From Podarcis cretensis (taxonomy: Eukaryota): DNA of 64,000 bases. This document shows, piece after piece, positions 1-64,000 of the stretch (positions are counted from its first letter, which is position 1; the number at the start of each line of letters is the position of its first letter). The notes beneath the pieces were generated by a model. That model did no database searches and was not told the origin of the DNA. It saw only the letters and a list, made by a program, of their open reading frames with translations. The stretch is taken from NCBI GenBank assembly GCA_951804945.1, contig OX638159.1, positions 65,844,001 through 65,908,000 of the forward strand, given 5' to 3'. The position numbers were made by a program, and so were the translations under genes.

Positions 1-896
1 ATTGTTGATATTAGTAATTTATAATTAAAAAAAACTTCCCTGTTTGTTGGGAAGTTGCAAAGGTGTTGCTTGAAAACACATGTTGCTCTTTGTAATACCT
101 TGCCTGGGACTCTCCACATGGACATCATCCCCTTCCCAACAGCATATGCTCTTAGGGAGGTGTCCAGTGAAACAGATCTGCTAGCGTAGGGCATTTGGGC
201 TGTGCAACAGAACTGCCCCTCCCTCCCTCCCTCGCCTCCCCCCTCCCACACTGTAAATCTATTCTGGAGCAGATGGGTGTGTGTGGGGGGGTGTAGAGTG
301 ATGAGTGGTGGTAGAAGTTGCATTGAGCAAGCAGAAATTCTTGCACTAGTGGATCTGCTTCTTTGGATGCAGTCCTTGGTCTACTTAAAGAGGTGGCGAT
401 TCCTTGCAAATGTGAAAGCTTAGGTACAAAATAAGGGGCAGGGATGATCTCAGGGGGAGAAAGGGGTCTGTCAGGACTGTGAACTTGGGTTTTAAAAGAA
501 GGGGAGCAATCTACTGCGGCTCAGGCTACCATGTAGTGGTGTCCTTTGTCAGAGGTAACTTTAAGTTGTGCCTTGAGATTTGGCTGGAGGAACATCTTGC
601 AGTCAAGCCCAGCAGGCTTTGACCTCTAGTGGCCGAAATGCATCTCTGCAGTTGTCTGTGCTAAGGCTGGCGGCCAGGGAGAGGCTGGTCACCCTCCTCC
701 TGTCTGGGGGATCCCAGGAGATCCTCCTCTTGGTCTGGCTTGACCTGCAGCTGAAAGGTGGTTGCGATTCAGATCAAAACAGGGACAAGGCAGTCAGTTG
801 GGAAGCAATCAGAATGGACATTTTAAAAAAGGCGAAGGTGTGGGTCCAGTTTCCCCGCAGCTGCTTATGCGTTGTGCCTCTTTTCCTCCTTTGCAG

Positions 897-1014
897 CGAG
901 ATCAGCCGCCTGGACCTGGGCTTGATTGTGGAAGTATGGAACAAAGGGCTGATCTGGGACACAATGGTTGGGACAGCGTGGATCGAGCTGAAGGCCATCC
1001 GGCAGTCGGATGAG
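897..1014 (+). CDS. UNC13B: UNC13B internal exon, C2A domain (118 nt)
   Basis: Pyrimidine tract + ttgcag acceptor (891-896), GAG|gtcagt donor; encodes (F)[39 protein letters not shown], near-identical to vertebrate Munc13-2 C2A as I recall it. Confidence 0.97.
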
Positions 1015-1701
1015 GTCAGTAGACCTTCAGAGCCAAGAGTAGACCTCTTCAGCCCCCCTGGGACTTCTGGGGTGTTTGGGGTGGCGGTGAAGAAATGGCG
1101 AAGAGCTTTCCTTGTGCCGTTTGGTTGCGTCTGTCTAGTATCCAGCATGGTGTTGGATCACAGTTCCCATCATCCCTGAGTGGCTGGGCTGGGCTGATGG
1201 GAGTTGGAGTCTTTCTGGCCTCTCTCTTCTTCCTCATCTGTACTGAAGCAAAGGCTAGCATGGACTGCTCATGCGACCCAGCCAGGAGATGGAAATGTTG
1301 CATACTTTTCCACGCAGCCTTGTGGCAAGATCCAGAAATTATGGAATCCTTTTCTAAAGCTCCCCTCACCCCTTGACTTCAGTCACAACTGATCCAGGCA
1401 GAACGACCACTTAAGGCATGCAAGGAAAAGTAATCTTACACCACACTCTGAACTGTCTTCTAAGGATATAAGTAGAAACGCTGCTGTTCTTTTTTTTTTT
1501 TTTTAAAGAAAGGCCTGTGAATTAAAGCAGACCTCTTGGTTCTTCTTCTCAGAGCCCATTTAGGCCTAGAGGGTTTCTGTTGACTGCAGAGGATGGTTTG
1601 TCTCAAGCTTTGAGTCTGCAGGTGAAAGCCGTTTTGTAATTCTGCCACAGCAAATGAGCAGGATTTTGTTCAGCGGCACACGGCTTGTTCTCTACAGTAT
1701 A

Positions 1702-1967
1702 TGTTAAGTTGTGGGTTGACATAGCAGACGACACAGCGATTTCTCCAAGTAGCTCTTTATTTTGTAAGCTGGAATAGAACTGCCTGCAAACAGCTCAGCC
1801 GGCCTGCTTTTATAGGCAGCCGGCTGTCAACATTGTAGCAACAACAGCCCAGCGTTTCCCGCCTAAAATAGCTGACGTGGACCTGAGTGAAAACTATCTA
1901 CAGACCTGAGTGAAAACTATATACAGTATCCCCCTGCTGGCCCAGGGTGAAACTTCACTACATAACA
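1702..1967 (-). mobile_element. Solo LTR with 5-bp target-site duplication
   Basis: Ends TGTTA...TAACA; GTATA duplicated at 1697-1701 and 1968-1972; on the - strand TATAAAA (1808-1814) lies upstream of AATAAA (1756-1761); internal 23-bp tandem duplication at ~1880-1925. Confidence 0.75.
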
Positions 1968-2426
1968 GTATACATATTTTGTTTTTAATAGATGATTTAC
2001 TGCTTTGGGGGCGTTTGGACTTCCAAAAAGCAGCAGTAAATAAACGGTAGCAGCAACAGCACTCCGGTGGTCTCTTTGACGTATTCTGTAGATGCTTGAA
2101 TTCCTCCAAAAGTTCAGACCATTTCCTGATGTGGTTTGGAGTTGCCATATCAATTCCCTCTTGCAGGGGTAGGGGGGACCTAGTCAGACAGTTTTGCAAA
2201 TTGATTTGATGTATTTTTAAAGTTTTTAATTTTACATTTATTTTTTGTATGTGGCCACAGTTTTTTGTGATGTGTGTTTTATAAATTATCTAAATGCATG
2301 TTGTTGTGCCTTTCAACATTTGGGGCCTGCTGCATATGGGGCGATAAAATAACAGACGTGAGAAAAGTGGGAAGATGGATGGGGAGATATTTCTGGTGAA
2401 GTTGCTGATGCCCTTTCTCTTTCCAG

Positions 2427-2550
2427 GAGGGCCCTGGGGAGTGGTCTACCCTGGAAGCCGAGGTCTTGATGAAGGGTCATGAGGTCTGTGGCACCAAAAA
2501 CCCAACACCTCATCAGATTTTGTTGGATACAAGATTTGAGTTGCCTTTCG
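2427..2550 (+). CDS. UNC13B: UNC13B internal exon, C2A domain C-terminal part (124 nt)
   Basis: ttccag acceptor, G|gtgagt donor; [41 protein letters not shown](D); phases 0/1 fit neighbours. Confidence 0.97.
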
Positions 2551-4218
2551 GTGAGTGCAAATGACTTTCTGCTGTCCTCCATCATCCTCTGTGAAACTCA
2601 AAGACTCGTCTTCCTTCTTGCTGCCCTGATGTGGGTCCACCGTGAGGGTTTTTTCTTAGTGGTGGTTTCCTTCCAGGAGTTCGCTCCAATTAAATCAGGC
2701 TTACGGTGCTGTATATGGGAGGACAATTTTGGAGCCCTGAGGTTTTCTTGCAACACAGCATTTCCCATAAGTGGGGAAGGGGGGAGTGCTTATTTCACAT
2801 TGCCTAGCAACCAGTAATCTTTATTCAGAGTCATCAGACTGCTGAATGCAACTAAGGAAACTTGAAGGTCCTTTAGTCCAGCCCCTATTATACAGTTTCT
2901 GAATTTCTTCGTAAAGTATTATTGGTAATTCTGAACGGAGTATTTTGCAAATATTGCAAGTAACAGTAGTGTGCTTTTTGAGGAGGGCCAGTCCACTCTT
3001 TTCCTATTTGGGGGTTTGCCTGTGTCTGTGGTGGGGGTGGGGCCTTTCAGCAAGCTTTGAGATGGAGAGAGGGCACAATTTGGCTTGTGGTGCTTCTGGG
3101 GAGCAATCCCCTCTGCGGCCGTTGTAATCCCCCCCCCCAAATACCCACTTCAGGGCCCAAACTGCAGGCCAAGAAATGCACCCCCCAAAGCAGCCTCGCT
3201 GAGGCGCCACCTGGGATGCCCGTTTTAATGGACTATTTCTTTGTACAGTGTAACGGCTGTTGCCACACAGGCATAGTTTGGCTCAAAAATGATTCCTTTA
3301 GTGGGACATTCCTCGCCTCTTAGCTGTTCAGAATGGTGCACAAGTTGTAAATAGTCTGAATTGTGTGCCTCCCTCTCCAGGAAAGGTTTCTGCTGTTGTA
3401 GTGGAGCCATATCTTCCAAGAACATACAATGATGCTTTTCAGATACTATTATAATTTCATACTTGAAGAAATAGGAGAAGGCTACTCCTGCTTAAGGAGT
3501 TTGAGAACCGGTGAATGCCGCGGTGGGCTCTCCGGGACAAAAAGCAGGACCCTTTCCAGCCTCAGCATCCCAGGGCCATGTGCCTTCCGTGGTTCCTGGC
3601 AGTGCATGAATGATGTGCTGCTCTCAGGATAAAGATTGCATCAGTGTCGAAGGAGCTTTAGTGTTGTGGGTCCCACCTCGCTCACTGTCCTTCATTTTAA
3701 CTTTGAGTATGAGATCACTTCTCTCTCTACAGCAATATCCCACCATTCCCCCCCCCGGGGGGGGGAGAGATATATTTAGAAATCTTGTGTTTCATTTCCC
3801 AGGTGAAAGCGCTCCTCTCCTATGTGATAAAATGGACTTGGAAGAAGCGGTATACCTGTGTGTTTGGTTCAGCATGTTTATATTCATGGAGCGAGCTTTG
3901 GGTTCAGATGGCTTAAAAAGCTCTCCCACAAGCCATTTCCAAAGTTGCTCAAGGCTTTCATTGATGACATAGAGAATATAATGACCTGGTGTGGAGCTAT
4001 TGCATGTTTGTGGTGGTGTTTGCGAAATGAATCGTCTTATCTCAGATAAGGTGCCCAGAAGCATGCTATGAGAATGGCTCCCTGAAGCCAGGATGTGACA
4101 GGCTCTTGGCAGTCCCCTGCCGCTCTGCCTGGGACACGTCTGAAGACGAGGTTTCCATCCCTTTTTTGAAGCAGAGTTCTTGACTGTGTCGTTGGGCATG
4201 TCAGAAGCTAGCTCTGTT

Positions 4219-4283
4219 CTGGCTGGGGCTGGTGGGAGTTGTAGTCCAACAGATCTGGAGACCTCCATGTTGGGGATGACTGA
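4219..4283. mobile_element. Fragment of short hAT-type MITE
   Basis: GGGAGTTGTAGTCCAACA motif shared with the full copy at 43068-43205. Confidence 0.55.
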
Positions 4284-5280
4284 GTTAGAGGCACTTTGGT
4301 TAATGGGGACGGGGTGACGTTTCGGAGCTCTGCGCAGTCCCAAACCTCCTTGGGGTACCTGCAGAGTGCAATAGGTCTCTCCTGGCCCAGCACTCTGCTT
4401 CCAACTTAACCTGCCAGAGTTTTCTGGGAGATTTTCCAGGCACGCTTGGTTCCATCACCCGCTTGAGGCACAGGCATGCATCCCCTTGGGCCATGGATTT
4501 TGTCTTCTCCTCTTTTCATCTCCAGCCTCCCTGCCTTTCCTTTCCCCCCTTAATCAGAGCTCCAAACATTCTGGAATTGGGAAAGCCAGCAAGAGACTTA
4601 ACTTTTATGTCGCTGGATTTGTGATGTTTTCCGGGGTTTCCATTCAAGGAGACCTCTGGGCCACAGCTGTTTTTCTGCCTTGCCTCTGCAGTCGGTTGTG
4701 CTTTGCCGCCTCCTGTTTCTCAGTCTGATCTGAAAAGTGGGGAAAGTATGAAACATTAATTGAACCTAATTAGCGCTTGTTGACACCGTGCCTGCTGTTG
4801 CTGCCGCCCTCATTGTTCTGACCCTCCTCTGCCTCCACCCTTGGCCAGGAAGTCATGCTCCTCCTTCCCCTTGGCTCTTGGCAGTGTGCACCTGCCTCAC
4901 CTGCTGACACAGCTCCGTTTCTGTCATCTGACTGTGCAGCTCGCAAGGGTCTGTCCACCATTCCTTCTGTTCTCAATGAGCCCAAGAAAGCCGTGTTGTT
5001 TTTACAGCTGTGTGTGTGGTTTTTGTTTCTATTCTGCATTGAACCAGCATCCCTGGTCATGTGCTGTTCTGCGTAAGCATGCTCTGAATTTAAAAGTACA
5101 TGCCTGGCCCTATGGATGTTCTGGGACGCCCGATGCTGTGGCATTGTTGAGGGTGGGCAGCTGTGGAATTGGGTGGGAAGCTTCTGGCGCCCCCATGTCG
5201 GAGCAGAATATGCATATAATACAATATATTTTGGGGAACGGGGATGGGAGCAGGCGCCTGCTTATTCTGCTGTCTTGCAG

Positions 5281-5354
5281 ACATCCCGGAAGAGGAAGCC
5301 AAATACTGGACTCAGAAGTTAAAGCAGATAAACTCCTTGGAGGAAGATGATGAG
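5281..5354 (+). CDS. UNC13B: UNC13B internal exon (74 nt)
   Basis: cttgcag acceptor, GAG|gtgggt donor; (D)IPEEEAKYWTQKLKQINSLEEDDE matches the Munc13 DIPEEEARYW motif. Confidence 0.96.
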
Positions 5355-5691
5355 GTGGGTATGCTTTGCTCTGCTGTGCTCCATGCACACTCCTGCCTTG
5401 GGACCTCTTGCTGGAGTCTGGCCAAATGCCCATAGGGGGTTTCTGGGGAACTGGATAAGGTCAGATGGTATACCCGGCTCTGGATTGCACAATTTGTGAT
5501 TTCAGCCGGGTGCTCCTATGCTGGAAAGCTGCCCATGGAGCAGACATTCCTACAGGCAGGAGGAAGGCTAGTCTAGGACTGTTCTTCCCCATGCCTAGCA
5601 GGCCAGGTGCCAGGGAGAATTGGCTGCCCTTTCTGGTGGGGGGTGAGAGCATTTGTTCATTTACAGGAGAGGATATCGGACGTGGCAAGCG

Positions 5692-5872
5692 AGTGGCCTC
5701 AGTCCAGCATACCTGAAGGAGTGTCTCCACCCCCAGCCTGGACACTGAGGTCCATCTCCCGAGGGCCTTCTGGCGGTTCCCTCCCTGCAAGAAGGGAGGT
5801 TGCAGGGAACCAGGCAGAGGGCCTTCTCGGTGGTGGCACCCGCCCTGTGGAACACCCTCCCACCCTGCCAGC
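5692..5872 (+). mobile_element. L2-clade LINE 3' fragment
   Basis: Encodes RAFSVVAPALWNTLP, the typical L2-clade ORF2 C-terminal motif; similar copies at ~12955, ~39765 and ~47160. Confidence 0.7.
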
Positions 5873-6772
5873 TGTGCAGGCTGACTTTCCATTGCACCAT
5901 TGTATAATGCAAGACGAGCCACCACTTTTGAAAGCGACGGGCTAACTGAAGGCATTCTTTGGTTCTGCAGTTATTTATTAGAAATACAGGGGAAGAAGGG
6001 GGGGGGGGAGGTAACCAAGACCCCAAGGGAAACTCCCGTTTAGCAACGAAAGAAAAGCCCACTGAATCCGGGGGCTGCATTGGCTAAGAAGAAATCTGAA
6101 GTTGGTGCTTCATCTCTGCAGAGTGCATGCATGCAGGTGGGAGAGGGGGGGCAGGATTTCTGCCTGTTGTACAGCTCTCCAGGCCATTGGTCTTCTATTG
6201 GTGGGTTGGGACCCATTGCCAAGAAGTGGCCTGATCTAAGGTGGGGCACAGCAAATGCAGAAGGAAATGGCTCCCCCAAGGCACCTGTGGGTTTAAGGTT
6301 GGTCCCTGGGTCTGAGAAGGCGGAAGACCCGCCCTCAATACTTCCTTGCATTTTTATTTAATTTAAACCATTTATGTTCTGCCTACCCAAAGCGCAGGGC
6401 GGTTCACAGCAAAGATTAAAACAGTATAAAAACTGTACAACAAAGTTTGGCACCACCAGAGTCCCAGTTCCTGCTCATTCATTTCTGTTTCATTTCCAGT
6501 CCTGTTCCAAATCTAGGCAGGGCTGCACAGGAGAAATCAAACTCAGATTGCAAACACTTGGGGGGGGGAAGTGTTTGGGGCTTTGTAGCAACCAAGGGGG
6601 ACTCTGGAGCAGGTGCCTGGAAGCTTTGGCGTGAAACAGGGCAAATGTTTCTTTGGGAGAGGGGAGTGTTTGATGTCATGGAAGAGGAGAAAAGTGCCCC
6701 TAAATGAGATAGCCCCTGTCTGCTGAAAATCGTTCTACTGCATTCCTCATCTCTCCTCATTTCCCCCCTTAG

Positions 6773-6830
6773 CATTCGTTTGCGGAAGAGGTCCAGAAGC
6801 AGCCGCTGCCCACTGCTGCCTCCCAGTGTT
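6773..6830 (+). CDS. UNC13B: UNC13B internal exon (58 nt)
   Basis: cccttag acceptor, T|gtaagt donor; HSFAEEVQKQPLPTAASQC corresponds to mammalian ...QRKPLPTAAAQC. Confidence 0.93.
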
Positions 6831-8688
6831 GTAAGTGAGAAATGTTCAGTCGCTCCGTATTTCCGTCCTTCACTAGGTTGTCGTGCTTTGCTTTCTTTCT
6901 GCAGTAGAACAAAGTGTGTTTGCTGAGCTGTCAGTACTTCAGAACCCTGGCAGTAATGATCCCTGTGCCAGCCCTGTCTGTCTGGGTCTCTCTTGGTGGT
7001 TGCATTCAGACATGGTGTTCGCCTGTCCTTCATTCTGTGGTTTGGAGAGTGCGATGTCTCAGTGCAGCCCGCTGGGTTCAAGGGGGCCTGTGGGGCAGAG
7101 GCAGAAGCCTCCCTTGCCAAGCCCTTTCCTTGCTGCCAGGAGCATTCTTGGCCTTGCAAGTCTGGTCAGGCTGAAGCCCCGGCTGGCCACTGCAGGGCCC
7201 CCCCTGTGTAGCATGGCAATGGCAGCCGAAGTGGACTGCCTCCTAGAACAGTCGCTCTCTTGCTCAAAAAACTGGGCCCCTTGGGCCAGGGGTCTTTCAG
7301 TGTGTGGACAAGACTGAGTTTTCTGGTGGAAATGGGAGCATAACATCCAAAATAAATAACCACCTTCTGCATGCAAAGCGGGAAGCGTTCTAGGGGCCTT
7401 GATTCTGCATCAGCAAAAGTGGCCTGGTTCATGCTTCTCTGTAGCCCAGCATGGAATAAACGATGGTTTGCCATGACTGAGAACCCATGCTCAGCCCTGC
7501 CTGCTTCACTCTGCCCCCAACTGGAGCGCAGAAGCGAGACTGCCTGTCTTACCATTGATGTATGAAGCAGCACTTGCGGGATATTTTCCTCCAAATCACA
7601 ACTGTAAGCCAAGCTTTGCTCGCTGCTCATTTGAGATAAGCCACCGTTTGTTTCTAACTGTGGGTCACTGTCAGATGCTTCCATTGTCAAGCCAGGAGCT
7701 CCAAGTGTCAACGACGGCTCCTTCTGCAGGCCAGGGTGCCCCTATTCCCAGCCCTTCCCCATGCCCTGGGGAGATGTGGGCCTGTGGGGATCTCAGCTGC
7801 TGCAACTCCTCCTGCCAAGTGGATGCAGGGCGTAGGAAGGGGCGAGGGCAGTTCTGTTGCTTTTGTTAAACGCTAGCAAAGAAAACGGAACAGATCCAGC
7901 TTTCTCTTCCTAAGTGGTGTGCCAGTCTCCAAGGCTTTGTATATCTGAACTGCTCTCCTCCGTTGAAACCTGGTAAGACTTGGTATTTAGAGTATTACAT
8001 GTTGCCGGTTGCTTATCCACTAGGCTGATTAGAGGCTCTCTTCAAGAAGGTTAACATTAGGAATTGTTAATTACCCTGTTGCTGGACAAGCAAATTAAAT
8101 ATCTAGTAGCTTAATTACTTTTCTAATATCACTGAGTGGCATTGTATAAACTCATTATTTAAATATTTATTAAATTTTTATGCCACTTAATAGGAATGAA
8201 AAATTCTAAGTTGTTTACATAGAAACTTTACAAAAGCAAGTATTTGTGTGGGGAGATCCCCCCCCCCCTTTTAACTGACTTGGATTGCACAGGATTTGGA
8301 GAAGGACATTGACTTAATTGCATATTAAAGCCCATGTGCGACTGAGCAGAAGAGACAAAGGGTTTGCAGTCCACTGCATTAGTGCAACTGAGCTGCACAG
8401 CTCTAAGCCCTGCAGGGCTGGAGATCATCCTCACTAGGCCTAAGGATGGCAAGTGGGCACAGCACCAAGCTTCGCAGTTCATTACAAAGGCCCATCCAGT
8501 TGTGCGCCGGGCTCTCCGCAGCCACCGCGAAAGGCCTGCATGATGGAACAGGGAGTCGGGGGAGATGCTCTGGTTGACTGCAACTCCCATCATTCCTTGG
8601 CTGAGACTGATGGAGAAGCCCAGACTAAGAGGGGTGTATGTGTTTTAGTTTCTTTACATTAAAAGCCATGGTCACAAAATATTCCCTA

Positions 8689-8938
8689 TACAGCCATACC
8701 TCGGGTTGAGGTTGCTTCAGGTTGATCGCTTTCGGGTTGCGCTCAGTGGCGACCCGGAAGTAACAGAATGCGTTACTTCCAGGTTTCGCCGCTTGCGCGT
8801 GCTCAGATGCTCAAAATGACGTCACGCGCATGCGCGGAAGTGGCAAATTGTGACCCGCGCAGACGCGGGTTGTGTTCGCTTCTGGATGCGAAGGGGGCTC
8901 CAGAACGGATCCCATTTGTATCCAAAGCTACCACTGTA
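8689..8938. mobile_element. Tigger/pogo-like (Tc1-mariner superfamily) MITE
   Basis: TA|CAG..ATACCTCGG left end and CCAAAGCTACCACTG|TA right end (imperfect TIR, TA TSD); CpG-rich, internally palindromic. Confidence 0.7.
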
Positions 8939-9094
8939 TTTTTGAGCATGGAAATGCACCTCCTAATGTCAGTAAATATCAAATTACAGAATTATAGAGT
9001 TGGAAGGAACCCTGAGGGTCATCTAGTCAAAGCCCCTGCCATGCAGGAATCTCAACTAGGACATACAAGCCCTTCCGTCACTTGGAAGATGGAG

Positions 9095-9335
9095 TAAGCT
9101 TGTTTTCTGCTGCACTGGAGGGTAGGACTCGAACCCATGGCTTCAGGTTACTCTGACCGTAAGAGCTGCTAGAAGGGACCCCCTCCAGAGGTGGTGGACT
9201 CTTCTTCCTTGGAGGTTTTTAAGCAGAAGTTAGATGGCCATTTGTCCTGGATGCTTTAGTTGAGATTCCTGCATTGCAGTGGGATAGACTGGATGACCTT
9301 TGGAAGTCCCTTCCAACGCCACGATTCTATGATTT
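9095..9335 (+). mobile_element. CR1 LINE 3' fragment
   Basis: GGTGGTGGACTC..CCTTGGAGGTTTTTAAGCAGA..CCCTTCCAAC..ATTCTATGAT, the CR1 3' end signature. Confidence 0.75.
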
Positions 9336-12300
9336 TTCATTAGATATGATTAAATTGAATTCTTTTTCCCATTTTGGTTTTATCAAATGTCCGCCATTAT
9401 CATCTGCTTCTAGTAAAAAGTTAAATATTTTAAATAGCTGGCCTATTTGTTGCTTAGATGTTGGAATTTTCTCAAATCGTTCAAATTTAATTTTTTGAAA
9501 ATGCACCACTCCGTATGGGGGCCCTGCCAACGCTACAGTTCTATGGTTCTGTGATCTGGCACAACCATTCCTTGAACTGTGAAGTCTTTGGATGTTGTCT
9601 GCTGCTTTTTCTCCAGGAGGAATCCTCAGGCTGAGGTCTTGAGGCCTCTCTTAGCACCCGGAAGAATTTCCTCCCTAGCCAGTAGGAGGACATTGAGCAA
9701 CTGCTCTGTCCACGCTGGCCGTTTGCAACATGATAAATGCATCGTGCAATGATAAGTGAAATGTCATGCTTGCACTTTCTCTAAATAAGCTTAGCAGAAG
9801 GCTTTGCGGGAGCAACAACAGGGCCAGGGCAGGAAGGAAGGGCAGCTCACTGCGGCTGCAGGAAACGGGCAGGGCTGCTGCAGAGGAGCCGTGAGGGCCC
9901 AGGAAACTGACCTCACATGTCGCTTGGAAGGTCCGATGCTCTCTGAAGCGGCTAATGCGCAGGATCTTTATTTTCGGTTTTGGAGCTGATTTTTAAAATA
10001 GCTGTTCAGTGGTAAAAAAACATCCTGCTGTGTGAATAGTCTTAATCTTATATAAAAAGAAGAAGTTGGAAACATCTTGTTAGAAAATCGCTTCTGTTTG
10101 CCAGAGAGAGAAGAGGCCAACTGGCAGATTGCAAAGCAACTTCATGTTTTTTGCTCTAGGTTTAAAATACCTATTTTTGAAAGTTCTGTTTCTCACCGAA
10201 GCAGGTGCTGGCTTATGTGCAGAACGCTCCCAAGATCTTCCAGAGGGACGTGCGCATGTTGGGTTTCACCCTCAGAATTCAAGGGGCTTCCTCCCTCCTC
10301 AAATGGGAAAGGTGCAGGCAGCAGCAGCAGCCTCTGCTAACCCACAACCCAGGGTGCCCTCACCTCTTTGAGTGTACAGCACACATTTCAACATATTCTG
10401 TTCATGGACTCATCAGACCAGTAGTAGTGGCAGCACATGTTTGAGGCCTTTATTATTATAATTACTATATATTTATTTATACACCTCCTTTTTCTCTGAC
10501 TCAAGGTGGCTTCCTGATAAAAATAAGAGCAGCTAAAATCATAGGGAAGAAAGCATTTCAAACAATGAAACACTGGTAGAATTAAAACTATATATATTGC
10601 TACATGCCACCCCAATCTCCAAGCAGTGCCAGATTCTGGAGGTTCCAGGCGCTTCCCCAGGGCTCAGTTTCCTCCAAATGAGGGACAGCAGAGACTGGGG
10701 CGGGGGGGGGGGAGTGTCTTTAGGATATATGGTTTATTTACACATATATGCGACCTGAGGCTTTGATGTTGGGGCTTGCCACATTAGTAGAATCATAGAA
10801 TTGTAGATCCAAGAGGGTTCTGCTTCTCCCGTAGACATAGCCTTGGATTCCAGCAGAAACCAAGCATGTCTCTCTCTCCCAGGCTTCAGCCTCCAGCCTC
10901 TCCTAGCTTTGAGCTCACATGTACCTCAGCTCTGGCTTTTGTCCTCCTAACTACCGGCGAGTTTGGGAGGGGCCCCCACGCATTTGTGCTCTGGCACAGA
11001 GCCACTTCCTTTGTTCCCTTTATGACTCATACTTAGGGGCTCCTTAACTGGAAGCTGGCCTGGCTACTTCAGCTGAATCCTTGCTGGATCCAGGAATCCG
11101 AAGGGACTCAGGCATACGCTCCCCCCTCAACATTATATATAAAGCATATGGAAGCAGTCCTTTCCCCCAAAGCCTGCTGGAAGAAGAAAATCTACACTTG
11201 CCGGTGGAAGGAGAAGTCTAATGTCTCTAGGGAGGGAATTCCAAAGTCTTTGCAGATTTACCCCAGTGGAGGAACCTGAGAGGGATGTGGAAGGGCTAAG
11301 GAAAAACAGGGGGTCTTCCTCCCCTTGCCCCACGTCATTTCCTAGAGGTTCTTGCAAGTGACCCTTCTCGAATCTAATGGGATGAACGGTTCTAGCAGCT
11401 TGAATCCCTCTGCAGCTCATACTGCTTTGTTGATTTGCTACTAGGCTTGTGTTTGCAGTGGCTCAGCCTATTTGCCTTTGCATCCAAGCTCACCATCCAT
11501 GTGTCAGAGAACTGGCAAACTTCTCTCAAGAGTGCGCAGGCTCCCTGCACCAGCAGAAGTTGGTCCAAGGAGTGGTCTTCAGGAGCACCATGAAGCACAT
11601 AGCCTTTACTAAATTAAATATACATGTATACACTTTGGACAGTGGTAACATGTGAGTGCTCTTGGTGCTTGCCTCAGGAAAAGCTGTTTACACAGGGGCT
11701 TGTCCATGATCTTCGGTTGCTCTGAGTTTGCCAATGCACTGGCTGTCAGAACCGCTTAGCATTTTTGAAGGCTGGGATTTCCAATCCGTGCTTGTTTCTG
11801 GAGGTGTCAACTTCCATTATAATCTGCAGTGAGTCATCTTCCCACTCTTGCAGGCTTGTCTTCTCCACTCAGTTCTTCACAACACAAAAATGGTGCAGAA
11901 AGATGCTCAGAGCCTCTGAACTTGGTTTCTGCGCTCCTGACTTTTGAGACTCCAGATAGTGGCTGCGTTGAAACTGCCTTTTGAAAACTGGGTGGCCAGT
12001 GGCATGGCATGGAGTTGCCATCATCTGTACCTGCTGTGGCCAGGAACTGCTCTGATCCTTCTTCAACAGCACAGATGTAGCAGCTGGAAGACCACCTGGT
12101 GTGGAACGTATCAGAATTTGACGGACGAAACCTCCTGCTTCTGATGTTAGGAAAATGTGATATCCCAGTATTGAAGGCCAATATTTAGACTGTGCTCAGC
12201 AAAGGATTTGTCATCTGTGGGAATGTATCTTTGCACAAACCGTGAATCTTCAGATTCCAACACAGAGAGCCAAAGACGCTGCTGCTGAGTGATGTTCCAT

Positions 12301-12954
12301 GGTCCCAAATGGTGTAACTGTTTGGAGAAGAATATATAGAACAAATAAGTGCCACTCCCCCCACATCTGTGTGCCAAATGAAGTCTCTGTGGTTGGATAA
12401 TAAAGTGGAGAGTCCAATATTTGTAGAGACAGATGGCACCTCCGTTCCTTGTTATGAAAGACACGGCCATCTGGTTGTCATGGAGAAGGCTAACAATGCC
12501 TGCTGCACTCAGATACCGTTTGCCCGGGGGCTCCCATGGCAGCCAGGTAATGCCTTTCACTTCCAGGAGCACATCAATAGTTCAGGTGTCGCCCAACCCA
12601 GCCTTGGGAAGTCTGGGCTGGATGCAGTCCATCACTGAAGAATCCTTGGGAGGTCCTCTCCCAGCCGCCTTTTGTCCGGGGGGAAAAGGGCTTCTGAGGC
12701 AGCCCATTTTATTGCAGTGGGATAGATAGGCAATATTGGCCATGGTGGTTTGTTTCTTGGCTGTTTCTTCAGTTCTTCCAGTGAGAGGTAGGCATTCTTC
12801 CACTTCTGCAGACAGATGGTAGATTTCTTGTTACTTTGCTGCTCATTATTAGATTTTTACCCCACCCTCCCTTCCAAAAGAGCCCAGGGATGCAGACAAC
12901 AAATAAGGCAAAAATAATACAGATGTTTGGAAGTTTTTTAAATCATCAAGTATC

Positions 12955-13159
12955 CCTGTGGAACACCCTCCCATCAGATGTCAAGGAGATGAGTAACTAT
13001 ATAGCATGTAGGAAACACCTGAAGGCAGCCCTGCACAGGGAAGCTTTTTAAGGTTTAATGTTTTATTATGTTTTTATATATGCTGGAATCCGCCCTGAGT
13101 GACTGGGGCAACCCAGTCAGATAGGCAGGGTGCAAATAATAAAATTATTATTATTATTA
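12955..13159 (+). mobile_element. L2-clade LINE 3' end with (TTA)n tail
   Basis: CCCTGTGGAACACCCTCCC..CGCCCTGAGTGACTGGGGCAACCCAGTCAGAT..(TTA)n. Confidence 0.7.
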
Positions 13160-13189
13160 GAACATCCTTCTTAAAAACATCAAATATGA

Positions 13190-13575
13190 TAAAGGGCCTG
13201 GAAACCAAGGCCTTATGAGGAACGGTTGAGGGAACTGGGAACCTTTAGCTTGGGGAAGAGACAGCCGAGGAGTGATCAGATAGCCATCTTCCAATATCTG
13301 AAGGTCTGTTACATGGAAGATGGAACAAGCTTGTTTTCTGCTGCTCCAGAGGGGAGGACCTGAACCAGTGGATTCAAATGACAAGACAGGATATCCTAAC
13401 TAAACCTTTTGAAGAACTTTCTGACAGTAAGAGCCGTTCCACAGGAGCCGCTACTGAGAAGGCCCTGCAGTGCTTCCGAATACCAGTGGCTAGAGGAGGG
13501 CTCTTGCGCTCAGGTCTTGATTGTGCATTTTGCGCAGGGCAGGCCTGATCCAGCAGGCTCTTCTTCTGTTCTTGT
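13190..13575 (+). mobile_element. CR1 fragments (ORF2 C-terminus and 3' tail)
   Basis: Degenerate LRELGTFSL..KNFLTVRAV coding remnant, then GGCCTGATCCAGCAGGCTCTTCTT tail. Confidence 0.65.
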
Positions 13576-14531
13576 GGCTTGTTGCCACATTGCTAATTTG
13601 TGGGTCCTGCCCATAAGTCCCTCAGCCCCACATTGGAGGCAGCACCAAAGGCATCGTAGTGGATGTGGCATTTTCTGTGGGTGCTTGAAATGCACTTATT
13701 ATTGTTGCTTATTAAATAATAATGTGTATTTTGCTTTTTCTGCTTCTCCTGCGTATGTCACTTTGCCCCGTGTTTTGGAAAGGAATGGAAGCAGGTGAAT
13801 GGCATGACAGATGTAGGTTAATACACTGCCAAGTCAGCAAGATACTTGTTCTGCTGTAGGCTATACACTCTCTCCTGCAGTGTGGCAGAAGCTGGGGTAG
13901 GGAGACAAAATCAGCTGGTACCAAGTGCTGAACTTCTCTTTCAAATCCGTCTTGACGAGGGCAGATGCTTCTGTGTAGTATGACGGCTGCTAACATGATT
14001 CACGGAATAATCCGGATCAGCACAGTGTCTGAATTGGGGTCTGGCTGAGAGGTGCACCGATGCCCCCTGAGCTTTCCTGATGGCCAGGTGAATCCCTTTC
14101 AGCCTAGCAGAATCCCCAAACTCTTTTTGTTGCAGAGCTCTTCAGGCACCCAGCATAGAGGTCCTTTTAAAGACATAAGACCCTTTTTGTAAGTCACAGA
14201 GTTTTGGGCATTCTCACCATCAGTTTTACAAACTCCAAGGCTTAACTATTTTAACCTTAAAAGGTATTTAAAAGAAGAAGAAAAGTATCTCTGCATAGAA
14301 GATGAAAAGAGACATGAAAGTGATTACTTTGCTCCTGAAATTGGCATATAAGTGTAGGAGGCATATACCTTGAGTTACAGTATTAGGAAAATGCCAAAAT
14401 TTGATCTACAGTTTCACCATAATGCTTTCTTAGAGAGGTATAAAGTGGCCATTTTGATCACCAAGTCTCTTATGTAGAGTTATTTGGGCCAGGCTAGGCC
14501 CACCTTCAAATCTCTGATTCTTTCCTGAACT

Positions 14532-14885
14532 GGTAAAGGTAAAGGACCCCTGGATGGTTAAGTCTAGTCAAAGGTGACTATGGGGTGTGGCACTCATCTT
14601 GCTTCAGGCCAAGGGAGCCGGCATTTGTCCACAGACAGCTTTCCAGGTCATCTGGCCAGCATGACTAAACCACTTCTGGCGCAACGGGACACCATGATGG
14701 AAGCCAGAGTGCACGGAAATGCCATTTACCTCCCCGCTGCAGTGGTACCTATTTATCTACTTGAACTGGTGTGCTTTCAAACTGCCAGGTTGGCAGAAGC
14801 TGGGACACAGCAACGGGAGCTCACCCTGTTGCAGGGATTTGAAACGCCAACCTGATTGGCAAGCCCAAGAGGCTCAGCGCCAACC
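14532..14885 (-). mobile_element. Sauria SINE (older copy)
   Basis: GGTAAAGGTAAAGG = reverse of the (ACCTTT)n tail; GTACCTATTTATCTACTTG core; homologous to the copy at 50611. Confidence 0.85.
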
Positions 14886-17800
14886 ATGTACCCCTTTCCT
14901 GAACCCGTGCACCTTTAAGCCAGTGATGAAGAACTAAGCTCTTGTGTTTGTCAATTTCCCATAGGAATAGCTGGTGGACCACGGAGAATCAATTTCCTAA
15001 AGCAGGTAGATTAATTGGGGGAAAGCTCTGAGCTAATGTGAATTACAAAAAGCAGTTAACAGGCTTAGCTGAATCGGTTGCCCAAGAGATGACTGACACC
15101 CAACTCATTGAGAGCTCTAGCCGTGGCCCAACTGTTTGAGAAGGAGGAGGGCAACAGAGATGGCAAGAGCTCTCCCGACCAAGAAAAAGATAGACAAAGG
15201 TGCAGAATTGTTTTTGTTGCCCCACCAGCTGGATTTCAACTAAATACTAGGATGAGCTGGTGGCGTGAGCTGCCTTGAGTGCGAGAGGCTGCCTTGGAAG
15301 GAAGGTGATGGACTGTCCTTGGTCAGGAGCTGCCAGGAAGCAAAGCCTCTGCCTTACGAAGAACATCGGGCCTGGCAAAGATTAAACCTGCTTGCTGTTT
15401 GTTAGGTGAAACGATGAGCATCCCTGATAACTCCAATGCTTGTAGCTTCTGTTTATTTACATGGATGCCTGGCTTTTCTTCCCTCCTGGAAGGCACCGTG
15501 CTTTGGTGGGAAATTTCACAGACCGTCTCCCCTCCAGATACTGGCCAGACTCAGACCAACGTCAGCTATAAACTCCCCCAGGAGCCCAGACGACGAGTGA
15601 TTGATGAAGGGCCCAAAAGCAGAAATGCAACCTAGGTGTGCTCAGAGACCACTAATCTCCGTGGAAAAAAGGGAGTGGGAAGCCTCCCGCTGCTTGTCGG
15701 ATTAAACGGGTATTCTTGCAGCCGTGATGAGGCAAGGTGCTGAAGCTCATTTGGGAAGGCTGTGTGCCTTCTCTGCCTGAGTTGTCTCCAGACCTGCTGT
15801 GCTGTGTTCCTGTGAGCAGGTTTTGCTCGTTAAGTTTGATTAGGGGCTGCCTGCACTCTGCCTGCGGCTCCGACAGACCCACCTCGGCTTCCAGGGAGGA
15901 ATGACTAATCGGCGCAGCTTCAAGACAGAAAGGGAGATGATAGTTTTCTGAGAGTCCCTCTCTGGGAACATGGCAGCAGCATTCAGCCCTTTGGATTCCA
16001 CACAGCCTCCAGCCTTTGCTGTGGTCTCTCCCAGCTCCCCTCTCGATCCTGGCACCATTGAGCCTTCTTTGTAGCATTTATTGGAAGGTGTTGGTCTCTC
16101 CAGAAGATCTGAGTCATTTTACAAGGGGGCCTTAGCCAAGCGGGAGGGGGAAGCAAGAAGTATTTCTTGTAAGCTGGACTAGCAACAGAGATGCTTTTGG
16201 GCATTTCTCTGCAGAGGTTTGTGTGGCTGGTTTGTAGCTTTTAAACCCAAAGGAACATCATGTCTTCAGGCTCCTCTCACTGGCATGTGGGTGGGTGGCT
16301 GGAACAAAACAGCCCTGGGTGCTTTGAAGACCCTTATTTCAAAGGTCTCCTCTTTGCTTTCTTCACAACCCGTTATAAAAGTATAGATGTGGGATCAATG
16401 GCAGTCCAGCTGGCTTCCTGTGCTGCTGGGATGTCGTGCTATGCGATAACTTTTTAGTTTTAGTCACAGGGTTTTGGGAAATAAGCCAACACAAGGCTTT
16501 GGAGGAGAGCAGCAAAGATGAGAAATGTTTTCTGTGCCTGACTAGGATGGGGAAAGTCCAGCTAGGAAGAGAAAAGTTGGTGCATCCCAGAGGGTGGGGA
16601 AGCTGCTGCTGACCAGAGTCAAGGCGTTTAAAGTTCTGGATTCAAACTCGGGCTTGAGCTGGGGCACAGCTGAGTGGCAGGTCCAAATTCGATTCCTGTC
16701 ACCTCAGTTGAAAAGGATTTTGGGTGGCAGTGCTGTGAAAGGCCTTGGAGAGCTGAGCAGCCTGATTTCGCCTAAGGAGGCTTTGTGCGTTCAGCTGGCT
16801 CACAGAAGGTGGGATCTCTTTCCCCATGAGATGCTTCGAAGAAGAGACTAGCAATTCCATGGTTCATTTTGTGAGACTGAGGAATCCAGCCATTGCAGGC
16901 CTGGCAGGACCTTACAGACCCAACAGATGCATTCCCTCTTCAGACTGTTGAAAACCAGGGGCCCAGTTTTAGTAAGCCAGTAACCAATTTAATACTTGCT
17001 CATAGAACCTCCCCAGCCTTGTTTTGTTAAATGTTTTGTGATGGCTCTTTGAGGTGTTGGCAAACGTATTACTAAAATGTGACATGGCTGAGATGAAAGA
17101 CTCCGTGTTGGTGAAGGACTTGTCAAACAATTTACTATCGTTGTGTGAATTTATATGACCTATAAAAAGCTTAAGCAAGCATATTTTTTTTAACCTCTCC
17201 TTCCCCTTTCCTAAAGAAACCCCCAAACCAAACAAACCTGCTATTAATATTTGCTGCTGATCTAGCCCGGTAAGATGAAACGCTCATGCCCCAATTGTGT
17301 GCTAAGTCATTAGTTTCCTGCACTGTGGATTCCGGTAAAGCCTCTCCCAACCCAGGTTTGTTGCTCCAGATACACACCTGCCAGGAGTTTGTGAGTAGGA
17401 GGACCATCCACCTCTCCTCCGCCACTGCCGAAATACTGACCTTCCAGTTCCTGGAATGGTCTTCCAGTTGTCCATTTTTGCCAAATCTCGAAAAGCACAT
17501 CATATTAAAACAGCTCGGCCATAGGAAAGACAAGAGAAGAAGCTGCTCTTTCAAGAGAGCATCAGAAACACTTGCAAATATTCCCTGGGAAAGGGAGCCC
17601 ATGAGTGGAGGGTCCTTAATGCCTGGGTCTGTGTTGGGAAGCAGGGAATGGAAGTGAGGTGGCAGTTCTGTATTTTTTCATGCTGTTTTGATTTTAAATT
17701 GTATCTGGATTTTTAATCTGTATTTCTGTTCCGGGAAACGACTTTGAGACCCTTGGTGAGAAATCTAAATTTTAAATAAGTATTGGAGATGGTGTCTTTG

Positions 17801-18910
17801 CAAACAAAAACAGTAGACTGTTACAAGTAGTAAATAGTGGTGGTAACTGGAGTAATAAAAGGTTCACACTGTGATAACATTCAGTCATAGGTTTTATTTT
17901 CACTTCTGTAAGGTTATTTTGGCACAAAGAAAAAAAATATGAAAGAACCACCTCCCTCTTTATTTTAGGGTTCACCCCAATTGAAAATTGTTTATGAATA
18001 GGTTTAAACTGTGTCGGGAGACCTCCCTGAAGGCAGAGTTAGAAATTAAGGGCCAGTTTTCACAATGGAGATACACAGAGCAGATTCCTCCCAGGATCTG
18101 TATTTTGATCTGTCTAATTTACTCCTAAAAGGAACTGTCATCATTTGGTGTTTGGTGGTGGCTTGGGATGAAGAGAAGAAAAGCACTGCACACAAATCAC
18201 GGCTGAATTTTGGAGTTCCCCACCACCACATGAGCAATAGCTCCGAAGGCTTTGGCAGTAGATCAGACAAATGTGCAGAGAATAGGTTTATCATGACTTT
18301 TCAATTAACTTCAAGCCCTGCTGGTGAGTTTCCAAGGGGCTCTGGCTGGCCATTGCTGAATGTTTTGAGCTTCCCCACAAAGGCAGTGCTCATGTAGGGA
18401 TGGGAACAGAAAGGTCATGAGTTGGTGGGAGAATGAAAAGTGAGGACTTGGAGGGGCTGAGGTGAAGGGATCAGGGTGGGGAGATGGAACGAGTGCAAGG
18501 GGTGTTGCACTGGGGCAGAAGGGGCTTCCTTAAGATGGTAACACTGGACAAGTGGATTTGCCATTTCAACACTTCACTAAAAAAAAAGTGTTGTTTTCTG
18601 CTGAATGAATGGCTGTACAGTGACCTACCTAATGTGGGCAGGGTCTGCTTAAGGCATGGGCTGTCCATTAATTCAAAGATTGACTTGGCAATCTTCAATA
18701 TTCATGTACAATTTTCCATCTTCTCACAAGTTAAGAAGTCCTCAACAGGTGGTAAGTTGCTGAAAAATGTAGGATATTGTCATGGCAAAAATAAACATGT
18801 TTTAAATTTTAAACTTCTGCCCAGCAAACATATCATCAAACCCTTCTCACTTGTCATATTTATCTATACTTTTTCCATTCCTATTTTTTGCTTCCATTTG
18901 TTGCATGCAG

Positions 18911-18946
18911 GCAGCTGGAGTTATTTCGGATGGGGAGAAGAGCAGA
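18911..18946 (+). CDS. UNC13B: UNC13B 36-nt cassette microexon (phase 1-1)
   Basis: Long pyrimidine tract, ttgcatgcag acceptor, A|gtatgt donor; gives C-SWSYFGWGEEQ-T between ...ASQC and FEDQDS..., homologous to the CNWNYFGWGEQH segment of Munc13-1. Confidence 0.88.
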
Positions 18947-20430
18947 GTATGTAACACTTTAATAATAATTTCTTTCTAGTTCTCCGGTTCAGAATTGCTT
19001 CCCCATGCTCCAGGCTGAGGATATCTCGGGTATTCATGCATAAGAGTGAAATGCAATCGACCTTCTGCTATTTTTTACTTTGTTGAATTCCGTTATTGTG
19101 TGTGCCCATCCTACCACGCCTCTCCCTTGCAATGTGAACTAATGAATGGTACCTTAGAATAGGGATGTTCTCTTGCCTGGTGCCTTTGAGGGCCACGGGG
19201 CGTCCCCGATAACCCCCAACACAGCAGTTGCTATGGGTCTGAGAAGCAGAAGCTGCTCTGTCCCTTTTGTTCCCAATTGTGAAAAACAAAAATGGCTATT
19301 GAGCATAAAAGGGCAGGCTGCTGATCCATCAGGAAAGGTCTAGAGTATGTCCTGTTTCTCAGGATCAGGAAAAATGCTGCTCTCCCCCCGGGGGAAGCGG
19401 CTTCAGCCCTGGTCCTCCTTCATGTGCCCAGTGCTTGTATGCATTTCTCCTTCTGTTTGTCATGTGCCCCTCCTCATTAACTCTAGGCCCCTCTCCCCCC
19501 TTTTCAGGTAGATAAGACACCTGTCCATGTTGCAAATTTTTGGTGAAGCTTCAGTTTCCCAGTGTTGCCCAATTGCACCGTGAAGAGCGCCTGGGGCTTT
19601 GCTTTCTTGCCCTGCCACCTTCCTCCGAGTAGGAACTTGTGCCTTTCCCACCAGATGGGTCTTCAAATGCCAGGGTGGGGGGAGGAAGCCAGCAGGCTCA
19701 GCCTTCCCTGCCTCCCGCTTGCTCTTTTGAAAGTCAGATTGGTGTGTGGCATTTGCCAAAGTGACAGGCGGGCTCTCCTCCTCCTACCCGTATACCTTCC
19801 AGAGCAGTGAGAGGTTTTCACAAAGAATAACAATCTCGCAGTCGAGGAGGTTCCCCCCCCCCCCTTCCTGAGATCACATAATCCCAACCTCGCCCTCTGG
19901 GCTGATTAACTCGGTGCTGTGGGCAGATTGTGGAGGCCACTCTGATGCAAAGCCCTGTGAGTGGTGACATTTGCCGGTGCTGAGGAGCCTGTGCCTCTTT
20001 CCTCTACACTGTCTGGCACCGGTGTCCCCATTAATACAGACCGCTGGCCCTTTGGGAGTTTCCTGAGGAATCTGCTCTGCTGAGTTGAGGAGGAAGATTA
20101 ATTCTCTAGCAGGTTGTTGTCAAGTGGTGATCTCAAAGCAAGAGGCTTGTGGAGTTGAAACCCCCACTTGCCAGGTGTGTGCATCTTGGGGGTCCCAGGT
20201 GGCACGAGGCTTGGCCAGTGGGCCTCTTCTGCGCAAGGCTTTAACACAGGGTGTGCCCATCTGCACCTTCCCTTTTGTTTCTGCCCTTCTCTTTCACAAA
20301 GCATTCGGAGGTGCTGTGAGTTTAGCGTTGGTTCCCTGGAGCTGCTGGAGATTTCTCCCAGCCAGTGTTTCCTCAGTACGATGGGGGGACATGTGCAAAA
20401 TGTCCTGCAGCCCGTTCAGTAGCCTCTATT

Positions 20431-20829
20431 AGAATCATAGAATCATAGAGTTGGAAGAGACCACAAGGGCCATCGAGTCCCACCCCTGCCAAGCAGGAAA
20501 CACCATCAGAGCACTCCTGACATATGGTTGTCAAGCCTCTGCTTAAAGACCTCCAAAGAAGGAGACTCCACCACACTCCTTGGCAGCAAATTCCACTGTC
20601 AAACAGCTCTTACTGTCAGGAAGTTCTTCCTAATGTTTAGGTGGAATCTTTTTTCTTGTAGTTTGGAACCATTGCCCTGTGTCCGCTTCTCTGGAGCAGC
20701 AGAAAACAACCTTTCTCCCTCCTCTATGTGACATCCTTTTATATATTTGAACATGGCTATCATATCAGCCCTTAACCTCCTCTTCTCCAGGCTAAACATG
20801 CCCAGCTCCCTTAGCCATTCTTCATAAGA
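20431..20829 (-). mobile_element. CR1 LINE 3' fragment (young)
   Basis: - strand encodes YEEWLRELGMFSLEKRRLRADMIAMFKYIKG...VESPSLEVFKQRLD; (ATTCTATG)n tail. Confidence 0.92.
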
Positions 20830-21294
20830 GCAGAGCAGATTTCCTCCCAGGCGGCAGCAGCAGCAGCGGGAAGGTACAGGGCAGGCTGCTTCTGTTTTTC
20901 CAACAAACATCAGATGAGGAATGGGCAAGCCCTCTATTTCTGGGGAAGCTCTTATCTTTTTTGACAGGATCTACTTTTGTTGACTGCCACGTTGAGACAA
21001 GGCTTTTGGCGTGGAGTCGCACTCATCTTGAATGCCTGCTGTTCTCTTGTGGAAGAGAAGACGCTTAAAACTCACATTCACACTCAGCTCTCCCACTCAT
21101 CCCACCTTGACATTCACTTGCCTGGATTTCAGGAGGGATTTTATTTTTTTAAAAAAACCTTTCTTAAAGGCTAATGGGGGAGTAATTAGGTTTTCAGTCT
21201 CCTTTTTCATGTGAAAGGCAGCCTTCCCTTGCTTTGGAGAAAAGCAGTAGGAGAAGACGTAAATGTCTGGCCATAGAATTCTCACAAGCCCTTT

Positions 21295-21295
<1 letters not shown>

Positions 21296-21343
<48 letters not shown>
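21296..21343. repeat. (AAT)n microsatellite
   Basis: Direct read. Confidence 0.95.
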
Positions 21344-21347
<4 letters not shown>

Positions 21348-21633
21348 TAAAATTAATAGGGAAGCCATAGCCAGAGACCCACCCTCTCTTTTCACTCAAC
21401 ACCTTTTGCTCTTTTAATATGAGCAGAAGACTGTCTTTCCCAGTAAACCTTTAAAAGATCTTGTTGCATTGTGCCTCTGTGTTGTGAAATGTGTTTCAAA
21501 GATTTGTTGTTCATGAGACATTTGGACCTTTTAAAGAGAAGATGTTCCACCAGCCCCTCTCACAATAAGTGCTGTTCCAGTGCTTGCTGGCAAGGTTCCA
21601 GGATCAATAAACTGTTGGACTGTAGAAAAGCTG

Positions 21634-21635
<2 letters not shown>

Positions 21636-21669
<34 letters not shown>
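21636..21669. repeat. (CT)n microsatellite
   Basis: Direct read. Confidence 0.95.
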
Positions 21670-21673
<4 letters not shown>

Positions 21674-21748
21674 ATTTGTCAGTTATTTTGAGAACACGTT
21701 CCCTGCAAGTTTTGTCTCCTCTGCCTGGCTCCTCACCCTCCTCATGCA

Positions 21749-21897
21749 GGTGGAGTCTCCTTCTTTGGAGGTCTTTAAGCAGAGGCTTGACAACCATATG
21801 TCAGGAGTGCTCTGATGGTGTTTCCTGCTTGGCAGGGGGTGGGACTCGATGGCCCTTGTGGTCTCTTCCAACTCTATGATTCTAGGATTCTATGATT
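21749..21897 (+). mobile_element. CR1 3' end, inverted near-identical partner of 20431-20572
   Basis: Reverse complement matches 20431-20572 almost perfectly. Confidence 0.9.
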
Positions 21898-21923
21898 AGC
21901 TGGGCAGTCAGGCCTGGGGTGGT

Positions 21924-21998
21924 GGCAAGGGACACAAACTCGGGCACAACAAATCAAAGGGCAAGAGACACAAACTTGAGCACAACAAATCAAAGGGC
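21924..21998. repeat. 36-bp tandem duplication
   Basis: GGCAAGRGACACAAACTYGRGCACAACAAATCAAAG x2. Confidence 0.85.
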
Positions 21999-22453
21999 TT
22001 GTGAAAATGGACAGTATTCTGAGACTAGAGCCATGCTTTGTGCTTAGAAAATGACTTGGGATTCCCTCTCCCTCCAGCTCTGGTTGGAGGGGCCTTTCCT
22101 TCCTTTAGTTGCTACTCTAACCTCTTCATCCCTCTTTCTCTTTGCTTCCTCTCTTCCCCCAGCCCAGACTCTAGGTGGTAGTAGCACCCTGGTGAGCATG
22201 CCGCTGTGGGATGTGAGCCTCTGAGCCCTTCTTCGTTCTAGACTGTGCATGAATACCACGTGGTCTCGCAAAATGGAGCATGCCTCTCTCCCCTCCCCAG
22301 ACCTAGTTCATTCTTCAGAGCTGCTTGTGTGAAACTGTTCATCCAGGTTGGGGTGAGGGCAGAAAAAGTCTTTGCCTGGCGTGAGATGCTGGTGGAGACA
22401 GGGGCTTGAGCGTCAGACAATTCAGTGATTCTTCTATTGGGGGAGACTGTTTT

Positions 22454-22539
22454 GAAGCCAGAATGGAGGCACTTGTAAAATACAAAGCATCCAGATGAAG
22501 CCAGAATGGAGGCACTTGTAAAATACAAAGCATCCAGAT
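22454..22539. repeat. Perfect 43-bp tandem duplication
   Basis: GAAGCCAGAATGGAGGCACTTGTAAAATACAAAGCATCCAGAT x2. Confidence 0.9.
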
Positions 22540-22612
22540 TGGTTTCTGCTCTATTCTTTTCGTAAACCACTTTGAGGTTTTCTACAGTTAAGCGGTACAT
22601 AATTTTTTATGA

Positions 22613-22649
<37 letters not shown>

Positions 22650-22661
22650 GTCAGTCAATCA
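22613..22661. repeat. (AATC)n microsatellite
   Basis: Direct read. Confidence 0.9.
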
Positions 22662-25349
22662 AAGCAGCACACCCAGAGCTGGTTGGGGAAGTTGTTGTCA
22701 CTCTGCCTTGTCTGAGGAATGAAAATGCAATTGGCTTCTGCGTGGGGTTTCTCATTCACTGCCCTCCACCCTCCTCCTCCTCCTCCTCCTGCCCCTCAGG
22801 ATAGTGCCTGGAATTCTCTTTTTGACACCTGCATCTCCCTCCCATGTAGGAGACCCCCCCAACCCCACAGGCATTAGATTCTTTTTCTTGGAAGAGGGGG
22901 GCCCTTCTTGGTGAAGCCTCCCTCCACCTCCTCTCCCTGCAGTTATGGTGAGGTGTTTTCACCTATTCTCAAACATTTGCTTATGTAATTAAAATACCCA
23001 TACTAGTGTTTCTTTAAAAGTAAACTTATACATTAGTTGACTGTTTTAAAATCCCAAAACAGTATACTCAGTAATTAAAAAAGAAAACCTCCATACAATA
23101 CGTGATAAAACAACATAGCCTCCTAATAAAAAAAAACAATTCTGTGGTTGCTCAGGGGTCAGTACCGCTCATCTGAAAATGCTTAGGTAGGGGAAAAGAC
23201 ACGGAAAGAATTAACATTATTGACACAGGCCTTGTTTCCAGGGGCAGAGGGCTTGTTCCACATGGCATGGCAGATGCCACCATGCTCAAAGAACCTTCTG
23301 AAGGAAGCCACACTTTAAATCAGATCAGGGTTAGCAATGAAAATCACCCCCTTGAGGTGACACATCAAATGATGGAGATGGCCTAGAAAACCTGCTGAAG
23401 GCACAGTCCTTTTAAAATAACTCCCATGGGACCCCATGAGCATGAGCGGGAGCTCTTGTTCACTCCCGTGTGGTGGCGATGGGCCCAGGAGGAGGACCTT
23501 CGCCTGGGATGATGTTCTAGAGCTGTAACTGAGCACTCAGAGCAAGACCCCCAGGCTCACTCTCACCAGGAAATCAAGGTGGAGAGCCATGGCTCAACTG
23601 CTGCAGGTTCTCTCTCAGTCTCACAAACCTGCTCAAGCACAACATGGAGCAAAACCAGGAACATTTTGGGCTTTCAGGTGGTGGTCTCATTTTGGGATAC
23701 TGCCCCTTCCTTCGCACATCAAGAAACATCCTCAAGGGGTACTTTGTTCTGCCACATTGGTTGCCTGCTCAGATACAGATGTACTTTTGAAAGGGACTTC
23801 GTCTCTCCTTTGAAGAAAGAGAGAGAAATTGATAATTGCTCTTCATTTATATTTATATTCCACCAAACAGCCAAGATAAGCACCTTCATGTGAATCCAGA
23901 AATTTTAGTGTACTGAAATTAGCCCTTTCCCCTAGCAGATGAGCAAGAATGCTTCCACCCAAGGCAGCTTAAAAAGCAGGAGATGGTGTCATTTCCAGCA
24001 TGGACAATCAAATTACTCCAGAGAAGTTGAAAGCCTGTTTGAAGTTGTTCTTGGCTAAGGATGCTTCATATTCTGTTTTTTCTTCCTTATTAAGATGCAT
24101 GTTGCAATTCCACTTAATGTCGGGGGGAGGAGCAGGCTGGCTGGGCGGGGGGCAAGGAACAGCTTGTTTCTGTAGAAACTAGCCCTTATATTGAATAAAT
24201 GGAAGAGAGTCTGGAACCAAAAGGCTTGTAAGAAGCAAGCCCTGTTCCATTTCTGGTGGGCAGTTTTGCCTGGGCTCTCCAGACCACAAATTCAAGTGAG
24301 GCAGAGGAGCTGCCAACTATACCATGCGGATGCTGGAAGAGGCGTCCGGCATCCTGGCTCAGATCTGCCCTCTTCAGACAGTGCTTCTGTTAGACTCTCC
24401 TCCCTCCGCTGCTCGGTGGTGGTTGTAGCTTGTGGGTCGATGTTGCGTAGTGACTTTCCTGCAGCCCCCCCTTTGAGCTCCACAAAAGTTGCCGGTTCTC
24501 CTTACCATTCCCACTTTGTCAACCAAAAAAGAAATACTTAAGCTGTGATCACCCTAGGCAGAGCATGAGCACTCGCAAGAACAACCTGCCAGCACATCCT
24601 GCCAGTTTGTTCCTGCTCCCCTTCCCTCTGCCCCCCAGCCCTGGGCAACTTCCTGGGAGGGACGGAGCTGCCATTCAAGCTAGAGGTTTAGTGTCCTTCC
24701 TTTCCCCTTGGACGATGTTTACTTGTTGTTTGTTTCAGTGGCCACCTTTTAAAATACTCCTAAGTAGAAATGTTGGCAATTGTGCACGCAAGGTATTTCT
24801 CTATGCACTATCACAGATGCTTTCTCCTTCCTGGCTCCCAAATGTGCCACGACTGTCCTTTCCACTAATGTTTCCTCCCCATTCCTGGTTGGAGAGATGC
24901 TGCTTAGCTGAGGGCTCCTTGGAGGAGGTCTAGGAAGAGAGGGGAGACGCAGGGCAGTGCTGCCTGCAACCCTGCCAGAGGGAGGGGAAGGAAGCCAGTA
25001 AAAAAAGCTGGCTAAGAAAATGGTTCTGCTCTGTTCTCTTTCACCAGCTATTAAACCAGGTGAATAAATAGATTCTCCTCTTCTCTTCCACCCATAATAA
25101 AGCCAGCCTTTATGGTATGATGTACTTTGGGAGGAGTTGTAGAAGAACACCTCTTCACAGGCCTCATTCGTGATGCTTAGAGAGCTAAATCTCCAGTGAG
25201 GAGCTTCCCTGGGAAGCCAAGAAGCTCTTCCTTTAGGCTGCCCTTTACTTTGTCTCATAAGACAAACAAGCTCGCTTGAAAGGTGCTTTTGTCTGAAGTG
25301 TCCCGATCTTGGACTGGGAGACGCTGCTCAACCTTCTCCTGTCTTCTAG

Positions 25350-25572
25350 CTTTTGAAGACCAGGACAGTGCTGTGGATGACAGAGACAGCGACTACCGCA
25401 GTGAGACCAGCAACAGCATTCCTCCCCAGTACCACACCACCTCGCAGCCCAATGCTTCGGTGCACCAGTTCCCCGTGGCTTCCCGCCTGCAGCAGCAGGG
25501 GGCCCCCCGAGAGTGCTGTGTGGAGTCCCTGCACGGCTATGATTTGGATTACCACGAACGAGCAGCCATCAG
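25350..25572 (+). CDS. UNC13B: UNC13B internal exon (223 nt)
   Basis: ttctag acceptor, AG|gtaggt donor; [41 protein letters not shown]...ERAAI, a hallmark Munc13-1/ubMunc13-2 segment. Confidence 0.97.
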
Positions 25573-26919
25573 GTAGGTACCCACTTGGAACCAGGGCGTT
25601 TTCTTTCCCCCAACCACAAATTTATTGGCAGGAGAAACTCACCGTAAGCTACCAAGACTGGGGCTGGCTGCTTCAGACTATCTTGTGGTCAGGTTCTTAA
25701 AAGAAAAGCCATTCTGCTGCTTCAGGGGTGACAGAAGAGCAGTGAGCAACAGCTGCCAGACACGGGTCCCGCCCCCCCCCCCCAGAATAGCCCAATGGGA
25801 GCAAAGAGAGCTTTGCAGCTGAGCCTCCTCCTTGCGAAGCAGAGCTGGTGGTAAGCAGTTCTTTTTGCTGTGGAATTTTGGGATCCCCAGGTTGTCGCCC
25901 TGAGTGACCAAGAGTGACTGACAATATGTGGACCAATTTCACTTGAGATTGCAAGGCGTGCTGCCCCTCAGGATGCCCCTCTTGCTGAGATTTGGCTTCT
26001 GTTGTCTCGCACCCATCCAGACTCCTACCATGATTGTGCAACCACCAGTCCCACACGCCACACACTTGCTTTCACTTTCCATTTTACGATACTAAGCTGT
26101 TTGAACCTTCTGTGTTGCTCTTGTCCTTCACGTCTCCCAACGTCTCCTTGCCTTTTTGAAGAAGGCGCCATAGCTTAGACTCCACTGTGAGTGGCCGAAC
26201 TGACCTGGAATCTGCATCACAGTCAAGTCAAATGACAAGCCGCCAGCTGTCATTAGAGAGCCGCCACTCACTAGAGGTGTCTGATAGGTGGGTGACCCTC
26301 TCCGAAGCCTCTGTGTCCGTGTCTCGTGACGTGGCTTTGGTCTGCTGGGGTTCCTGGGCTGGCTATCAGTCTTTGCATGAATTCATCCTCTTCCAAGTAT
26401 AGTTGCCGGCTGGCTGTTTTCTATTGCTTCTCTTGTTCCAACTGGGTTTTTGTTGCTGTTGACTTCCTCCTTAGGAAAAATGTAGAACGTTTCTATCAGC
26501 CCTCAAAAGAGAGAAGTGATGCAAATCATTAGCTTTCCTCCAAACTAGGCCTTTAAAATGTTAGATCTATCTAATTTATTCTCATATAATTACTTTGGTT
26601 TCTAATTGTCCTGTCAATACTGTAGCTGGAGTTTTTAGGATTCATGTTTCCAATTCTGACTTGCCCATCATAATCTTGTTTGTGCTGTCCACATGGTTAA
26701 TGGAAGTAACCCCAAATAATAATTGGAACAGTTCCTCATTTTGCGCCTTATCAACATGGTTGTTGTTTTTAATTTATTTACCTCTAAAGATAAACCACAA
26801 GTAAGATAATGGGTTTTTTCCTGTTTTGTCACATTGCAAATTTAATTAATTGATGCACTTTATTGTGTGCTTAGTGTAAAAACTTATTATTAGTCTGTTG
26901 CAAATGCCCCTTCTTAAAA

Positions 26920-27230
26920 TCAGGAGGTAAGAGTCCTGCTGGATCAGGCCAGTGGCCCTCCTTCTCCAGCATCCTGTTCTTACAGTGACTGACCAGATGC
27001 CTGGGAGAAGCTCAGAAGGAGGACCAGAGCCCTCCGCTCCACTCCGCTCCTCTCCTCTCCTGCAGTTTCCAGCAACTGGGGCTCAGAAGCATCTCTGCCT
27101 GCGACCGCGGAGGCAGAGCAGAGCCATCATGGCTAGTAGACTTTGATAGCCCTTCTCCCCCATGAATTTGTCTAATCCTCTCTTAATCCAAGTTGGTGGC
27201 CATCATCGCTTTCTGTGGGATAAACTCCGT
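26920..27230 (-). mobile_element. Old CR1-related 3' fragment
   Basis: CCTGCTGGATCAGGCCAGTGGCC..CCAGCATCCTGTTC..; related copy at ~59920-60117. Confidence 0.55.
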
Positions 27231-27630
27231 TGAGACGCTCCAGAAAGTGACTTGTAACATTTTAGGTAGCTGCTCATTGACATTTTTAATCCGCAATTCC
27301 TGTTCTTAACAGAAGCTTATAAATAACATACCATACATCACTTTATAGTATACATAACACTGGTATACATGTTTCGTGCTCTCCTACAACCCTACTATTT
27401 AGCTGCAGTAATAGTAAAAGAGAGATTCCTAACATTTCATGTTAATAAATGGATTCATTGTTATGATGTTTTAATATACTTTTTGCATGTGATTCACGAT
27501 ATCATTTGGTCTTTATGAAATGCTCCTTTGCAAGTTTTGTGTTTAAAGCTCTTTTTTCACCCCTCCTGCCCTTTCTTTTTTTTCTTTGCCCTTCTGTCCT
27601 TCTTATATTTCCCCCCTCCACACGTATCAG

Positions 27631-30600
27631 ACCAGGATCTTTAGTTAGCAATGGGAAAGTCAGGATCATTCCATTTGATTACGAAGTTGGCCAAGAACAG
27701 GAAGAGTGTGAAGAGAACTATGAGGAATTAGGCAAACAGTTAATAGAAGATTTTTTAGAAAAAAGTCACAGGACTAGAAGTTCACAGGGACGAAGGAGCC
27801 CAAGGCTCTCAAAAAGGGAGAACTTTGGCCATCATGAAAGAGGAAGATACTCACGGAAGGCTTGCCCAGAATCAGGACATCCTGATGTTCCTTGCTATCC
27901 AGAGGAATATGACACAATAGACAGGAGAAGAAAGAAGAAGCTGAGATATAACAATTTTGAAGAATGTGAGCGAACTATACTGCAAAGCAGTAGTAACCGG
28001 AGATTTTCATCAGGCAGCATTAAAGCAAGAACTGAACATAACCTATATCCTGATTATGATGAAACTGAGAAATGGGGCAGCAGCCCCATTGAAAGTGAAG
28101 AACAGTTACCGGAATATCCAGTTCTGCGTCCATACAAGAATGGCCTTCTAGTCAAGAGTGGCAAGTTGTCCTCTAACCAACGCGCAAAGCATGACTCAGG
28201 ATCAGTCCATTTTGATGGTGAAAATGAGATCCATTCAGAACAGCCAGCTCACTCTTTTGTGCCATTGGGTGCCCTTAAAGAGTTTGGCAGCTGTTCATCC
28301 AGCGTACTCCTGTACTCCCCAGTTTCTGATGATGATGATGAAATGGAAGAAATAGCAATACTTTCCCAAGCATGGCGTGAATCCAGTGTTCGCCATGTTG
28401 GAGACCTTACTGACACCCGTACTGGAAGTGCCATATCCCTGTTACCAAGGGACAAAAACTCACATAGGATGAGAGGAGGAAAGCACGGCTTTCTTAAGCA
28501 AGACTTGACCCTCTCTCCTGTTGAAGAGCCAACGGAAGAATACGTGGACACAATGGATGAACTGCAGTGCTTAGTTGAAACTGTGTCTGAATACTTAGCT
28601 GAAAAAGAGGAGGAGATTAGCAAATTCGAAACCCTTCCTGCGAGCAAAAACGCAAGCGATTGTGCCTCTCCCAAACTGGCCGGTGCTGATAAGTTGGCGG
28701 AGGAAAGTGCTCCTTTGGAACATGCAAAGCCAGCCGCTTCTGCTGCAGAGGAGAGTGAGGGCAGCAAAGGCATAACAGAGGCATTGCCAGACTTGTCTGG
28801 GGTGAAGAACACAGTCAGCTCCTTATTTAGTTCTTTCACCGAAAAAGTGGGCTCAGGAACAAAGCACTTAACAGCCTCAGTTGAAAAAATTGTATCTCCC
28901 ACACCAGAGAAATCTGAAGCCCCTGGTCAACCTGAGGGAGGCCTCACAAGTCTGTTTTCAAGTAAGCCTAAGTCTGAGGGTGCCTCTCCAGAACTGAAAG
29001 CAGAAAACAAATCGGAGGCCAAGCTGTCCACGGCAGCTTCCCCTTCTGTGACCCAGAGTAGCCGTGAGCGAGAAGCCAGTGATGCCAAGGCCAACATCCC
29101 AGAAAAGACGGCAGGAGACGACAAGGCTCCTCCAAGTGTCCAGGATGCTTCAGCAAACTCTGCTCCACCCTCTTCTCTGGACCCCAGCTCAGTCGTGAAC
29201 TCCGTCTTAGGCATGTTCAACCCTTTGAAAATCTTCTCCGAAAAGGAAGCACCGAAAAAAGAGACTGCAAAACAGGAGGAGGCTGGGAAGGTGGAAGCCA
29301 CGCATGCCAGTGCTTCTGAAGCCAAGGCAAGTGGGAAGGCAGCTGAAGGCAACGCGACGAAACCCACCAACGTTGCGCCTCCCGAAACGAGCAAGAGCGA
29401 GGCAGAGGCGAGCGCAGGCAGCGGCCCCGTCTCCTCCATCTTTGGCAAGCTGTCGAGCTCCGTTAGTTCTTTCAGCTTGAAAGCCAGTTTTGAGAGCCTG
29501 GCTGTTCCCAAGCAGCCAAGTGGGCCGCAGAAGGCTTCTGATGTGCCGCTGCAGGCCACAAGTCAGCCAGATAAAGTTGTTAAAGAACACCCAGGCATGC
29601 CAAGAAATCCACAACCTGCAGGGAAAGTGCCAGAAAACAAGCCAAGTGAAGCCAAGAAGGAGACTGGTAACGCTCCGCCGTTGGAGCAGGGGGAACCATC
29701 TGAGAGCTTTTTCAGCCCACTTAAGAAATCCTTCAGCCAGTTGCTACTCCCTTCTTCTGCTACTGAAACTGTGCCAAAGGAGCCACCACCGGGCTTGGGG
29801 AAAAGTCACCGTTCTGAAGATGATGTCAGGAAAACAAGCTCCGCAAACAGCGAACCCAACTTCCCTTTCACCAGTAAGCTCCAGATTCCCTTTTTGAGCG
29901 GTTTTGGCTTTTCAGACAAACCACCGCAGGACAACAAAGAGAAGCCAGGAATTTTCACTTCCTTCTTGAAAGCTGCTTCTGTGGAAAACCTGACAGCTTC
30001 AAAAGATCAAACTGCCCCACCAAGTTTTAGTGGCAAGCCACCAAATGCTGAAGAGGGTCACAAAAGCAGCAATGCAGAAGCTGCCAAAATGGAGTCGTTA
30101 AAGTCTCAGGCAGTTCCCGAGGCACCGCAGAGAAAAGAGGAGCCGATGAGGAAGAAAGAAACCAGTAAAGGAGATGATCTGGGTGCACCAAAACGTGGAG
30201 ATAAAGACCAGGGTGCCTCAGACACTTCAAAAATTGCACACATGGATCATGATGCCAAACGCATGGGGGCTCTGGACCACAAAGATTCCAAATGCAGGGG
30301 GGAGCTGGCAGCCCCCACAAAAGAACCTGACTTAAATGCTACAGCAGGAAAGCCAGTGCTTCCTGGTGGAATCCGAGAGGACCAGGTAATGGATGATACT
30401 CAGAAGAAGGCCCCACAGCCAGGGCAGGGGTTGCTCTCGGGCCTCTTCCGGCGGGCGTCTTCAGACCACATAACCCACACGGAAGAGTCCAATGCTAAAA
30501 ATGAAACAGACAGCCAGAAGAGCAGATCAGCTGGCTTACTTTCTGGATTATTTAGGTTTGCTTCAAGTGAAAACCTGACCGAAACTATGCCAGATAAGGC

Positions 30601-33600
30601 AAAATCAGGCTCTCTGGGCATAATGAAAATTTTTGAGAGGAGCGAAGAGACTAGTTCTGGTGACAAGTCCGTTGGCTCACATGTGACTCCTGGTCCCCAA
30701 GAAAGCACTGGGGGGAAACAGGAGACGGGCAGCTTCATAAAGAACTTCATGCAGAGGCCAAAAGAAAAAGCGGAGGAGGCAGTGACCGAGACTGCGAAGG
30801 CGAATGGTCATTTGCCTCACCCAGAACTGAGCAAAATGGACAGCGGACATGGTCCCGTCTCTTGGCAACCCCCCTCTCAGAATGCTTTAAGCTCACAGCC
30901 AAAGATACAAGACTTATCGGGGCAGCCAACTCTCTACAGACAACCTACGGATTCCAATATTTATCAAGCAGTTCTCAACGAAAGGTCAAATGCATTTCTC
31001 AATTCCTCTTTGCGGAATGCTAAATGGTATGGCCACTCGGAGCAGCCTCTTGCTCTTGAGGAAACCAGGAGCCACTCTAGCCTTGACTGGGAATATGATA
31101 CAGGAGCATTTTCTCTCAATGGCCACCAGGTGTCCTTGCCCGTTTACTACGTCTTGCAGCAGAATTCTGTCCCACTGGCTGAGTTTCTGGAATGGCCAGA
31201 CTCCAGTGATGCCGTAGTGAACTTGTGTAAAAAAGATGACAATGCCAATGTCGTGGATTGGAGGTCAAATGCCAGTTTTGATGCCCTGAGCATAGATTTC
31301 AGTGTCATGTCACACGAATCGTTTGATCAGTTAGACTTACAAGATTTAGGTCTAGAAGAAACTGAAATGTGGGCAACACATTCTCTGAATGGAAACTTTC
31401 CTCCATTTGATGACTGCAGCTATGTTTTGGAAGAGATGCCCATGGACTTAAGCTATTCGTCGGCATGTGATGGCAATATGTGGGCCTTAATTGATCAGGA
31501 GTGCTTGAGCTTGGAAGGCAGTTTTGTCTATTCATCTTATAGCCAGGAGTACCAGGACTGGCTGATGCTGCTTGAGAAGGGCGTGTGGTGGCCATCGGAA
31601 GATGGCGATTGTGGATATTACATGTACAGGGACGGTCAGTTTGTTTATTCTCTGCTCACCGACCCCACTGGGCAGTATGTCTACATTTGCACTCCTGACA
31701 CTTACACCTACCCAGACTACTGGGATTATAATTATCCGCAGAGCATTTTGCAGAGCACTGTCTTGGAAGATGACATGATTGCCGTTTGCGGTTTCAAAGT
31801 GCCTCTTGGTAATGAAGACGAGTTATTCTGGTTTGCTGAAGAGGAGCAATTGGATAATTACTCTGTAAACAAACCACTTGATTTGTCTGTAGCTCTGCAG
31901 AGAAGTGATCAACTTATGAACATGAATTTAGAGACCTTTTCGCAGATGTTTGAGGAGTCCATTTATTACCAGAGAGAGCAGCCTTTAGACTTTTCAGGGT
32001 ACAAACTTCAAAAACTCAAAGTAGACTTTAGGCCTGAGAATGACATGGAGTGGCGCTCAGAAGAGCCTCCCCTGACCCTTGACCTTAGAGTTCACTCCAG
32101 GGTGGCTTCCAGTGGGAGGCTAAAAGATGATGCTCTGCCCAAACATCTGGACAGGACCCCTGCTGTGGCAGTTTCTGAAAGTGCACAGGCAAGACGGTTT
32201 GGTTTCCATATATTCCAGTCTTCTGCCAAGCCTGAGCCTTCATCGGCGTCTCAAAGTGTTACAGAAGTCAAAACCACCGAAGAAGATAAAAAGCCACCTC
32301 TGAATAAAGTTGCATCTTTATTCTCTGCTTTGGGTGGCCTGATGGGTAAGGGTTTGGAAACGCATGAGACAGTGGAAGATGCGGCTGTGAAGAAAGAAGA
32401 ACCGGTGGTGTTGGGACACAAAAACGATGCTCTTCCAACTATGCCACCCAGGAAAACAGGAGAGGATATGCAAAACCAGCAGCACACTGAGCATGAACAA
32501 GAGAGAAAAGAGAGAGGCAGATTAGTTAAGTCTGTTAGGGATGAAAAGCCAATGATTTCTCAGAAAAAGCCTCAGCTGGTGAGGTCTTCCTCTCAGCTAA
32601 GCCAGCGTCCCGTGGATAGCAAGACCAGTCAGCTGGATAAAAGTGTTAAGCCTGCTCCCCTCCCAAGTCAACCAAAGCCCAAAGTGGGTGAGGATGAACC
32701 CAAGAAAACCCAGCCAGCCCCCAGCCAAGCGCCCACGGAGGCTGAGGGCACGTTGTTTAAAAGTGCTCTCAAGATTCTCAGCCTGGGAGAAGACTCCTCC
32801 ACAACTGCAGCACCCAATAAAAGTCAAGGCCCCGGGTTCTTTGATTTCTTTAAAACGCAGGTCAACAAAGCCCCACAGCCACCGCCAGCACCCCAAACAA
32901 ATCTGACGAAAAATGAAGCTGAGAAGAAAATGCCTCAGGAGAAAGTGGAGCCCCCAGGCATTTCATCATTCTTTGGTTCCATAGGGGATCTTTTCAAAGT
33001 CGATGCAGCCCCTGCCCCACCAAGTGCTGCTGCTCCACCAAAGAGTGGAACCCACACCTCCCTGAAACCGAATGACAACGCGGACCAGCGTAGCAGAGAG
33101 CCAAGTAAGAGCAGCACTCCTGCTCCTCAAATCCCCGTGGAGCAGGCTCGTGGGGAAGCTGCCCAGAAGGCCGCAGTCCCTAAGGAAGAACAGCATGGCA
33201 AAGTAGGCAAGGAAGCTGCTCCAGTGAAGAAGGAGGACATCCCCACCGCTGGGAATGCAGAACCCAAGCCTCCCATGCAGGCAGGACCTCGAATGGACCA
33301 AGCAAATCGCTCTCCAGGGCAGCATGGCCATGGGCCAGCTGTTGCGCCGGGACCGCAAGGCCATGCAGGAGCCATACCTGGTAAAACTCAGCCAGGAAAA
33401 GCCAGTCAGCCACCCAGGGAGTCTGGGTTTAGCCTGCCTTTTGGCTTGTCACAGGCAGCACCTTCGAAGCCTCCGCAGGCCCCGCAGCCGGCTGGCAAGA
33501 GCATCTTCTCCTCCTTCTTCGGTGCCCCAGAGAAAGCCCCTGCCCCAGCTCCAGGAGCTCCTAATGCCAAGCCCCCGGAAGCAGAGGGTCTGTTCAAGAT

Positions 33601-36450
33601 GCCTTCTTTCTTTTCCGGAGGGCCCACCGCAAAGAAGAACGTGCCTCAGAGCAGCTCCAGCTTCAGCTTTTTCAACCTGACCTCCTTCCTGGATGACAAA
33701 CCACCGGCAGCTTTTCCTGACAAGGGGAATATTGCAAAGCCACCTCAGCAGCAAGCCAGCAACCTGGGAAGGCCGCCTCAACAGCAAGCAGACGCAAAGC
33801 CATCTATGAAGCAGTGTGTTTCTGTTGACTCTGGCATTGGACTTGCCAGACAGCAGGGCTTGAAGGATAAAGAGGCAGCGGCGGGTGTTATAGAAGCAGT
33901 ACTTGGAAAGCAAGAGGCTGTTGGCCTGGAGCACAAGGCAAGTGAGTTAAAAACTCCTGAGGCTGAGCATGCTGCGGCAAGTGCTTCAGAAGTGGAAAAT
34001 GAGGTAGAGGTACCTTTTGTGGCCAGTAAACCTCCTGATGATGGTACAGATAGAGAAGACCACTCAGTCTATCCTGATCCTGGCTCTCAGGTCCCTACGC
34101 TGCAGGAAGACATTGCGCCTTCCCTTCCGGAGATTCCACAACCAGAGGAGCAGCTGCAAGACAATGCAGAAAAGAGTGGTGGTATTGTGGTGTCCTCTGA
34201 GAAGGAATTTGTTCCTTTAGTTGGGAACGAGACTTTTGAAAAGGCAGAGCCCGGTCCAGTTTGTGATGAGACCTCTGTGGCTCTTGAGCCATCTCCTGCT
34301 CCTGGAGACCTTTCACGGGAGGTTGTACCTGAAGAAAAACCAAGCGCCCCTGAAGTCAAGCCCCCGGAGCCCAAGCAACCTGATAGGACCCCAAATACTG
34401 CAGGAGAGCAGCAGGCTCAGGGCCAGAGGCCTCTCCCTCAAATGGCAGCAGCAACACCTAACCTGCAGGAGAAACCTAAAGAACCTGAGGCTGACAAATC
34501 AGTTCTAGATTCCTCAGTTGAAATGTTTTCCAGCTTCATGACGAAGATGAAACCAACCAAAACATTATCTGGCTTCTTTTCCCAGCCTCAGACTCCAGCA
34601 GCTCCTAGTGCCCAAAAGAAGAGCACTTCGTTTTTCGGCCTTTCCTCCCTGCCCACTGGGCCTCCTCCAGCATTTACAAGTGATCTCTTTGGCATTTTTA
34701 AAGGAGCAACAGATGAGACCCTTTCAAAGTCTGCAGGGAAGACCGCAGGCACTTCAAAACCCCAGGAAATGAGCCCCAGGGCAAAGGAGGCTGTGGGCCC
34801 ACTTCCTGGCAAAGGTCTCGCAAAACAAGATAAAGCCTCTAGGGATGAACTTTTAGGGACAAATGCCGGCAGCGTTTTGAAACAACCGGACCAAACCTCT
34901 AGGGCTGAACCTACAGAGAAAGAAGCTAGCAGTGACTTGAAACAAGATGCCCCTTCTGCTTTAGCAGATGAGAGTTTGGGAAACGAATGTAGAGCAGTAT
35001 TGGAAGCTGAAAGCAGTGGAAGACCTGAACATGGTCTGGAACCCTCCCTTAATGCTTCAGAAACTTTAGACTCAAGTAGGGATCAGGGCCCTGAAGTGGT
35101 ACAGCTGGACACAAACTTACTGGCATCTGATGAAGCAGGGAAGGCTGCCCCGTGTAGTCAAGAGGGACATGATGCAGTTGAGACGGTGGTGCTGCAGGAG
35201 AAGAGTGAAGTGCCTGTGGAGCCCTTAGAAAATGATGCTGTTCCTGCTGTTGAAGAGCAAGTGAGCCCGGCAGGAGAAACAGACGTTGGCCAAATGGATT
35301 TGGACAGTACACATGAGCTGGAACCCAAGGTTGGTGAGGAAGATGAACACCTGAAACTGCCAGAACTGACGGATACTTCACTAACCACTGAAGAAGTAAC
35401 TATAAAGAATGAGGCAGATGCTGATATTTGCCCACCAGACACGTTTGAGACGCTGGAGATGGAACCCAAAGCTGCTGCAGATGAGGCCCATGACTTGCCC
35501 CATCAGGATATAGAAAAGGTCCCTGAAATAAAATCTGATCTTCCTCCTGAGCAGAAAGAGCCTCTAACCACCAGCGAAGCAGCCCCAGAAGCTGCTCCCT
35601 TGAAAAGCAGTTTGGCTGGTAAGAGCAAGCCAGCCAGTGCTCCTACAGAGGCCAGCAGCACCAAGCCCATGTTTGAAATTCCAAGCATGCCCACTTTGCC
35701 CAAATTCGGCTTCATGTCTTCTGCAGACAGCAGCAAGCCATTTGGCTCCTTCTTCTCTGCACAGCCGCCTTCGGCAAGCAAGCCTGCGCCTGAGCCAGGC
35801 CTCGTGTCCAGCTTCAACAAGTTTTCCTCAAGTCTGTTTGGTGGAGGAAGTGATGAGAAAGCAGGTAAAGTAGAGGGCACTCCGGGTGCTGTGTTTGGAA
35901 AGAAGCTGGACTTCTCATTTCCGTGGCAGAAAGATGCCAAGGAGGCAAGTCTCAAGAAGGAACCAGATGTGCCAACACCAAAAGCTTCCTCCAAACAGGA
36001 GGTGGCCCCAATTGCTTCATCCAAACTAGATTTGAAGGCACCAGAAGCTGTCTTGAAAGCCGAGGAACAAGCAGTGGATGTGACCGGGGCTGATGGGAGC
36101 CCAAACCTCTCTGCCTCTGACCAGCCAGCTGACAGTGCTGCTGATTCAGACCTTTCTTCTAAGCAGCCTGACAGCAAGAGCAACGAATGCTTCGATGGTC
36201 CCACACCTGACATTCCGGTTGCGCCCAACAAGGAGCTGGAGCTTGAGGCCTCCAGAGAAATGGAAGATGAGCCAAGCACCATTTCCAGTGAGCCTCCTGG
36301 GCTCCCTTTGGAGGAACCAGCAGAAGGCGCCACACCGGTTCTGGATGAAGTAGAGCAGAAGGAAAGTGTCCCTTGTCCAGAAACGGAAACACTTGCTACT
36401 GGACTGCAGCCAGCGGAGCAGAGTAGCCCTGAGCCACTCAGGAAGAAAAG
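27631..36450 (+). CDS. UNC13B: UNC13B giant alternative exon (8,820 nt, 2,940 codons, phase 2-2); read-through stop at 36470-36472
   Basis: Uninterrupted frame; ~80-nt AG-free pyrimidine tract and atcag acceptor (27629-27630) in the phase required by exon 25350-25572; candidate AG|gccagt GC donor at 36451 in the phase required by exon 38506. From memory, human UNC13B has a long isoform with a multi-kb exon at this position. The 5' boundary is firmer than the 3' boundary. Confidence 0.85.
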
Positions 36451-36889
36451 GCCAGTAGCCAAAACGGCATGATAAATGGTGCCAACTTGTGAGCCATTTA
36501 TAATGCAAGTGCCGTAACAGTAGATGCCTGACCTCGTAGATCAGACTCCTCCTCTAGGCTGTGTTTGGCATCAGTAGTACCCAGTGGTAGGTAGAGTTGT
36601 GAACGCTAGTTGCTAGACTGCCCACCCAGAGCCCTTCCTGCCCTTCTCAACTTCTGGTTTCCTTTGTTCCAAAAGGCTGCCATGACTCTTCTCCTTTGCT
36701 CTCCCTTTGTGCTGTGTCCTTGTGAGTGAGCTGCTTTGAGTATTAGTTTCATTAACCTTCCATAGCCTAATTGTGTGCGTGAGAAAACAACTTGCACCTC
36801 TAGATGACATGGTGGGAGGGAGGAAATCGGGGGCTCTCTTGGTTTGCAGAAAGCTTAGTTGGACAACATACCAGGCATTCACATTTTAA

Positions 36890-37170
36890 GGTGGGAGAGA
36901 GACCCAGATGGCAGCAAAAGCTGTTTCAGCATAACCTGCAGCATAACTTTTCTACACCCAGAAGGGGATTCCCATGAAACATCAGATAAAAGCTTTCTGA
37001 CAGTGGCAGCTGTTGAACAGACTCCCTGGGGAGTTGGTGGACTCTCCTTTCTTGGAGAGGTTGCCTGGCCATCTGTCATGGATTCTTGAGCTGTGATTCC
37101 TGCATTTAGGGGGTTGGGCCGGATGACCCCTGGAGTCCCTTCCAACTCTGCCATGCTAAGATTCTGTGAT
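36890..37170 (+). mobile_element. Degenerate CR1 3' fragment
   Basis: CTTTCTGACAGT..GTGGACTCTCCTT..GGGGGTTGG..CCCTTCCAACTCTG..ATTCTGTGATT. Confidence 0.65.
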
Positions 37171-38407
37171 TAAAACTTCCTCCCTCCCACCAGGAGGAGT
37201 TAAACATGGCCGTGGACTATTAAAGGTACGAATGCAGAAACATCCAGTTCTTGCTGCTCGGAAGCTGTTACTGCCCAGCTAACATGATTCAATTTTTCTC
37301 TACTTTTATCAGCTGTATTCAGCGGCATTAGCTGGATGTGCTTTTCTGTGTTAGGCTGCAGGCATCTGGAGCCAATGAGGAGCTTCTTGGTGCCCCCATC
37401 AGGTCTCCAAACAAGCTGATAACTGGTTTTCTGGTTTACCATATCTCAAAAACATGCTTAATTGTTCCATATTGAAGAGAACTGCAGTGATTTCATGTTA
37501 CAGCTATCAGTATATTAGTGACTCTTGCTCCCTGTTTACCCCTGTCCGGGGGATGATTGGGGCTGGTGTTCTTGCTGCCCCTCCCTAGTTACAGAACTGC
37601 TTGTCACTAAAATCATTGCTAAATCTGCACTCCTCACCCGCCATCTCTAGACAATTGGCCCAGCAGGGATCCTGCTTCAAGCATTTCCCTTTCTGCCCAG
37701 CCTGTTTTCCAAGGAATAGATGGGATTTTTGCAGTGTAGCTGCCTTGGGTCCTCTTGCAGATGTCTCTGCCTATGTGGGCTGCCAAAAGCCAGGCGGCAC
37801 TTAAATAGCGGCCCAGAAGCATTTGTGCCCCTTCCCTCTTAGAATTCCACAATGGAGAGAGAGCGTGTGGGTGTCTTGTTGAATTAACAGCTCCTGGTGC
37901 AGTAACTCCAACCTTATAATAATCAGTCACTCCCAAGCAGCAACAGCAATGGGCCCATGTTGTGCTGGAAGACAGGGCTGATTTTTCTAAACGGCAGCTA
38001 CAACAGGATCCATTCTCAGCCGCTGGAGAAACTTAAGATTGTGTTAATGAAATGGGAGTGAAGATGAAACCCTCATGTCCCAGAATCCAAGTTCAGTTGA
38101 CATGCTGGGGGCAAACGTTGTAAGAAGGTGTTGCGCTTAGCAGCTTAGAGGTTCAATATGCACAAAACTTTTGCTGCCATTCTTAATTTTCCTGTGGCCT
38201 GTAAACAATTTATAGGATGTGCAGCAGATGATGCTATCTGTTTCTGATTGATATATCAATAGGGTCCAGAGGCTTAGGCCCAGCACAAAAATTGCAAACA
38301 CAAATTTGGAAGTGGCGGGTGACTGAGAACAGTGGCTGCAATGTGCAAGAGACATTTTGCTTGGCTAGAGTTTCCATTTGATGCTTTGGCCTGGTGTAGT
38401 TAGGATT

Positions 38408-38443
<36 letters not shown>

Positions 38444-38505
38444 GCATTCTGCTGTTTCCTGGTTGCCAAGACCTTTTGACTTACTAATGCTTTGCTCTCT
38501 CACAG

Positions 38506-38802
38506 TCCTGCCAGCAGTAGTAAGTTTGGTTCCTCCTGTAACATCAGTCAGGGAAGCTCTCAGCTGAGCGAGCTGGACCAATATCACGGGAGTGTGCCCT
38601 GCTCCGAACACGAGGACGAGCTCACAGAAGGGGTGCCTGCTGCTCCTCCTCCTCATTCAACAGAGGGCCCTGCGCCATCTAGTGAGCAGCATGAGCCCCA
38701 GGAATTGCACAGGGAAGGAGAGGGGAAGGTGAAAGAGCATGCCGCACCTCAACTACCTCCTGAAGTGGACGAGCCCAAAGAAGCCACAAAGACACCGGGC
38801 AG
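38506..38802 (+). CDS. UNC13B: UNC13B internal exon (297 nt, phase 2-2)
   Basis: TACTAAT branch point (38482-38488), cacag acceptor, AG|gtaggt donor; [28 protein letters not shown] matches ubMunc13-2. Confidence 0.95.
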
Positions 38803-39258
38803 GTAGGTGGTGCACGTTGGCGATGGATTCCTTGGAGTTGAACTTGAGGCCACTCTTCTGGTTGATCTTGGGAGAGACAAACAGGCTATGGGTGTAGTGC
38901 CATAGCTGGTTTTGAGTAGTCCACTGGTGTCTAGGGTCAGAAAGGGTGGGACAAACGTCGTTAAATAAATATAATTAATCCTCCTCTTCATCATCATCAT
39001 CATCATTTTACACCCATCTAGTGACTAATGGGGTGCATTCCTTACAGGGTTCTCTACCACAGTCCCTGTTGGCCACACTTTCTGTTCTTACCATGCCATT
39101 CTCTGTCTTTTGCTGGTCATCCCAGGTCTCTTGGAGCCAACTGTTCTCAGCATTTGTTCCCACCATTACAATAAATGGTTCTTTTCATGTGTTAAGTTTC
39201 ATGAGACTGCTCTTGAATTTCCAGTGTTCATTTTTCCCTCGTTTTTCTTTTTTGCAAG

Positions 39259-39349
39259 TCACCTTGATGAAAACGAACTTCTCCTGCTTCCCGCTGCAAG
39301 AGCCCGCTGGATCCGAGCCATTAATAAAGTGCGGCTTCAGTTTGAAGAG
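39259..39349 (+). CDS. UNC13B: UNC13B exon with the ubMunc13-2 calmodulin-binding helix (91 nt)
   Basis: tttgcaag acceptor, GAG|gtaggg donor; ...ARARWIRAINKVRLQFEE equals the conserved RAxWxRAxxKVRxQ CaM site. Confidence 0.95.
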
Positions 39350-42300
39350 GTAGGGTCCATGAAATGTCCCTTCCCCCATTCTTCCACCTGTGTCTGCCCT
39401 TGTAAACCTTGCCGTGACTTTTGTCTGAAGGTTGCTTTGCTGAAGGTTGCCGTTCTGGGGCAACTGCACAAATGGTGCATGTGCCCCTCTGGTACCAACA
39501 ACTTGCTGAAGTTGACCGTGGTGGGCTTAATTTGTTGACCCCATGGCAGAGGGGTGCAGAACTTATGCACCACCAGATTTTGTTGGGCTCTTTCCTCAGC
39601 CCCAACAGCCAACAGGGCTGGGATTGGGGCGAAGTTGGAGCTCAGTGACATCTTGGGGCACCAAGTTGGCTACCTGTGTTGTGTAGAAGAACCAGGATTA
39701 TTTATGGAAGTGTTGTGTTGACATCACTGTTCCGCTGTGTCTGTAGTTTGTCTTCTGAGGCCCTTCTCTATGTTCCCTTTCCCCAAAAGGTTCGGAGGGT
39801 GACAACACAAGAAAGGGCCTTTTTAGTCGTGGGTCCCCGTTTGTGGAATGCTCTCCCCAGATGCTTTCCCAACCCGTTGTGGGTGTGTGGGAGAGGAGGA
39901 GACCCTTCCATGAACTACTGTGCTGCTCCTGGCCGCCTCCTGATTTCACTCCAGAGAGCACCCAGAAGCCGAGTGTTGTCTGAACAGGCCGGAGCAGAGA
40001 GTGGCAGCAGGTTCCCTCTCTGCGCCATTTTGTTGTTGACATGTGCCACTTGCATGCTGCCCTGGCCAGCGGAAGGCCATTGATGTGCCCCGGATCAAAA
40101 TAGGCTCATGTTTGCAACCTTGTCGTTTTAGATGGATCAGAATTTACACAATGTCACCGGGCTCTTCCGAGAGTGGGCTTAGCATTGCAACTGTGTTGTT
40201 GAGGTATCACAAAAGGGTCCTTAGCAGCAATGATATTTTTCATAGAAAGGGGAAATCTGAGCTTAAAGTGGGGAAATACAGGGTGGTAGTTTTAGGGAAT
40301 TCTGCAAAATAAGAGCATGCAAAAGAAGCACCTAGTCCACAAAGAGCACCTATCTGACACTGGTGCCAGGTTTTCTTAGCAGTTTCTCACGCAGGGCAGA
40401 AACTGTGTTTTGCTACACCGAGTATCAAAACACTTTTGTAATTCTTAAGCAAGTCAGAAGCCTGTTGAGTTGAATTAAAAGATCCTGACGGGTGTAAGAA
40501 ATGTGAGATATTTTCAAAAAGCCGTCAACCCAAGAGCTTTAACAGAACAACCCGGCGAGTTTGTCTTCTGAAAAATGCTGCTTTGAATCATTTAGTGAAT
40601 TGTTATGAAAAGTAAAACTCTCAAGAGCACTGGAGGCTTCTGCGCACAAAGAGAATTGGTGGTGTGTGAACGACAAGCGGCTCCTGATGGCTGCAAGCAG
40701 ACCCCTCGTGCCTTCACGTGCCTCCCTCCGTCTGCTTTCTTGTGGGGCAGAGAAACTGGCAGGATGCGCCGTGGAAAGCTTTTGCGAGATGCTGCACTGG
40801 CGTCTCTCCAGAAGCACCAAGGTTTTCTCTTGATGCGTCTCCTGGGAGCGGGAGATAGGAGTGGCGTACAAACTTGTCTGCTGTGAGCAGGAAGGTTCCT
40901 TGCGCGCCGGTCAAGATTGGTACATTAACTCTTTTTCATTATTCTGGCTTGTGCTTGTGTTGTGTTTCACTGTTCACGGAAGAGAGTTGTATTCAGTAGC
41001 AGCAACAATAAGTTGGGTATCCCCCTTTGCATCTTCTATAACCTTTTTTGGAAACTCTTATAGTTGCAATACTCATCCTCAATTGCACCCATTGCAGAGC
41101 TGTTCAGGATAGCAAACTATCGTCCCAACTGGAATTTGGTTCCAGTGGAAATAGCATGTTTCAATAATGGACCTGGTGGAGTAGGCTCCATTCCTGAAAT
41201 CGTTTGACCCAAACTGGAGCCTGGCAATTCAGTCATGCCCTCACACATGTGTGCGACCCACATGGTCTGAGTCATCAGGCAAATCAAAGGTTTGGAACGT
41301 GGATGCCTTCTTTTGCTTTGGGCAGAGTCTGACTCCCCTGTGTGGCCCTTGGGCCATGGGACACTCTTGAAATGCAAAGGTGCACACTGGTTAAAGGGTG
41401 AATTTTCCACATTTTGGGGTTCTCCTCTGTTGCAAATGAACCTTAACCAGTCCTGGGTCAAATCGGGACTTGAAAGCTGTCAACGTTTGGCTGAAATCTT
41501 AATCCTTTCACACCAGATACGCTTGGAGTTCAGGCAAGCAAGCCAGACTGAATTTGGCTCTGCTGCGTTTGTCAGCAGCTGGTACCGCAGCTGTTGTGTG
41601 TGGAAAGCAAAACGGAGAAGGAGAGCCTTGTGTGTCTTGTAGATTTAAGTACTATGAAGTGAAAGACTGGTCAGAGACACTGTTGCAGGTTCCTGTGCGG
41701 GGCTACTGGTGTGGAAACTTTACATCTAGAGTGCAAAATAACAAATATGTTTCACGTAGTGTAGAAAAGTCTATACATATGTAGTATTATTCTAAAAGTG
41801 TTATGTGGCATATACTTTTGACTTCCCTTTAAAAAAACTGTTTACATTTCCATATGAGATTATAGTCCTTTTTGTGTGTTTACATGCATTAACTCCTGGC
41901 GTAGTAGCTTGAATATTAGCAAAGTCTGCATGTTGTCCTTAATAAACTTTTCAACACTTATATCCAGGTTGATGAATATTCATAGGGCTTTCTGGGTAAA
42001 TTGAAAGTGAATCCATCTGGAATGAGAGTCAGGAGAGAATTATATGTCAATAGCCAGGCTTATTAAAGTGATACAAATGAATTGCGTCTTACCTTCTTGT
42101 TGCTGGCAAAGGAGGACCGTTTTGGAGATCCTTGTACTGTTACGTGGAAGTAGCAATGGGTATTCTCTGAGGAACTGATGGGGATCTTCTGATGTGGATT
42201 GCAGTGAGGGGCCAGATCACATTTTACTAGAAGTTGCAGAAGGGGAGCTGCGAGTGCCTCACTGGATTTGCTTTAGCATGCAGAACAACCCAAGGCAGAG

Positions 42301-43067
42301 GGCGCCTCCTCTAGAAACCCTCCCGTCTTGGCAGACAAGATAAACATACACATACTGGTTCTTTGTTAGTTTTCCTTCTTGTGGTTTTTTTTTGCGGTTT
42401 TATAAAATACAGCCCGTTTAAGTTTCACATTCTTTGCTATGGGGCTGTGGACTGTGCTGCCTGTTTCACGATACCAGACTTCTACTGAGTCAAAAGGTTC
42501 ATGCAACAAAGAGCCTTGTTCTTACGAGCACTCAAATGTGAAATTGCTGATCTCTTAACAGAAACGTGGAACTTGTCCCTAAGACCCCAAGGACTGGAAC
42601 ATGTCCAATGTGACACAAATATGTTTAAAAGGGATTCAGGCGTGGGGGGGGCCCCCTGGAAATTACAGGTCGCTTAGCTTAACATCTGTCCTGGGAAAAC
42701 AGGTGAAAAATATTGTCAAATAAAAATAACCAAGCATATAGAAGAAGAAGCCTTTGCTGAAGCAGAGTCTCACTAACCTATTTAGAGTTCTTTGAGAGTT
42801 TAAGCAGGCATATAGATAGAGGTGTTCTGGCTGACATTGTGTTCTTGGACTTTCAAAAAGCTTTTGGCAAAGTACCTTGCCAGAGACTCTCCAGTATGCT
42901 TAGCAGTCGTGATATAAGCAGAGAGGTCCTCTTGTGGACCAGGAATTGGTTCAGTAACAAGAGGCAGAGTGTAGAAATAAATGAGCAGTTCTGCTGGAGG
43001 GAAGGAAGGAAGGAAGGGAGTCTTCCAGGGACCTGTGCTTTTAAACTTGTTCATAAATGATCTAGAG

Positions 43068-43205
43068 CAGCCTTTCTCAACCTGTGGGTCACCAGATGTT
43101 GTTGAAGTACAACTCCCATCACCCCTAGCTAGCAAGGCCAGAGTTCAGGGATGATGGGAATTTTAGTCCAGCAACATCTGGGGACCCACAGGTTGAGAAC
43201 CGCTG
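43068..43205. mobile_element. Short hAT-type MITE, 8-bp TSD ATCTAGAG
   Basis: CAG..TTCTCAACCTGTGGGTC / GACCCACAGGTTGAGAA..CTG inverted ends; TSD at 43060-43067 and 43206-43213. Confidence 0.85.
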
Positions 43206-43213
43206 ATCTAGAG

Positions 43214-43460
43214 CATGGGTGGGCAACCTAAGGCCTGGGGGCTGGATCCGGCCCAATCGCCTTCTAAATCCGGCCCTCGGACGGTCCAGGAATCAGTGTG
43301 TTTTTACATGAGTAGAATGTGTGCTTTTATTTAAAATGCATCTCTGGGTTATTTGTGGGGCATAGGAATTCGTTTTTTGTTTTCAAATTATAGTCCGGCC
43401 CTCCACAAGGTCTGGGCGACAGTGGACTGGCCCCCTGCTGAAAAAGTTTGCTGACCCCTG
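43214..43460. mobile_element. hAT (Charlie-like) MITE, 8-bp TSD ATCTAGAG
   Basis: CATGGGTGGGCAACC / AGTTTGCTGACCCCTG imperfect TIRs; TSD at 43206-43213 and 43461-43468. Confidence 0.85.
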
Positions 43461-43887
43461 ATCTAGAGTTAGGGTTGTGGCCAAGTTTGCTGCTGATTCT
43501 AAGTCGTTTAGGTTGCTCAAACAAAAAACGGATTCTGAGGAGCCCAAAAAGAACCTCTGCATACTGAGTGAATGGGTCATAAAATGGCAGTTGAGAGGAA
43601 TTGAAAATAAAACTTACCAACATCATACTCCTGTTTTATACATCTGTGGGGTGTCTTCTTTTGGAATGCTTTGTACAGTTCTGGTCACCTTGCCTGAAAA
43701 AACGATGCTGTACAGTTGGAAAAGGCTCAGAAAAGGGCAGCCTTTTAAATGATGATTAAATGATGCCTGACATGGAGACAGTGAATAGAGGAAAGATTTT
43801 CTCCCTCTCTCATAACCCTGGAACTTGTGGGCATCCAGCATAGCTACATCTTGGAGTATTCGGGACAGAGAGAAAGAAAGCGCTTCT

Positions 43888-44017
43888 CCAGCCTTCCCCT
43901 GAGTTGGGGCCATCCAGGTGTTTTCACTACAACTCCCATCAAACCGTCCCCATGGAGCTGCATGGATGGGAGTTGTAGTTCAAAACTTCCAGAGGGCACC
44001 AGGTTGGGGAAGGTTGC
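43888..44017. mobile_element. Short hAT-type MITE, degenerate
   Basis: ACTACAACTCCCATC / GATGGGAGTTGTAGT internal palindrome. Confidence 0.65.
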
Positions 44018-44549
44018 TGCAGAGGTTTTGTCCAGTCAGATACTTTATGAAGCTCCAGGTGCTTCCTGGGCTGTGGATTTCCAGCCAGTGGTCTAACAGG
44101 TCCATTTGCAAGTGGAATGAATCTGTGTTCTGTTTCCATAGGAAAATGCAGCTTGGATGTGTTCCTTCACTGGATGAGCCAGTCGGTGTTGGGGAAAATT
44201 GGACTGTGACCCCATTTTTTAAGGAGTTTGTTTAAGATGTGCTTTTACACAGCAGCAGGGCCAACCCTCCTTCAGTCAACTGTAATGGGAGTTGCTGGTT
44301 ATACTTAGTGACTGTAGTAGTGAATGCACAAATGCCAGAAAGCATCCTGACTTCCCTTTGCAACTCACTGGTCTGAAAATAATAGCACACCAAATCAAAG
44401 AGCCCAAAGAGGCACCCAAGAATGTTTTGCATTTTGACCATTCTGGGAAGGTTGACCTGCTAGCAGGTTGCCCAGGGGGATGAACCTGCTGCTTGATGTG
44501 TTTTTAAATCAGTCCATCACCTTCAGGAGCAAAGGAGACGGCCGTATGT

Positions 44550-44718
44550 ATAGTGAGTCAGAGCAGTGACCCATCATCAGTGTCTGCTTTGATTTGGCCA
44601 GGCCTCTCTGGGATTTCAGGCAGAGAGAGGTCTCACCCAGCCCTGTCTGGAGATGCCAGGCATTGAACCTGGAACCTTCCGCAGGCACAGCGGACGCCCG
44701 ACCACTGAGCTATAGCCC
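44550..44718 (-). mobile_element. tRNA-derived SINE (Squam3-like)
   Basis: - strand GGGCTATAGCTCAGTGG (A box)..GGTTCAATGCC (B box)..GGCATCTCCAG body. Confidence 0.65.
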
Positions 44719-46171
44719 TCCCCCCCCCCCAGCACAGGAGCAGGCAGGTGCACAGGTAAGTTGCAGCTCCTTTTTCAGACATGGTCAGCTTAGGATGCGG
44801 ATGCATTTTTTCTTTCCTTATTCTCTTTGCCTCGTTTTTGAAAAGTGTCCAATAATCTCATAAACGGGGCTCATCTGTCATGGCCCTATGGTTTAGTATG
44901 CTTTTTTGGTGGTGTTTTGGAGACCCATTATGATGTATCAATGGGCATTTTTGTGGTCAGGGGTGCCATCTGGACGACCCGTTTGGAGTGGAGGCAGAAC
45001 GCAGGAGTTGTGGGCACTTTGGGAAACATCAGCGGCTGCTTTTCTGTTTAAATAACGAGCGAGGGCTGTCATTAGGACACAGAAGTCCTTCCCAAGCAGA
45101 AGGGATACTGAATGTTAAGCCAAAGCAAATATGTGAAACAGAATTCTGGGGAATAAATTATGCAGATGAAGTCCAAACCGTTTGTGCACAGGAAGCATTT
45201 GCTTTTGGGAGAAAGAAAGCCCTGCAAACATAGTCTTCTCCCATTTGGAATCATCTGGGAATATCCCTCTTTTGAGCCCCACAGAAATAAACAGGAGATG
45301 CGCAGGGCACAGTTTTTCTATTATTTATCTGTCTAGCAAATGAGGTTAAGTGGACAGGGCACCCCAGGAAATATGTCAAAGCTGGTAATGTCCAGAAAGA
45401 GCAAATTGTCAGAGCTGTTGAGAGGTGCAAAGGTGGCACCTTAATAAGAGCATCAGGAGATGAGACCACGGGGGCCCCATCTAGTCTGAGAAGCCCAAGA
45501 GGATCCTCCAGCAGCTGGGGTTCAGAGGCGCCTGGATGGCACTAAAGGGCTTGGGAGATGTTGTGCAGTCCCCCAGCAACAAAAATGTTCCAGGAGCTGC
45601 ATATTGAAGGGGTTAAATTTAAATCAGTGCTAAAATGCCAGCAGTAACCCTGGGTTTCCAAATGCACGAAGGGGTGAAGCTCCTGCAGTTACCATCTGTT
45701 GGCTGGGAGACCCATTGGCAGAAATGAAATCAAGAGAGCAGGCTCGAGAGCTTGACCCGCCTAATCCTTCTGCTGCAAACACTGGCTGGCTGCTGCCTTT
45801 GGGGCTAACGGGTTTCCGTTGCTTGGCTTCGCCCCATCCTTCAGCCTTGCCTTCTTCTCAGGTGGGGCTTCACAGCCGTTTCTTCAAACAGAGCTTATCC
45901 TCGCCCTGGGCTTTTGAGAGCTATCTCGTCTCAGCAGCTTTAATTGGAGGGTCCTGCTTTTTGTGGCGGGTGCAGTGGAGAGATTTTAAGCGTGTGTCCA
46001 AAGTAGCATTGTTGTGTCAGTTCTGGTTCAGTGCAGTGGGAAGCTCCCTTCTTGCAATGAGGGGCAGTTTGTAAGGACCAACAGCAGAGGGTATCTTCTC
46101 TGCAGCAAATACAGCCTTGCTGCTGTGGGCTGACTATGGATGTGTTTGGAGGGGCGATGGGTCAGTTTACA

Positions 46172-46313
46172 GCAGGGGTGCCCCTCCCGGCCCTCCAGAC
46201 CACATTGGACTCCCAACTCCCACCATCCCTGCTCATTGGCCATGCTGGATACTGGAGCTGGTAAGAGCTGGAAGTCCAACAACATCTGGAGGACCACAGG
46301 TGTTCCCCATCTG
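46172..46313. mobile_element. Short hAT-type MITE, degenerate
   Basis: GGACTCCCAACTCCCA / GAAGTCCAACAACATCTGGAGG, same family as 43068. Confidence 0.55.
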
Positions 46314-47159
46314 TGGCTTAAAGGGAAGTGTGGTGCACATGATAGGAGGCGGCAGGTGTTGCTTTTTGCTCTTCAGGAGGATTGCAAAATGTTTACATTG
46401 ATTGCATATATGACATTCCTCATAGAACGAATTGTCTTAACAGTTGTGCGAAGGTTAGAACAATAAAACCCCATACTGGGATTAAAAATCACAACGAAAG
46501 GAATCTCTGGAACAGGAATAACAATAACTTCTGGCTTATAGGGCAGTATATAAATTCAATTGTTATTATTACAATAATTATTCTAACTTTGTCAGTACCA
46601 CCAGCTTGCGCATCCAAGACTTTCTCCCAGGAAAAGAGCTGAGAATATCCTGAGGTCACCCTCTCTCAGTCAAGGAATCACCGAGACACAGTTTTGGGCC
46701 ATGTTCTCCTGCTCATTTGCCCTCTTATCTATTCCTTTTGTGAATTGCTTCTCATTACATATCTTGAATCGATTTCACAGTAAAATCGTCAACAATAAAA
46801 ACAATTGTATATATGCAAACTATCCTGTACATGCAGTTTAAAACAGCTGCATATACAAAAACAATTTCTAATAGAGACACAGACTGGGACAAGCTGACTT
46901 ATATTCACTGGAAAGGTTCTTTGTGTGCGTTTTCAGCGAGAGGCAGCCTACCAGGGAGGAGGCGCAGGAGATGTTCCTGTTGTCATTCAAGCTAAGATAC
47001 AGAGCTAGCCGTGTTAGTGGACCTAAGAGACAAGGTGGTGAAACAAGAGGAACAAGCTGAGATGCCCTTCAGCACCATGGTCAGCAGCACCAGCTGTTGC
47101 CTGATTCGGCATGGGGATGTGCCAAAGGGCAACCTGCCCTCCCCTGCTTGTGTCTTGTG

Positions 47160-47440
47160 CCTCGGTCCTGTATACGTGAAGGAGCGTCTCCACTCCATCG
47201 TTCAGCCTAGACACTGAGGTCCAGCTCCCAGGGCCTTCTCGGTGGTGGTGCCCGCCCATCAGATGTCAAGGAAATAAGCAACTGTCTTACTGTCTTACTG
47301 AAGGCAGCCCTGTTTAGGGAAGTTTTTAATGTTTGAAGCTTATTGTGTTTTTAATATTCTGTTGGGAGCCACCCAGAGTGGCTGGGGAAACCCAGCCAGA
47401 TGGGCGGGGTATAATTAATACATAATTATTATAAATTATT
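47160..47440 (+). mobile_element. L2-clade LINE 3' fragment
   Basis: GGGCCTTCTCGGTGGTGG..CCCAGAGTGGCTGGGGAAACCCAGCCAGATGGGCGGGGTATAA plus AT-rich tail. Confidence 0.75.
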
Positions 47441-48103
47441 GTTGTGTATTTTTTATTGTGGGAATGCATTGCGAAAGAGAGGCTATTTTGTCATTTAAAG
47501 AGGGCCCATTTGTGCAGGAAATGAGCTTGCAGTTGTTAGGCAGAGTCTGCTTGACACGTTTGTGCAGCTTTCTTAACCCTTTTCCACGCTGAGGTCTCTG
47601 CTCTGATGCAGCCCAGGATTTTATCACCTCTCTGGTAAGAGGTGCATATCCCACTTAATATCTGCCGCTAAACATTTGATGGGCCATAATCCTTAACATG
47701 GTGCTTTGTTCAGGGCTGGAGGAAGGTGATTGGTGGTTTGAGGAATTTGGTCTAGTTCCCTTGTTATGGCAGGGTGTGTGGATGTGGTCTGCCTCCAGAG
47801 ACCAATGGATCCAAAATGGTTCTGGAAACTTTATTGTAGACAAGGCCAGTCTCTGAAATCAGAAGTTGGTCTGGGTTGTTGACACAATTTCTTTCTATCT
47901 AGACACTTGAGGGGAGCCTCTTCTGCTCTGTGGTTTATGCTGAGCTGCGGCTGAGAAGATGGTTGAGCTGTGAGCTCAAGCCCCTCTTGTCTAGCATCTG
48001 ATGGATGTTACCCACCCCGCCTTGCCTCTCCCAGAGCGTTGGTCTTCCTCTCCCTGTACAGCCAGTCACTAATGCATTTGTACCCTTCTCCAGAGCAGCA
48101 GCC

Positions 48104-48152
<49 letters not shown>

Positions 48153-48160
48153 CGCGCGCG
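48104..48160. repeat. Compound (GT)n(GA)n(GC)n microsatellite
   Basis: Direct read. Confidence 0.95.
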
Positions 48161-48684
48161 CTCTGGTGTGCATTTGATGGGCCGTTTTCTGCTAGAGGCT
48201 CAGCTGCATCTTCTGTGGTTTATCCACCCACATGCTTAGGGAAGAATTGCTTACCATACAGTTTATCTGGAGTTCAGAGCTTTACTCTTCAGGAAGTTGG
48301 AATGAAGTAGAGAGATAACTAGGATTTTTTAAATATAGAATTATGTATACCTCATAGACATCAAAGCACTTGGCCTACATTGCTGAACTCTTTCTTTATC
48401 AGTTTTAATAATTCCTCACTGATTCAGCCCCAAATTATGTCTTAGCAGTGAATTAAAACTCCAGGCTCCCACAGTGCAGAATATTTAAACTCCTAACTGG
48501 AAGTGGAACCCCAGGGAAAGGCTGTCGCTTTGCCTGCAGAAGCTCCCAGCTTCCTTCTCCAGCTTCATCAGTATAAAGCTTTCTTGGAGAGCTGCTGCAG
48601 CAGCTCAGAGTGGACCTCTTCCAACCCCATCCTCTGTGGATTGTAAATTCCTTGGTGCCTAGATGGGAGCCGTATCCTGCCTGC

Positions 48685-49364
48685 ATGAGGAATGCATCCA
48701 GAGAGCTTCTGTGTGGCGGCAGCTTGTTCTGAGGAGGCGCTGCTATTAGAAAGCAGCTTCCCTGGTGGGGTTGACACAACTGCTTGGAGAGCCTCCCTGC
48801 TGGTGCTCTGCATTCCTGGCAGGAGGCTCCTAGAGTCTCCCACGGGTTGTGGCTGTCAGGCCTTTGAACCTGGCATTGGACCATCGGGAGGTTCCCCAGG
48901 TTGGATCTGGAGGTGATCTCTTTTTCTTCCTTCCGCTCTCTGGTCTGGGAGTGAGCTTCTTCAGGAGCCAGAAGTCAGGAGCCAAGAGTCCAAGGGTCAG
49001 AGAGCTGGGAGTCAAGAAGCCAAGGGTCCGAGGGTCAGGAAGCAAGGAGTCACGAAGTCAGGGGTTCAAGGCTCAAGAAGCAAGAAGTCAAGGGTCCGAG
49101 AATCAAGAAGCAAGGAGTCAAGAAGCCGAGGTTCAAGGATCAGGAAGCAAGAAGTCAAATGAAGCAGGGCAGGAAACGTGTTGCTGCGGCAAAAAGCCGA
49201 AGGGAAATTCGGACCTTCCCAGCTCTTGCCACCAGGTGCTGTGAGTTACCAATAAACCTCACCTGTGCAGCCGCACCTTGCCTCTTCAGAACAAACTTCG
49301 GAAGGCCCCAGTCCTGCAGAGCCCTACTGGTCACAGGGCCCGGCTCCTGCACGCACTCCTGACA
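48685..49364 (+). mobile_element. Putative LTR-like element with degenerate internal tandem repeats (48962-49156)
   Basis: Ends TCCTGACA, AATAAA ~110 nt upstream, short CAAGAAG/CAGGAG-type repeat array; left end and TSD not resolved. Confidence 0.35.
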
Positions 49365-50433
49365 TGAGCTGCCACACACTCACCTGAGAGAACCAGGGCT
49401 TATTTTGGCTTCTCCAGACCCTTCCCTTTCCCATCATTCGCCCTCCGCTGAAGCATTTTGGTCATTTATTTCCATCGAATTCTTCTGTGGCCTTTTGAAA
49501 ATAGCCACACAATCTCTTCATCTCTCTCTCACTCAGAAGGCATATCAGGAAAAAAAAGATGTGTTGATGACAGGTACATGCTCAGAAACAAGGAAGTATA
49601 ATTGAAACAGCAGGCCAATGTAAACCAAAATAACAGCAGTTACTATGCTGTGACTAATTAATTAATTAAAATGCCTTTTTCCAAACACAACGTACCATAA
49701 AAATGGCTAAAAATAGGTTTAAAAACAAACTCACGGTGGGTTTAAAAACAATACAGAATAAGCACTGAAAGCAGAGACCTCTTCATCCAACTGGAAAAGC
49801 CTTCCCAAACAAAAATGTATTTAATTGTTAATGAAAGTACAGATAGTTGGCCCCTATCGTATCTCGGCAAGGATTCTGTTCCACAAAACAGGGGCTGCCA
49901 CATGGAAAGCCCTGCTCTGTGTTACTGCTTTTGTTTTATGGACTTTAAGGTGAAACTCTCCCACAGAAAGCAGTGACCTGCTGATTGTAGCAGATCTAAA
50001 GGCTGCCAGTGAACTTATCCCCAGTGAATTTCTCTAAAACTTTAAAGCCATCTAAGCTAGTTGCCATAATCACATATTCCGGCAGCGAGTTCTGTAAGTT
50101 AATTAAAAATGTGAAGCGGAATTTTCTCTTGTGTCCTGAATCTGCTATTAGTCAGTTTCACTAGGTGATCAAAAGAGAGAGGGGAAAATCTGGTGGGAAG
50201 CAAAACCTTTGCTTCCCATATACTGTGTGTAATCTCTGCACTAAGCTCCCCCTTCCACACTTCATACACACAACTTCCGTCTGTCTAAAAATCTCCAAAA
50301 GTCAGCATTTCCTCTTCTTGGAGGTGCTGCAGTTCCCTGATCATTTTGAACCATGTTTTCTGTCCCTTTTGCAACTCTTGTGATGCTCTTTTTTGAGATG
50401 AGGCAACCAGAAGTGTCTGTAATATTCCAGATT

Positions 50434-50981
50434 CAGGTAGGTAGCCGTGTTGTTCTGGTAGAAATATATATAAAAAATAAATTGTCCAGTAGCACCTTAG
50501 AGACCAACTAAGTTTGTTCTTGGTATGAGCATTAGGTATCTGAAGAAGTGTGCATGCTCACAAATACTCATACCAAGAACAAACTTAGTTGGTCTCTAAG
50601 GTGTTACTAGGGGACGCGGGTGGCGCTGTGGGTAAAACCTCAGTGCCTAGGACTTGCCGATCGCATGGTCGGCGGTTTGAATCCCCGCGGCGGGGTGCGC
50701 TCCCATCGTTCAGTCCCAGCGCCTGCCAACCTAGCAGTTCGAAAGCACCCCCGGGTGCAAGTAGATAAATAGGGACCGCTTACCAGCGGGAAGGTAAACG
50801 GCATTTCCGTGTGCGGCTCTGGCTCGCCAGAGCAGCGATGTCACGCTGGCCACGTGACCCGGAAGTGTCTGCGGACAGCGCTGGCTCCCGGCCTATAGAG
50901 TGAGATGAGCGCACAACCCTAGAGTCTGGCAAGACTGACCCGTACGGGCAGGGGTACCTTTACCTTTAAGGTGTTACTGGA
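50434..50981. mobile_element. Penelope-like inverted-repeat remnant (interrupted by a Sauria SINE)
   Basis: GTAGCCGTGTT and AGCACCTTAGAGACCAAC motifs typical of reptile Penelope ends (from memory); arms 50485-50529 and 50567-50608(+50979-50981) are reverse complements. Confidence 0.65.
50609..50966 (+). mobile_element. Full-length Sauria SINE with 12-bp TSD
   Basis: GGGACGCGGGTGGCGCTGTGGG tRNA-like head, (ACCTTT)n tail, CpGs retained; TAAGGTGTTACT duplicated at 50597-50608 and 50967-50978. Confidence 0.93.
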
Positions 50982-51406
50982 TAATATTTTTATTTTTATT
51001 TTTATATATTTGTAATATTCGGGATGTGGTTGCACCATAGATTTCAATAGCAGCAGCACAGTACTTGAAACTTTATTTCCTAATACTCTGTAGCATGAAA
51101 TTTGTCTTCTCGCAGCTGCTGCTGCGGCCGCACACATATTTCCATTGGTTTCTCAACTGCAACCCCAACATCTCTCTCCTGGTCAGTTGTCACCAGCTCA
51201 GACTCCTTCAGTATATATGGGATGTACTCCCCACTTCCTCCTTCCGCCCCCATCACTTCATGCTTATTCAGATTGAACCTCGTTTGCCATTTTATTGCCC
51301 ATTCATCCAGCTGAGAGGGATCCTCTGACTTCCGTTTTGTGTCTTACGGGGACTAAGGCTTTGTTCTGCAATGGTGCTACAACCCATCCACCTATTCCCA
51401 TTTTGA

Positions 51407-52795
51407 TTTTTTTTCCAATAGATTTTTATTGAGATTTTAAAGGTTACAAAAAGAAAAAATAAAGAACATATATAAACAGAGAAAAAAAATAAAAATACAG
51501 AACAATACAAAAACAAAAGGAAAAAAAACAGAAAAAAGATGCTGATAATTAAAGAAAGAAAAAAAAACAAATCAATCCTTTACATAACTTTCTTTCCTTT
51601 GCTTATTTCCTTGACCTCCTCACACCTCCCTTTTTTGTATTCTAATTCAATTAGATATTTCAGCAAATCCTTTCCATCTTTATTTCTATCCTGATGATTT
51701 AGCTTAATATACTATAATTTTACATTCTGTTCTTTCACCAATTAACAATCCATTTTTACTTAATCCTTTATATCATTTCTGCTAAAACCACATTACTTCA
51801 TTCCAACATTCTTCTAATATTCCTTAATTTTACAGTGTTTCTGTAGATAAACTTTAAATTTCTTCCAATCTTCTTCCACCAACTCTTCTCCTTGGTCTCG
51901 GATTCTGCCAGTCATTTCCGCCAGTTCCATATAGTCCATTACCTTCATCTGCCATTCTTCCCGGGTGGGTAAATCTTGTGTCTTCCAGTACTTTGCAATA
52001 AGTATTCTTGCTGCTGTTGTGGCATACATAAAGAAAGTTCTATCCTTCTTTGACACCAATTGGCCAACCATGCCCAGGAGAAAGGCCTCTGGTTTCTTCA
52101 GAAAGGTATATTTAAATACCTTTTTCATTTCATTATAAATCATCTCCCAGAAAGTCTTAATCCTTGGGCATGTTCACCAAAGGTGAAAGAATGTACCTTC
52201 AATCTCTTTACACTTCCAACATTTATTATCGGGCAAGTGATAAATTTTTGCAAGCTTGACTGGCGTCATGTACCATCTGTAGATCATTTTCATTATATTC
52301 TCTCTTAAGGCATTACATGCCGTAAACTTCATACCTGTGGTCCATAACTGTTCCCAGTCAGCCATCATAATGTTGTGTCCAACATCTTGTGCCCATTTAA
52401 TCATAGCAGATTTCACTGTTTCATCCTGAGTATTCCATTTCATCAGCAAGTTATACATTCTTGACAAATTCTTAGTTTTAGAGTCTAACAGTTCTATTTC
52501 CAATTTTGATTTTTCCACCTGAAAGCCAATTTTCTTATCCAAATTGTAAGCCTCCATTATTTGGTAGTAATGAAGCCAATCTCGCACTTTGTTTTTTAGT
52601 TTTTCAAAACTCTGCAGTTTTAATCTGTCTCCTTCTTGTTCCAAAATTTCCCAATATTTTGGCCAATTGGCCTCCATATTGAGCTTTTTCTGACCCTTTG
52701 CTTCCATTGGTGACAACCACCTTGGAGTTTTGTTTTCAAGCAAATCCTTATAACTTATCCAGACATTAAACAGTGCTTTCCTGACAATATGGTTT
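51407..52795 (-). mobile_element. 5'-truncated L1-clade LINE with 17-bp TSD
   Basis: ORF2 C-terminus with CCHC zinc knuckle (CWKC..GTFFHLW*TC, one premature stop at 52174-52176), T-rich 3' UTR, AATAAA, short poly(A); ACCTATTCCCATTTTGA at 51390-51406 and 52796-52812. Confidence 0.92.
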
Positions 52796-53612
52796 ACCTA
52801 TTCCCATTTTGAGAATGTGTGTCCTTAAAACTCCATCAGAGACGTCTGCGAACCAAGGGAGCCAAAGGCACAAAGAGGACCGCCCAACAAACAAGCATTG
52901 AGAACTTTGACCAGGTTCTCAGGAGGGGATGAAGAGCTTGTGTTTTGTGGGGTGGGAGGGTACTTTGCACACTTCTCAAGAAGAGACGTGAGGAGCACCT
53001 GCTGATGTGAGCCTCGGGGTGACAAGTTGGTCTTGAGGAAGCCTCATGAAGTGGAGCCTTAAGAGGAGAAGCTCCATCCTTGTTGAGAGAGTTCCACCTC
53101 TCCTTTTGGGCCCCCAAAAGGCTGCGAGGTGATTTCCAAGTTCCAACTCATAAATACGGTAAAAAATAATAACTCTGAAGCAAAAGGCAAGAAACCGATT
53201 AAACTAGTAGCGAGGAGTAGGCATAAATGCAAGTCAGTTTAAAGTAATATAAAGCGTAACAGCAGGAGTTGAAGAGGTTTAGGCAGAGAGTTCTGGCTTT
53301 CCTTCCTTCCAGTGGGGAATTTTTGTTCTTGTTGGGTGTTGGGTCACACAGGCTGGTTGTCGGCTAGCCACTCCCCAGGGCTGCTGGGGAGCCACCTTGC
53401 TCTCTCTCCGTGCCCAAGTTTGCGTGCACCACTGATGATGTTTTGGCAGTTAATGCCGGAGTGGGTGTACAACCGATGATGAAGAGATATGGGATAAAAA
53501 ATACCCCCCCACCCGCAACTATGCAACTGCAATTAGCTGCAGCCCGTGCAACCTCTCCCTTTCCTAGCGAGCTGTGAAGAAATCAGATGTGGGTGCTCTG
53601 CTCCGTGTCCGT

Positions 53613-53613
53613 G

Positions 53614-53665
<52 letters not shown>
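53613..53665. repeat. (CT)n(GT)n microsatellite
   Basis: Direct read. Confidence 0.95.
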
Positions 53666-53669
<4 letters not shown>

Positions 53670-53699
53670 CGCCTTGCTGTGCTGCCTGCTCTCATCTTT

Positions 53700-54368
53700 C
53701 CCGAGGAGGAGCTCGTTCATTGCTTTTTGTCACATTGCTTTTTGCCACTGAATGGATAATAAAATTAAGGAATTGTTTCATGCCAGGGTGTGCGGGGGAG
53801 GGGGAGGGTGTGGGGCTGCATGGCTCCAGGCAGAAAACAACGGAGGAGGAGGAGGAGGAGGAGGAGGAGGAGGAGTTGAAGTAACAGGAGCTGCACGGCG
53901 GTGGCGGCAGCAGCAGCAGCGGCGGCGGCGGCTTTCCTTTTCTTTCCCAGCACAATGCTGAAGAGAAGGACGAAGTTGAGCTGCTCCTCTGGCTGTCTGG
54001 GAAACCGAACGCAGGCTGGAGAGCCCAGCTGTGCCTGGGGAAGGGCCCTTCTAGAGCAGCCCTTCCAGAGTGACCTCTCCGCTCCTTGGGCTTCACTGTT
54101 TCTCCTTTCGGGTTCAGGGCAGCTGTGGATTTTTTTGATTTAAAAAGTCTTCCGCTTTGCACTTCCTACCGCCTGGATGCTGTGGAGCCCGATGCCTTTC
54201 CCACCACGACCCATGAAAGACCCCACCCCTCGGTGGGACAGGCGTTGGCTCGCCCATGCTTCTTCCTTCTGGGAAAGGGAGCTTTCGTAGTCTTTCGCTT
54301 TCCTTTGATTTCCCCAAGTTTCTTTTCTGTTTGCATTTCCTTATGCTTTTGTGTGTTTTAGCCGCAAG
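53700..54368 (+). promoter_or_regulatory. UNC13B: Candidate internal promoter / non-coding first exon of bMunc13-2
   Basis: Locally GC/CpG-rich, (GGA)11 at 53842-53875, GGC/CAG runs, ends in a perfect AAG|GTAAGT donor (54369); the bMunc13-2 exon downstream has an acceptor needing an upstream donor. Start position is approximate. Confidence 0.55.
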
Positions 54369-57300
54369 GTAAGTTCTAAGACTACAAGCATGAAGTTTGA
54401 GGCAGCTCTAAAGAGGTGGGGGGAGATGGGCGGCTCTGTGTGAGTGTTTGTGTGTGTGTCTGAGAGAGAGGTCCTGACCTGCTGGCTTCCCTTAATGCTT
54501 AGTAGCCTTAAACTGGAGTATTTTGGCATGCTCTGTCTCTGCGGTTTGTCTTTCATGCTCACAAATCAGAGCGCTTCCTTTTAGGATCGGTAGACTCCTA
54601 CATGTCAATTGTTTCAACTGGAATTGAGCATTGAGGGATTCACTGGGGGGGGGGATGGAACTACTTACTTTATGGTGAAGAATCTTATTTGAAGGGCACA
54701 TGGTTAGGGAGCCTGTTGAATTATTTTGTTCAGCAGCGACTTCACCAAATTGAAGCACACAAGGCTGAAAATATTTCTGCCCTTGAACTCTTTCCCCCGT
54801 CAGGGGCTTGAGACAGGCTAGTGGGTGGCAGAGCAGTAAGTGCCAAGTGCCTTGTGATTCCTTCTTCTGCCCTCCTGCCTCATCCAAATAGAACCCTGGC
54901 ATCTCTCCCGGCTGAAGCCAGCTCTGGGTTGGGGGTTGTGAGTATCCCTGGCTGGGATTCTGCTTTGCACGAGAGGCAGAAATAGGAAAAGCTTCTTGCT
55001 GCCTCACATAATTGTTGTGTGAAGCCACTTGTGAAGCTGACAAGGAAGAACGAGTGACAGAGAGTCACTCCTCAGGGAGGAATGTGAGTGCTGAAATTCA
55101 CTGTTGTTTGACGTCTTGCTTTGCCATTCTAATTCCCAGGCTGGGCACTTTGGTCCCGGTTTTGCAGAAGCCCCATTTGCCAGGCCCTGGAGTTTAACTG
55201 GGAGTGAAAAAAGGCAGCCTTCCTTTCAGGGGTGCACATTGCTGCCCCTGTTAGAATCCCATGTTAGTGATGACCCACAGTCTTGGAAAGGGGCGTGAAC
55301 TTTCACAGTCAGCTGCCTGGAAATGGCAATCTAGCACAGATTCACCAGAGTTCATTTCTTTTATGGAGATTGTTCAGAAACATAAAATCAGTGACACAGG
55401 AGGCTTGCAGGTGGTTTCCTTTTCTTTTTGGGTGTCACCAGGACTGCTTTTAGTGGGCAGCCTCCGTTGTCCAGGACATCACATACCCAAGTTCCCCGTG
55501 CAAACAACTGGCATGCTTCAAATTTCCTTGCAGAGGAGTCTGGAGGGAAAGAGATCTGAGGAGCCTGGCATGGGCCGCGGCCGGCCTGCAACTCTCCCAG
55601 GGGCGCTGGCGTCACCCTTGGATACAGAAGCTGCCTTGCCTCTTGCCGCTTCATGTCTGCCTGGCTAAAAACCTGCTTTGAATCCTCGTGCGGAGCAGAG
55701 ACAAAATACCTCGTCGTGCTGTCAGAAACCAAACTTCATTCTCGCCAACAAGAAACATGTTTCTTAGCATATGGATCAAATAGTGGCCAGTCCACTGCCC
55801 CCCTGGGGCATCTGAGCCCCCAGTTTCATTTTCCCCCAGAAGACTTTCCAAGCACATTTCAAGTGTTTGCACTTTGCACTCAGTTGGTCAAATGTCTTCT
55901 GAATCTCGCATTTTTCTATGGAGAATGTCACTGGAATTTTCATACCTTGTTCCTAAGAGTAGGTTTCCATGTCTGTTGACTTTTGCTTCTAGATTGTTCA
56001 AAGAGTAGGCTAGTCTGCGTAGGCTTACTTTTGCTTACCCTTTCGCTTACTTACCCTCCTGAAGGAAAATTGTCACCTGCCAATTGTTGAAATGCTTCTA
56101 ACGTTAACTAAAATTAATGGGTGCCTCAGTTTTGTTCATAGAGCTTATCTTTGATGAGGCATTAGTGATAAGCTTTCTTAGCAAGTAGGAGAATGGGAAG
56201 GTCTTTCAAGGTGGCTTCTCTCCCTTCCGTAGGAGGAAGCGGTTAGGATGGCAGAGCCTTGTAGCAATCAGCACTGGTTACTCAAGGCTGAGTGACTTGA
56301 CAAGTTCTATCACCGGCTTTTTGTACCAATCAGTTTGTGTTCTGTTCTTGTCATTCATCCCCCAGAAAGCTTTGTTGCTTTCTGCCACATGTGTCCCCTC
56401 TGACTGCCATGTAACTAGGATGTCATGGGACCTGTAGCTTGGCTTGGGATGCCTGAGTCCCTTTACATTCCCAAATGCATTCCTTGGCACAAGAGGCTGT
56501 GCCAGTCTGAGCCTCTGCAATGGCCCCCATGAATCTTGTGAGATTGGCAACAAGTGAGATGGATGTAGGAACCTAGGAGTCAGGCCCATTGAGCTCAGCA
56601 TTGTCTGCCCTGATCAGCAGCTGTAGCATCTCAGGCAGCTGTTTATTTTGCATCCTTCTCTTTGCTTCCCGTTTTCTTCTATAAACATTTTGATCTGAGT
56701 CTTTATTCCCTTCTGAGCTTGGTGAGCGACTTGCTAGCGCATGTGCTTGCTCTGGCTGGAGTTTAGAATATTTCCCCTTTGATAAGCATTCTCATTCGGC
56801 TCTCTACCTTCCTAAACGTGATTCATCCAGCCGCGTAGTGCCTGCTTCAGCTCTCGCTGAGATTAGCAGCTTGCTTATTGGCAGATCAGGCTTTAGAAAA
56901 TAAACAGTTTGGGAAGCAAGCAACGAGGACAGAAACTGTCGTCCTGAAGTGTCATCAAATTGCAATTGTAATCTTTGCTTGCCAGCCTCCAGGGATGATG
57001 GAGCCAAGAAAGTAGCATCATCCCGGCACGTTGGCCAGGCCTCGTTTGAAGCAGGCGTAGTCCTCCGTTGGCCATAAAAGGTGCCGTGTAAGAATTCCCA
57101 GCAAGTGTCAGAATTGCCGCATGTCGAGAAGGGCTGCCATAGCAACCTTTCCTTTGGCACTCAGCTGTGAGTTTTCATTCTTCGGCTTCTGCTGTAGCCT
57201 TGCAAGCCTAACCCAAAGCAAGGCGGCCAGGTTTGACTTGCAGGATTAGGCCCACCCAGCCCATGCTCTCCAGGCTTACGAGCCGGGCATGAGAGAGGAG

Positions 57301-60114
57301 CCCGGAGGCCTTGTTGCTGATCCCTGGCCTCAGGTTCTCCAGAGCGAGACGGCTACCAAAGACAGATGGAAAACCTACATTAGCCCATCTTCCATGGCTA
57401 ATAGCTTTGCCCGTGTCTATCAGTCAGATTCGTGTCAGCCTTGAAAAAAGCTTCCCCAGCCATTTCCCCACATGGTGCCTTGCGGTGGTGAATTTTGTGT
57501 GTGAGTTCTGTGTTGTGATTCCAATCAGTTTACTTGGGTGATCCTTAGCATTAGGAGACAAGGAGTGTCTTGCTGTTTAACTCTTGTTGATTGATGTTTC
57601 CAACTTGATTGGCTTTCCCAGGAGCTACAATTAGCTATTTCAGCATCTTAATGGCTGCATTATTGCAAGGCAACAGTATCTTTGACTGGATCAGCTTATC
57701 TTCAAATGAGTTTTTCTGGGCCCTTAATACCAAAGGAGCATCCTTTATCACCTGAAAGCTGGTTAGCAGACTTGCAAGGCTAGCTAGGCAGATACACATT
57801 TTCACATTGTGCAGCCTTCTTGAATGCTATTTTGAGAGTCTACTGGAGGAAGATCTCAGCAGGAGAGAGACTCTTTCCTTGTCACACCCCAGATGTGCTG
57901 CTGCTATCCATCAGCCCCCCACAGGTGGGGTTGGAGTTTGGAGTGCTTTTATAAAAACTCCCCTTCTCTTCCCCTTCTTGCTGTGGTGGTTGCTCAGGGT
58001 ATCTGATCAGCTGTATGCTGCAGCCACAAGATCCAGTTTGATTGCTGCCGAGATGAGTTTAGGACCAGAAGAAATCCTAAGGTCAAATCCTGACACTGCC
58101 CTCCATGTTCCCTCCCTACCCACCGTTGGACTGGCAGAGAGCTGAAAGCTATAAATCCCCTCCTCCACCTGCCAGTTCCTAAACTTTGTTGCTTTGGCCA
58201 CGATTCTCCTTCTCCAAGCTTTTGTGTTCTCCAGGAACACAAATATCCTTTGGGGTGTCATAGAATTCCAGACTCAAAAAAGGTATTTTTTTAAAAAAGA
58301 GTAATTGGTTTGTTGTGATTCCATGATGCCCAGAGGTTTATGCCCCCAGATAGGACCCGCCCCCCATTTTCCCATTTTTTTTTTAATTGACTGCTTTCTG
58401 TAGGTCCCCTGCTGTAATACCATGCTGCCAAGAGGTGGGGGGTTTTTTGTAGTTCCCCAAGACCCGCCCCCCCATGTGCCCTTTTGAAAGATGCCCACGG
58501 TGTGGTCTGCTCCCCCCTTTGATATGCTACCCCCAGAGGGTTCTCAGCCTGCACACAATTTAGTCACCCTGATACAGAGCGTGTGATGGCACCCAAAGGG
58601 GCTGCACCTTGTTTTCCCTTGGGCTCCCTGCTAGGTCTCTGCCACCTCCTTGGCAGCAATTTGGGGTTTTGCTTGCTGACACCCTTGTGGCTGCTGGATG
58701 GTGCCCTCTGCCTGTCAGGCCAGCTTTGAATAGCAGGGGCTTGTAGGCGGGGGCTCTTGTGGGGTGCCCCACAGCTAAGGAGCTGCCTTTCTCTGCTGAC
58801 TGCAAAGCTTAAACATGAAAAAAAAAAAAATTCCTTTCTGGGACTGATCTTAGTGCTTTTAACAACTTAGAATGTTTTTATTGCATATTTTCATAAACTG
58901 CTTATCCAGCCTGAGCTTCTGGGGATAAGCTTTTTTTTGCACCCGTTCCCATTATGGTCCTTAACGGTTTCAGTGGAAGTTGCAAGCCCAGCAAACTTCA
59001 AACAAGTTTTCTAGCGATAAATGCCTCTCTTCCTGCCCCCCACTCCCAAAGCAGTGCATCTCCTCTTAGGAAATTGTTCCTGTACTTGGGCTGAGTTGTG
59101 AAACTTCATCTGGGAGGCATTCATCTCTTTCCAATGCCTGTGTCTCCAGGCCTGCCCCCTCTGCTCCAGTGTGCTTAGTCACTTAGAGATAGTTAGTGTT
59201 CTTTGACACTGGAAATGAATGGCTGTTTACTCTGTGGGCTGAAACGGTGTCACTGTCATTGATGTGCCCTCAGAAGAAGCGAGATTTTGCAGGGCAATGC
59301 CGCTCGCCCTCAAGAGAAGAACACACAGCTGAGTAGCAGGCCGATCCTGCAGACACCTTCCAAACAGTCCGGCGGCTTTTTCTCTTAAACAAAATTGAAG
59401 CTTTTTCCATCAGAAAAAAAGTTGTCTTCTTAATTATTAAGATTTCTGCCCCAGCCTTCCAGTCCGTAGTCAGAAAAGTAAGCAGAAAAGCAGACAGCTT
59501 TCAGTAGAACTCGGAAAGAGACGGTGCTTCACACAATACGCTGCTCTGGGATTCTGAATACTGTGCATGGAAAAGTGGGTTTTGTTTCGCTACTCCAGCA
59601 GTTTCTGAATGGAGCTGAGTGTCGGCGGACCACGCTGTGCTGAGCCAGGCTGGGGGGCTTGCTGGAACAGAGGGCACCCCTCTTTGAGGAGGGTCCTTGA
59701 GCATCTGAAGCTGAGGAATGCAAATCCACATAGGAAATACAGCCTGCAGGGGTTTCTACCTTGGGCAGGGTTAAAAGTAGTGTAGGAGCAGGAATAATGT
59801 CGAAGGGGTGTATTTAAATGCTTGTTTAAATACTGTCCCCCAAGTTGTGAGCCAATGTGTGAAGATGATGCTGTTCTGTGTACTGCTCAGAACTCTCCCT
59901 TGACTTTGCAGGTGCCCCAAAGAGCCCTCTCCCCTCCTGTGTCTCCAGCAACTGGCATTCAGAAGCATATCTATCATCTCCAACTGCAGAGGCAGAGCAA
60001 AGCCATCATGACCCATAGCCATCGATTGCTGTCTTCCCCATGAGTTTGTCCCATCCTCTTTTAAAGCCATCCGAGTTGGTGGCCCTCGCTGCCTCCTATG
60101 GGAGGGAGTTCCAC

Positions 60115-60117
<3 letters not shown>

Positions 60118-60163
<46 letters not shown>

Positions 60164-60240
60164 TTATTTATACCCCACCCATCTGACTGGGTTTCTCCAG
60201 CCACTCTGGGCGGCTTCCAACAGAATATTAAAATACAATC
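60118..60240 (-). mobile_element. L2-clade 3' end with (TTA)n tail
   Basis: Reverse complement of the L2 tail seen at 47300-47440; (AAT)n at 60118-60163. Confidence 0.8.
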
Positions 60241-60244
60241 CCCC

Positions 60245-60573
60245 CCAAAAAAACTTTTATTTAGCATTTACACCAACAGTCCAGCAGTTACTTAAACTTT
60301 TATTTACCTTACAATATTAAGACATTAAACAGCTACAGTGAAAACAAATGCTATTGGCAACTTGCAAATAAAGAGTTCCGTTAACACCTAAAAGTCACCC
60401 CTCAGACGCAGCACAAGATGGAGGGTGGATTCCTTCTGGATGTTGTAGTCGGAGAGGGTGCAGCCATCTTCCAGCTGCTTCCCGGCAAAGACCAGCCTCT
60501 GCTGGTCAGGGGGAATGCCTTCTTTGCCCTGGATCTTAGCTTTGGCGGTCTCAGTGGTGTCACTGGGTTTAAC
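60245..60573 (-). pseudogene. 5'-truncated polyubiquitin (UBB-like) processed pseudogene with 3' UTR
   Basis: Ubiquitin residues ~17-76 ([20 protein letters not shown]) plus one extra residue F and stop (60388-60390), as for the last unit of polyubiquitin; followed by an AT-rich UTR with AATAAA; several substitutions in a normally invariant protein. Confidence 0.9.
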
Positions 60574-61692
60574 TGGACTTCCTGGCTCTGCTCCGAGTGC
60601 CTGTTCCTCTCCTCCTCCTCCTCCTCCAGGACCATTCAGCACCCACTATTTTACCCCTATTTATTTTTAAGGAACAACTGCAAATGTTAACTCTCGCCAG
60701 GTTTATGGTAAATCTTTCTTACCGATGCAAAATAATAGTTACAGAAACTGGCTGAGTTTCTTGCTTACTAGGCCAGTCGCAGTTGGTGTAGAATTATGTA
60801 ATTGTCCAAGGTTTCAATTCTGTGAAACCTTGCATATTTCTCAGTTGCGAGGAGGTGGCCCAATAAAATGTCTTCTGTATTATATGCGTATCTCATGCCG
60901 CTAGTGCCCACTAGAGTAACAGCAAGGAAAGAGGCACCTATCCTCTTCCAAACCACTCAAGTTTTTTTGCGCAATGAAGAGGCATGCAAATTCTGTTAAA
61001 TTCATAAAAAGAAGTGTATTCCTGCCGCCAAGGAGATTGCAATCTAACCTTCAACATGGGGAGGGGGAGAACGTTCTGTTCACTTGCCTGTATCTTCATT
61101 AAGGGATGAGGACTAAGTGGTTGTGCTGAGCCTTCCCTTAACTGATTTTAGGATATTAGCAGAAGACCTTAAAGCTATAAAAAGAAAGCTTCTGTATGCA
61201 GGCAAGGCCTTTTCTGTGTGTTCTTTTATCATTTTTCTTGTGAAAATGATAACTGCACACAGACAAATCTGTGCCCATACAAAGATGTACCTTGAAGCTG
61301 GAACTGGCTTGTGCCTGCGCCTCTTAGGGAACAGGGCAGAGCTGCTGGCTGCATGCCAAGGAGCGCTTTAGGCAGGTAATGGATAGGCCAGGATATTGTA
61401 CTTGAGGGGGATAAATAGAGAGGGCTCTGCTGCTAAGACTTCAATTTCGATAAAATTCCAGTCTCCCTGGTGGAAAAGGAAACCATTCTCATAAAGCAAA
61501 TTTGGGGGGAGGTGAAGGCATCCTTTACTTGTTGCAAGAGTCAGGGAGACCTTCTTGTTTCACCACTTGGCCCCAGGACCTTCATTCAGTTGGAAGGCTG
61601 AAATGGAACAGCAGGTTATACCGGCATGCTTGCAAAAATAGATTTGTCCTGCTGCACGGGTGCAATTTTGTTGGATTACGTGGCCCAAGCTA

Positions 61693-61718
<26 letters not shown>
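61693..61718. repeat. (GT)n microsatellite upstream of the bMunc13-2 exon acceptor
   Basis: Direct read. Confidence 0.95.
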
Positions 61719-61723
<5 letters not shown>

Positions 61724-62030
61724 TGTGAGTCGCTTTTTTCTCCACTGACTCCGATACCCAGCGTCTCTGTCCCTTCTCTTGACAGCAGCTTCTGATGAGT
61801 CTTAATCCTTGGCCGAGAGAGCCTTGCTGGGCAGGCAGCGAGGGGCAGAGGCCTCTGCCGCTTTGTGGCATGATGAGAGGGCGCCAACACGGCCACTGAG
61901 GATGTGCGCCGGCAGAGGCACCCTAAGGCTAGAAGATGACATTGCTTCTGTGCTTAGAACATCTGCTGTGAAACTCCTAACTGGGCAGCCCTCTCAGAAG
62001 CAGAAGGCCCTGCTGTTTCTGGAGGAGAAG

Positions 62031-64000
62031 ATGAAGAAGCTTCTGCAAGGGCCGGCGAGCGAGCTCTCCCTGAGCCAGAATCACCACCAGCAGCTTTCCC
62101 TGGTGGAAATAGAAACGGACACCTTTGTCTGTGGCGTCAATAGGAAATCTGCAAGCAGTGACTTTTCCGCTGCTCAGGGGAGGAGCCCTGGGGCTAGGGA
62201 GGCCAGTAGAGGTGGGCTGGACTGGGATGGATACATCAAAGCCCCACGGGCGTTAGTTCCAAGCCAGTGTGACTCAGGGGGTGTCTCTGGCCGCCTGGCC
62301 GCAGAGAGCCTTCTGGAGCAAATGGAGAGCCCCGAGGGGCAAGCTGATCTCGCTGCCCTGAGCCTTGGCACTGGCTGGAGGGGAGTTGCTGGGGAAAGAG
62401 AAGGGGAAGGGCCCTGCCCTCCAAACAAGCCCCTCGCCTACACTCCCTGCAGCCCTGAGCCCAGAGACCGCTCTGCCGATGTCATTGAGTACATTGTGAA
62501 AGAGCTCCAAGGGATAAGTCGCATCCAGACCGAGATTGCTGAGCTCCAGCAGCACCTCACCTTGATCAAAGGCTCTGTGGATGAAGTCTCCAGCTGCGTG
62601 GACAGTGTTCTGAGCGAGATTGAGGGCCTGCAGAGCAGCTCTGGCCCCACCAGCAAAAACTCCCCATTGCCAAAGGCCAAGGCCAGGGAGCCCCTCCTGG
62701 GAGGGCCCATCAGAGAGCCAGTGTTGTATTTTTATGGCATCCCAGAGCAGGAGGGGGAGAACACCAAGGAGCTAGTCCACCGTTTCTTGTCAGAGTACCA
62801 CTGTTTCAATGGCATTCAGCGTAGCAAGTACATCAAGGATGCCTACAGATCTGGTGCAGCAACAGGCAAGCAGCTGGCCCCACGACCCGCTGTTGTAAAG
62901 CTTGCTAATGCTGAGCAGCGAGATTTCATTCTCCAGAAATCGATTCTTTTGCAAAGTGCAGGAGTTACCATTGTGGCCAGCAGTGAGCAAAGCCAGCAGA
63001 ATGGCCAGGTGGGTCCTGGGGCACAGCTGGGCACCTTGCCCTCGTCAGGCCAGAGTGGGAACCACTGGGGCTCCCTGCACATTCGTGGGGAAGTGGTCAG
63101 GACGGACGGAGATGGGCAGCTCCAAGTGGACTCTTGCCAAAACGCTTGCCAAGAGGTTCATTGCCGTGTAGGGGAAAGGCTTAACTTTCAACCAAAATCC
63201 ACCCTACCTAGGAAGAGCAACTTAATTGCTGAACTTGAAGAAAAAGTGGGGAGAGTTGTGCAAATAATGGGCAGTAGTGAGCAGACTTTGCACAAAAACA
63301 GCTCTTCCGCTGGAGTCCTTGATGCGTCCCACAAGAAGCTGGAAGGCCCTGGGCATGAGAACAAAGGCAGGGATTCCTTGCCATCCCCAGAGTGCTTGGG
63401 CAAGGTGCCCGCCTTGTGTGAGGGAGGAGGGGGACGTGCCTCAGATGCTGAAAATGCCACCAAGGGCAGCTCCTCTCCTGTGGAAGAGGACCAAGCAGGA
63501 GGGCTGACTCCAGGGGAAAGCGAGACAGACTGTGATGCCACCACACTGGAGTTTCTCAGTCCTGAGCAAGTCAGTCTCCTGGAGGAGGCACCGGTGGCCA
63601 TGACCACTCCTGGCTGTGACGGTGCTCTGTGCAAATTGGTTGACAGCAGTGAGACGCTCAAAGACATGATCCAGATTGACCTGAACGAGCAAGACCCAAC
63701 TGATCAGGTCTTCAGGGATGTCCTAGAAAATTCCCAGTACTTCCTTGAGCACTCTCGGGACAGCATTGATCTCGTGGACATGAGGTTTTACACTAACAAA
63801 CTGGGCAAAGCGCTGAATCACTTCCGGTCTGCACTACAGGTGGTGTTCCACAAACTGGAGACCGGGGACCCAGAAGTCCTCCTTGAAGGGGAAAAGAGCT
63901 TCCATATGAACAGTGAGCCAGCACCTGCCCTCCATAGCCCAAGTGTGCATGGCAGCTTGGATACCTTTGCTGAAACTCCCCCTAGTCAGTCTTCTGAGAG
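62031..64000 (+). CDS. UNC13B: UNC13B bMunc13-2 (brain-type) N-terminal exon, 3'-partial; exon begins at acceptor 61786/61789; upstream in-frame ATG at 61902
   Basis: Translated by hand, open to the window end: MKKLLQ...DVIEYIVKELQGISRIQTEIAELQQHL..SVDEVSSCVDSVLSEIEGL...KLGKALNHFRSALQVVFHKLE (63798-63860, matches a bMunc13-2 CaM site as I recall it). Absent from the ORF track because no stop falls in the window. Confidence 0.93.
   Translation, partial: MKKLLQGPASELSLSQNHHQQLSLVEIETDTFVCGVNRKSASSDFSAAQGRSPGAREASRGGLDWDGYIKAPRALVPSQCDSGGVSGRLAAESLLEQMESPEGQADLAALSLGTGWRGVAGEREGEGPCPPNKPLAYTPCSPEPRDRSADVIEYIVKELQGISRIQTEIAELQQHLTLIKGSVDEVSSCVDSVLSEIEGLQSSSGPTSKNSPLPKAKAREPLLGGPIREPVLYFYGIPEQEGENTKELVHRFLSEYHCFNGIQRSKYIKDAYRSGAATGKQLAPRPAVVKLANAEQRDFILQKSILLQSAGVTIVASSEQSQQNGQVGPGAQLGTLPSSGQSGNHWGSLHIRGEVVRTDGDGQLQVDSCQNACQEVHCRVGERLNFQPKSTLPRKSNLIAELEEKVGRVVQIMGSSEQTLHKNSSSAGVLDASHKKLEGPGHENKGRDSLPSPECLGKVPALCEGGGGRASDAENATKGSSSPVEEDQAGGLTPGESETDCDATTLEFLSPEQVSLLEEAPVAMTTPGCDGALCKLVDSSETLKDMIQIDLNEQDPTDQVFRDVLENSQYFLEHSRDSIDLVDMRFYTNKLGKALNHFRSALQVVFHKLETGDPEVLLEGEKSFHMNSEPAPALHSPSVHGSLDTFAETPPSQSSE

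Follow-up and report, generated by a model that had tools for sequence, protein, structure and literature searches.

Introduction

Piccolino, a splice product of ribbon-bearing cells, is a long disordered chain that binds RIBEYE through several PxDLS motifs and vesicles through an ALPS motif (PMC3735604, PMC13394108, bioRxiv 10.64898/2026.04.28.721253). The product of intron retention and truncation, it contains seven PxDLS motifs and one described ALPS motif. At photoreceptor ribbons ubMunc13-2 is described as the only Munc13 (PMC7660176) and RIM2 is without its Munc13-binding domain; a 2024 review counts two Munc13-2 variants, of which it places the ubiquitous one at ribbons, and loss of Munc13-2 lowers the ERG b-wave by only about 30% and leaves membrane-associated vesicles unchanged (PMC11536687). 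MINFLUX localises ubMunc13-2 to the base of the ribbon, in a broad band of 336 nm, unlike Piccolino, which lies over the ribbon face. The size of Munc13 cited in the field is about 190 kDa.

Photoreceptor exons that follow the Musashi rule have UAG clusters downstream of them (PMC4991804). The named examples, Ttc8 exon 2A, Prom1 and a 39-nt exon of Unc13b, are tens of bases long, have the clusters in the downstream intron and are reduced in the Msi1/Msi2 knockout. Single vertebrate exons of several kilobases that add an extended disordered arm bearing short binding motifs are known from the giant forms of ankyrin-G and ankyrin-B.

The exon described here lies in UNC13B, within a 64,000-nucleotide stretch of Podarcis cretensis (the window). 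It differs from Piccolino in being a cassette, in having three to four PxDLS-type and about 11 ALPS-like motifs, and in being inserted into a priming factor that retains its MUN domain; the likeness to Piccolo/Piccolino drawn in an earlier, sequence-only reading of the window holds for motif content and cell type and less so for the logic of truncation. It is set apart from the named Musashi exons by its length of 8.4-8.8 kb, its GC donor and an only partial dependence on Musashi, and from the giant ankyrins by gene, motifs and cell compartment.

Results

The giant exon and its splice sites

Searches by tblastn with five annotated proteins identified the window as UNC13B/ubMunc13-2, in which the giant exon is preceded by the N-terminal C2A exons and followed by canonical ones, all in frame; the C1, C2B, MUN and C2C exons sit outside the window and are joined to the giant exon in full-length gene models. 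The frame is open from 27467 to 36469, giving 3,001 codons between stops; the second longest across all six frames has 731. Both ends of the exon (Table 1) agree with the Lacerta agilis model XP_033020586.1. The acceptor follows a pyrimidine tract (ATCAG/ACC at 27631; slashes mark splice points), and the donor at 36450 is the best frame-compatible one within the final 1.5 kb of the open stretch, ranking 18th of the 1,235 GT/GC sites in 27631-38500 by a simple weight matrix with all phases counted. The exact length and phase of the exon and its non-canonical, phase-compatible exit AG/GCCAGT are as the sequence-only reading had given them. The junction sites 25572, 27631, 36450 and 38506 are all of phase 2, and the skip 25572/38506 is also in frame.

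Just 5' of the giant exon, a 126-nt exon matches gene models from Phrynosoma (90% identity) and an eagle (69%) by tblastn, and no junction for it was found in the eight lizard runs examined. The earlier reading had noted neither this exon nor the UAG cluster, nor the conserved core of motifs.

Table 1 Features of the UNC13B giant exon and its surroundings in the window
Feature	Position	Strand	Remarks
Constitutive ubMunc13-2 exon, upstream	25350-25572	+	donor CAG/GTAGGT, phase 2; tblastn with annotated UNC13B proteins; skip junction to 38506
Optional 126-nt exon	26162-26287	+	42 codons, phase 2-2; homology, splice sites
Giant cassette exon of UNC13B	27631-36450	+	8,820 nt, 2,940 codons, phase 2-2; S/P/E/A/K-rich
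Conserved acidic segment	28532-28681	+	mean identity 0.64 across 9 non-squamates (most bins: about 0.1-0.4)
Eleven ALPS-like amphipathic S/G/F/L motifs, 42 nt each	28802-35839	+	own approximate filter
PxDLS motif 1, PMDLS	31439-31453	+	conserved across vertebrates
Small predicted folded unit, helix and beta strands, Trp/Tyr-rich	31535-31726	+	AlphaFold2 block, pLDDT 63-79
PxDLS motif 2, PLDLS, canonical	31874-31888	+	P and D the sole invariant columns of alignment A2
PxDLS-like motif 3, PLDFS	31982-31996	+	conserved across vertebrates
Fourth, degenerate motif, LDLR	32078-32089	+	present in human too
Weak GC 5' splice site AAG/GCCAGT	36451-36456	+	exit of giant exon after 36450
Nine-TAG cluster (putative Musashi-type intronic enhancer)	36456-36616	+	directly behind GC donor
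In-frame TGA TAA of read-through	36470-36475	+	inside ATAAATGG element
Constitutive exon, downstream	38506-38802	+	acceptor ACAG/TCC, donor CAG/GTAGGT

Conservation and annotated models

Homologues of the giant exon were found from catshark to human, and its frame, 8-15 kb long with conserved protein motifs, stays open from shark to human. Two RefSeq models, a Lacerta agilis protein of 4,525 aa and a human one of 4,340 aa, share a splice point, K/SP(A/T)SS, equivalent to 36450/38506 in the window. The K/S junction occurs in 51 of 174 homologues and a read-through end R-P/L/Q-V in 74. Species whose read-through protein ends in R-P-V must therefore have AG/GC, a deduction from protein ends only, which gives GC and GT alike for the R-L-V species (birds and many fishes).

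The human protein, UNC13B isoform 6 (NP_001358118.1), takes 2,749 of its 4,340 residues (~63%) from the orthologous exon; it shares donor position and motifs with the lizard, and in its model the acceptor lies 303 nt further in. The sequence-only reading had, correctly, taken a long human isoform to be annotated and knew of no functional description; the literature searched here likewise gave none of function or motifs. The giant exon is retained across jawed vertebrates and left out in most tissues, and it is already catalogued in databases and supplementary tables, with the orthologous exon tabled in published supplements as retina- or rod-enriched and promoted by Musashi.

Tissue inclusion and probable Musashi control

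The orthologous mouse exon (MmuEX1027355, chr4:43169968-43178334), paired with that of the lizard by gene, position and flanking sizes and not by sequence, has a rod PSI of 94, against 0 in nine whole organs (PMC6952364), and a retinal PSI of 96.3 against 2.1 elsewhere (PMC9303857). Its junction-only PSI falls from 0.92-0.96 to 0.54-0.75 in the Msi1/Msi2 knockout (PMC9509328). Inclusion of 0.79-0.96 persists in mouse retina without photoreceptors; the exon is therefore neither rod-only nor wholly Musashi-dependent. A human event sharing the giant-exon acceptor ends internally at 1,643 nt (PMC9303857). The Musashi-dependent 39-nt Unc13b exon is a different one, further downstream.

In the lizard, the nine TAGs form the densest TAG stretch of the window, on either strand and in windows of 100-250 nt. 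Since the cluster is directly downstream of the giant-exon donor it fits the Musashi rule, and by analogy Musashi likely helps to include the lizard exon.

The sequence-only reading had set splicing at the GC donor against an in-frame stop. Splicing to a ~4,500-aa form is well supported, by the lacertid and human models and by the 92-96% inclusion in mouse retina; the dominant choice is instead between inclusion and skipping. The skipped product, the short ubMunc13-2 (about 1,590 aa in pika models), has the same promoter-side C2A exons and downstream exons, is without the ~2,900-aa arm and, per the mouse tables, is the less frequent outcome of this splice choice in the retina.

Eight of the 20 listed lizard runs were examined (tissues not stated, none on record as RNA). 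The skip junction 25572/38506 was found on RNA-like contigs in X1, X14 and X16, and none of the eight had a junction at either end of the giant exon, a result that neither supports nor opposes expression. Runs X1, X4, X5, X7 and X10 cannot show inclusion because the intron is covered about as deeply as the giant exon; X14, X15 and X16 gave scattered low-depth pieces only.

PxDLS and ALPS-like motifs

PxDLS is the signature of binding to CtBP and RIBEYE. The giant exon has three PxDLS-type motifs against 0.07 in shuffles, the patterns for this and the ALPS count having been picked after inspection of the data. Their human counterparts, with that of the degenerate fourth, are PIDLS, PLDLS, PLDFS and LDLR (NP_001358118.1). 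All three occur together in 26 of 28 sequences from sturgeon to chimpanzee, and in catshark too, and a strict PxDL[ST] is present in 159 of the 163 homologues having the core (many of them near-duplicates). Teleost-like homologues have up to five or six, among them PVDLT, the Piccolo form of the motif. Motifs 1 and 2 fall in segments of pLDDT < 50 (AlphaFold2, model mean 50) and are probably exposed, and motif 3 borders a predicted strand.

The same giant spliced isoform could use these motifs for CtBP1 at ordinary active zones, as Bassoon does, or for another partner, the link to ribbons being incidental. CtBP1 and RIBEYE have the cleft in common, and the exon is included in human tissues without ribbons (cerebellum 21-24%, skeletal muscle 11%) and nearly absent from cochlear hair cells, at 1.3% (PMC6952364). 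We nevertheless regard this as rather unlikely, inclusion being by far highest in retina and rods, where Munc13-2 sits at ribbons.

The giant exon also has stretches of the composition of ALPS motifs, with putative amphipathic helices rich in S/T/G and bulky hydrophobics and poor in charges. Our filter, whose thresholds approximate the Drin criteria and were run without a positive control, found 11 such motifs (starting at 28802, 29186, 29432, 30521, 32318, 32741, 32957, 33491, 34496, 34673 and 35798), where shuffles gave 1.7 and block shuffles 2.3. For six of the 11, at least 10 of the 12 other species have the motif at the same place, and four are common to all 13 species; the count per species is 9-13 against 2-4 in shuffles. 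Their helical periodicity persists when local composition is controlled for.

The most conserved part of the exon is the predicted folded unit, with an identity peak of 0.71. Queried with this low-confidence model, Foldseek gave no match at E ≤ 0.001, and VIA none either, its best Z being 3.2. No Pfam family scored over the cut-off in the exon, the ESM Atlas gave nothing usable, and the core matched only itself in its own genome, with no paralogous core elsewhere; neither the Pfam nor the genome search revealed homology to Piccolo or Bassoon domains. To describe the exon as a mostly disordered spacer is to understate it, given the conserved PxDLS-type and ALPS-like motifs and the predicted folded unit.

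It is comparably unlikely that the exon is a flexible spacer around this small domain, with the PxDLS-like and F-rich motifs kept for folding or self-association, as condensate stickers, and not for CtBP or membranes. The composition is that of a disordered chain, the PxDLS-like motifs flank the folded unit, and the low-confidence AlphaFold2 model has a long helix after PLDLS and a strand after PLDFS. Folding would have to account, however, for three separate matches to one known consensus from shark to human, for the additional motifs of the teleost-like homologues, and for the helical periodicity.

The proposed stop-codon form

Read-through past 36450 gives R-P-V-A-K-T-A and then, as had been reported, the TGA at 36470-36472, followed by a TAA. 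The ATTAAA hexamers noted at 37169 and 37219 are present, two being seen where the rate in the window predicts 2.2, and we rejected them as evidence of a terminal exon on the grounds that this count is at chance level. The hexamer at 37169 adjoins a high-copy repeat. As to whether GC donor and downstream stop are both conserved across vertebrates, the donor position is, from K/S junctions and R-P-V ends; the in-frame stop is not, falling between 0 and more than 20 codons after the read-through motif, by species, and the underlying ATAAATGG element is apparently read in three frames by different clades.

The ~3,200-aa scaffold of C2A plus arm, lacking MUN, had been proposed as the second fate. 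As a regulated terminal-exon form it would be the true Piccolino analogue, and there are gene models that stop here in Zootoca, Pogona, Paroedura, Crotalus, Taeniopygia and Pseudopipra, a mouse retina annotation with an exon end 594 nt beyond the donor, and one lizard-run contig (depth 2.2) that spans 36450; the giant-exon donor is also weak wherever it can be read. Against these stand the variable stop and the chance hexamers. Several predicted models misplace the 36450 junction, so that the models with a stop may have failed at a GC donor, and the mouse libraries behind the extended end were rRNA-depleted and included pre-mRNA. The stop-codon form is weakly supported, and that it is a main product is improbable.

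Discussion

We favour, with a probability of a little under 60%, a retina-type giant Munc13-2 of ~4,500 aa, spliced at its GC donor with the aid of Musashi and predicted to dock to CtBP/RIBEYE by its PxDLS motifs and to grip vesicles by ALPS-like helices. The window itself contains the cassette exon in its phase, together with the GC donor and, behind it, the UAG cluster; retinal inclusion of 92-96%, lower upon loss of Musashi1/2, is found in the mouse tables and may be expected in the lizard. Translation of the giant message would place a flexible arm of ~2,900 aa between C2A and C1-C2B-MUN. The conservation of the PxDLS motifs suggests that they bind the cleft of the RIBEYE B-domain, or of CtBP1/2, which would provide a RIM-independent anchor at the ribbon base. 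In what is the weakest step, the amphipathic motifs might catch synaptic vesicles and pass them to the MUN domain. Weighing against this reading are the position of ubMunc13-2 at the ribbon base and not over its face, the mild effect of Munc13-2 loss, inclusion of the exon in tissues that have no ribbons together with its near-absence from hair cells, and the human event that ends internally. That the giant transcript is made but seldom yields a full-length protein, leaving the short skipped form as the working Munc13-2 of the retina, is very improbable given an 8-15-kb open frame with protein motifs conserved from shark to human, even though the sources examined offered no protein-level evidence for the giant form and the knockout phenotype is mild.

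More tentatively, and with somewhat less than even odds, the 'ubMunc13-2' of retinal ribbons may be mostly a Musashi-driven isoform of ~0.5 MDa that has gone unrecognised, in which the priming machine is fused to a ribbon anchor like that of Piccolino and to a vesicle tether of several ALPS motifs. That isoform would then join Piccolino and Bassoon among the PxDLS ligands of RIBEYE, and would be what brings Munc13-2 to the ribbon base although photoreceptor RIM2 cannot bind it.

The share of the giant exon in the long human isoform matters for how UNC13B variants are interpreted in diseases of the retina and cerebellum. Should the giant form be the main Munc13-2 of the retina, studies of priming at ribbons have assumed the wrong molecule, and an edit of a single 15-base motif would be a direct probe of anchoring.

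Frame and splice sites of the giant exon

The window contains the 5' portion of a UNC13B gene from a lacertid lizard, with a giant cassette exon between the constitutive exons 25350–25572 and 38506–38802. The sequence-only reading of its length and phase is confirmed by the open frame (27467–36469, 3,001 codons) and the four splice sites. In the last 1.5 kb no frame-compatible donor scores better than the non-canonical exit it had noticed, AAG|GCCAGT at 36450, and read-through past it does terminate at TGA 36470–36472. Both ends are identical in the Lacerta agilis RefSeq model (4,525 aa), and the encoded protein is 94% identical to that of Podarcis muralis and 91% to the Lacerta agilis and Zootoca models. 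In models from mammals, turtles and birds, entry into the exon is often ~100 codons further in (R|YPQ..YDT, window ~27890–27900, + strand); the lizard residue there is Cys, so this inner acceptor may have been lost in lacertids.

Giant exon and long isoform are already annotated and catalogued, and the long human isoform is NP_001358118.1, with 2,749 codons of the exon (chr9:35300166–35308412). Full-text searches of open-access papers and preprints listed none with a title or abstract on the giant form, on its motifs or on a connection between Munc13-2 and RIBEYE. PMC11292464 names the long RefSeq solely as the reference for cloning, and PMC7948980 deals with a different exon.

Features of the window
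Feature	Position	Strand	Remarks
In-frame exon, 36 nt	18911–18946	+	joined to 25350 in lizard sequencing run X15
Optional exon, 126 nt	26162–26287	+	tandem acceptor GAAG|AAG|G; models of Phrynosoma and several birds have it
High-copy interspersed repeats	~26930–27220 and 36990–37150		both flanking introns; depth spikes in runs
Giant exon	27631–36450	+	8,820 nt, 2,940 codons; four surrounding splice sites all phase 2
Core	31380–32120	+	PMDLS, PLDLS, PLDFS, LDLR
ATAAATGG element	36468–36478	+	~20 nt behind GC donor
Two open stretches	51817–52797	-	low GC
Open frame, 731 codons	61806–63998	+	extends past window end

The 36-nt exon is optional in Zootoca models (3,208 vs 3,196 aa), and mouse has a 33-nt photoreceptor-enriched exon at a place similar to that of the 126-nt exon. 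The 731-codon frame is likely the first exon of brain-type bMunc13-2. The open stretches on the minus strand we take to resemble the C-terminal end of LINE ORF2.

Conservation of the exon and its junction

A search with the central region matched 297 proteins; the 120 top-ranking ones span lizards, snakes, turtles, birds, mammals, axolotl, Xenopus and sturgeon. Among 50% representatives there were 63 matches, among them a protein from catshark and the UNC13B of an arowana; many of these look teleost-like, with lengths up to 5,000 aa. The junction reads K|S-P in 51 of 174 stored homologues and as R-P/L/Q-V read-through in 74, with other letters in 23 and 26 unclassified. Since the spliced residue (AG|T) is Ser and read-through (AG|G) gives Arg then Pro, every R-P-V species would carry a GC donor at the homologous point, as deduced from protein letters, not DNA.

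Inclusion in RNA

In 8 of 20 listed lizard runs, whose tissues are unrecorded, the skip junction 25572/38506 occurs in three and the inclusion junctions 25572/27631 and 36450/38506 in none, counts that weigh neither way. High inclusion is found in published tables for mouse retina and rods. The mouse counterpart (chr4:43169968–43178334, 8,367 nt) was matched through gene, frame and flanking sizes, not sequence; in mouse and lizard, respectively, the upstream exon has 235 vs 223 nt, the downstream exon 315 vs 297 and the downstream intron 1,993 vs 2,055. The tables give a PSI of 0.91–0.94 in retina and 0.79–0.96 in Aipl1-null retina with exon-body reads counted (PMC4991804), and, from junction counts only, 0.92–0.96 in controls vs 0.54–0.75 in Msi1/Msi2 knockout (PMC9509328). 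Junction-based values are 94 in rods, 10 in olfactory neurons, 4.9 in DRG, 1.3 in cochlear hair cells and 0 in nine whole organs including brain, most brain neuron types being without data; human cerebellum reaches 21–24, skeletal muscle 11 and testis 4 (PMC6952364). Retina has 96.3 vs 2.1 elsewhere in PMC9303857, where the human event shares the acceptor and has an internal end at 1,643 nt. Unc13b goes unmentioned in the main text of PMC4991804, of PMC6952364 and of PMC9509328.

The splicing through the GC donor first read from the sequence is well supported by the Lacerta agilis and human models and the mouse junction counts. We give a probability of about 0.9 to the spliced giant form being present in lizard retina; it is probably translated.

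Exons that Musashi activates have UAG clusters in the intron that follows, through which it acts (PMC4991804). Behind the lizard donor, positions +6 to +166 hold nine TAG, the densest cluster on either strand of the 64-kb window at window sizes of 100–250 nt, tied elsewhere at 300 nt and matched or exceeded at 400 nt; dinucleotide shuffles of the segment reached nine in 29/2,000 trials. We infer that default skipping would be due to the weak GC donor and that Musashi would turn the exon on in retina.

Read-through to the stop

A regulated product without MUN, made by read-through to the TGA, is unlikely, and as the main product very improbable. Gene models of six sauropsids do terminate there, and one end in the mouse retina annotation lies 594 nt past the donor. 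The stop is, however, not constant. Past the donor the element is translated as I-N-G in mammals and frog and as N-K-W in pit vipers, and in lizards it gives a stop. The three readings fit a single ATAAATGG sequence in three frames; what seems to be kept is the RNA element and not the stop. The snake reading implies AATAAA; the element could be a splicing element or poly(A) signal. Both ATTAAA signals pointed out downstream are present, at the number expected by chance (2 vs 2.2). By contrast, the Piccolino intronic stop is kept in four mammals (PMC3735604). The suggested resemblance to Piccolo/Piccolino is closer in the motifs and the cell type than in truncation.

Motifs of the encoded chain

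The chain taken for a mostly disordered spacer abounds in S, P, E, A and K and has conserved islands. All three P-motifs of the core occur in 26/28 sequences, axolotl and Xenopus carrying two, and strict PxDL[ST] in 159/163 full-core homologues, which are not independent and include many primate isoforms. Shuffles give 0.07 PxDLS-type motifs, the loose pattern having been fixed only after data inspection. In the AlphaFold2 model a small unit is predicted to fold between motifs 1 and 2, and confidence is low at both motifs; fold, Pfam and ESM Atlas searches returned no fold or family match. The teleost-like homologues P0144–P0166 (up to 5,000–6,000 aa) have 4–6 PxD[LF][ST] motifs each, with a second cluster ~1,000 aa downstream of the core.

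Outside the core, the majority of the conserved islands consist of amphipathic segments rich in S/G/F/L. Our ALPS-like filter, an approximation without positive control that also finds 4 matches in the 1,330-aa folded C-terminal part, gives 11 in lizard and 9–13 in twelve other species, vs 2–4 after whole-sequence or block shuffling. Four of the segments are common in place to all 13 species.

A proposed ribbon anchor for Munc13-2

PxDLS motifs dock in the CtBP/RIBEYE B domain cleft, a site that can still be reached in ribbon sheets; seven of these motifs are used by Piccolino, and Bassoon also has PxDLS (bioRxiv 10.64898/2026.04.28.721253, PMC10760060). Piccolino tethers vesicles by an ALPS motif (PMC13394108), ubMunc13-2 is the sole Munc13 at photoreceptor ribbons (PMC7660176) and RIM2 there is without the Munc13-binding domain (PMC11536687). 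On these grounds we propose that the giant exon would provide Munc13-2 with its own ribbon anchor and a vesicle-capturing arm. From their sequences, the PxDLS motifs are likely to bind CtBP/RIBEYE, and the ALPS-like segments have somewhat better than even odds of binding vesicles.

The genome of this lizard has three CtBP-family exons (loci L006:1483–1635, L007:1456–1692 and L008:1486–1668). The first matches the RIBEYE-type CtBP2 model of Lacerta agilis (998 aa) at full identity, and the proposed partner gene is therefore present. Counting against the proposal are inclusion in cerebellum and muscle, both without ribbons, a basal rather than ribbon-wide MINFLUX position (bioRxiv 10.1101/2021.05.28.446138) and a mild knockout phenotype (PMC11536687). 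The mechanism proposed for the giant exon is specific and cheaply testable.

What the first reader, a model, noticed from the sequence alone, without database searches (positions are those of the whole stretch)
31211..32089. Cluster of CtBP-binding PxDLS motifs in the giant exon: a possible Munc13-2 link to RIBEYE/CtBP
Seen: PMDLS (31439-31453), PLDLS (31874-31888), PLDFS (31982-31996), plus degenerate VVNLCKK (31214) and TLDLR (32075), all within ~290 aa. Known: PxDLS is the canonical CtBP1/2 ligand; RIBEYE, the synaptic ribbon scaffold, contains CtBP2 as its B domain; CtBP1 is anchored at active zones; ubMunc13-2 is the Munc13 reported at photoreceptor ribbon synapses. Inference: the giant isoform could bind CtBP/RIBEYE oligomers multivalently, tying the priming factor to ribbons or sequestering the CtBP1 co-repressor at synapses. 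I am not aware of this being described.
Basis: inference. Interest (0 to 1): 0.82.

Follow-up and report, generated by a model that had tools for sequence, protein, structure and literature searches.

The report
Conserved CtBP-type motif cluster in UNC13B
The giant optional exon of the synaptic priming gene UNC13B (Munc13-2) carries a cluster of short motifs, unchanged from sturgeon to mammals, that match the docking signal for CtBP/RIBEYE. This is a good, untested candidate link between the priming machinery and CtBP-based synaptic scaffolds.

Summary
The window is UNC13B of a lacertid (wall) lizard. One 8.8-kb exon (27631-36472, +) lies between the ubMunc13-2 N-terminal exons and the bMunc13-2 first exon.

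All five motifs sit at the stated coordinates, inside a 460-residue conserved island in an otherwise fast-evolving, disordered exon.
- PLDLS is the most conserved pentapeptide of the whole exon (rank 1 of 3204 windows, 58 vertebrates).
- P[MIV]DLSYSS is unchanged in all tetrapods and basal ray-finned fishes.
- PLDFS, xLDLR and VxNLCKK (fish: ALNLSxK) keep their positions.
- The PLDLS-PLDFS spacing is fixed at 34-36 residues.
- A PGDLS outside the island is not conserved, which serves as an internal control.

AlphaFold2 predicts no confident fold over the motifs. Pfam, PDB and Atlas searches find nothing.

The papers I found know multivalent PXDLS clusters only in Piccolino and Bassoon. None links Munc13-2 to CtBP.

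Binding and expression in ribbon-bearing cells could not be tested: no CtBP sequence was available, and the RNA data were inconclusive. My verdict is a probable CtBP-family docking module (about 0.45). The ribbon-specific reading is plausible but unproven.

The parts
27631..36472 (+). Giant UNC13B exon. It has a polypyrimidine tract and AG acceptor at 27629-27630. The frame stays open to the TGA at 36470-36472.
   Evidence: Orthologous exon found in more than 170 vertebrate proteins.
30917..32299 (+). Conserved island of 461 residues. Residue numbers in this report count from here.
   Evidence: 62-64% identical in birds and turtles, about 40% in placentals, 45-48% in amphibians and sturgeon. 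Mean column conservation is 0.49 against 0.36 for the whole protein.
31214..31234 (+). Motif m1, VVNLCKK (island residues 100-106). Tetrapods have V[VMI]N[LF]C[KQ]K and ray-finned fishes have [AV]LNL[ST]xK.
   Evidence: N102 is nearly invariant in both alignments. C104 is invariant in the 27-sequence alignment.
31289..31303 (+). Extra loose copy, SIDFS. Birds have SLDLS and turtles SIDLS. It is absent in mammals.
31439..31453 (+). Motif m2, PMDLS. It fits the CtBP ligand consensus. The context EE[LMV]P[MIV]DLSYSS is present in all tetrapods, sturgeon, bowfin and gar. Eel and arowana have [AV]MDLS. It is lost in other teleosts.
31541..31699 (+). Small helix plus beta-meander core (SQEYQDWL...GVWWPSEDGDCGYYMY...GQYVYICTPD). 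It is the only part of the island with a reproducible predicted fold, and it lies between m2 and m3.
   Evidence: AlphaFold2 gives pLDDT 50-65 in both jobs. Column conservation is 0.75. No Pfam, PDB or Foldseek match.
31874..31888 (+). Motif m3, PLDLS. It fits the CtBP consensus; from my own knowledge it is the same pentapeptide as the adenovirus E1A ligand.
   Evidence: P320 and L323 are invariant, and L321, D322 and S324 are at least 90% conserved in 59 sequences. It ranks 1 of 3204 pentapeptide windows.
31886..31978 (+). Predicted helix-turn-helix spacer between m3 and m4 (SVALQRSDQL / NMNLETFSQMFEESIYYQ).
   Evidence: Helices at island residues 324-333 and 338-354, pLDDT about 50. The m3-m4 spacing is 34-36 residues in 39 species.
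31982..31996 (+). Motif m4, PLDFS. Tetrapods have P[LM]DFS and teleosts have x[LVIM]DF[ST]. The F at position 4 is outside the published consensus.
   Evidence: It ranks 44 of 3204 windows.
32075..32089 (+). Motif m5, TLDLR. Tetrapods have xLDLR and fishes have x[FVIM]DL[ST]. It is an isolated peak of conservation in a variable stretch.
   Evidence: D389 and L390 are invariant in 59 sequences. Profile. Spacing to m4 is 25-32 residues.
34301..34315 (+). PGDLS outside the island. It is a chance match, not part of the module, and serves as an internal control.

Best explanation
The island in the giant UNC13B exon is a conserved docking module. It has five (six in sauropsids) short motifs of the form hydrophobic-[D/N]-[L/F]-[S/T/C/R]. 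Two of them (P[MIV]DLS and PLDLS) are textbook PXDLS ligands.

The motifs lie in flexible sequence around a small beta-rich core. Most likely they insert as short strands into the PXDLS-binding cleft of CtBP-family proteins: CtBP1, CtBP2 and the CtBP2-identical B domain of RIBEYE. These targets are dimers, tetramers or filaments, so several weak motifs on one chain would bind by avidity, as Piccolino's motif cluster does.

The exon is spliced into the C2A-bearing (RIM-binding) 'ub' form of Munc13-2. The module would therefore tie a priming factor to CtBP-based scaffolds at the active zone.

Shown here: the motifs, their enrichment, their deep conservation and fixed spacing, the lack of a confident predicted fold over them, and the isoform context.

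Inferred: that CtBP-family proteins are the partner, that binding is multivalent, and that it happens at synapses or ribbons.
For: The motifs are at the stated places and enriched.

Conservation over bony vertebrates:
- PLDLS ranks 1 of 3204 pentapeptide windows and PLDFS ranks 44. m1, m2 and m5 are in the top 6-9%.
- The motif table for 38 named species is. In fishes the loose pattern hits only the conserved positions.
- All six loose-pattern matches in the 2946-residue exon lie in the island (the pattern was defined after seeing the data).
- The non-island PGDLS is not conserved.

PMDLS and PLDLS match the ELM-style CtBP consensus (typed from my own knowledge).

AlphaFold2 gives pLDDT below 55 at every motif in two runs with different alignments. 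Only residues 209-260 form a reproducible mini-fold.

Spacing m3-m4-m5 is 36 and about 31 residues. This is within the 25-45 residue spacers of Piccolino's PXDLS motifs, which cross-link RIBEYE B filaments.

Bassoon and Piccolino show that active-zone giants use this motif.

Full-length models start with the ubMunc13-2 C2A and continue into C1-C2B-MUN. ubMunc13-2 is placed at rod active zones beside the ribbon.
Against:
- Only m2 and m3 fit the published consensus. m4 has F at position 4, and m1 and m5 lack the leading P or G.
- m2 is lost in most teleosts.
- m3 and m4 sit in a 50-residue block that is conserved throughout, with a rigid spacing of 34-36 residues and predicted helices. That is more constraint than a five-residue ligand needs, and it would fit a fold-on-binding domain for another partner.
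- AlphaFold2 used only 27-29 sequences, so 'no fold' is weak evidence.
- Expression of the exon in CtBP/RIBEYE-rich cells is not shown. Three of the four runs laid look like genomic DNA, and the fourth gives only small pieces.
- From my own knowledge, loss of Munc13-2 has only mild effects at mouse photoreceptor ribbons (Cooper et al. 2012).
Confidence: 0.45

Rival explanations
1. The island is a binding or folding module for something other than CtBP. The conserved core, the block AVCGFKVPL..EDELFWF and the PLDLS-helix-helix-PLDFS unit would form one domain, alone or on binding an unknown active-zone partner. The D-L-S strings would be structural strands, and their likeness to PXDLS would be coincidental.
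For: Conservation runs almost continuously from residue 209 to 370, not only at the motifs. The m3-m4 spacing is fixed at 34-36 residues in 39 species. AlphaFold2 predicts helices directly after PLDLS and before PLDFS, and a beta core at low but reproducible confidence. m1, m4 and m5 do not fit the CtBP consensus.
Against: No confident fold appeared in two predictions. There is no relative in Pfam, PDB, Foldseek or the Atlas. m5, m1 and m2 are isolated peaks of conservation in variable sequence, which is the signature of linear motifs. Recurrence of one five-residue pattern five or six times, and nowhere else in 2946 residues, is not expected of an ordinary globular domain. To my knowledge no other reader domain is known for PxDLS.
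Confidence: 0.4
2. The motifs are chance strings in a long low-complexity exon and have no function.
For: One of the three strict PxDLS strings in the exon (PGDLS, 34301) is exactly that. About 0.14 strict matches are expected per shuffled exon.
Against: The shuffle test on the island gives P = 2.5e-4. Every island motif is kept in position from sturgeon to mammals, while the surrounding exon averages 36% column conservation.
Confidence: 0.02

Closest known systems
Piccolino (ribbon-specific Piccolo isoform): C-terminal cluster of seven PXDLS or PXDLS-like motifs that binds the RIBEYE B domain
   Same: Both are giant, mostly disordered active-zone proteins with several conserved PXDLS-type motifs on one chain. 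Spacers are a few tens of residues: 25 and 45 in Piccolino, 36 and 31 for m3-m4-m5 here. Piccolino also carries an S/T/G-plus-bulky-hydrophobic ALPS helix (VTGKLFGFGASIFSQASNLIST) that binds vesicle-like liposomes. The UNC13B exon carries many strings of the same style.
   Different: I detected no sequence homology. Here only two motifs are canonical. The motifs flank a small conserved beta core and a helical hairpin instead of plain spacers. Binding to RIBEYE and presence on ribbons are shown for Piccolino and untested here. UNC13B adds a catalytic priming part (C1-C2B-MUN).
Bassoon/Piccolo binding of CtBP1 and RIBEYE at conventional and ribbon active zones
   Same: An active-zone scaffold holds a CtBP-family protein at the synapse. 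The 2026 preprint states that Bassoon contains PXDLS motifs that bind RIBEYE's B domain.
   Different: It is a different gene family, and the interaction there is shown by experiment.
Nuclear multi-PXDLS co-repressor partners (adenovirus E1A PLDLS; ZEB1/2, RIP140, ZNF217). This entry rests on my own knowledge.
   Same: m3 is the same pentapeptide as in E1A. Two to four motifs per chain give avidity for CtBP dimers and tetramers.
   Different: Those partners are nuclear DNA-binding or adaptor proteins. UNC13B is a cytoplasmic, membrane-associated priming factor.
Known Munc13-2 isoforms: ubMunc13-2 (C2A, binds RIM) and bMunc13-2 (binds ELKS)
   Same: It is the same gene. The giant form uses the ubMunc13-2 N-terminus and the common C-terminal half.
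   Different: The roughly 2950-residue insert is not part of either described isoform. I found no paper on it.

Membership tests
UNC13B (Munc13-2) orthologue, giant-exon isoform | Flanking exons encode the Munc13 C2A domain and the following N-terminal region, and the giant exon is orthologous to that of annotated UNC13B models. | tested here: met
   C2A-type and '[16 protein letters not shown]' exons lie upstream. Identity to Zootoca UNC13B isoform X1 is 93%, and more than 170 UNC13B hits carry C2, C1 and MUN Pfam domains. Full-length models read C2A - giant exon - C1-C2B-MUN.
CtBP-binding PXDLS linear motif (ELM LIG_CtBP_PxDLS_1; consensus typed from my own knowledge) | Sequence fits P[LVIPME][DENS][LM][VASTRG] or the G-variant. 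| tested here: met
   PMDLS and PLDLS fit. PLDFS, TLDLR, VVNLC and SIDFS do not fit and count only as motif-like.
CtBP-binding PXDLS linear motif (ELM LIG_CtBP_PxDLS_1; consensus typed from my own knowledge) | The motif lies in an accessible, non-globular region. | tested here: inconclusive
   pLDDT is 26-53 at all motifs in two AlphaFold2 runs. The alignments were shallow (27-29 rows), and helices are predicted next to m3 and m4.
CtBP-binding PXDLS linear motif (ELM LIG_CtBP_PxDLS_1; consensus typed from my own knowledge) | The motif is conserved among orthologues more than its flanks. | tested here: met
CtBP-binding PXDLS linear motif (ELM LIG_CtBP_PxDLS_1; consensus typed from my own knowledge) | Physical binding to the CtBP cleft, lost on DL-to-AS change or with cleft mutants. 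| not testable with these tools
   No CtBP sequence could be obtained. This needs a bench test.
Piccolino-type multivalent RIBEYE-B ligand | Several motifs on one chain, with spacers able to bridge neighbouring B-domain sites (about 25-45 residues). | tested here: inconclusive
   m3-m4 is 36 residues and m4-m5 about 31, inside the published range. m1-m2 (73) and m2-m3 (143, across the core) are longer, and the m3-m4 spacer is predicted helical rather than unstructured.
Piccolino-type multivalent RIBEYE-B ligand | Expressed in ribbon-bearing cells and located on or at the ribbon. | not tested
   The RNA look-up gave no run on record as RNA. Three of the runs laid cover the intron as well. The only hint is a mouse retina splicing table that lists an 8.4-9.0 kb Unc13b exon.

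The most novel reading that the evidence does not exclude
The giant ubMunc13-2 isoform is a second, Piccolino-like ribbon or active-zone tether. Its PXDLS-type cluster (m1-m5) would anchor it to RIBEYE B-domain or CtBP1 assemblies. Its roughly 15-20 conserved S/G/F-rich amphipathic (ALPS-like) strings, spread over about 2500 disordered residues, would capture highly curved synaptic vesicles. Its C-terminal MUN domain would prime them. One polypeptide would thus join scaffold, vesicle capture and priming.
Probability: 0.2. Interest if true: 0.85.

Novelty: new member of a known kind. Interest (0 to 1): 0.62.

Why it matters
How vesicles held on CtBP/RIBEYE-based scaffolds are handed to the priming machinery is an open question at ribbon synapses. 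[quoted passage not shown]

A PXDLS-type cluster unchanged for the whole history of bony vertebrates, inside an undescribed giant isoform of a priming factor, gives a concrete hypothesis. It can be tested cheaply with five peptides, one recombinant island, and the RIBEYE-B and CtBP1 assays that already exist.

If the partner is not CtBP, the island is still the best-conserved part of a roughly 2950-residue insert whose function is unknown.

Tried and rejected
Family and fold searches found nothing:
- Pfam on the whole exon, the island and the core gave no hits. Two hits had E above 0.09 and fell below their cut-offs.
- A PDB sequence search gave one hit at E = 0.42.
- The ESM Atlas gave no usable hit.
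- Foldseek against the PDB with the second model gave nothing at E <= 0.001, and the model is of low confidence anyway.

Structure: two AlphaFold2 jobs gave mean pLDDT 35 and 46. I use them only to say that no confident fold covers the motifs. A deeper 59-row alignment (A2) was too large to send.

RNA evidence:
- The look-up of sequencing runs returned no run on record as RNA.
- In read laying, X1, X5 and X10 cover the intron (25.8-27.4 kb) as much as the exon. They look like genomic DNA of a related species.
- X15 has a contig that stops matching exactly at the AG acceptor at 25350, so it is probably RNA. On the giant exon it gives only pieces at 30497-30647 and 30970-31144.
- The 8 unmatched letters after 30647 are not at a GT donor.
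- I treat expression as undecided.

Photoreceptor exon: the Musashi-dependent photoreceptor exon of mouse Unc13b is a 39-nt cassette at a different place in the gene. It is not the giant exon.

Not run:
- No claim here rests on absence of relatives.

Phyletic gaps: cartilaginous fishes, lamprey, coelacanth and lungfish were not among the named hits. That is no evidence of absence.

The giant exon and its parts were searched by reference only.
Full report
WHAT IS THERE

The finding lies in one open frame of 2988 codons, 27506-36472 on the + strand. A long polypyrimidine tract ends in an AG at 27629-27630, so the exon proper starts at 27631. The frame closes with TGA at 36470-36472.

Upstream ORFs encode the end of a Munc13 C2A domain ('[35 protein letters not shown]', about 880-1050). 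They also encode the next N-terminal exon ('[38 protein letters not shown]', about 25350-25500).

A word search with the region around the finding returned 174 proteins, and the named ones are almost all UNC13B. The best is Zootoca vivipara 'protein unc-13 homolog B isoform X1' at 93% identity. Earlier notes of the scan call the genome a wall lizard. They place the bMunc13-2 first exon at 62.5 kb of this window.

Full-length gene models of birds, turtles, marsupials, placentals and gar all have the same layout. They begin with the ubMunc13-2 N-terminus (MSLLCVRVKKAKLQG..., C2A), contain the giant exon, and continue into the common C1-C2B-MUN part. The Zootoca model stops at the end of the exon, as this window's frame does.

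THE OBSERVATION

All five strings are at the coordinates given.

Chance does not explain them. Strict PxDLS occurs twice in the 461-residue island against 0.025 expected (P = 2.5e-4). PxD[LFMIV]S occurs three times against 0.065 expected.

- A third strict PxDLS, PGDLS at 34301, is not present even in Zootoca. It shows what a chance match looks like in this exon.
- A sixth loose copy, SIDFS at 31289, is SLDLS in birds and SIDLS in turtles, and is absent in mammals.

CONSERVATION

I aligned the island (window 30917-32299; residue numbers below count from there) with named non-primate orthologues. There were 31, 38, and whole-protein alignments of 27 and 59 rows.
- m3, PLDLS (320-324): P320 and L323 are invariant and L321, D322 and S324 are at least 90% conserved in 59 sequences, from lizards to salmon. 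It is the most conserved pentapeptide of the whole 3208-residue frame of reference, rank 1 of 3204 windows.
- m2, P[MIV]DLS[YC]SS (175-182): present in every tetrapod, sturgeon, bowfin and gar. It weakens to [AV]MDLS in eel and arowana and is lost in other teleosts.
- m4, P[LM]DFS (356-360): rank 44 of 3204. Teleosts have x[LVIM]DF[ST].
- m5, xLDLR (388-391): D389 and L390 are invariant. Fishes have xΦDL[ST]. It stands as an isolated peak in variable sequence.
- m1, V[VMI]N[LF]C[KQ]K (100-106): fishes have [AV]LNL[ST]xK, which is closer to a classical CtBP-type string.

In the fish segments a loose pattern hits only these conserved positions. In the lizard exon all six hits of that pattern lie in the island, and there are none in the other roughly 2500 residues. 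I defined the pattern after seeing the data, so its P value is optimistic.

Spacing is also kept. m3-m4 is 34-36 residues in all 39 species and m4-m5 is 25-32. m1-m2 is about 70 and m2-m3 about 140.

STRUCTURE

Pfam, PDB sequences, the ESM Atlas and Foldseek give nothing.

Two AlphaFold2 runs used different alignments: 27 rows, mostly tetrapods, and 29 rows with ten fishes. They agree on the following:
- Nothing reaches pLDDT 70.
- A helix plus four or five strands at residues 209-260 (SQEYQDWL...GVWWPSEDGDCGYYMY...GQYVYICTPD) reaches 50-65.
- Two helices fill the gap between PLDLS and PLDFS, at 324-333 and 338-354, with pLDDT about 50.
- Every motif itself is coil, with pLDDT 26-53.

This is what conserved linear motifs in flexible sequence look like. 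The alignments are shallow, though. The block 288-370 is conserved throughout, so a fold-on-binding unit cannot be excluded.

WHAT IS KNOWN

Three papers bear on the motif:
- A 2026 preprint shows that seven conserved PXDLS motifs in Piccolino, with alternating spacers of about 25 and 45 residues, bridge PXDLS sites on neighbouring RIBEYE B-domain filaments and drive ribbon-like assembly. One motif alone does nothing. The preprint also notes that Bassoon has PXDLS motifs that bind RIBEYE-B (10.64898/2026.04.28.721253).
- MINFLUX work places ubMunc13-2 in the rod active-zone complex beside the ribbon.

No paper in the searchable library joins Munc13-2 or UNC13B with CtBP1, CtBP2 or PXDLS, or describes a giant Munc13-2 exon.

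MECHANISM

The best reading is that the island is a multivalent docking module for the PXDLS cleft of CtBP-family proteins. m2 and m3 would be the primary ligands, and m1, m4 and m5 would be weaker auxiliary sites that add avidity on dimers, tetramers or filaments.

The m3-m4-m5 spacing (36 and 31 residues) is in the range used by Piccolino. I put this reading at about 0.45.

The main rival, at about 0.40, is that the same conserved block serves another partner or folds as a domain, so that the likeness to PXDLS is coincidental. Its support is the continuous conservation and rigid spacing around m3 and m4, and the non-canonical residues in three motifs.

Chance is excluded.

WHAT COULD NOT BE SETTLED

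Binding: no CtBP sequence could be obtained under the tools' rules, so no complex was predicted.

Expression:
- The run search found no run on record as RNA.
- Three of the four runs laid cover the intron as well, so they look like genomic DNA of a related species.
- The fourth (X15) has a contig that stops matching at the AG acceptor at 25350, so it is probably RNA. It gives only small pieces at 30497-30647 and 30970-31144 of the giant exon.

A lead from the literature: in the splicing table of a mouse retina study, the Unc13b locus lists a downstream exon from 43,169,967 to 43,178,334 or 43,178,928 (8.4-9.0 kb). It sits behind a 33-nt cassette that is included more in normal retina than in photoreceptor-less retina (PMC4991804, supplementary file 4). 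That this is the giant exon is my inference from its size and order. The table merges reference and assembled models, so it does not prove retinal expression.

The known Musashi-dependent photoreceptor exon of Unc13b is a different, 39-nt exon.

SIDE OBSERVATION THAT BEARS ON FUNCTION

The rest of the exon is variable except for about 15-20 short conserved strings rich in S/G/T and F/L. Examples are GVKNTVSSLFSSFTEKVGSG, GLLSGLFRFASSENL (twice), KVASLFSALGGLMGKG, GISSFFGSIGDLFK, SIFSSFFG and GLVSSFNKFSSSLFGG (consensus lines; coordinates).

A crude amphipathic-helix screen finds 7 such segments against 0.65 in shuffles.

They resemble the Piccolino ALPS motif VTGKLFGFGASIFSQASNLIST, which a 2026 paper shows to bind vesicle-like liposomes and proposes as the vesicle tether of ribbons (PMC13394108). 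A protein with a PXDLS-type anchor, an array of ALPS-like strings and a MUN domain would be a scaffold-to-vesicle-to-priming link. This is speculation, at about 0.2.

VERDICT

- The kind of element is known: a multivalent PXDLS ligand.
- The carrier and its context appear undescribed.
- Interest is 0.62.

HANDLING NOTES

Primate hits and unnamed Logan clusters were not used in any alignment or script.

Noticed in passing
window 28268-35932 (for example 28793-28855, 29423-29476, 30428-30460, 30533-30565, 32294-32362, 32951-32998, 33500-33523, 34514-34585, 35795-35845): About 15-20 short S/G/T-plus-F/L amphipathic strings are conserved across tetrapods, and many across fishes, in an otherwise variable disordered exon. 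A crude screen finds 7 against 0.65 in shuffles. They resemble the ALPS vesicle-binding motif of Piccolino.
   Followed up: partly
window 28511-28639: 'LSPVEEPTEEYVDTMDELQCLVETVSEYLAEKEEEISKF' is the second most conserved block of the exon (windows at 0.94-0.97 in 58 species). It is an acidic, probably helical segment of unknown role.
   Followed up: no
window 27908-27940 and 28124-28165: There are two more conserved strings near the start of the exon: the basic cluster 'YDTIDRRRKKK' (it looks like a nuclear-localisation or lipid-binding patch) and 'LRPYKNGLLVKSGK'.
   Followed up: no
window 31541-31699: An orphan mini-domain (a helix plus a Tyr/Gly-rich beta meander, 'GVWWPSEDGDCGYYMY..GQYVYICTPD') is highly conserved and has no match in Pfam, PDB or Foldseek.
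   Followed up: partly
window 36440-36480: The exon frame ends in TGA TAA directly after '...RKKRPVAKTA', as in the Zootoca model (3208 residues). Bird, turtle and mammal models instead splice on into C1-C2B-MUN. Lacertids may therefore make a C2A-plus-insert protein without a MUN domain. This is the subject of the scan's note s1-832918.
   Followed up: partly
window 26850-27250: Depth is very high (up to several hundred), with many odd joints and loose ends, in all runs laid. This is an interspersed repeat in the intron just upstream of the giant exon.
   Followed up: no
window 30497-30647: In the one probably-RNA run (X15), short contigs of depth about 20 cover only this 150-base piece of the exon (it includes GLLSGLFRFAS). 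They end at 30647 with 8 letters that do not match, and there is no GT donor there. Unexplained.
   Followed up: partly
mouse Unc13b, mm10 chr4:43,165,743-43,180,642 (PMC4991804, supplementary file 4): A retina splicing table lists an 8.4-9.0 kb Unc13b exon behind a 33-nt cassette. The cassette's inclusion is 0.25-0.33 in normal retina and 0.04-0.17 in photoreceptor-less retina. This is a lead for where the giant exon is used.
   Followed up: partly

Follow-up and report, generated by a model that had tools for sequence, protein, structure and literature searches.

Human LINE-1 ORF1p (2w7a, 2ykp/2yko/2ykq, 2ldy) carries a parallel coiled coil directly N-terminal to a non-canonical RRM. The RRM, jointly with a C-terminal domain (CTD), forms a positively charged RNA-binding cleft (PMC5940361), and both are needed for RNA binding (PMC12129022). 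ORF1p-derived coding sequence under host selection has been described in L1TD1, a stand-alone RNA-binding protein of mammals, and in Lyosin (MYL4 exon L), which is found in Sauropsida only. In a 2025 paper, a canonical exon of UNC13C was termed L1 ORF1-like and 'homologous to L1 ORF1' in the Methods and in a supplementary figure; an MMseqs2 screen (cutoff E 1e-10, more than 50% coverage) had matched UNC13C, including its non-mammalian isoforms, to Dfam LINE ORF1p (PMC12129022).

The present analysis concerns UNC13B, the paralog of UNC13C, in a 64,000-nucleotide stretch of the Podarcis cretensis genome (hereafter the window). A sequence-only reading of this DNA had proposed that the N-terminus of bMunc13-2 is a domesticated LINE ORF1p and had supposed that the case was uncharacterised. 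For UNC13C the 2025 paper overtakes the second of these statements, whereas no mention of an ORF1p-like module in UNC13B was found in the literature.

The bMunc13-2 exon and its module

Positions 61786-64000 of the forward strand belong to the large exon with which the coding sequence of bMunc13-2, the brain isoform of UNC13B, begins (Table 1). The exon starts at about 61786, directly after the splice acceptor, and an in-frame TAA at 61803 makes any upstream exon non-coding in the frame of the bMunc13-2 ORF. Contigs of four runs (X1-X4, guessed to be RNA, from related species) cover 61784-64000 without an internal joint, and this unbroken tiling bears out the proposed single large intronless exon for at least 2.2 kb. 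Of a 658-nt contig from run X2, only the part at 61784-62008 maps to the window, and the other 433 nt map elsewhere. Candidate start codons are found at 61902 and 62031, and the MKK/RLLQ motif at the latter ATG is the N-terminus of the Anolis and horse UNC13B proteins. The closest relatives of the ORF are from emu (73%), Anolis UNC13B (69%) and horse UNC13B (60%), the best matches being Anolis 'Unc-13 homolog B' and horse 'unc-13 homolog B isoform X18', and a tree groups the window protein with Anolis inside the UNC13B clade, which itself has a support of 100/100. These orthologs run on into C1, C2 and MUN domains, all of which are present in the Anolis protein (P0002). The window ends within the exon; splicing onto the C1-C2B-MUN-C2C body would take place past it.

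Table 1. Features of the UNC13B exon in the window
Feature	Position	Strand	Basis or remark
Polypyrimidine tract and CAG splice acceptor	61763..61785	+	TCTCTGTCCCTTCTCTTGACAG ends at 61785
ORF of the bMunc13-2-specific first coding exon, UNC13B	61806..64000	+	Translation; runs past the window end
Predicted ORF1p-type parallel coiled coil	62469..62639	+	AF2 helix, conservation, three-copy model
Linker, coiled coil to RRM	62640..62711	+	Poorly conserved, probably disordered
RRM-like domain (predicted)	62712..62981	+	AF2 fold, 2w7a match, profile, conservation
Third conservation island, DMRFYTNKLGKALNHFRSALQVVFH	63777..63851	+	Outside the ORF1p module; common to UNC13C

Both peptides from which an ORF1p-like module had been proposed are present in the right frame (DVIEY...EGLQ at 62478-62633 and VLYFYG...GVTIV at 62721-62975). 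The first has hydrophobic I/L/V residues at a spacing of 3-4, as in a heptad pattern, and AF2 models the coiled coil as one helix (model residues 14-70, pLDDT 96-97). Across six orthologs its identity is 0.69-0.79, compared with 0.11-0.35 in the flanks. The linker, of about 24 residues, falls to an identity of 0.24 and to a pLDDT below 50 at model residues 74-91. In the RRM-like domain, whose identity across orthologs is 0.51-0.68, AF2 places strands at 98-102, 135-140, 154-158 and 180-183 and helices at 112-122 and 161-175. The model, made from an alignment 17 sequences deep, has a mean pLDDT of 80 and values of 87 or above over most of the helix and the RRM core. The exon 3' of 62981 is poorly conserved (identity 0.16-0.23), up to a third island that reaches 0.69 across UNC13B orthologs, aligns with a block of UNC13C and corresponds to residues 583-607 counted from ATG 62031. 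By its position, this island may be equivalent to the nearby candidate CaM site at aa 572-594 (PMC7017353).

A three-copy model of the coiled coil is parallel, with an in-register heptad interface, and its ipSAE of 0.47 (best control, 0.01) could reflect the predictor's memory of ORF1p trimers or generic coiled-coil behaviour. Trimerisation, which the sequence-only reading had suggested as a possibility, is a modelled property only. Inspection of every heptad register of 62469-62639 revealed no RhxxhE trimerisation motif. Judging from the predicted complex, the bMunc13-2 coiled coil has probably kept its capacity to assemble into a parallel bundle.

Relationship to ORF1p and rival origins

Predicted structure and profile comparisons both lead to ORF1p. 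In a Foldseek search of the PDB, the top 7 matches are all human LINE-1 ORF1p, with 2w7a as the best (E 6.6e-4, probability 1.0). Re-alignment with VIA superposes model residues 95-184 on ORF1p residues 154-252 of 2w7a (Z 10.1, rmsd 2.5 A over 89 residues) and gives the ORF1p entries Z scores of 10.1, 9.6, 9.4, 9.4 and 9.3, with no other RRM above 8.0, a margin of about 2 units. When 48,161 representative chains were scanned independently of Foldseek, three had a Z of at least 8, all of them ORF1p. At the sequence level, a profile made from UNC13B and UNC13C only was compared with 177,635 PDB sequences and obtained four significant matches, again all human LINE-1 ORF1p (2ykp/2yko 2.9e-5, 2w7a 1.7e-4, 2ldy 7.5e-4), followed by a next match at E 1.7. 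The five ordered motif blocks invoked by the sequence-only reading are recovered as well. HMMER pairs VLYFYGIPE..EN with NLRLIGVPE..EN, IKDAYR with IQEIQR and PRPAVVKL with PRHIIVRF, and blocks 4 and 5 fall within the structural alignment. The identity between the module and human ORF1p is only 15-19%. Profile-sequence, predicted-structure and profile-profile comparisons agree in supporting a relationship of the coiled coil plus RRM by descent to ORF1p-type proteins, and the resemblance clearly exceeds what chance would produce.

Simpler searches gave no such signal. The window segments have no match at E up to 10 to the Pfam families Transposase_22, Tnp_22_trimer and Tnp_22_dsRBD (PF02994, PF17489, PF17490); UNC13C proteins (P0008/P0009) and the free-standing protein P0047 likewise lack a Transposase_22 match at E up to 1. 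Queried with one sequence at a time, Pfam showed no relevant domain in the 699-aa frame or in the segment, and phmmer against the PDB produced coiled-coil noise only. The signal of the module hence needs a profile or a structure to be seen. Neither Pfam, in the 699-aa frame, nor conservation reveals an ORF1p-type C-terminal (dsRBD-like) domain after the RRM, and the alignments to 2ldy and 2ykp stop within the RRM or at its end. No ORF2 (EN/RT) adjoins the module, as expected of an exapted fragment, the frame remaining UNC13B exon to the window end. A six-frame motif scan found no L1 ORF1 remnants elsewhere in the 64 kb. Searches of the ESM Atlas returned unnamed chordate clusters, Baculo_FP_2nd (0.87-0.90) and Transposase_22 (0.86-0.87), which serve as leads only, being below or near 0.9. 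The viral fold database BFVD gave one unnamed match (E 5.7e-5). A link to baculovirus FP25K was considered and dropped, since FP25K matches in BFVD reach only E 0.04-0.12.

Convergence, meaning a generic host RRM without a retroelement ancestor that chanced to lie behind a coiled coil, is strongly disfavoured and very improbable. The RRM fold is very common, Z scores of 7-8 on the model are frequent among RRMs, and no Pfam family matches the module. However, the PDB holds hundreds of canonical RRMs, and yet the four significant profile matches and the three chains with Z of at least 8 are all ORF1p. The ordered motifs and the coiled coil-then-RRM order are of ORF1p type, as are the absence of RNP1/RNP2 from the RRM-like domain and the lack of an RRM_1 match at E up to 10. 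The profile-profile alignment discussed next (E 2.6e-16) further argues against it.

A less remote alternative, though still rather unlikely, derives the module from an ORF1p-like gene other than LINE-1 ORF1, either of another non-LTR clade or of a coiled coil-RRM-CTD-NADAR family; 'domesticated L1 ORF1p' would then be too specific, while the fold superfamily would still be right. That family is exemplified by P0047, the only non-UNC13 match among 1.84 billion representatives. The UNC13-only HMM matches it at E 7.4e-15 (database size Z = 1.8e9), compared with about 3e-5 for human ORF1p among the PDB sequences, and hhalign relates the two families with a probability of 98.7, E 2.6e-16 and 30% identity over 137 columns. 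A search with the P0047-family profile gave 138 matches, almost all NADAR fusions (PF08719) and none labelled PF02994. These multi-copy, unannotated proteins from environmental eukaryote assemblies, none of them annotated LINEs, are the closest free-standing sequence relatives of the module and share its coiled coil-then-RRM order. Unlike the UNC13 module, they keep a CTD-like region, mostly carry a C-terminal NADAR and have an invariant YSRRDNL before beta-1. The failure of Transposase_22 to match the window segment, UNC13C or P0047 fits this alternative. On the other side, human L1 is the only ORF1p in the PDB, so that its weaker score says little about clade, and UNC13C isoforms do match Dfam LINE ORF1p. 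The P0047 family itself is ORF1p-like into the CTD (its profile matches ORF1p at E 7.3e-8, with an alignment reaching into that domain) and, being multi-copy, may be a retroelement ORF1. Assignment to a LINE clade, and strictly even a LINE origin, rests on the ORF1p matches in the PDB and on PMC12129022.

The exaptation of a retrotransposon ORF1p-type module in the first coding exon of bMunc13-2 is thus the explanation considered likely as a whole. The module, in which a non-canonical RRM fold comes after a parallel coiled coil, would have been acquired once, before the UNC13B/UNC13C split and before the gnathostome radiation, and would have lost the ORF1p C-terminal domain. Purifying selection would then have kept it within an otherwise fast-evolving, disordered exon. 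The coiled coil would be the ELKS1-binding element that anchors bMunc13-2 at active zones, as known from rodent experiments, and the RRM-like domain would persist as a folded unit.

Age, selection and function

A similar segment in UNC13C, which the sequence-only reading had mentioned, proved real: coiled coil and RRM align gap-free between the two paralogs. The N-terminal exon of UNC13C (Munc13-3) thus carries a paralogous module, together with a further downstream block in common with UNC13B. Its presence in basking-shark UNC13B and in the UNC13C of gar, teleosts and tetrapods dates the module to before the gnathostome radiation. A tree separates UNC13B and UNC13C from the outgroup with a support of 100/100; it does not recover UNC13C monophyly, UNC13B being nested among short UNC13C branches, and it carries a long-branch warning. 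The UNC13C copy is slow (74-85% identity across teleosts and gar) and keeps AHRLG and KPRPIIV, whereas the UNC13B copy forms a long branch. In ray-finned fish, UNC13B retains the coiled coil and has lost the RRM-like domain, no remnant of which is detectable in their UNC13B-type proteins. Compared with a close relative, the conserved islands show 7 synonymous substitutions to 1 conservative change and the remainder 16 to 16, a contrast (Fisher one-sided p 0.06, two-sided p = 0.11) that is suggestive of purifying selection on the islands; all indels are in frame.

ELKS1 binding by rodent bMunc13-2 was mapped to residues 145-187 by Kawabe et al., and UNC13C does not bind ELKS1 (PMC5379939). With ATG 62031 as the first codon, the coiled-coil helix begins at residue 150. 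The link to ELKS1, put forward by the sequence-only reading for the N-terminus in general, hence becomes exact: by position, the published site is the coiled coil of the module, a candidate ELKS1-binding site in Podarcis cretensis. The ELKS1-docking site would thereby be a repurposed retrotransposon oligomerisation helix.

The RNA-binding part of the proposal is weakened for UNC13B, which has lost both the C-terminal domain and the basic charge. Its RRM-like domain is neutral to acidic, with a pI of 8.1 in the window and in horse and of 4.8-5.0 in emu, Anolis and shark, whereas that of UNC13C is basic (pI 9.4-9.8). On these sequence grounds RNA binding by UNC13B appears unlikely. Without the C-terminal domain and a basic surface, the RRM-like domain most likely has a structural or protein-interaction role rather than that of an RNA chaperone. 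An Arc-like reading, in which the domain still binds RNA and bMunc13-2 is an RNA-binding presynaptic protein, can draw on the conservation of the fold and of its defining residues (PE, EN, R, PRP, RD) over more than 400 million years, as well as on the basic domain of the paralog. It is nevertheless given little credence, given the absence of the C-terminal domain, the charge of the UNC13B domain and the deletion of this domain, but not of the coiled coil, in ray-finned fish. A bolder and equally doubtful extension holds that bMunc13-2 and Munc13-3 owe to the module a constitutive state as parallel trimers, which would pre-organise the Munc13 oligomers regarded as templates for SNARE complexes, and that the still basic Munc13-3 copy, perhaps also that of UNC13B, keeps single-stranded nucleic-acid binding. 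If true, presynaptic release sites would contain an RNA-handling protein of retroelement origin, a counterpart of Arc on the postsynaptic side. The structural or protein-interaction role remains the preferred reading for UNC13B.

Comparison with known systems

The analysis offers an origin and a domain map for the bMunc13-2 N-terminus, with a coiled coil and an RRM fold, both of ORF1p type, and a third block in common with UNC13C, all of which would descend from one ancestral exon. The motifs hxhxGhPE..EN, I..x.R and PRxhhVxh follow in the same order in ORF1p and in the UNC13B module. By contrast with ORF1p, the module lacks the dsRBD-like domain, the RhxxhE motif and a Pfam match, has a probably disordered linker between its two parts and is neutral or acidic instead of strongly basic. 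Whereas ORF1p is part of a LINE, the UNC13B module belongs to a priming protein of C1-C2B-MUN-C2C architecture.

Like L1TD1 and Lyosin, the UNC13 module appears to be ORF1p-derived coding sequence under host selection. The resemblance to Lyosin goes further, as both combine a coiled coil and an RRM, lack the C-terminal domain and lie in the first coding exon of the host gene. The UNC13 module is much older than either and resides in a presynaptic priming factor. It would join them as one of the most ancient ORF1p exaptations so far known and lies in a core synaptic gene, although the impact is tempered by the paralogous UNC13C case already in print. A conceptual parallel is provided by Arc/Arg3.1, derived from a Ty3/gypsy Gag, in which a retroelement nucleic-acid-packaging protein was likewise reused at the synapse. 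Arc, however, differs in fold and in the class of element it came from, is postsynaptic and forms a retroviral-type capsid, with capsid formation and RNA transfer demonstrated, whereas the UNC13 module is known from sequence and models.

A probably expressed first coding exon of UNC13B

Translation of the window returned both peptides of the sequence-only reading at the position and in the frame assigned to them. The open frame extends from 61806 through to the window end, with an in-frame TAA at 61803 and candidate ATG codons at 61902 and 62031; in a protein alignment the latter corresponds to MKK/RLLQ, with which the Anolis and horse proteins begin. The 43 codons between the two ATGs resemble a predicted emu N-terminus; from this likeness, translation in sauropsids may start upstream of the mammalian start. 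Contigs of four sequencing runs (X1-X4) from a closely related species cover 61784-64000 and are absent over 59000-59834 and 60670-61334, and one 658-nt contig aligns to the window solely from 61784 on. Given this coverage, these upstream gaps and this contig edge, the stretch is most plausibly an expressed first coding exon behind a non-coding exon, expression being taken from contigs guessed to derive from RNA. Since a splice acceptor ends at 61785 and the contig leaves the window there, at least one exon would precede the "first" bMunc13-2 exon.

The closest proteins are from emu (73%), Anolis ("Unc-13 homolog B", 69%) and horse ("unc-13 homolog B isoform X18", 60%), and the tree pairs the window sequence with Anolis within the UNC13B clade (support 100/100). 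By these relatives the genome looks sauropsid, and nothing pointed to a human source. Binding of ELKS1, to which the bMunc13-2 N-terminus had been linked, was mapped to the coiled coil, residues 145-187 (Kawabe et al., PMC5379939); that of the window begins at residue 150, numbered from ATG 62031, in positional agreement with the published site.

Features in and around the bMunc13-2 exon
Feature	Coordinates	Strand	Basis or remark
Polypyrimidine tract and CAG acceptor	61763-61785	+	sequence inspection
First coding exon, UNC13B (bMunc13-2 form)	61786-64000	+	runs off window end
Coiled coil	62469-62639	+	
Linker	62640-62711	+	
RRM-like domain	62712-62981	+	
Third strongly conserved block, DMRFYTNKLGKALNHFRSALQVVFH	63777-63851	+	UNC13C counterpart …FGSTLQRAKSALEVVW…
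Ubiquitin-like ORF	60388-60642, wider 60002-60669	-	translation

The ubiquitin-like ORF presumably represents a processed retrocopy of ubiquitin; the depth of X1-X4 over it, thousands-fold at 90-95% likeness, fits reads of real ubiquitin mRNAs. In a teleost Unc-13 homolog B model (P0032, 2948 aa), a giant N-terminal region precedes the coiled coil, which is at residue 2337. This gene model suggests that a single transcript can combine a putative giant UNC13B exon (27549-36472) with the b-type exon.

Homology of the module to the ORF1p superfamily

Single-sequence searches were blank, and Pfam Transposase_22 gave no match, its companion models being silent as well. A profile of UNC13B and UNC13C N-terminal fragments only, which is evidence independent of the structure model, gave four significant matches in the PDB, all of them ORF1p (2ykp/2yko, E 2.9e-5; 2w7a, 1.7e-4; 2ldy, 7.5e-4), followed by a match at E 1.7. 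The printed alignment pairs exactly the ordered ORF1p motifs proposed earlier. An AlphaFold2 model from a shallow alignment (17 UNC13B/UNC13C sequences; mean pLDDT 80) was compared by Foldseek with 350,542 PDB chains, and the best seven matches were all human LINE-1 ORF1p, headed by 2w7a (E 6.6e-4, probability 1.0). Re-alignment to 2w7a with VIA gave Z 10.1 and an rmsd of 2.5 Å over 89 residues; the remaining ORF1p entries scored 9.3-9.6 and all other RRMs at most 8.0. Set against 48,161 representative chains without the use of Foldseek, the model had just three matches at Z >=8, each an ORF1p. The three structure searches are concordant in ranking ORF1p first, and we regard homology of the module to the ORF1p superfamily as established.

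Among 1.84 billion representative proteins, the single non-UNC13 relative was P0047, a free-standing coiled coil-RRM-CTD protein. An HMM of UNC13 sequences only matches its family at E 7.4e-15 (Z set to the whole library), reaching 40 of 120 members at E <=1e-3, and hhalign joins the UNC13 module family to it with probability 98.7 and E 2.6e-16. The family's own profile finds ORF1p at E 7.3e-8, in a match that runs into the C-terminal domain. These three sequence comparisons tie the P0047 family to both the UNC13 module and ORF1p. Its members from environmental eukaryote assemblies (P0047-P0055, P0189-P0299) form a large, unannotated, often multi-copy family in which a coiled coil, an ORF1p-like RRM and a CTD-like region are followed by a NADAR domain (PF08719), and in which YSRRDNL is invariant. 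Such a fusion of an ORF1p-like protein with an ADP-ribose-processing domain seems to be undescribed, and the family may mark an unusual retroelement.

Paralogy with UNC13C, age and conservation

The N-termini of bMunc13-2 and Munc13-3 (UNC13C) have been called unrelated save for this short coiled coil, with 52% identity (PMC5379939). About 90 residues past the linker nevertheless align gap-free between UNC13B and UNC13C, bearing out the similar segment suggested for UNC13C, and the third block is also common to both; by sequence, the likeness thus goes beyond that coiled coil. The canonical exon of UNC13C was already described as homologous to L1 ORF1, with no further analysis, in the Methods of PMC12129022 (Genome Research 2025) and its preprint. 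Our literature search found no paper joining UNC13B with ORF1p, or bMunc13-2 or Munc13-3 with "RNA recognition motif". New here are the existence of the UNC13B copy, the identity of the ELKS1 site with the ORF1p-type coiled coil, and the paralogy of the b-type exon as a whole between the two genes.

The module is found in UNC13B of basking shark (P0007) and tetrapods and in UNC13C of gar, teleosts and tetrapods, and the tree splits the outgroup from UNC13B+C at 100/100. Most parsimoniously, a single acquisition took place ahead of the UNC13B/UNC13C split and hence of the gnathostome radiation. UNC13B-type proteins of ray-finned fish (P0010-P0045) keep the coiled coil, their RRM-like part being undetectable; most of the RRM is missing from gadid UNC13C models (P0044/P0185), and the second half of the domain from a gecko UNC13B model (P0005). 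Either some lineages can do without the RRM-like domain, or these gene models contain errors.

Six UNC13B orthologs share an identity of 0.69-0.79 over the coiled coil, 0.51-0.68 over the RRM and 0.69 over the third island, against 0.11-0.35 elsewhere. Compared with the close relative of runs X1-X4, listed substitutions number 7 synonymous to 1 conservative in the three islands and 16 to 16 in the rest of the exon, a contrast of small counts (Fisher one-sided p = 0.06). Both indels keep the frame: the X1-X4 species carries a 3-nt insertion at 62859, which adds a codon to the beta2-beta3 loop of the RRM-like domain, as well as a 12-nt insertion at 63138 in the disordered part of the exon.

Modelled self-association, proposed roles and comparison with ORF1p

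Complex prediction yielded, for three copies of the coiled coil-RRM, an in-register parallel bundle scoring 0.47, whereas none of three controls scored above 0.01; at least 42% of contacts agree between runs, with partner pLDDT of at least 60. Among proteins whose solved structure is a pair of one chain, 21 of 30 reach the score mark, against 0 of 23 whose solved structure is a single chain (in eukaryotes, 17/29 and 0/30). This mark is calibrated on two copies instead of three, and similar complexes already known to the model may account for a pass. The prediction supports self-association, short of demonstrating it or fixing the number of strands.

Rodent work has shown that bMunc13-2 is held at a subset of active zones by its coiled coil, which binds the C-terminus of ELKS1 (PMC5379939); the coiled coil would also play this role here. 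The RRM-like domain is probably retained for its fold. The pI of this domain is 4.8-8.1 across species in UNC13B versus 9.4-9.8 in UNC13C. Unlike ORF1p, the UNC13B module lacks a C-terminal domain after the RRM, where the sequence is poorly conserved and without a Pfam match. Because both this domain and a basic surface are absent, RNA binding by the UNC13B RRM-like domain is unlikely, and any nucleic-acid binding that persists would be sought in UNC13C rather than in UNC13B. The coiled coil also departs from that of ORF1p: on inspection it is without the RhxxhE trimerisation motif (as defined in PMC5940361), and a disordered linker separates it from the RRM.
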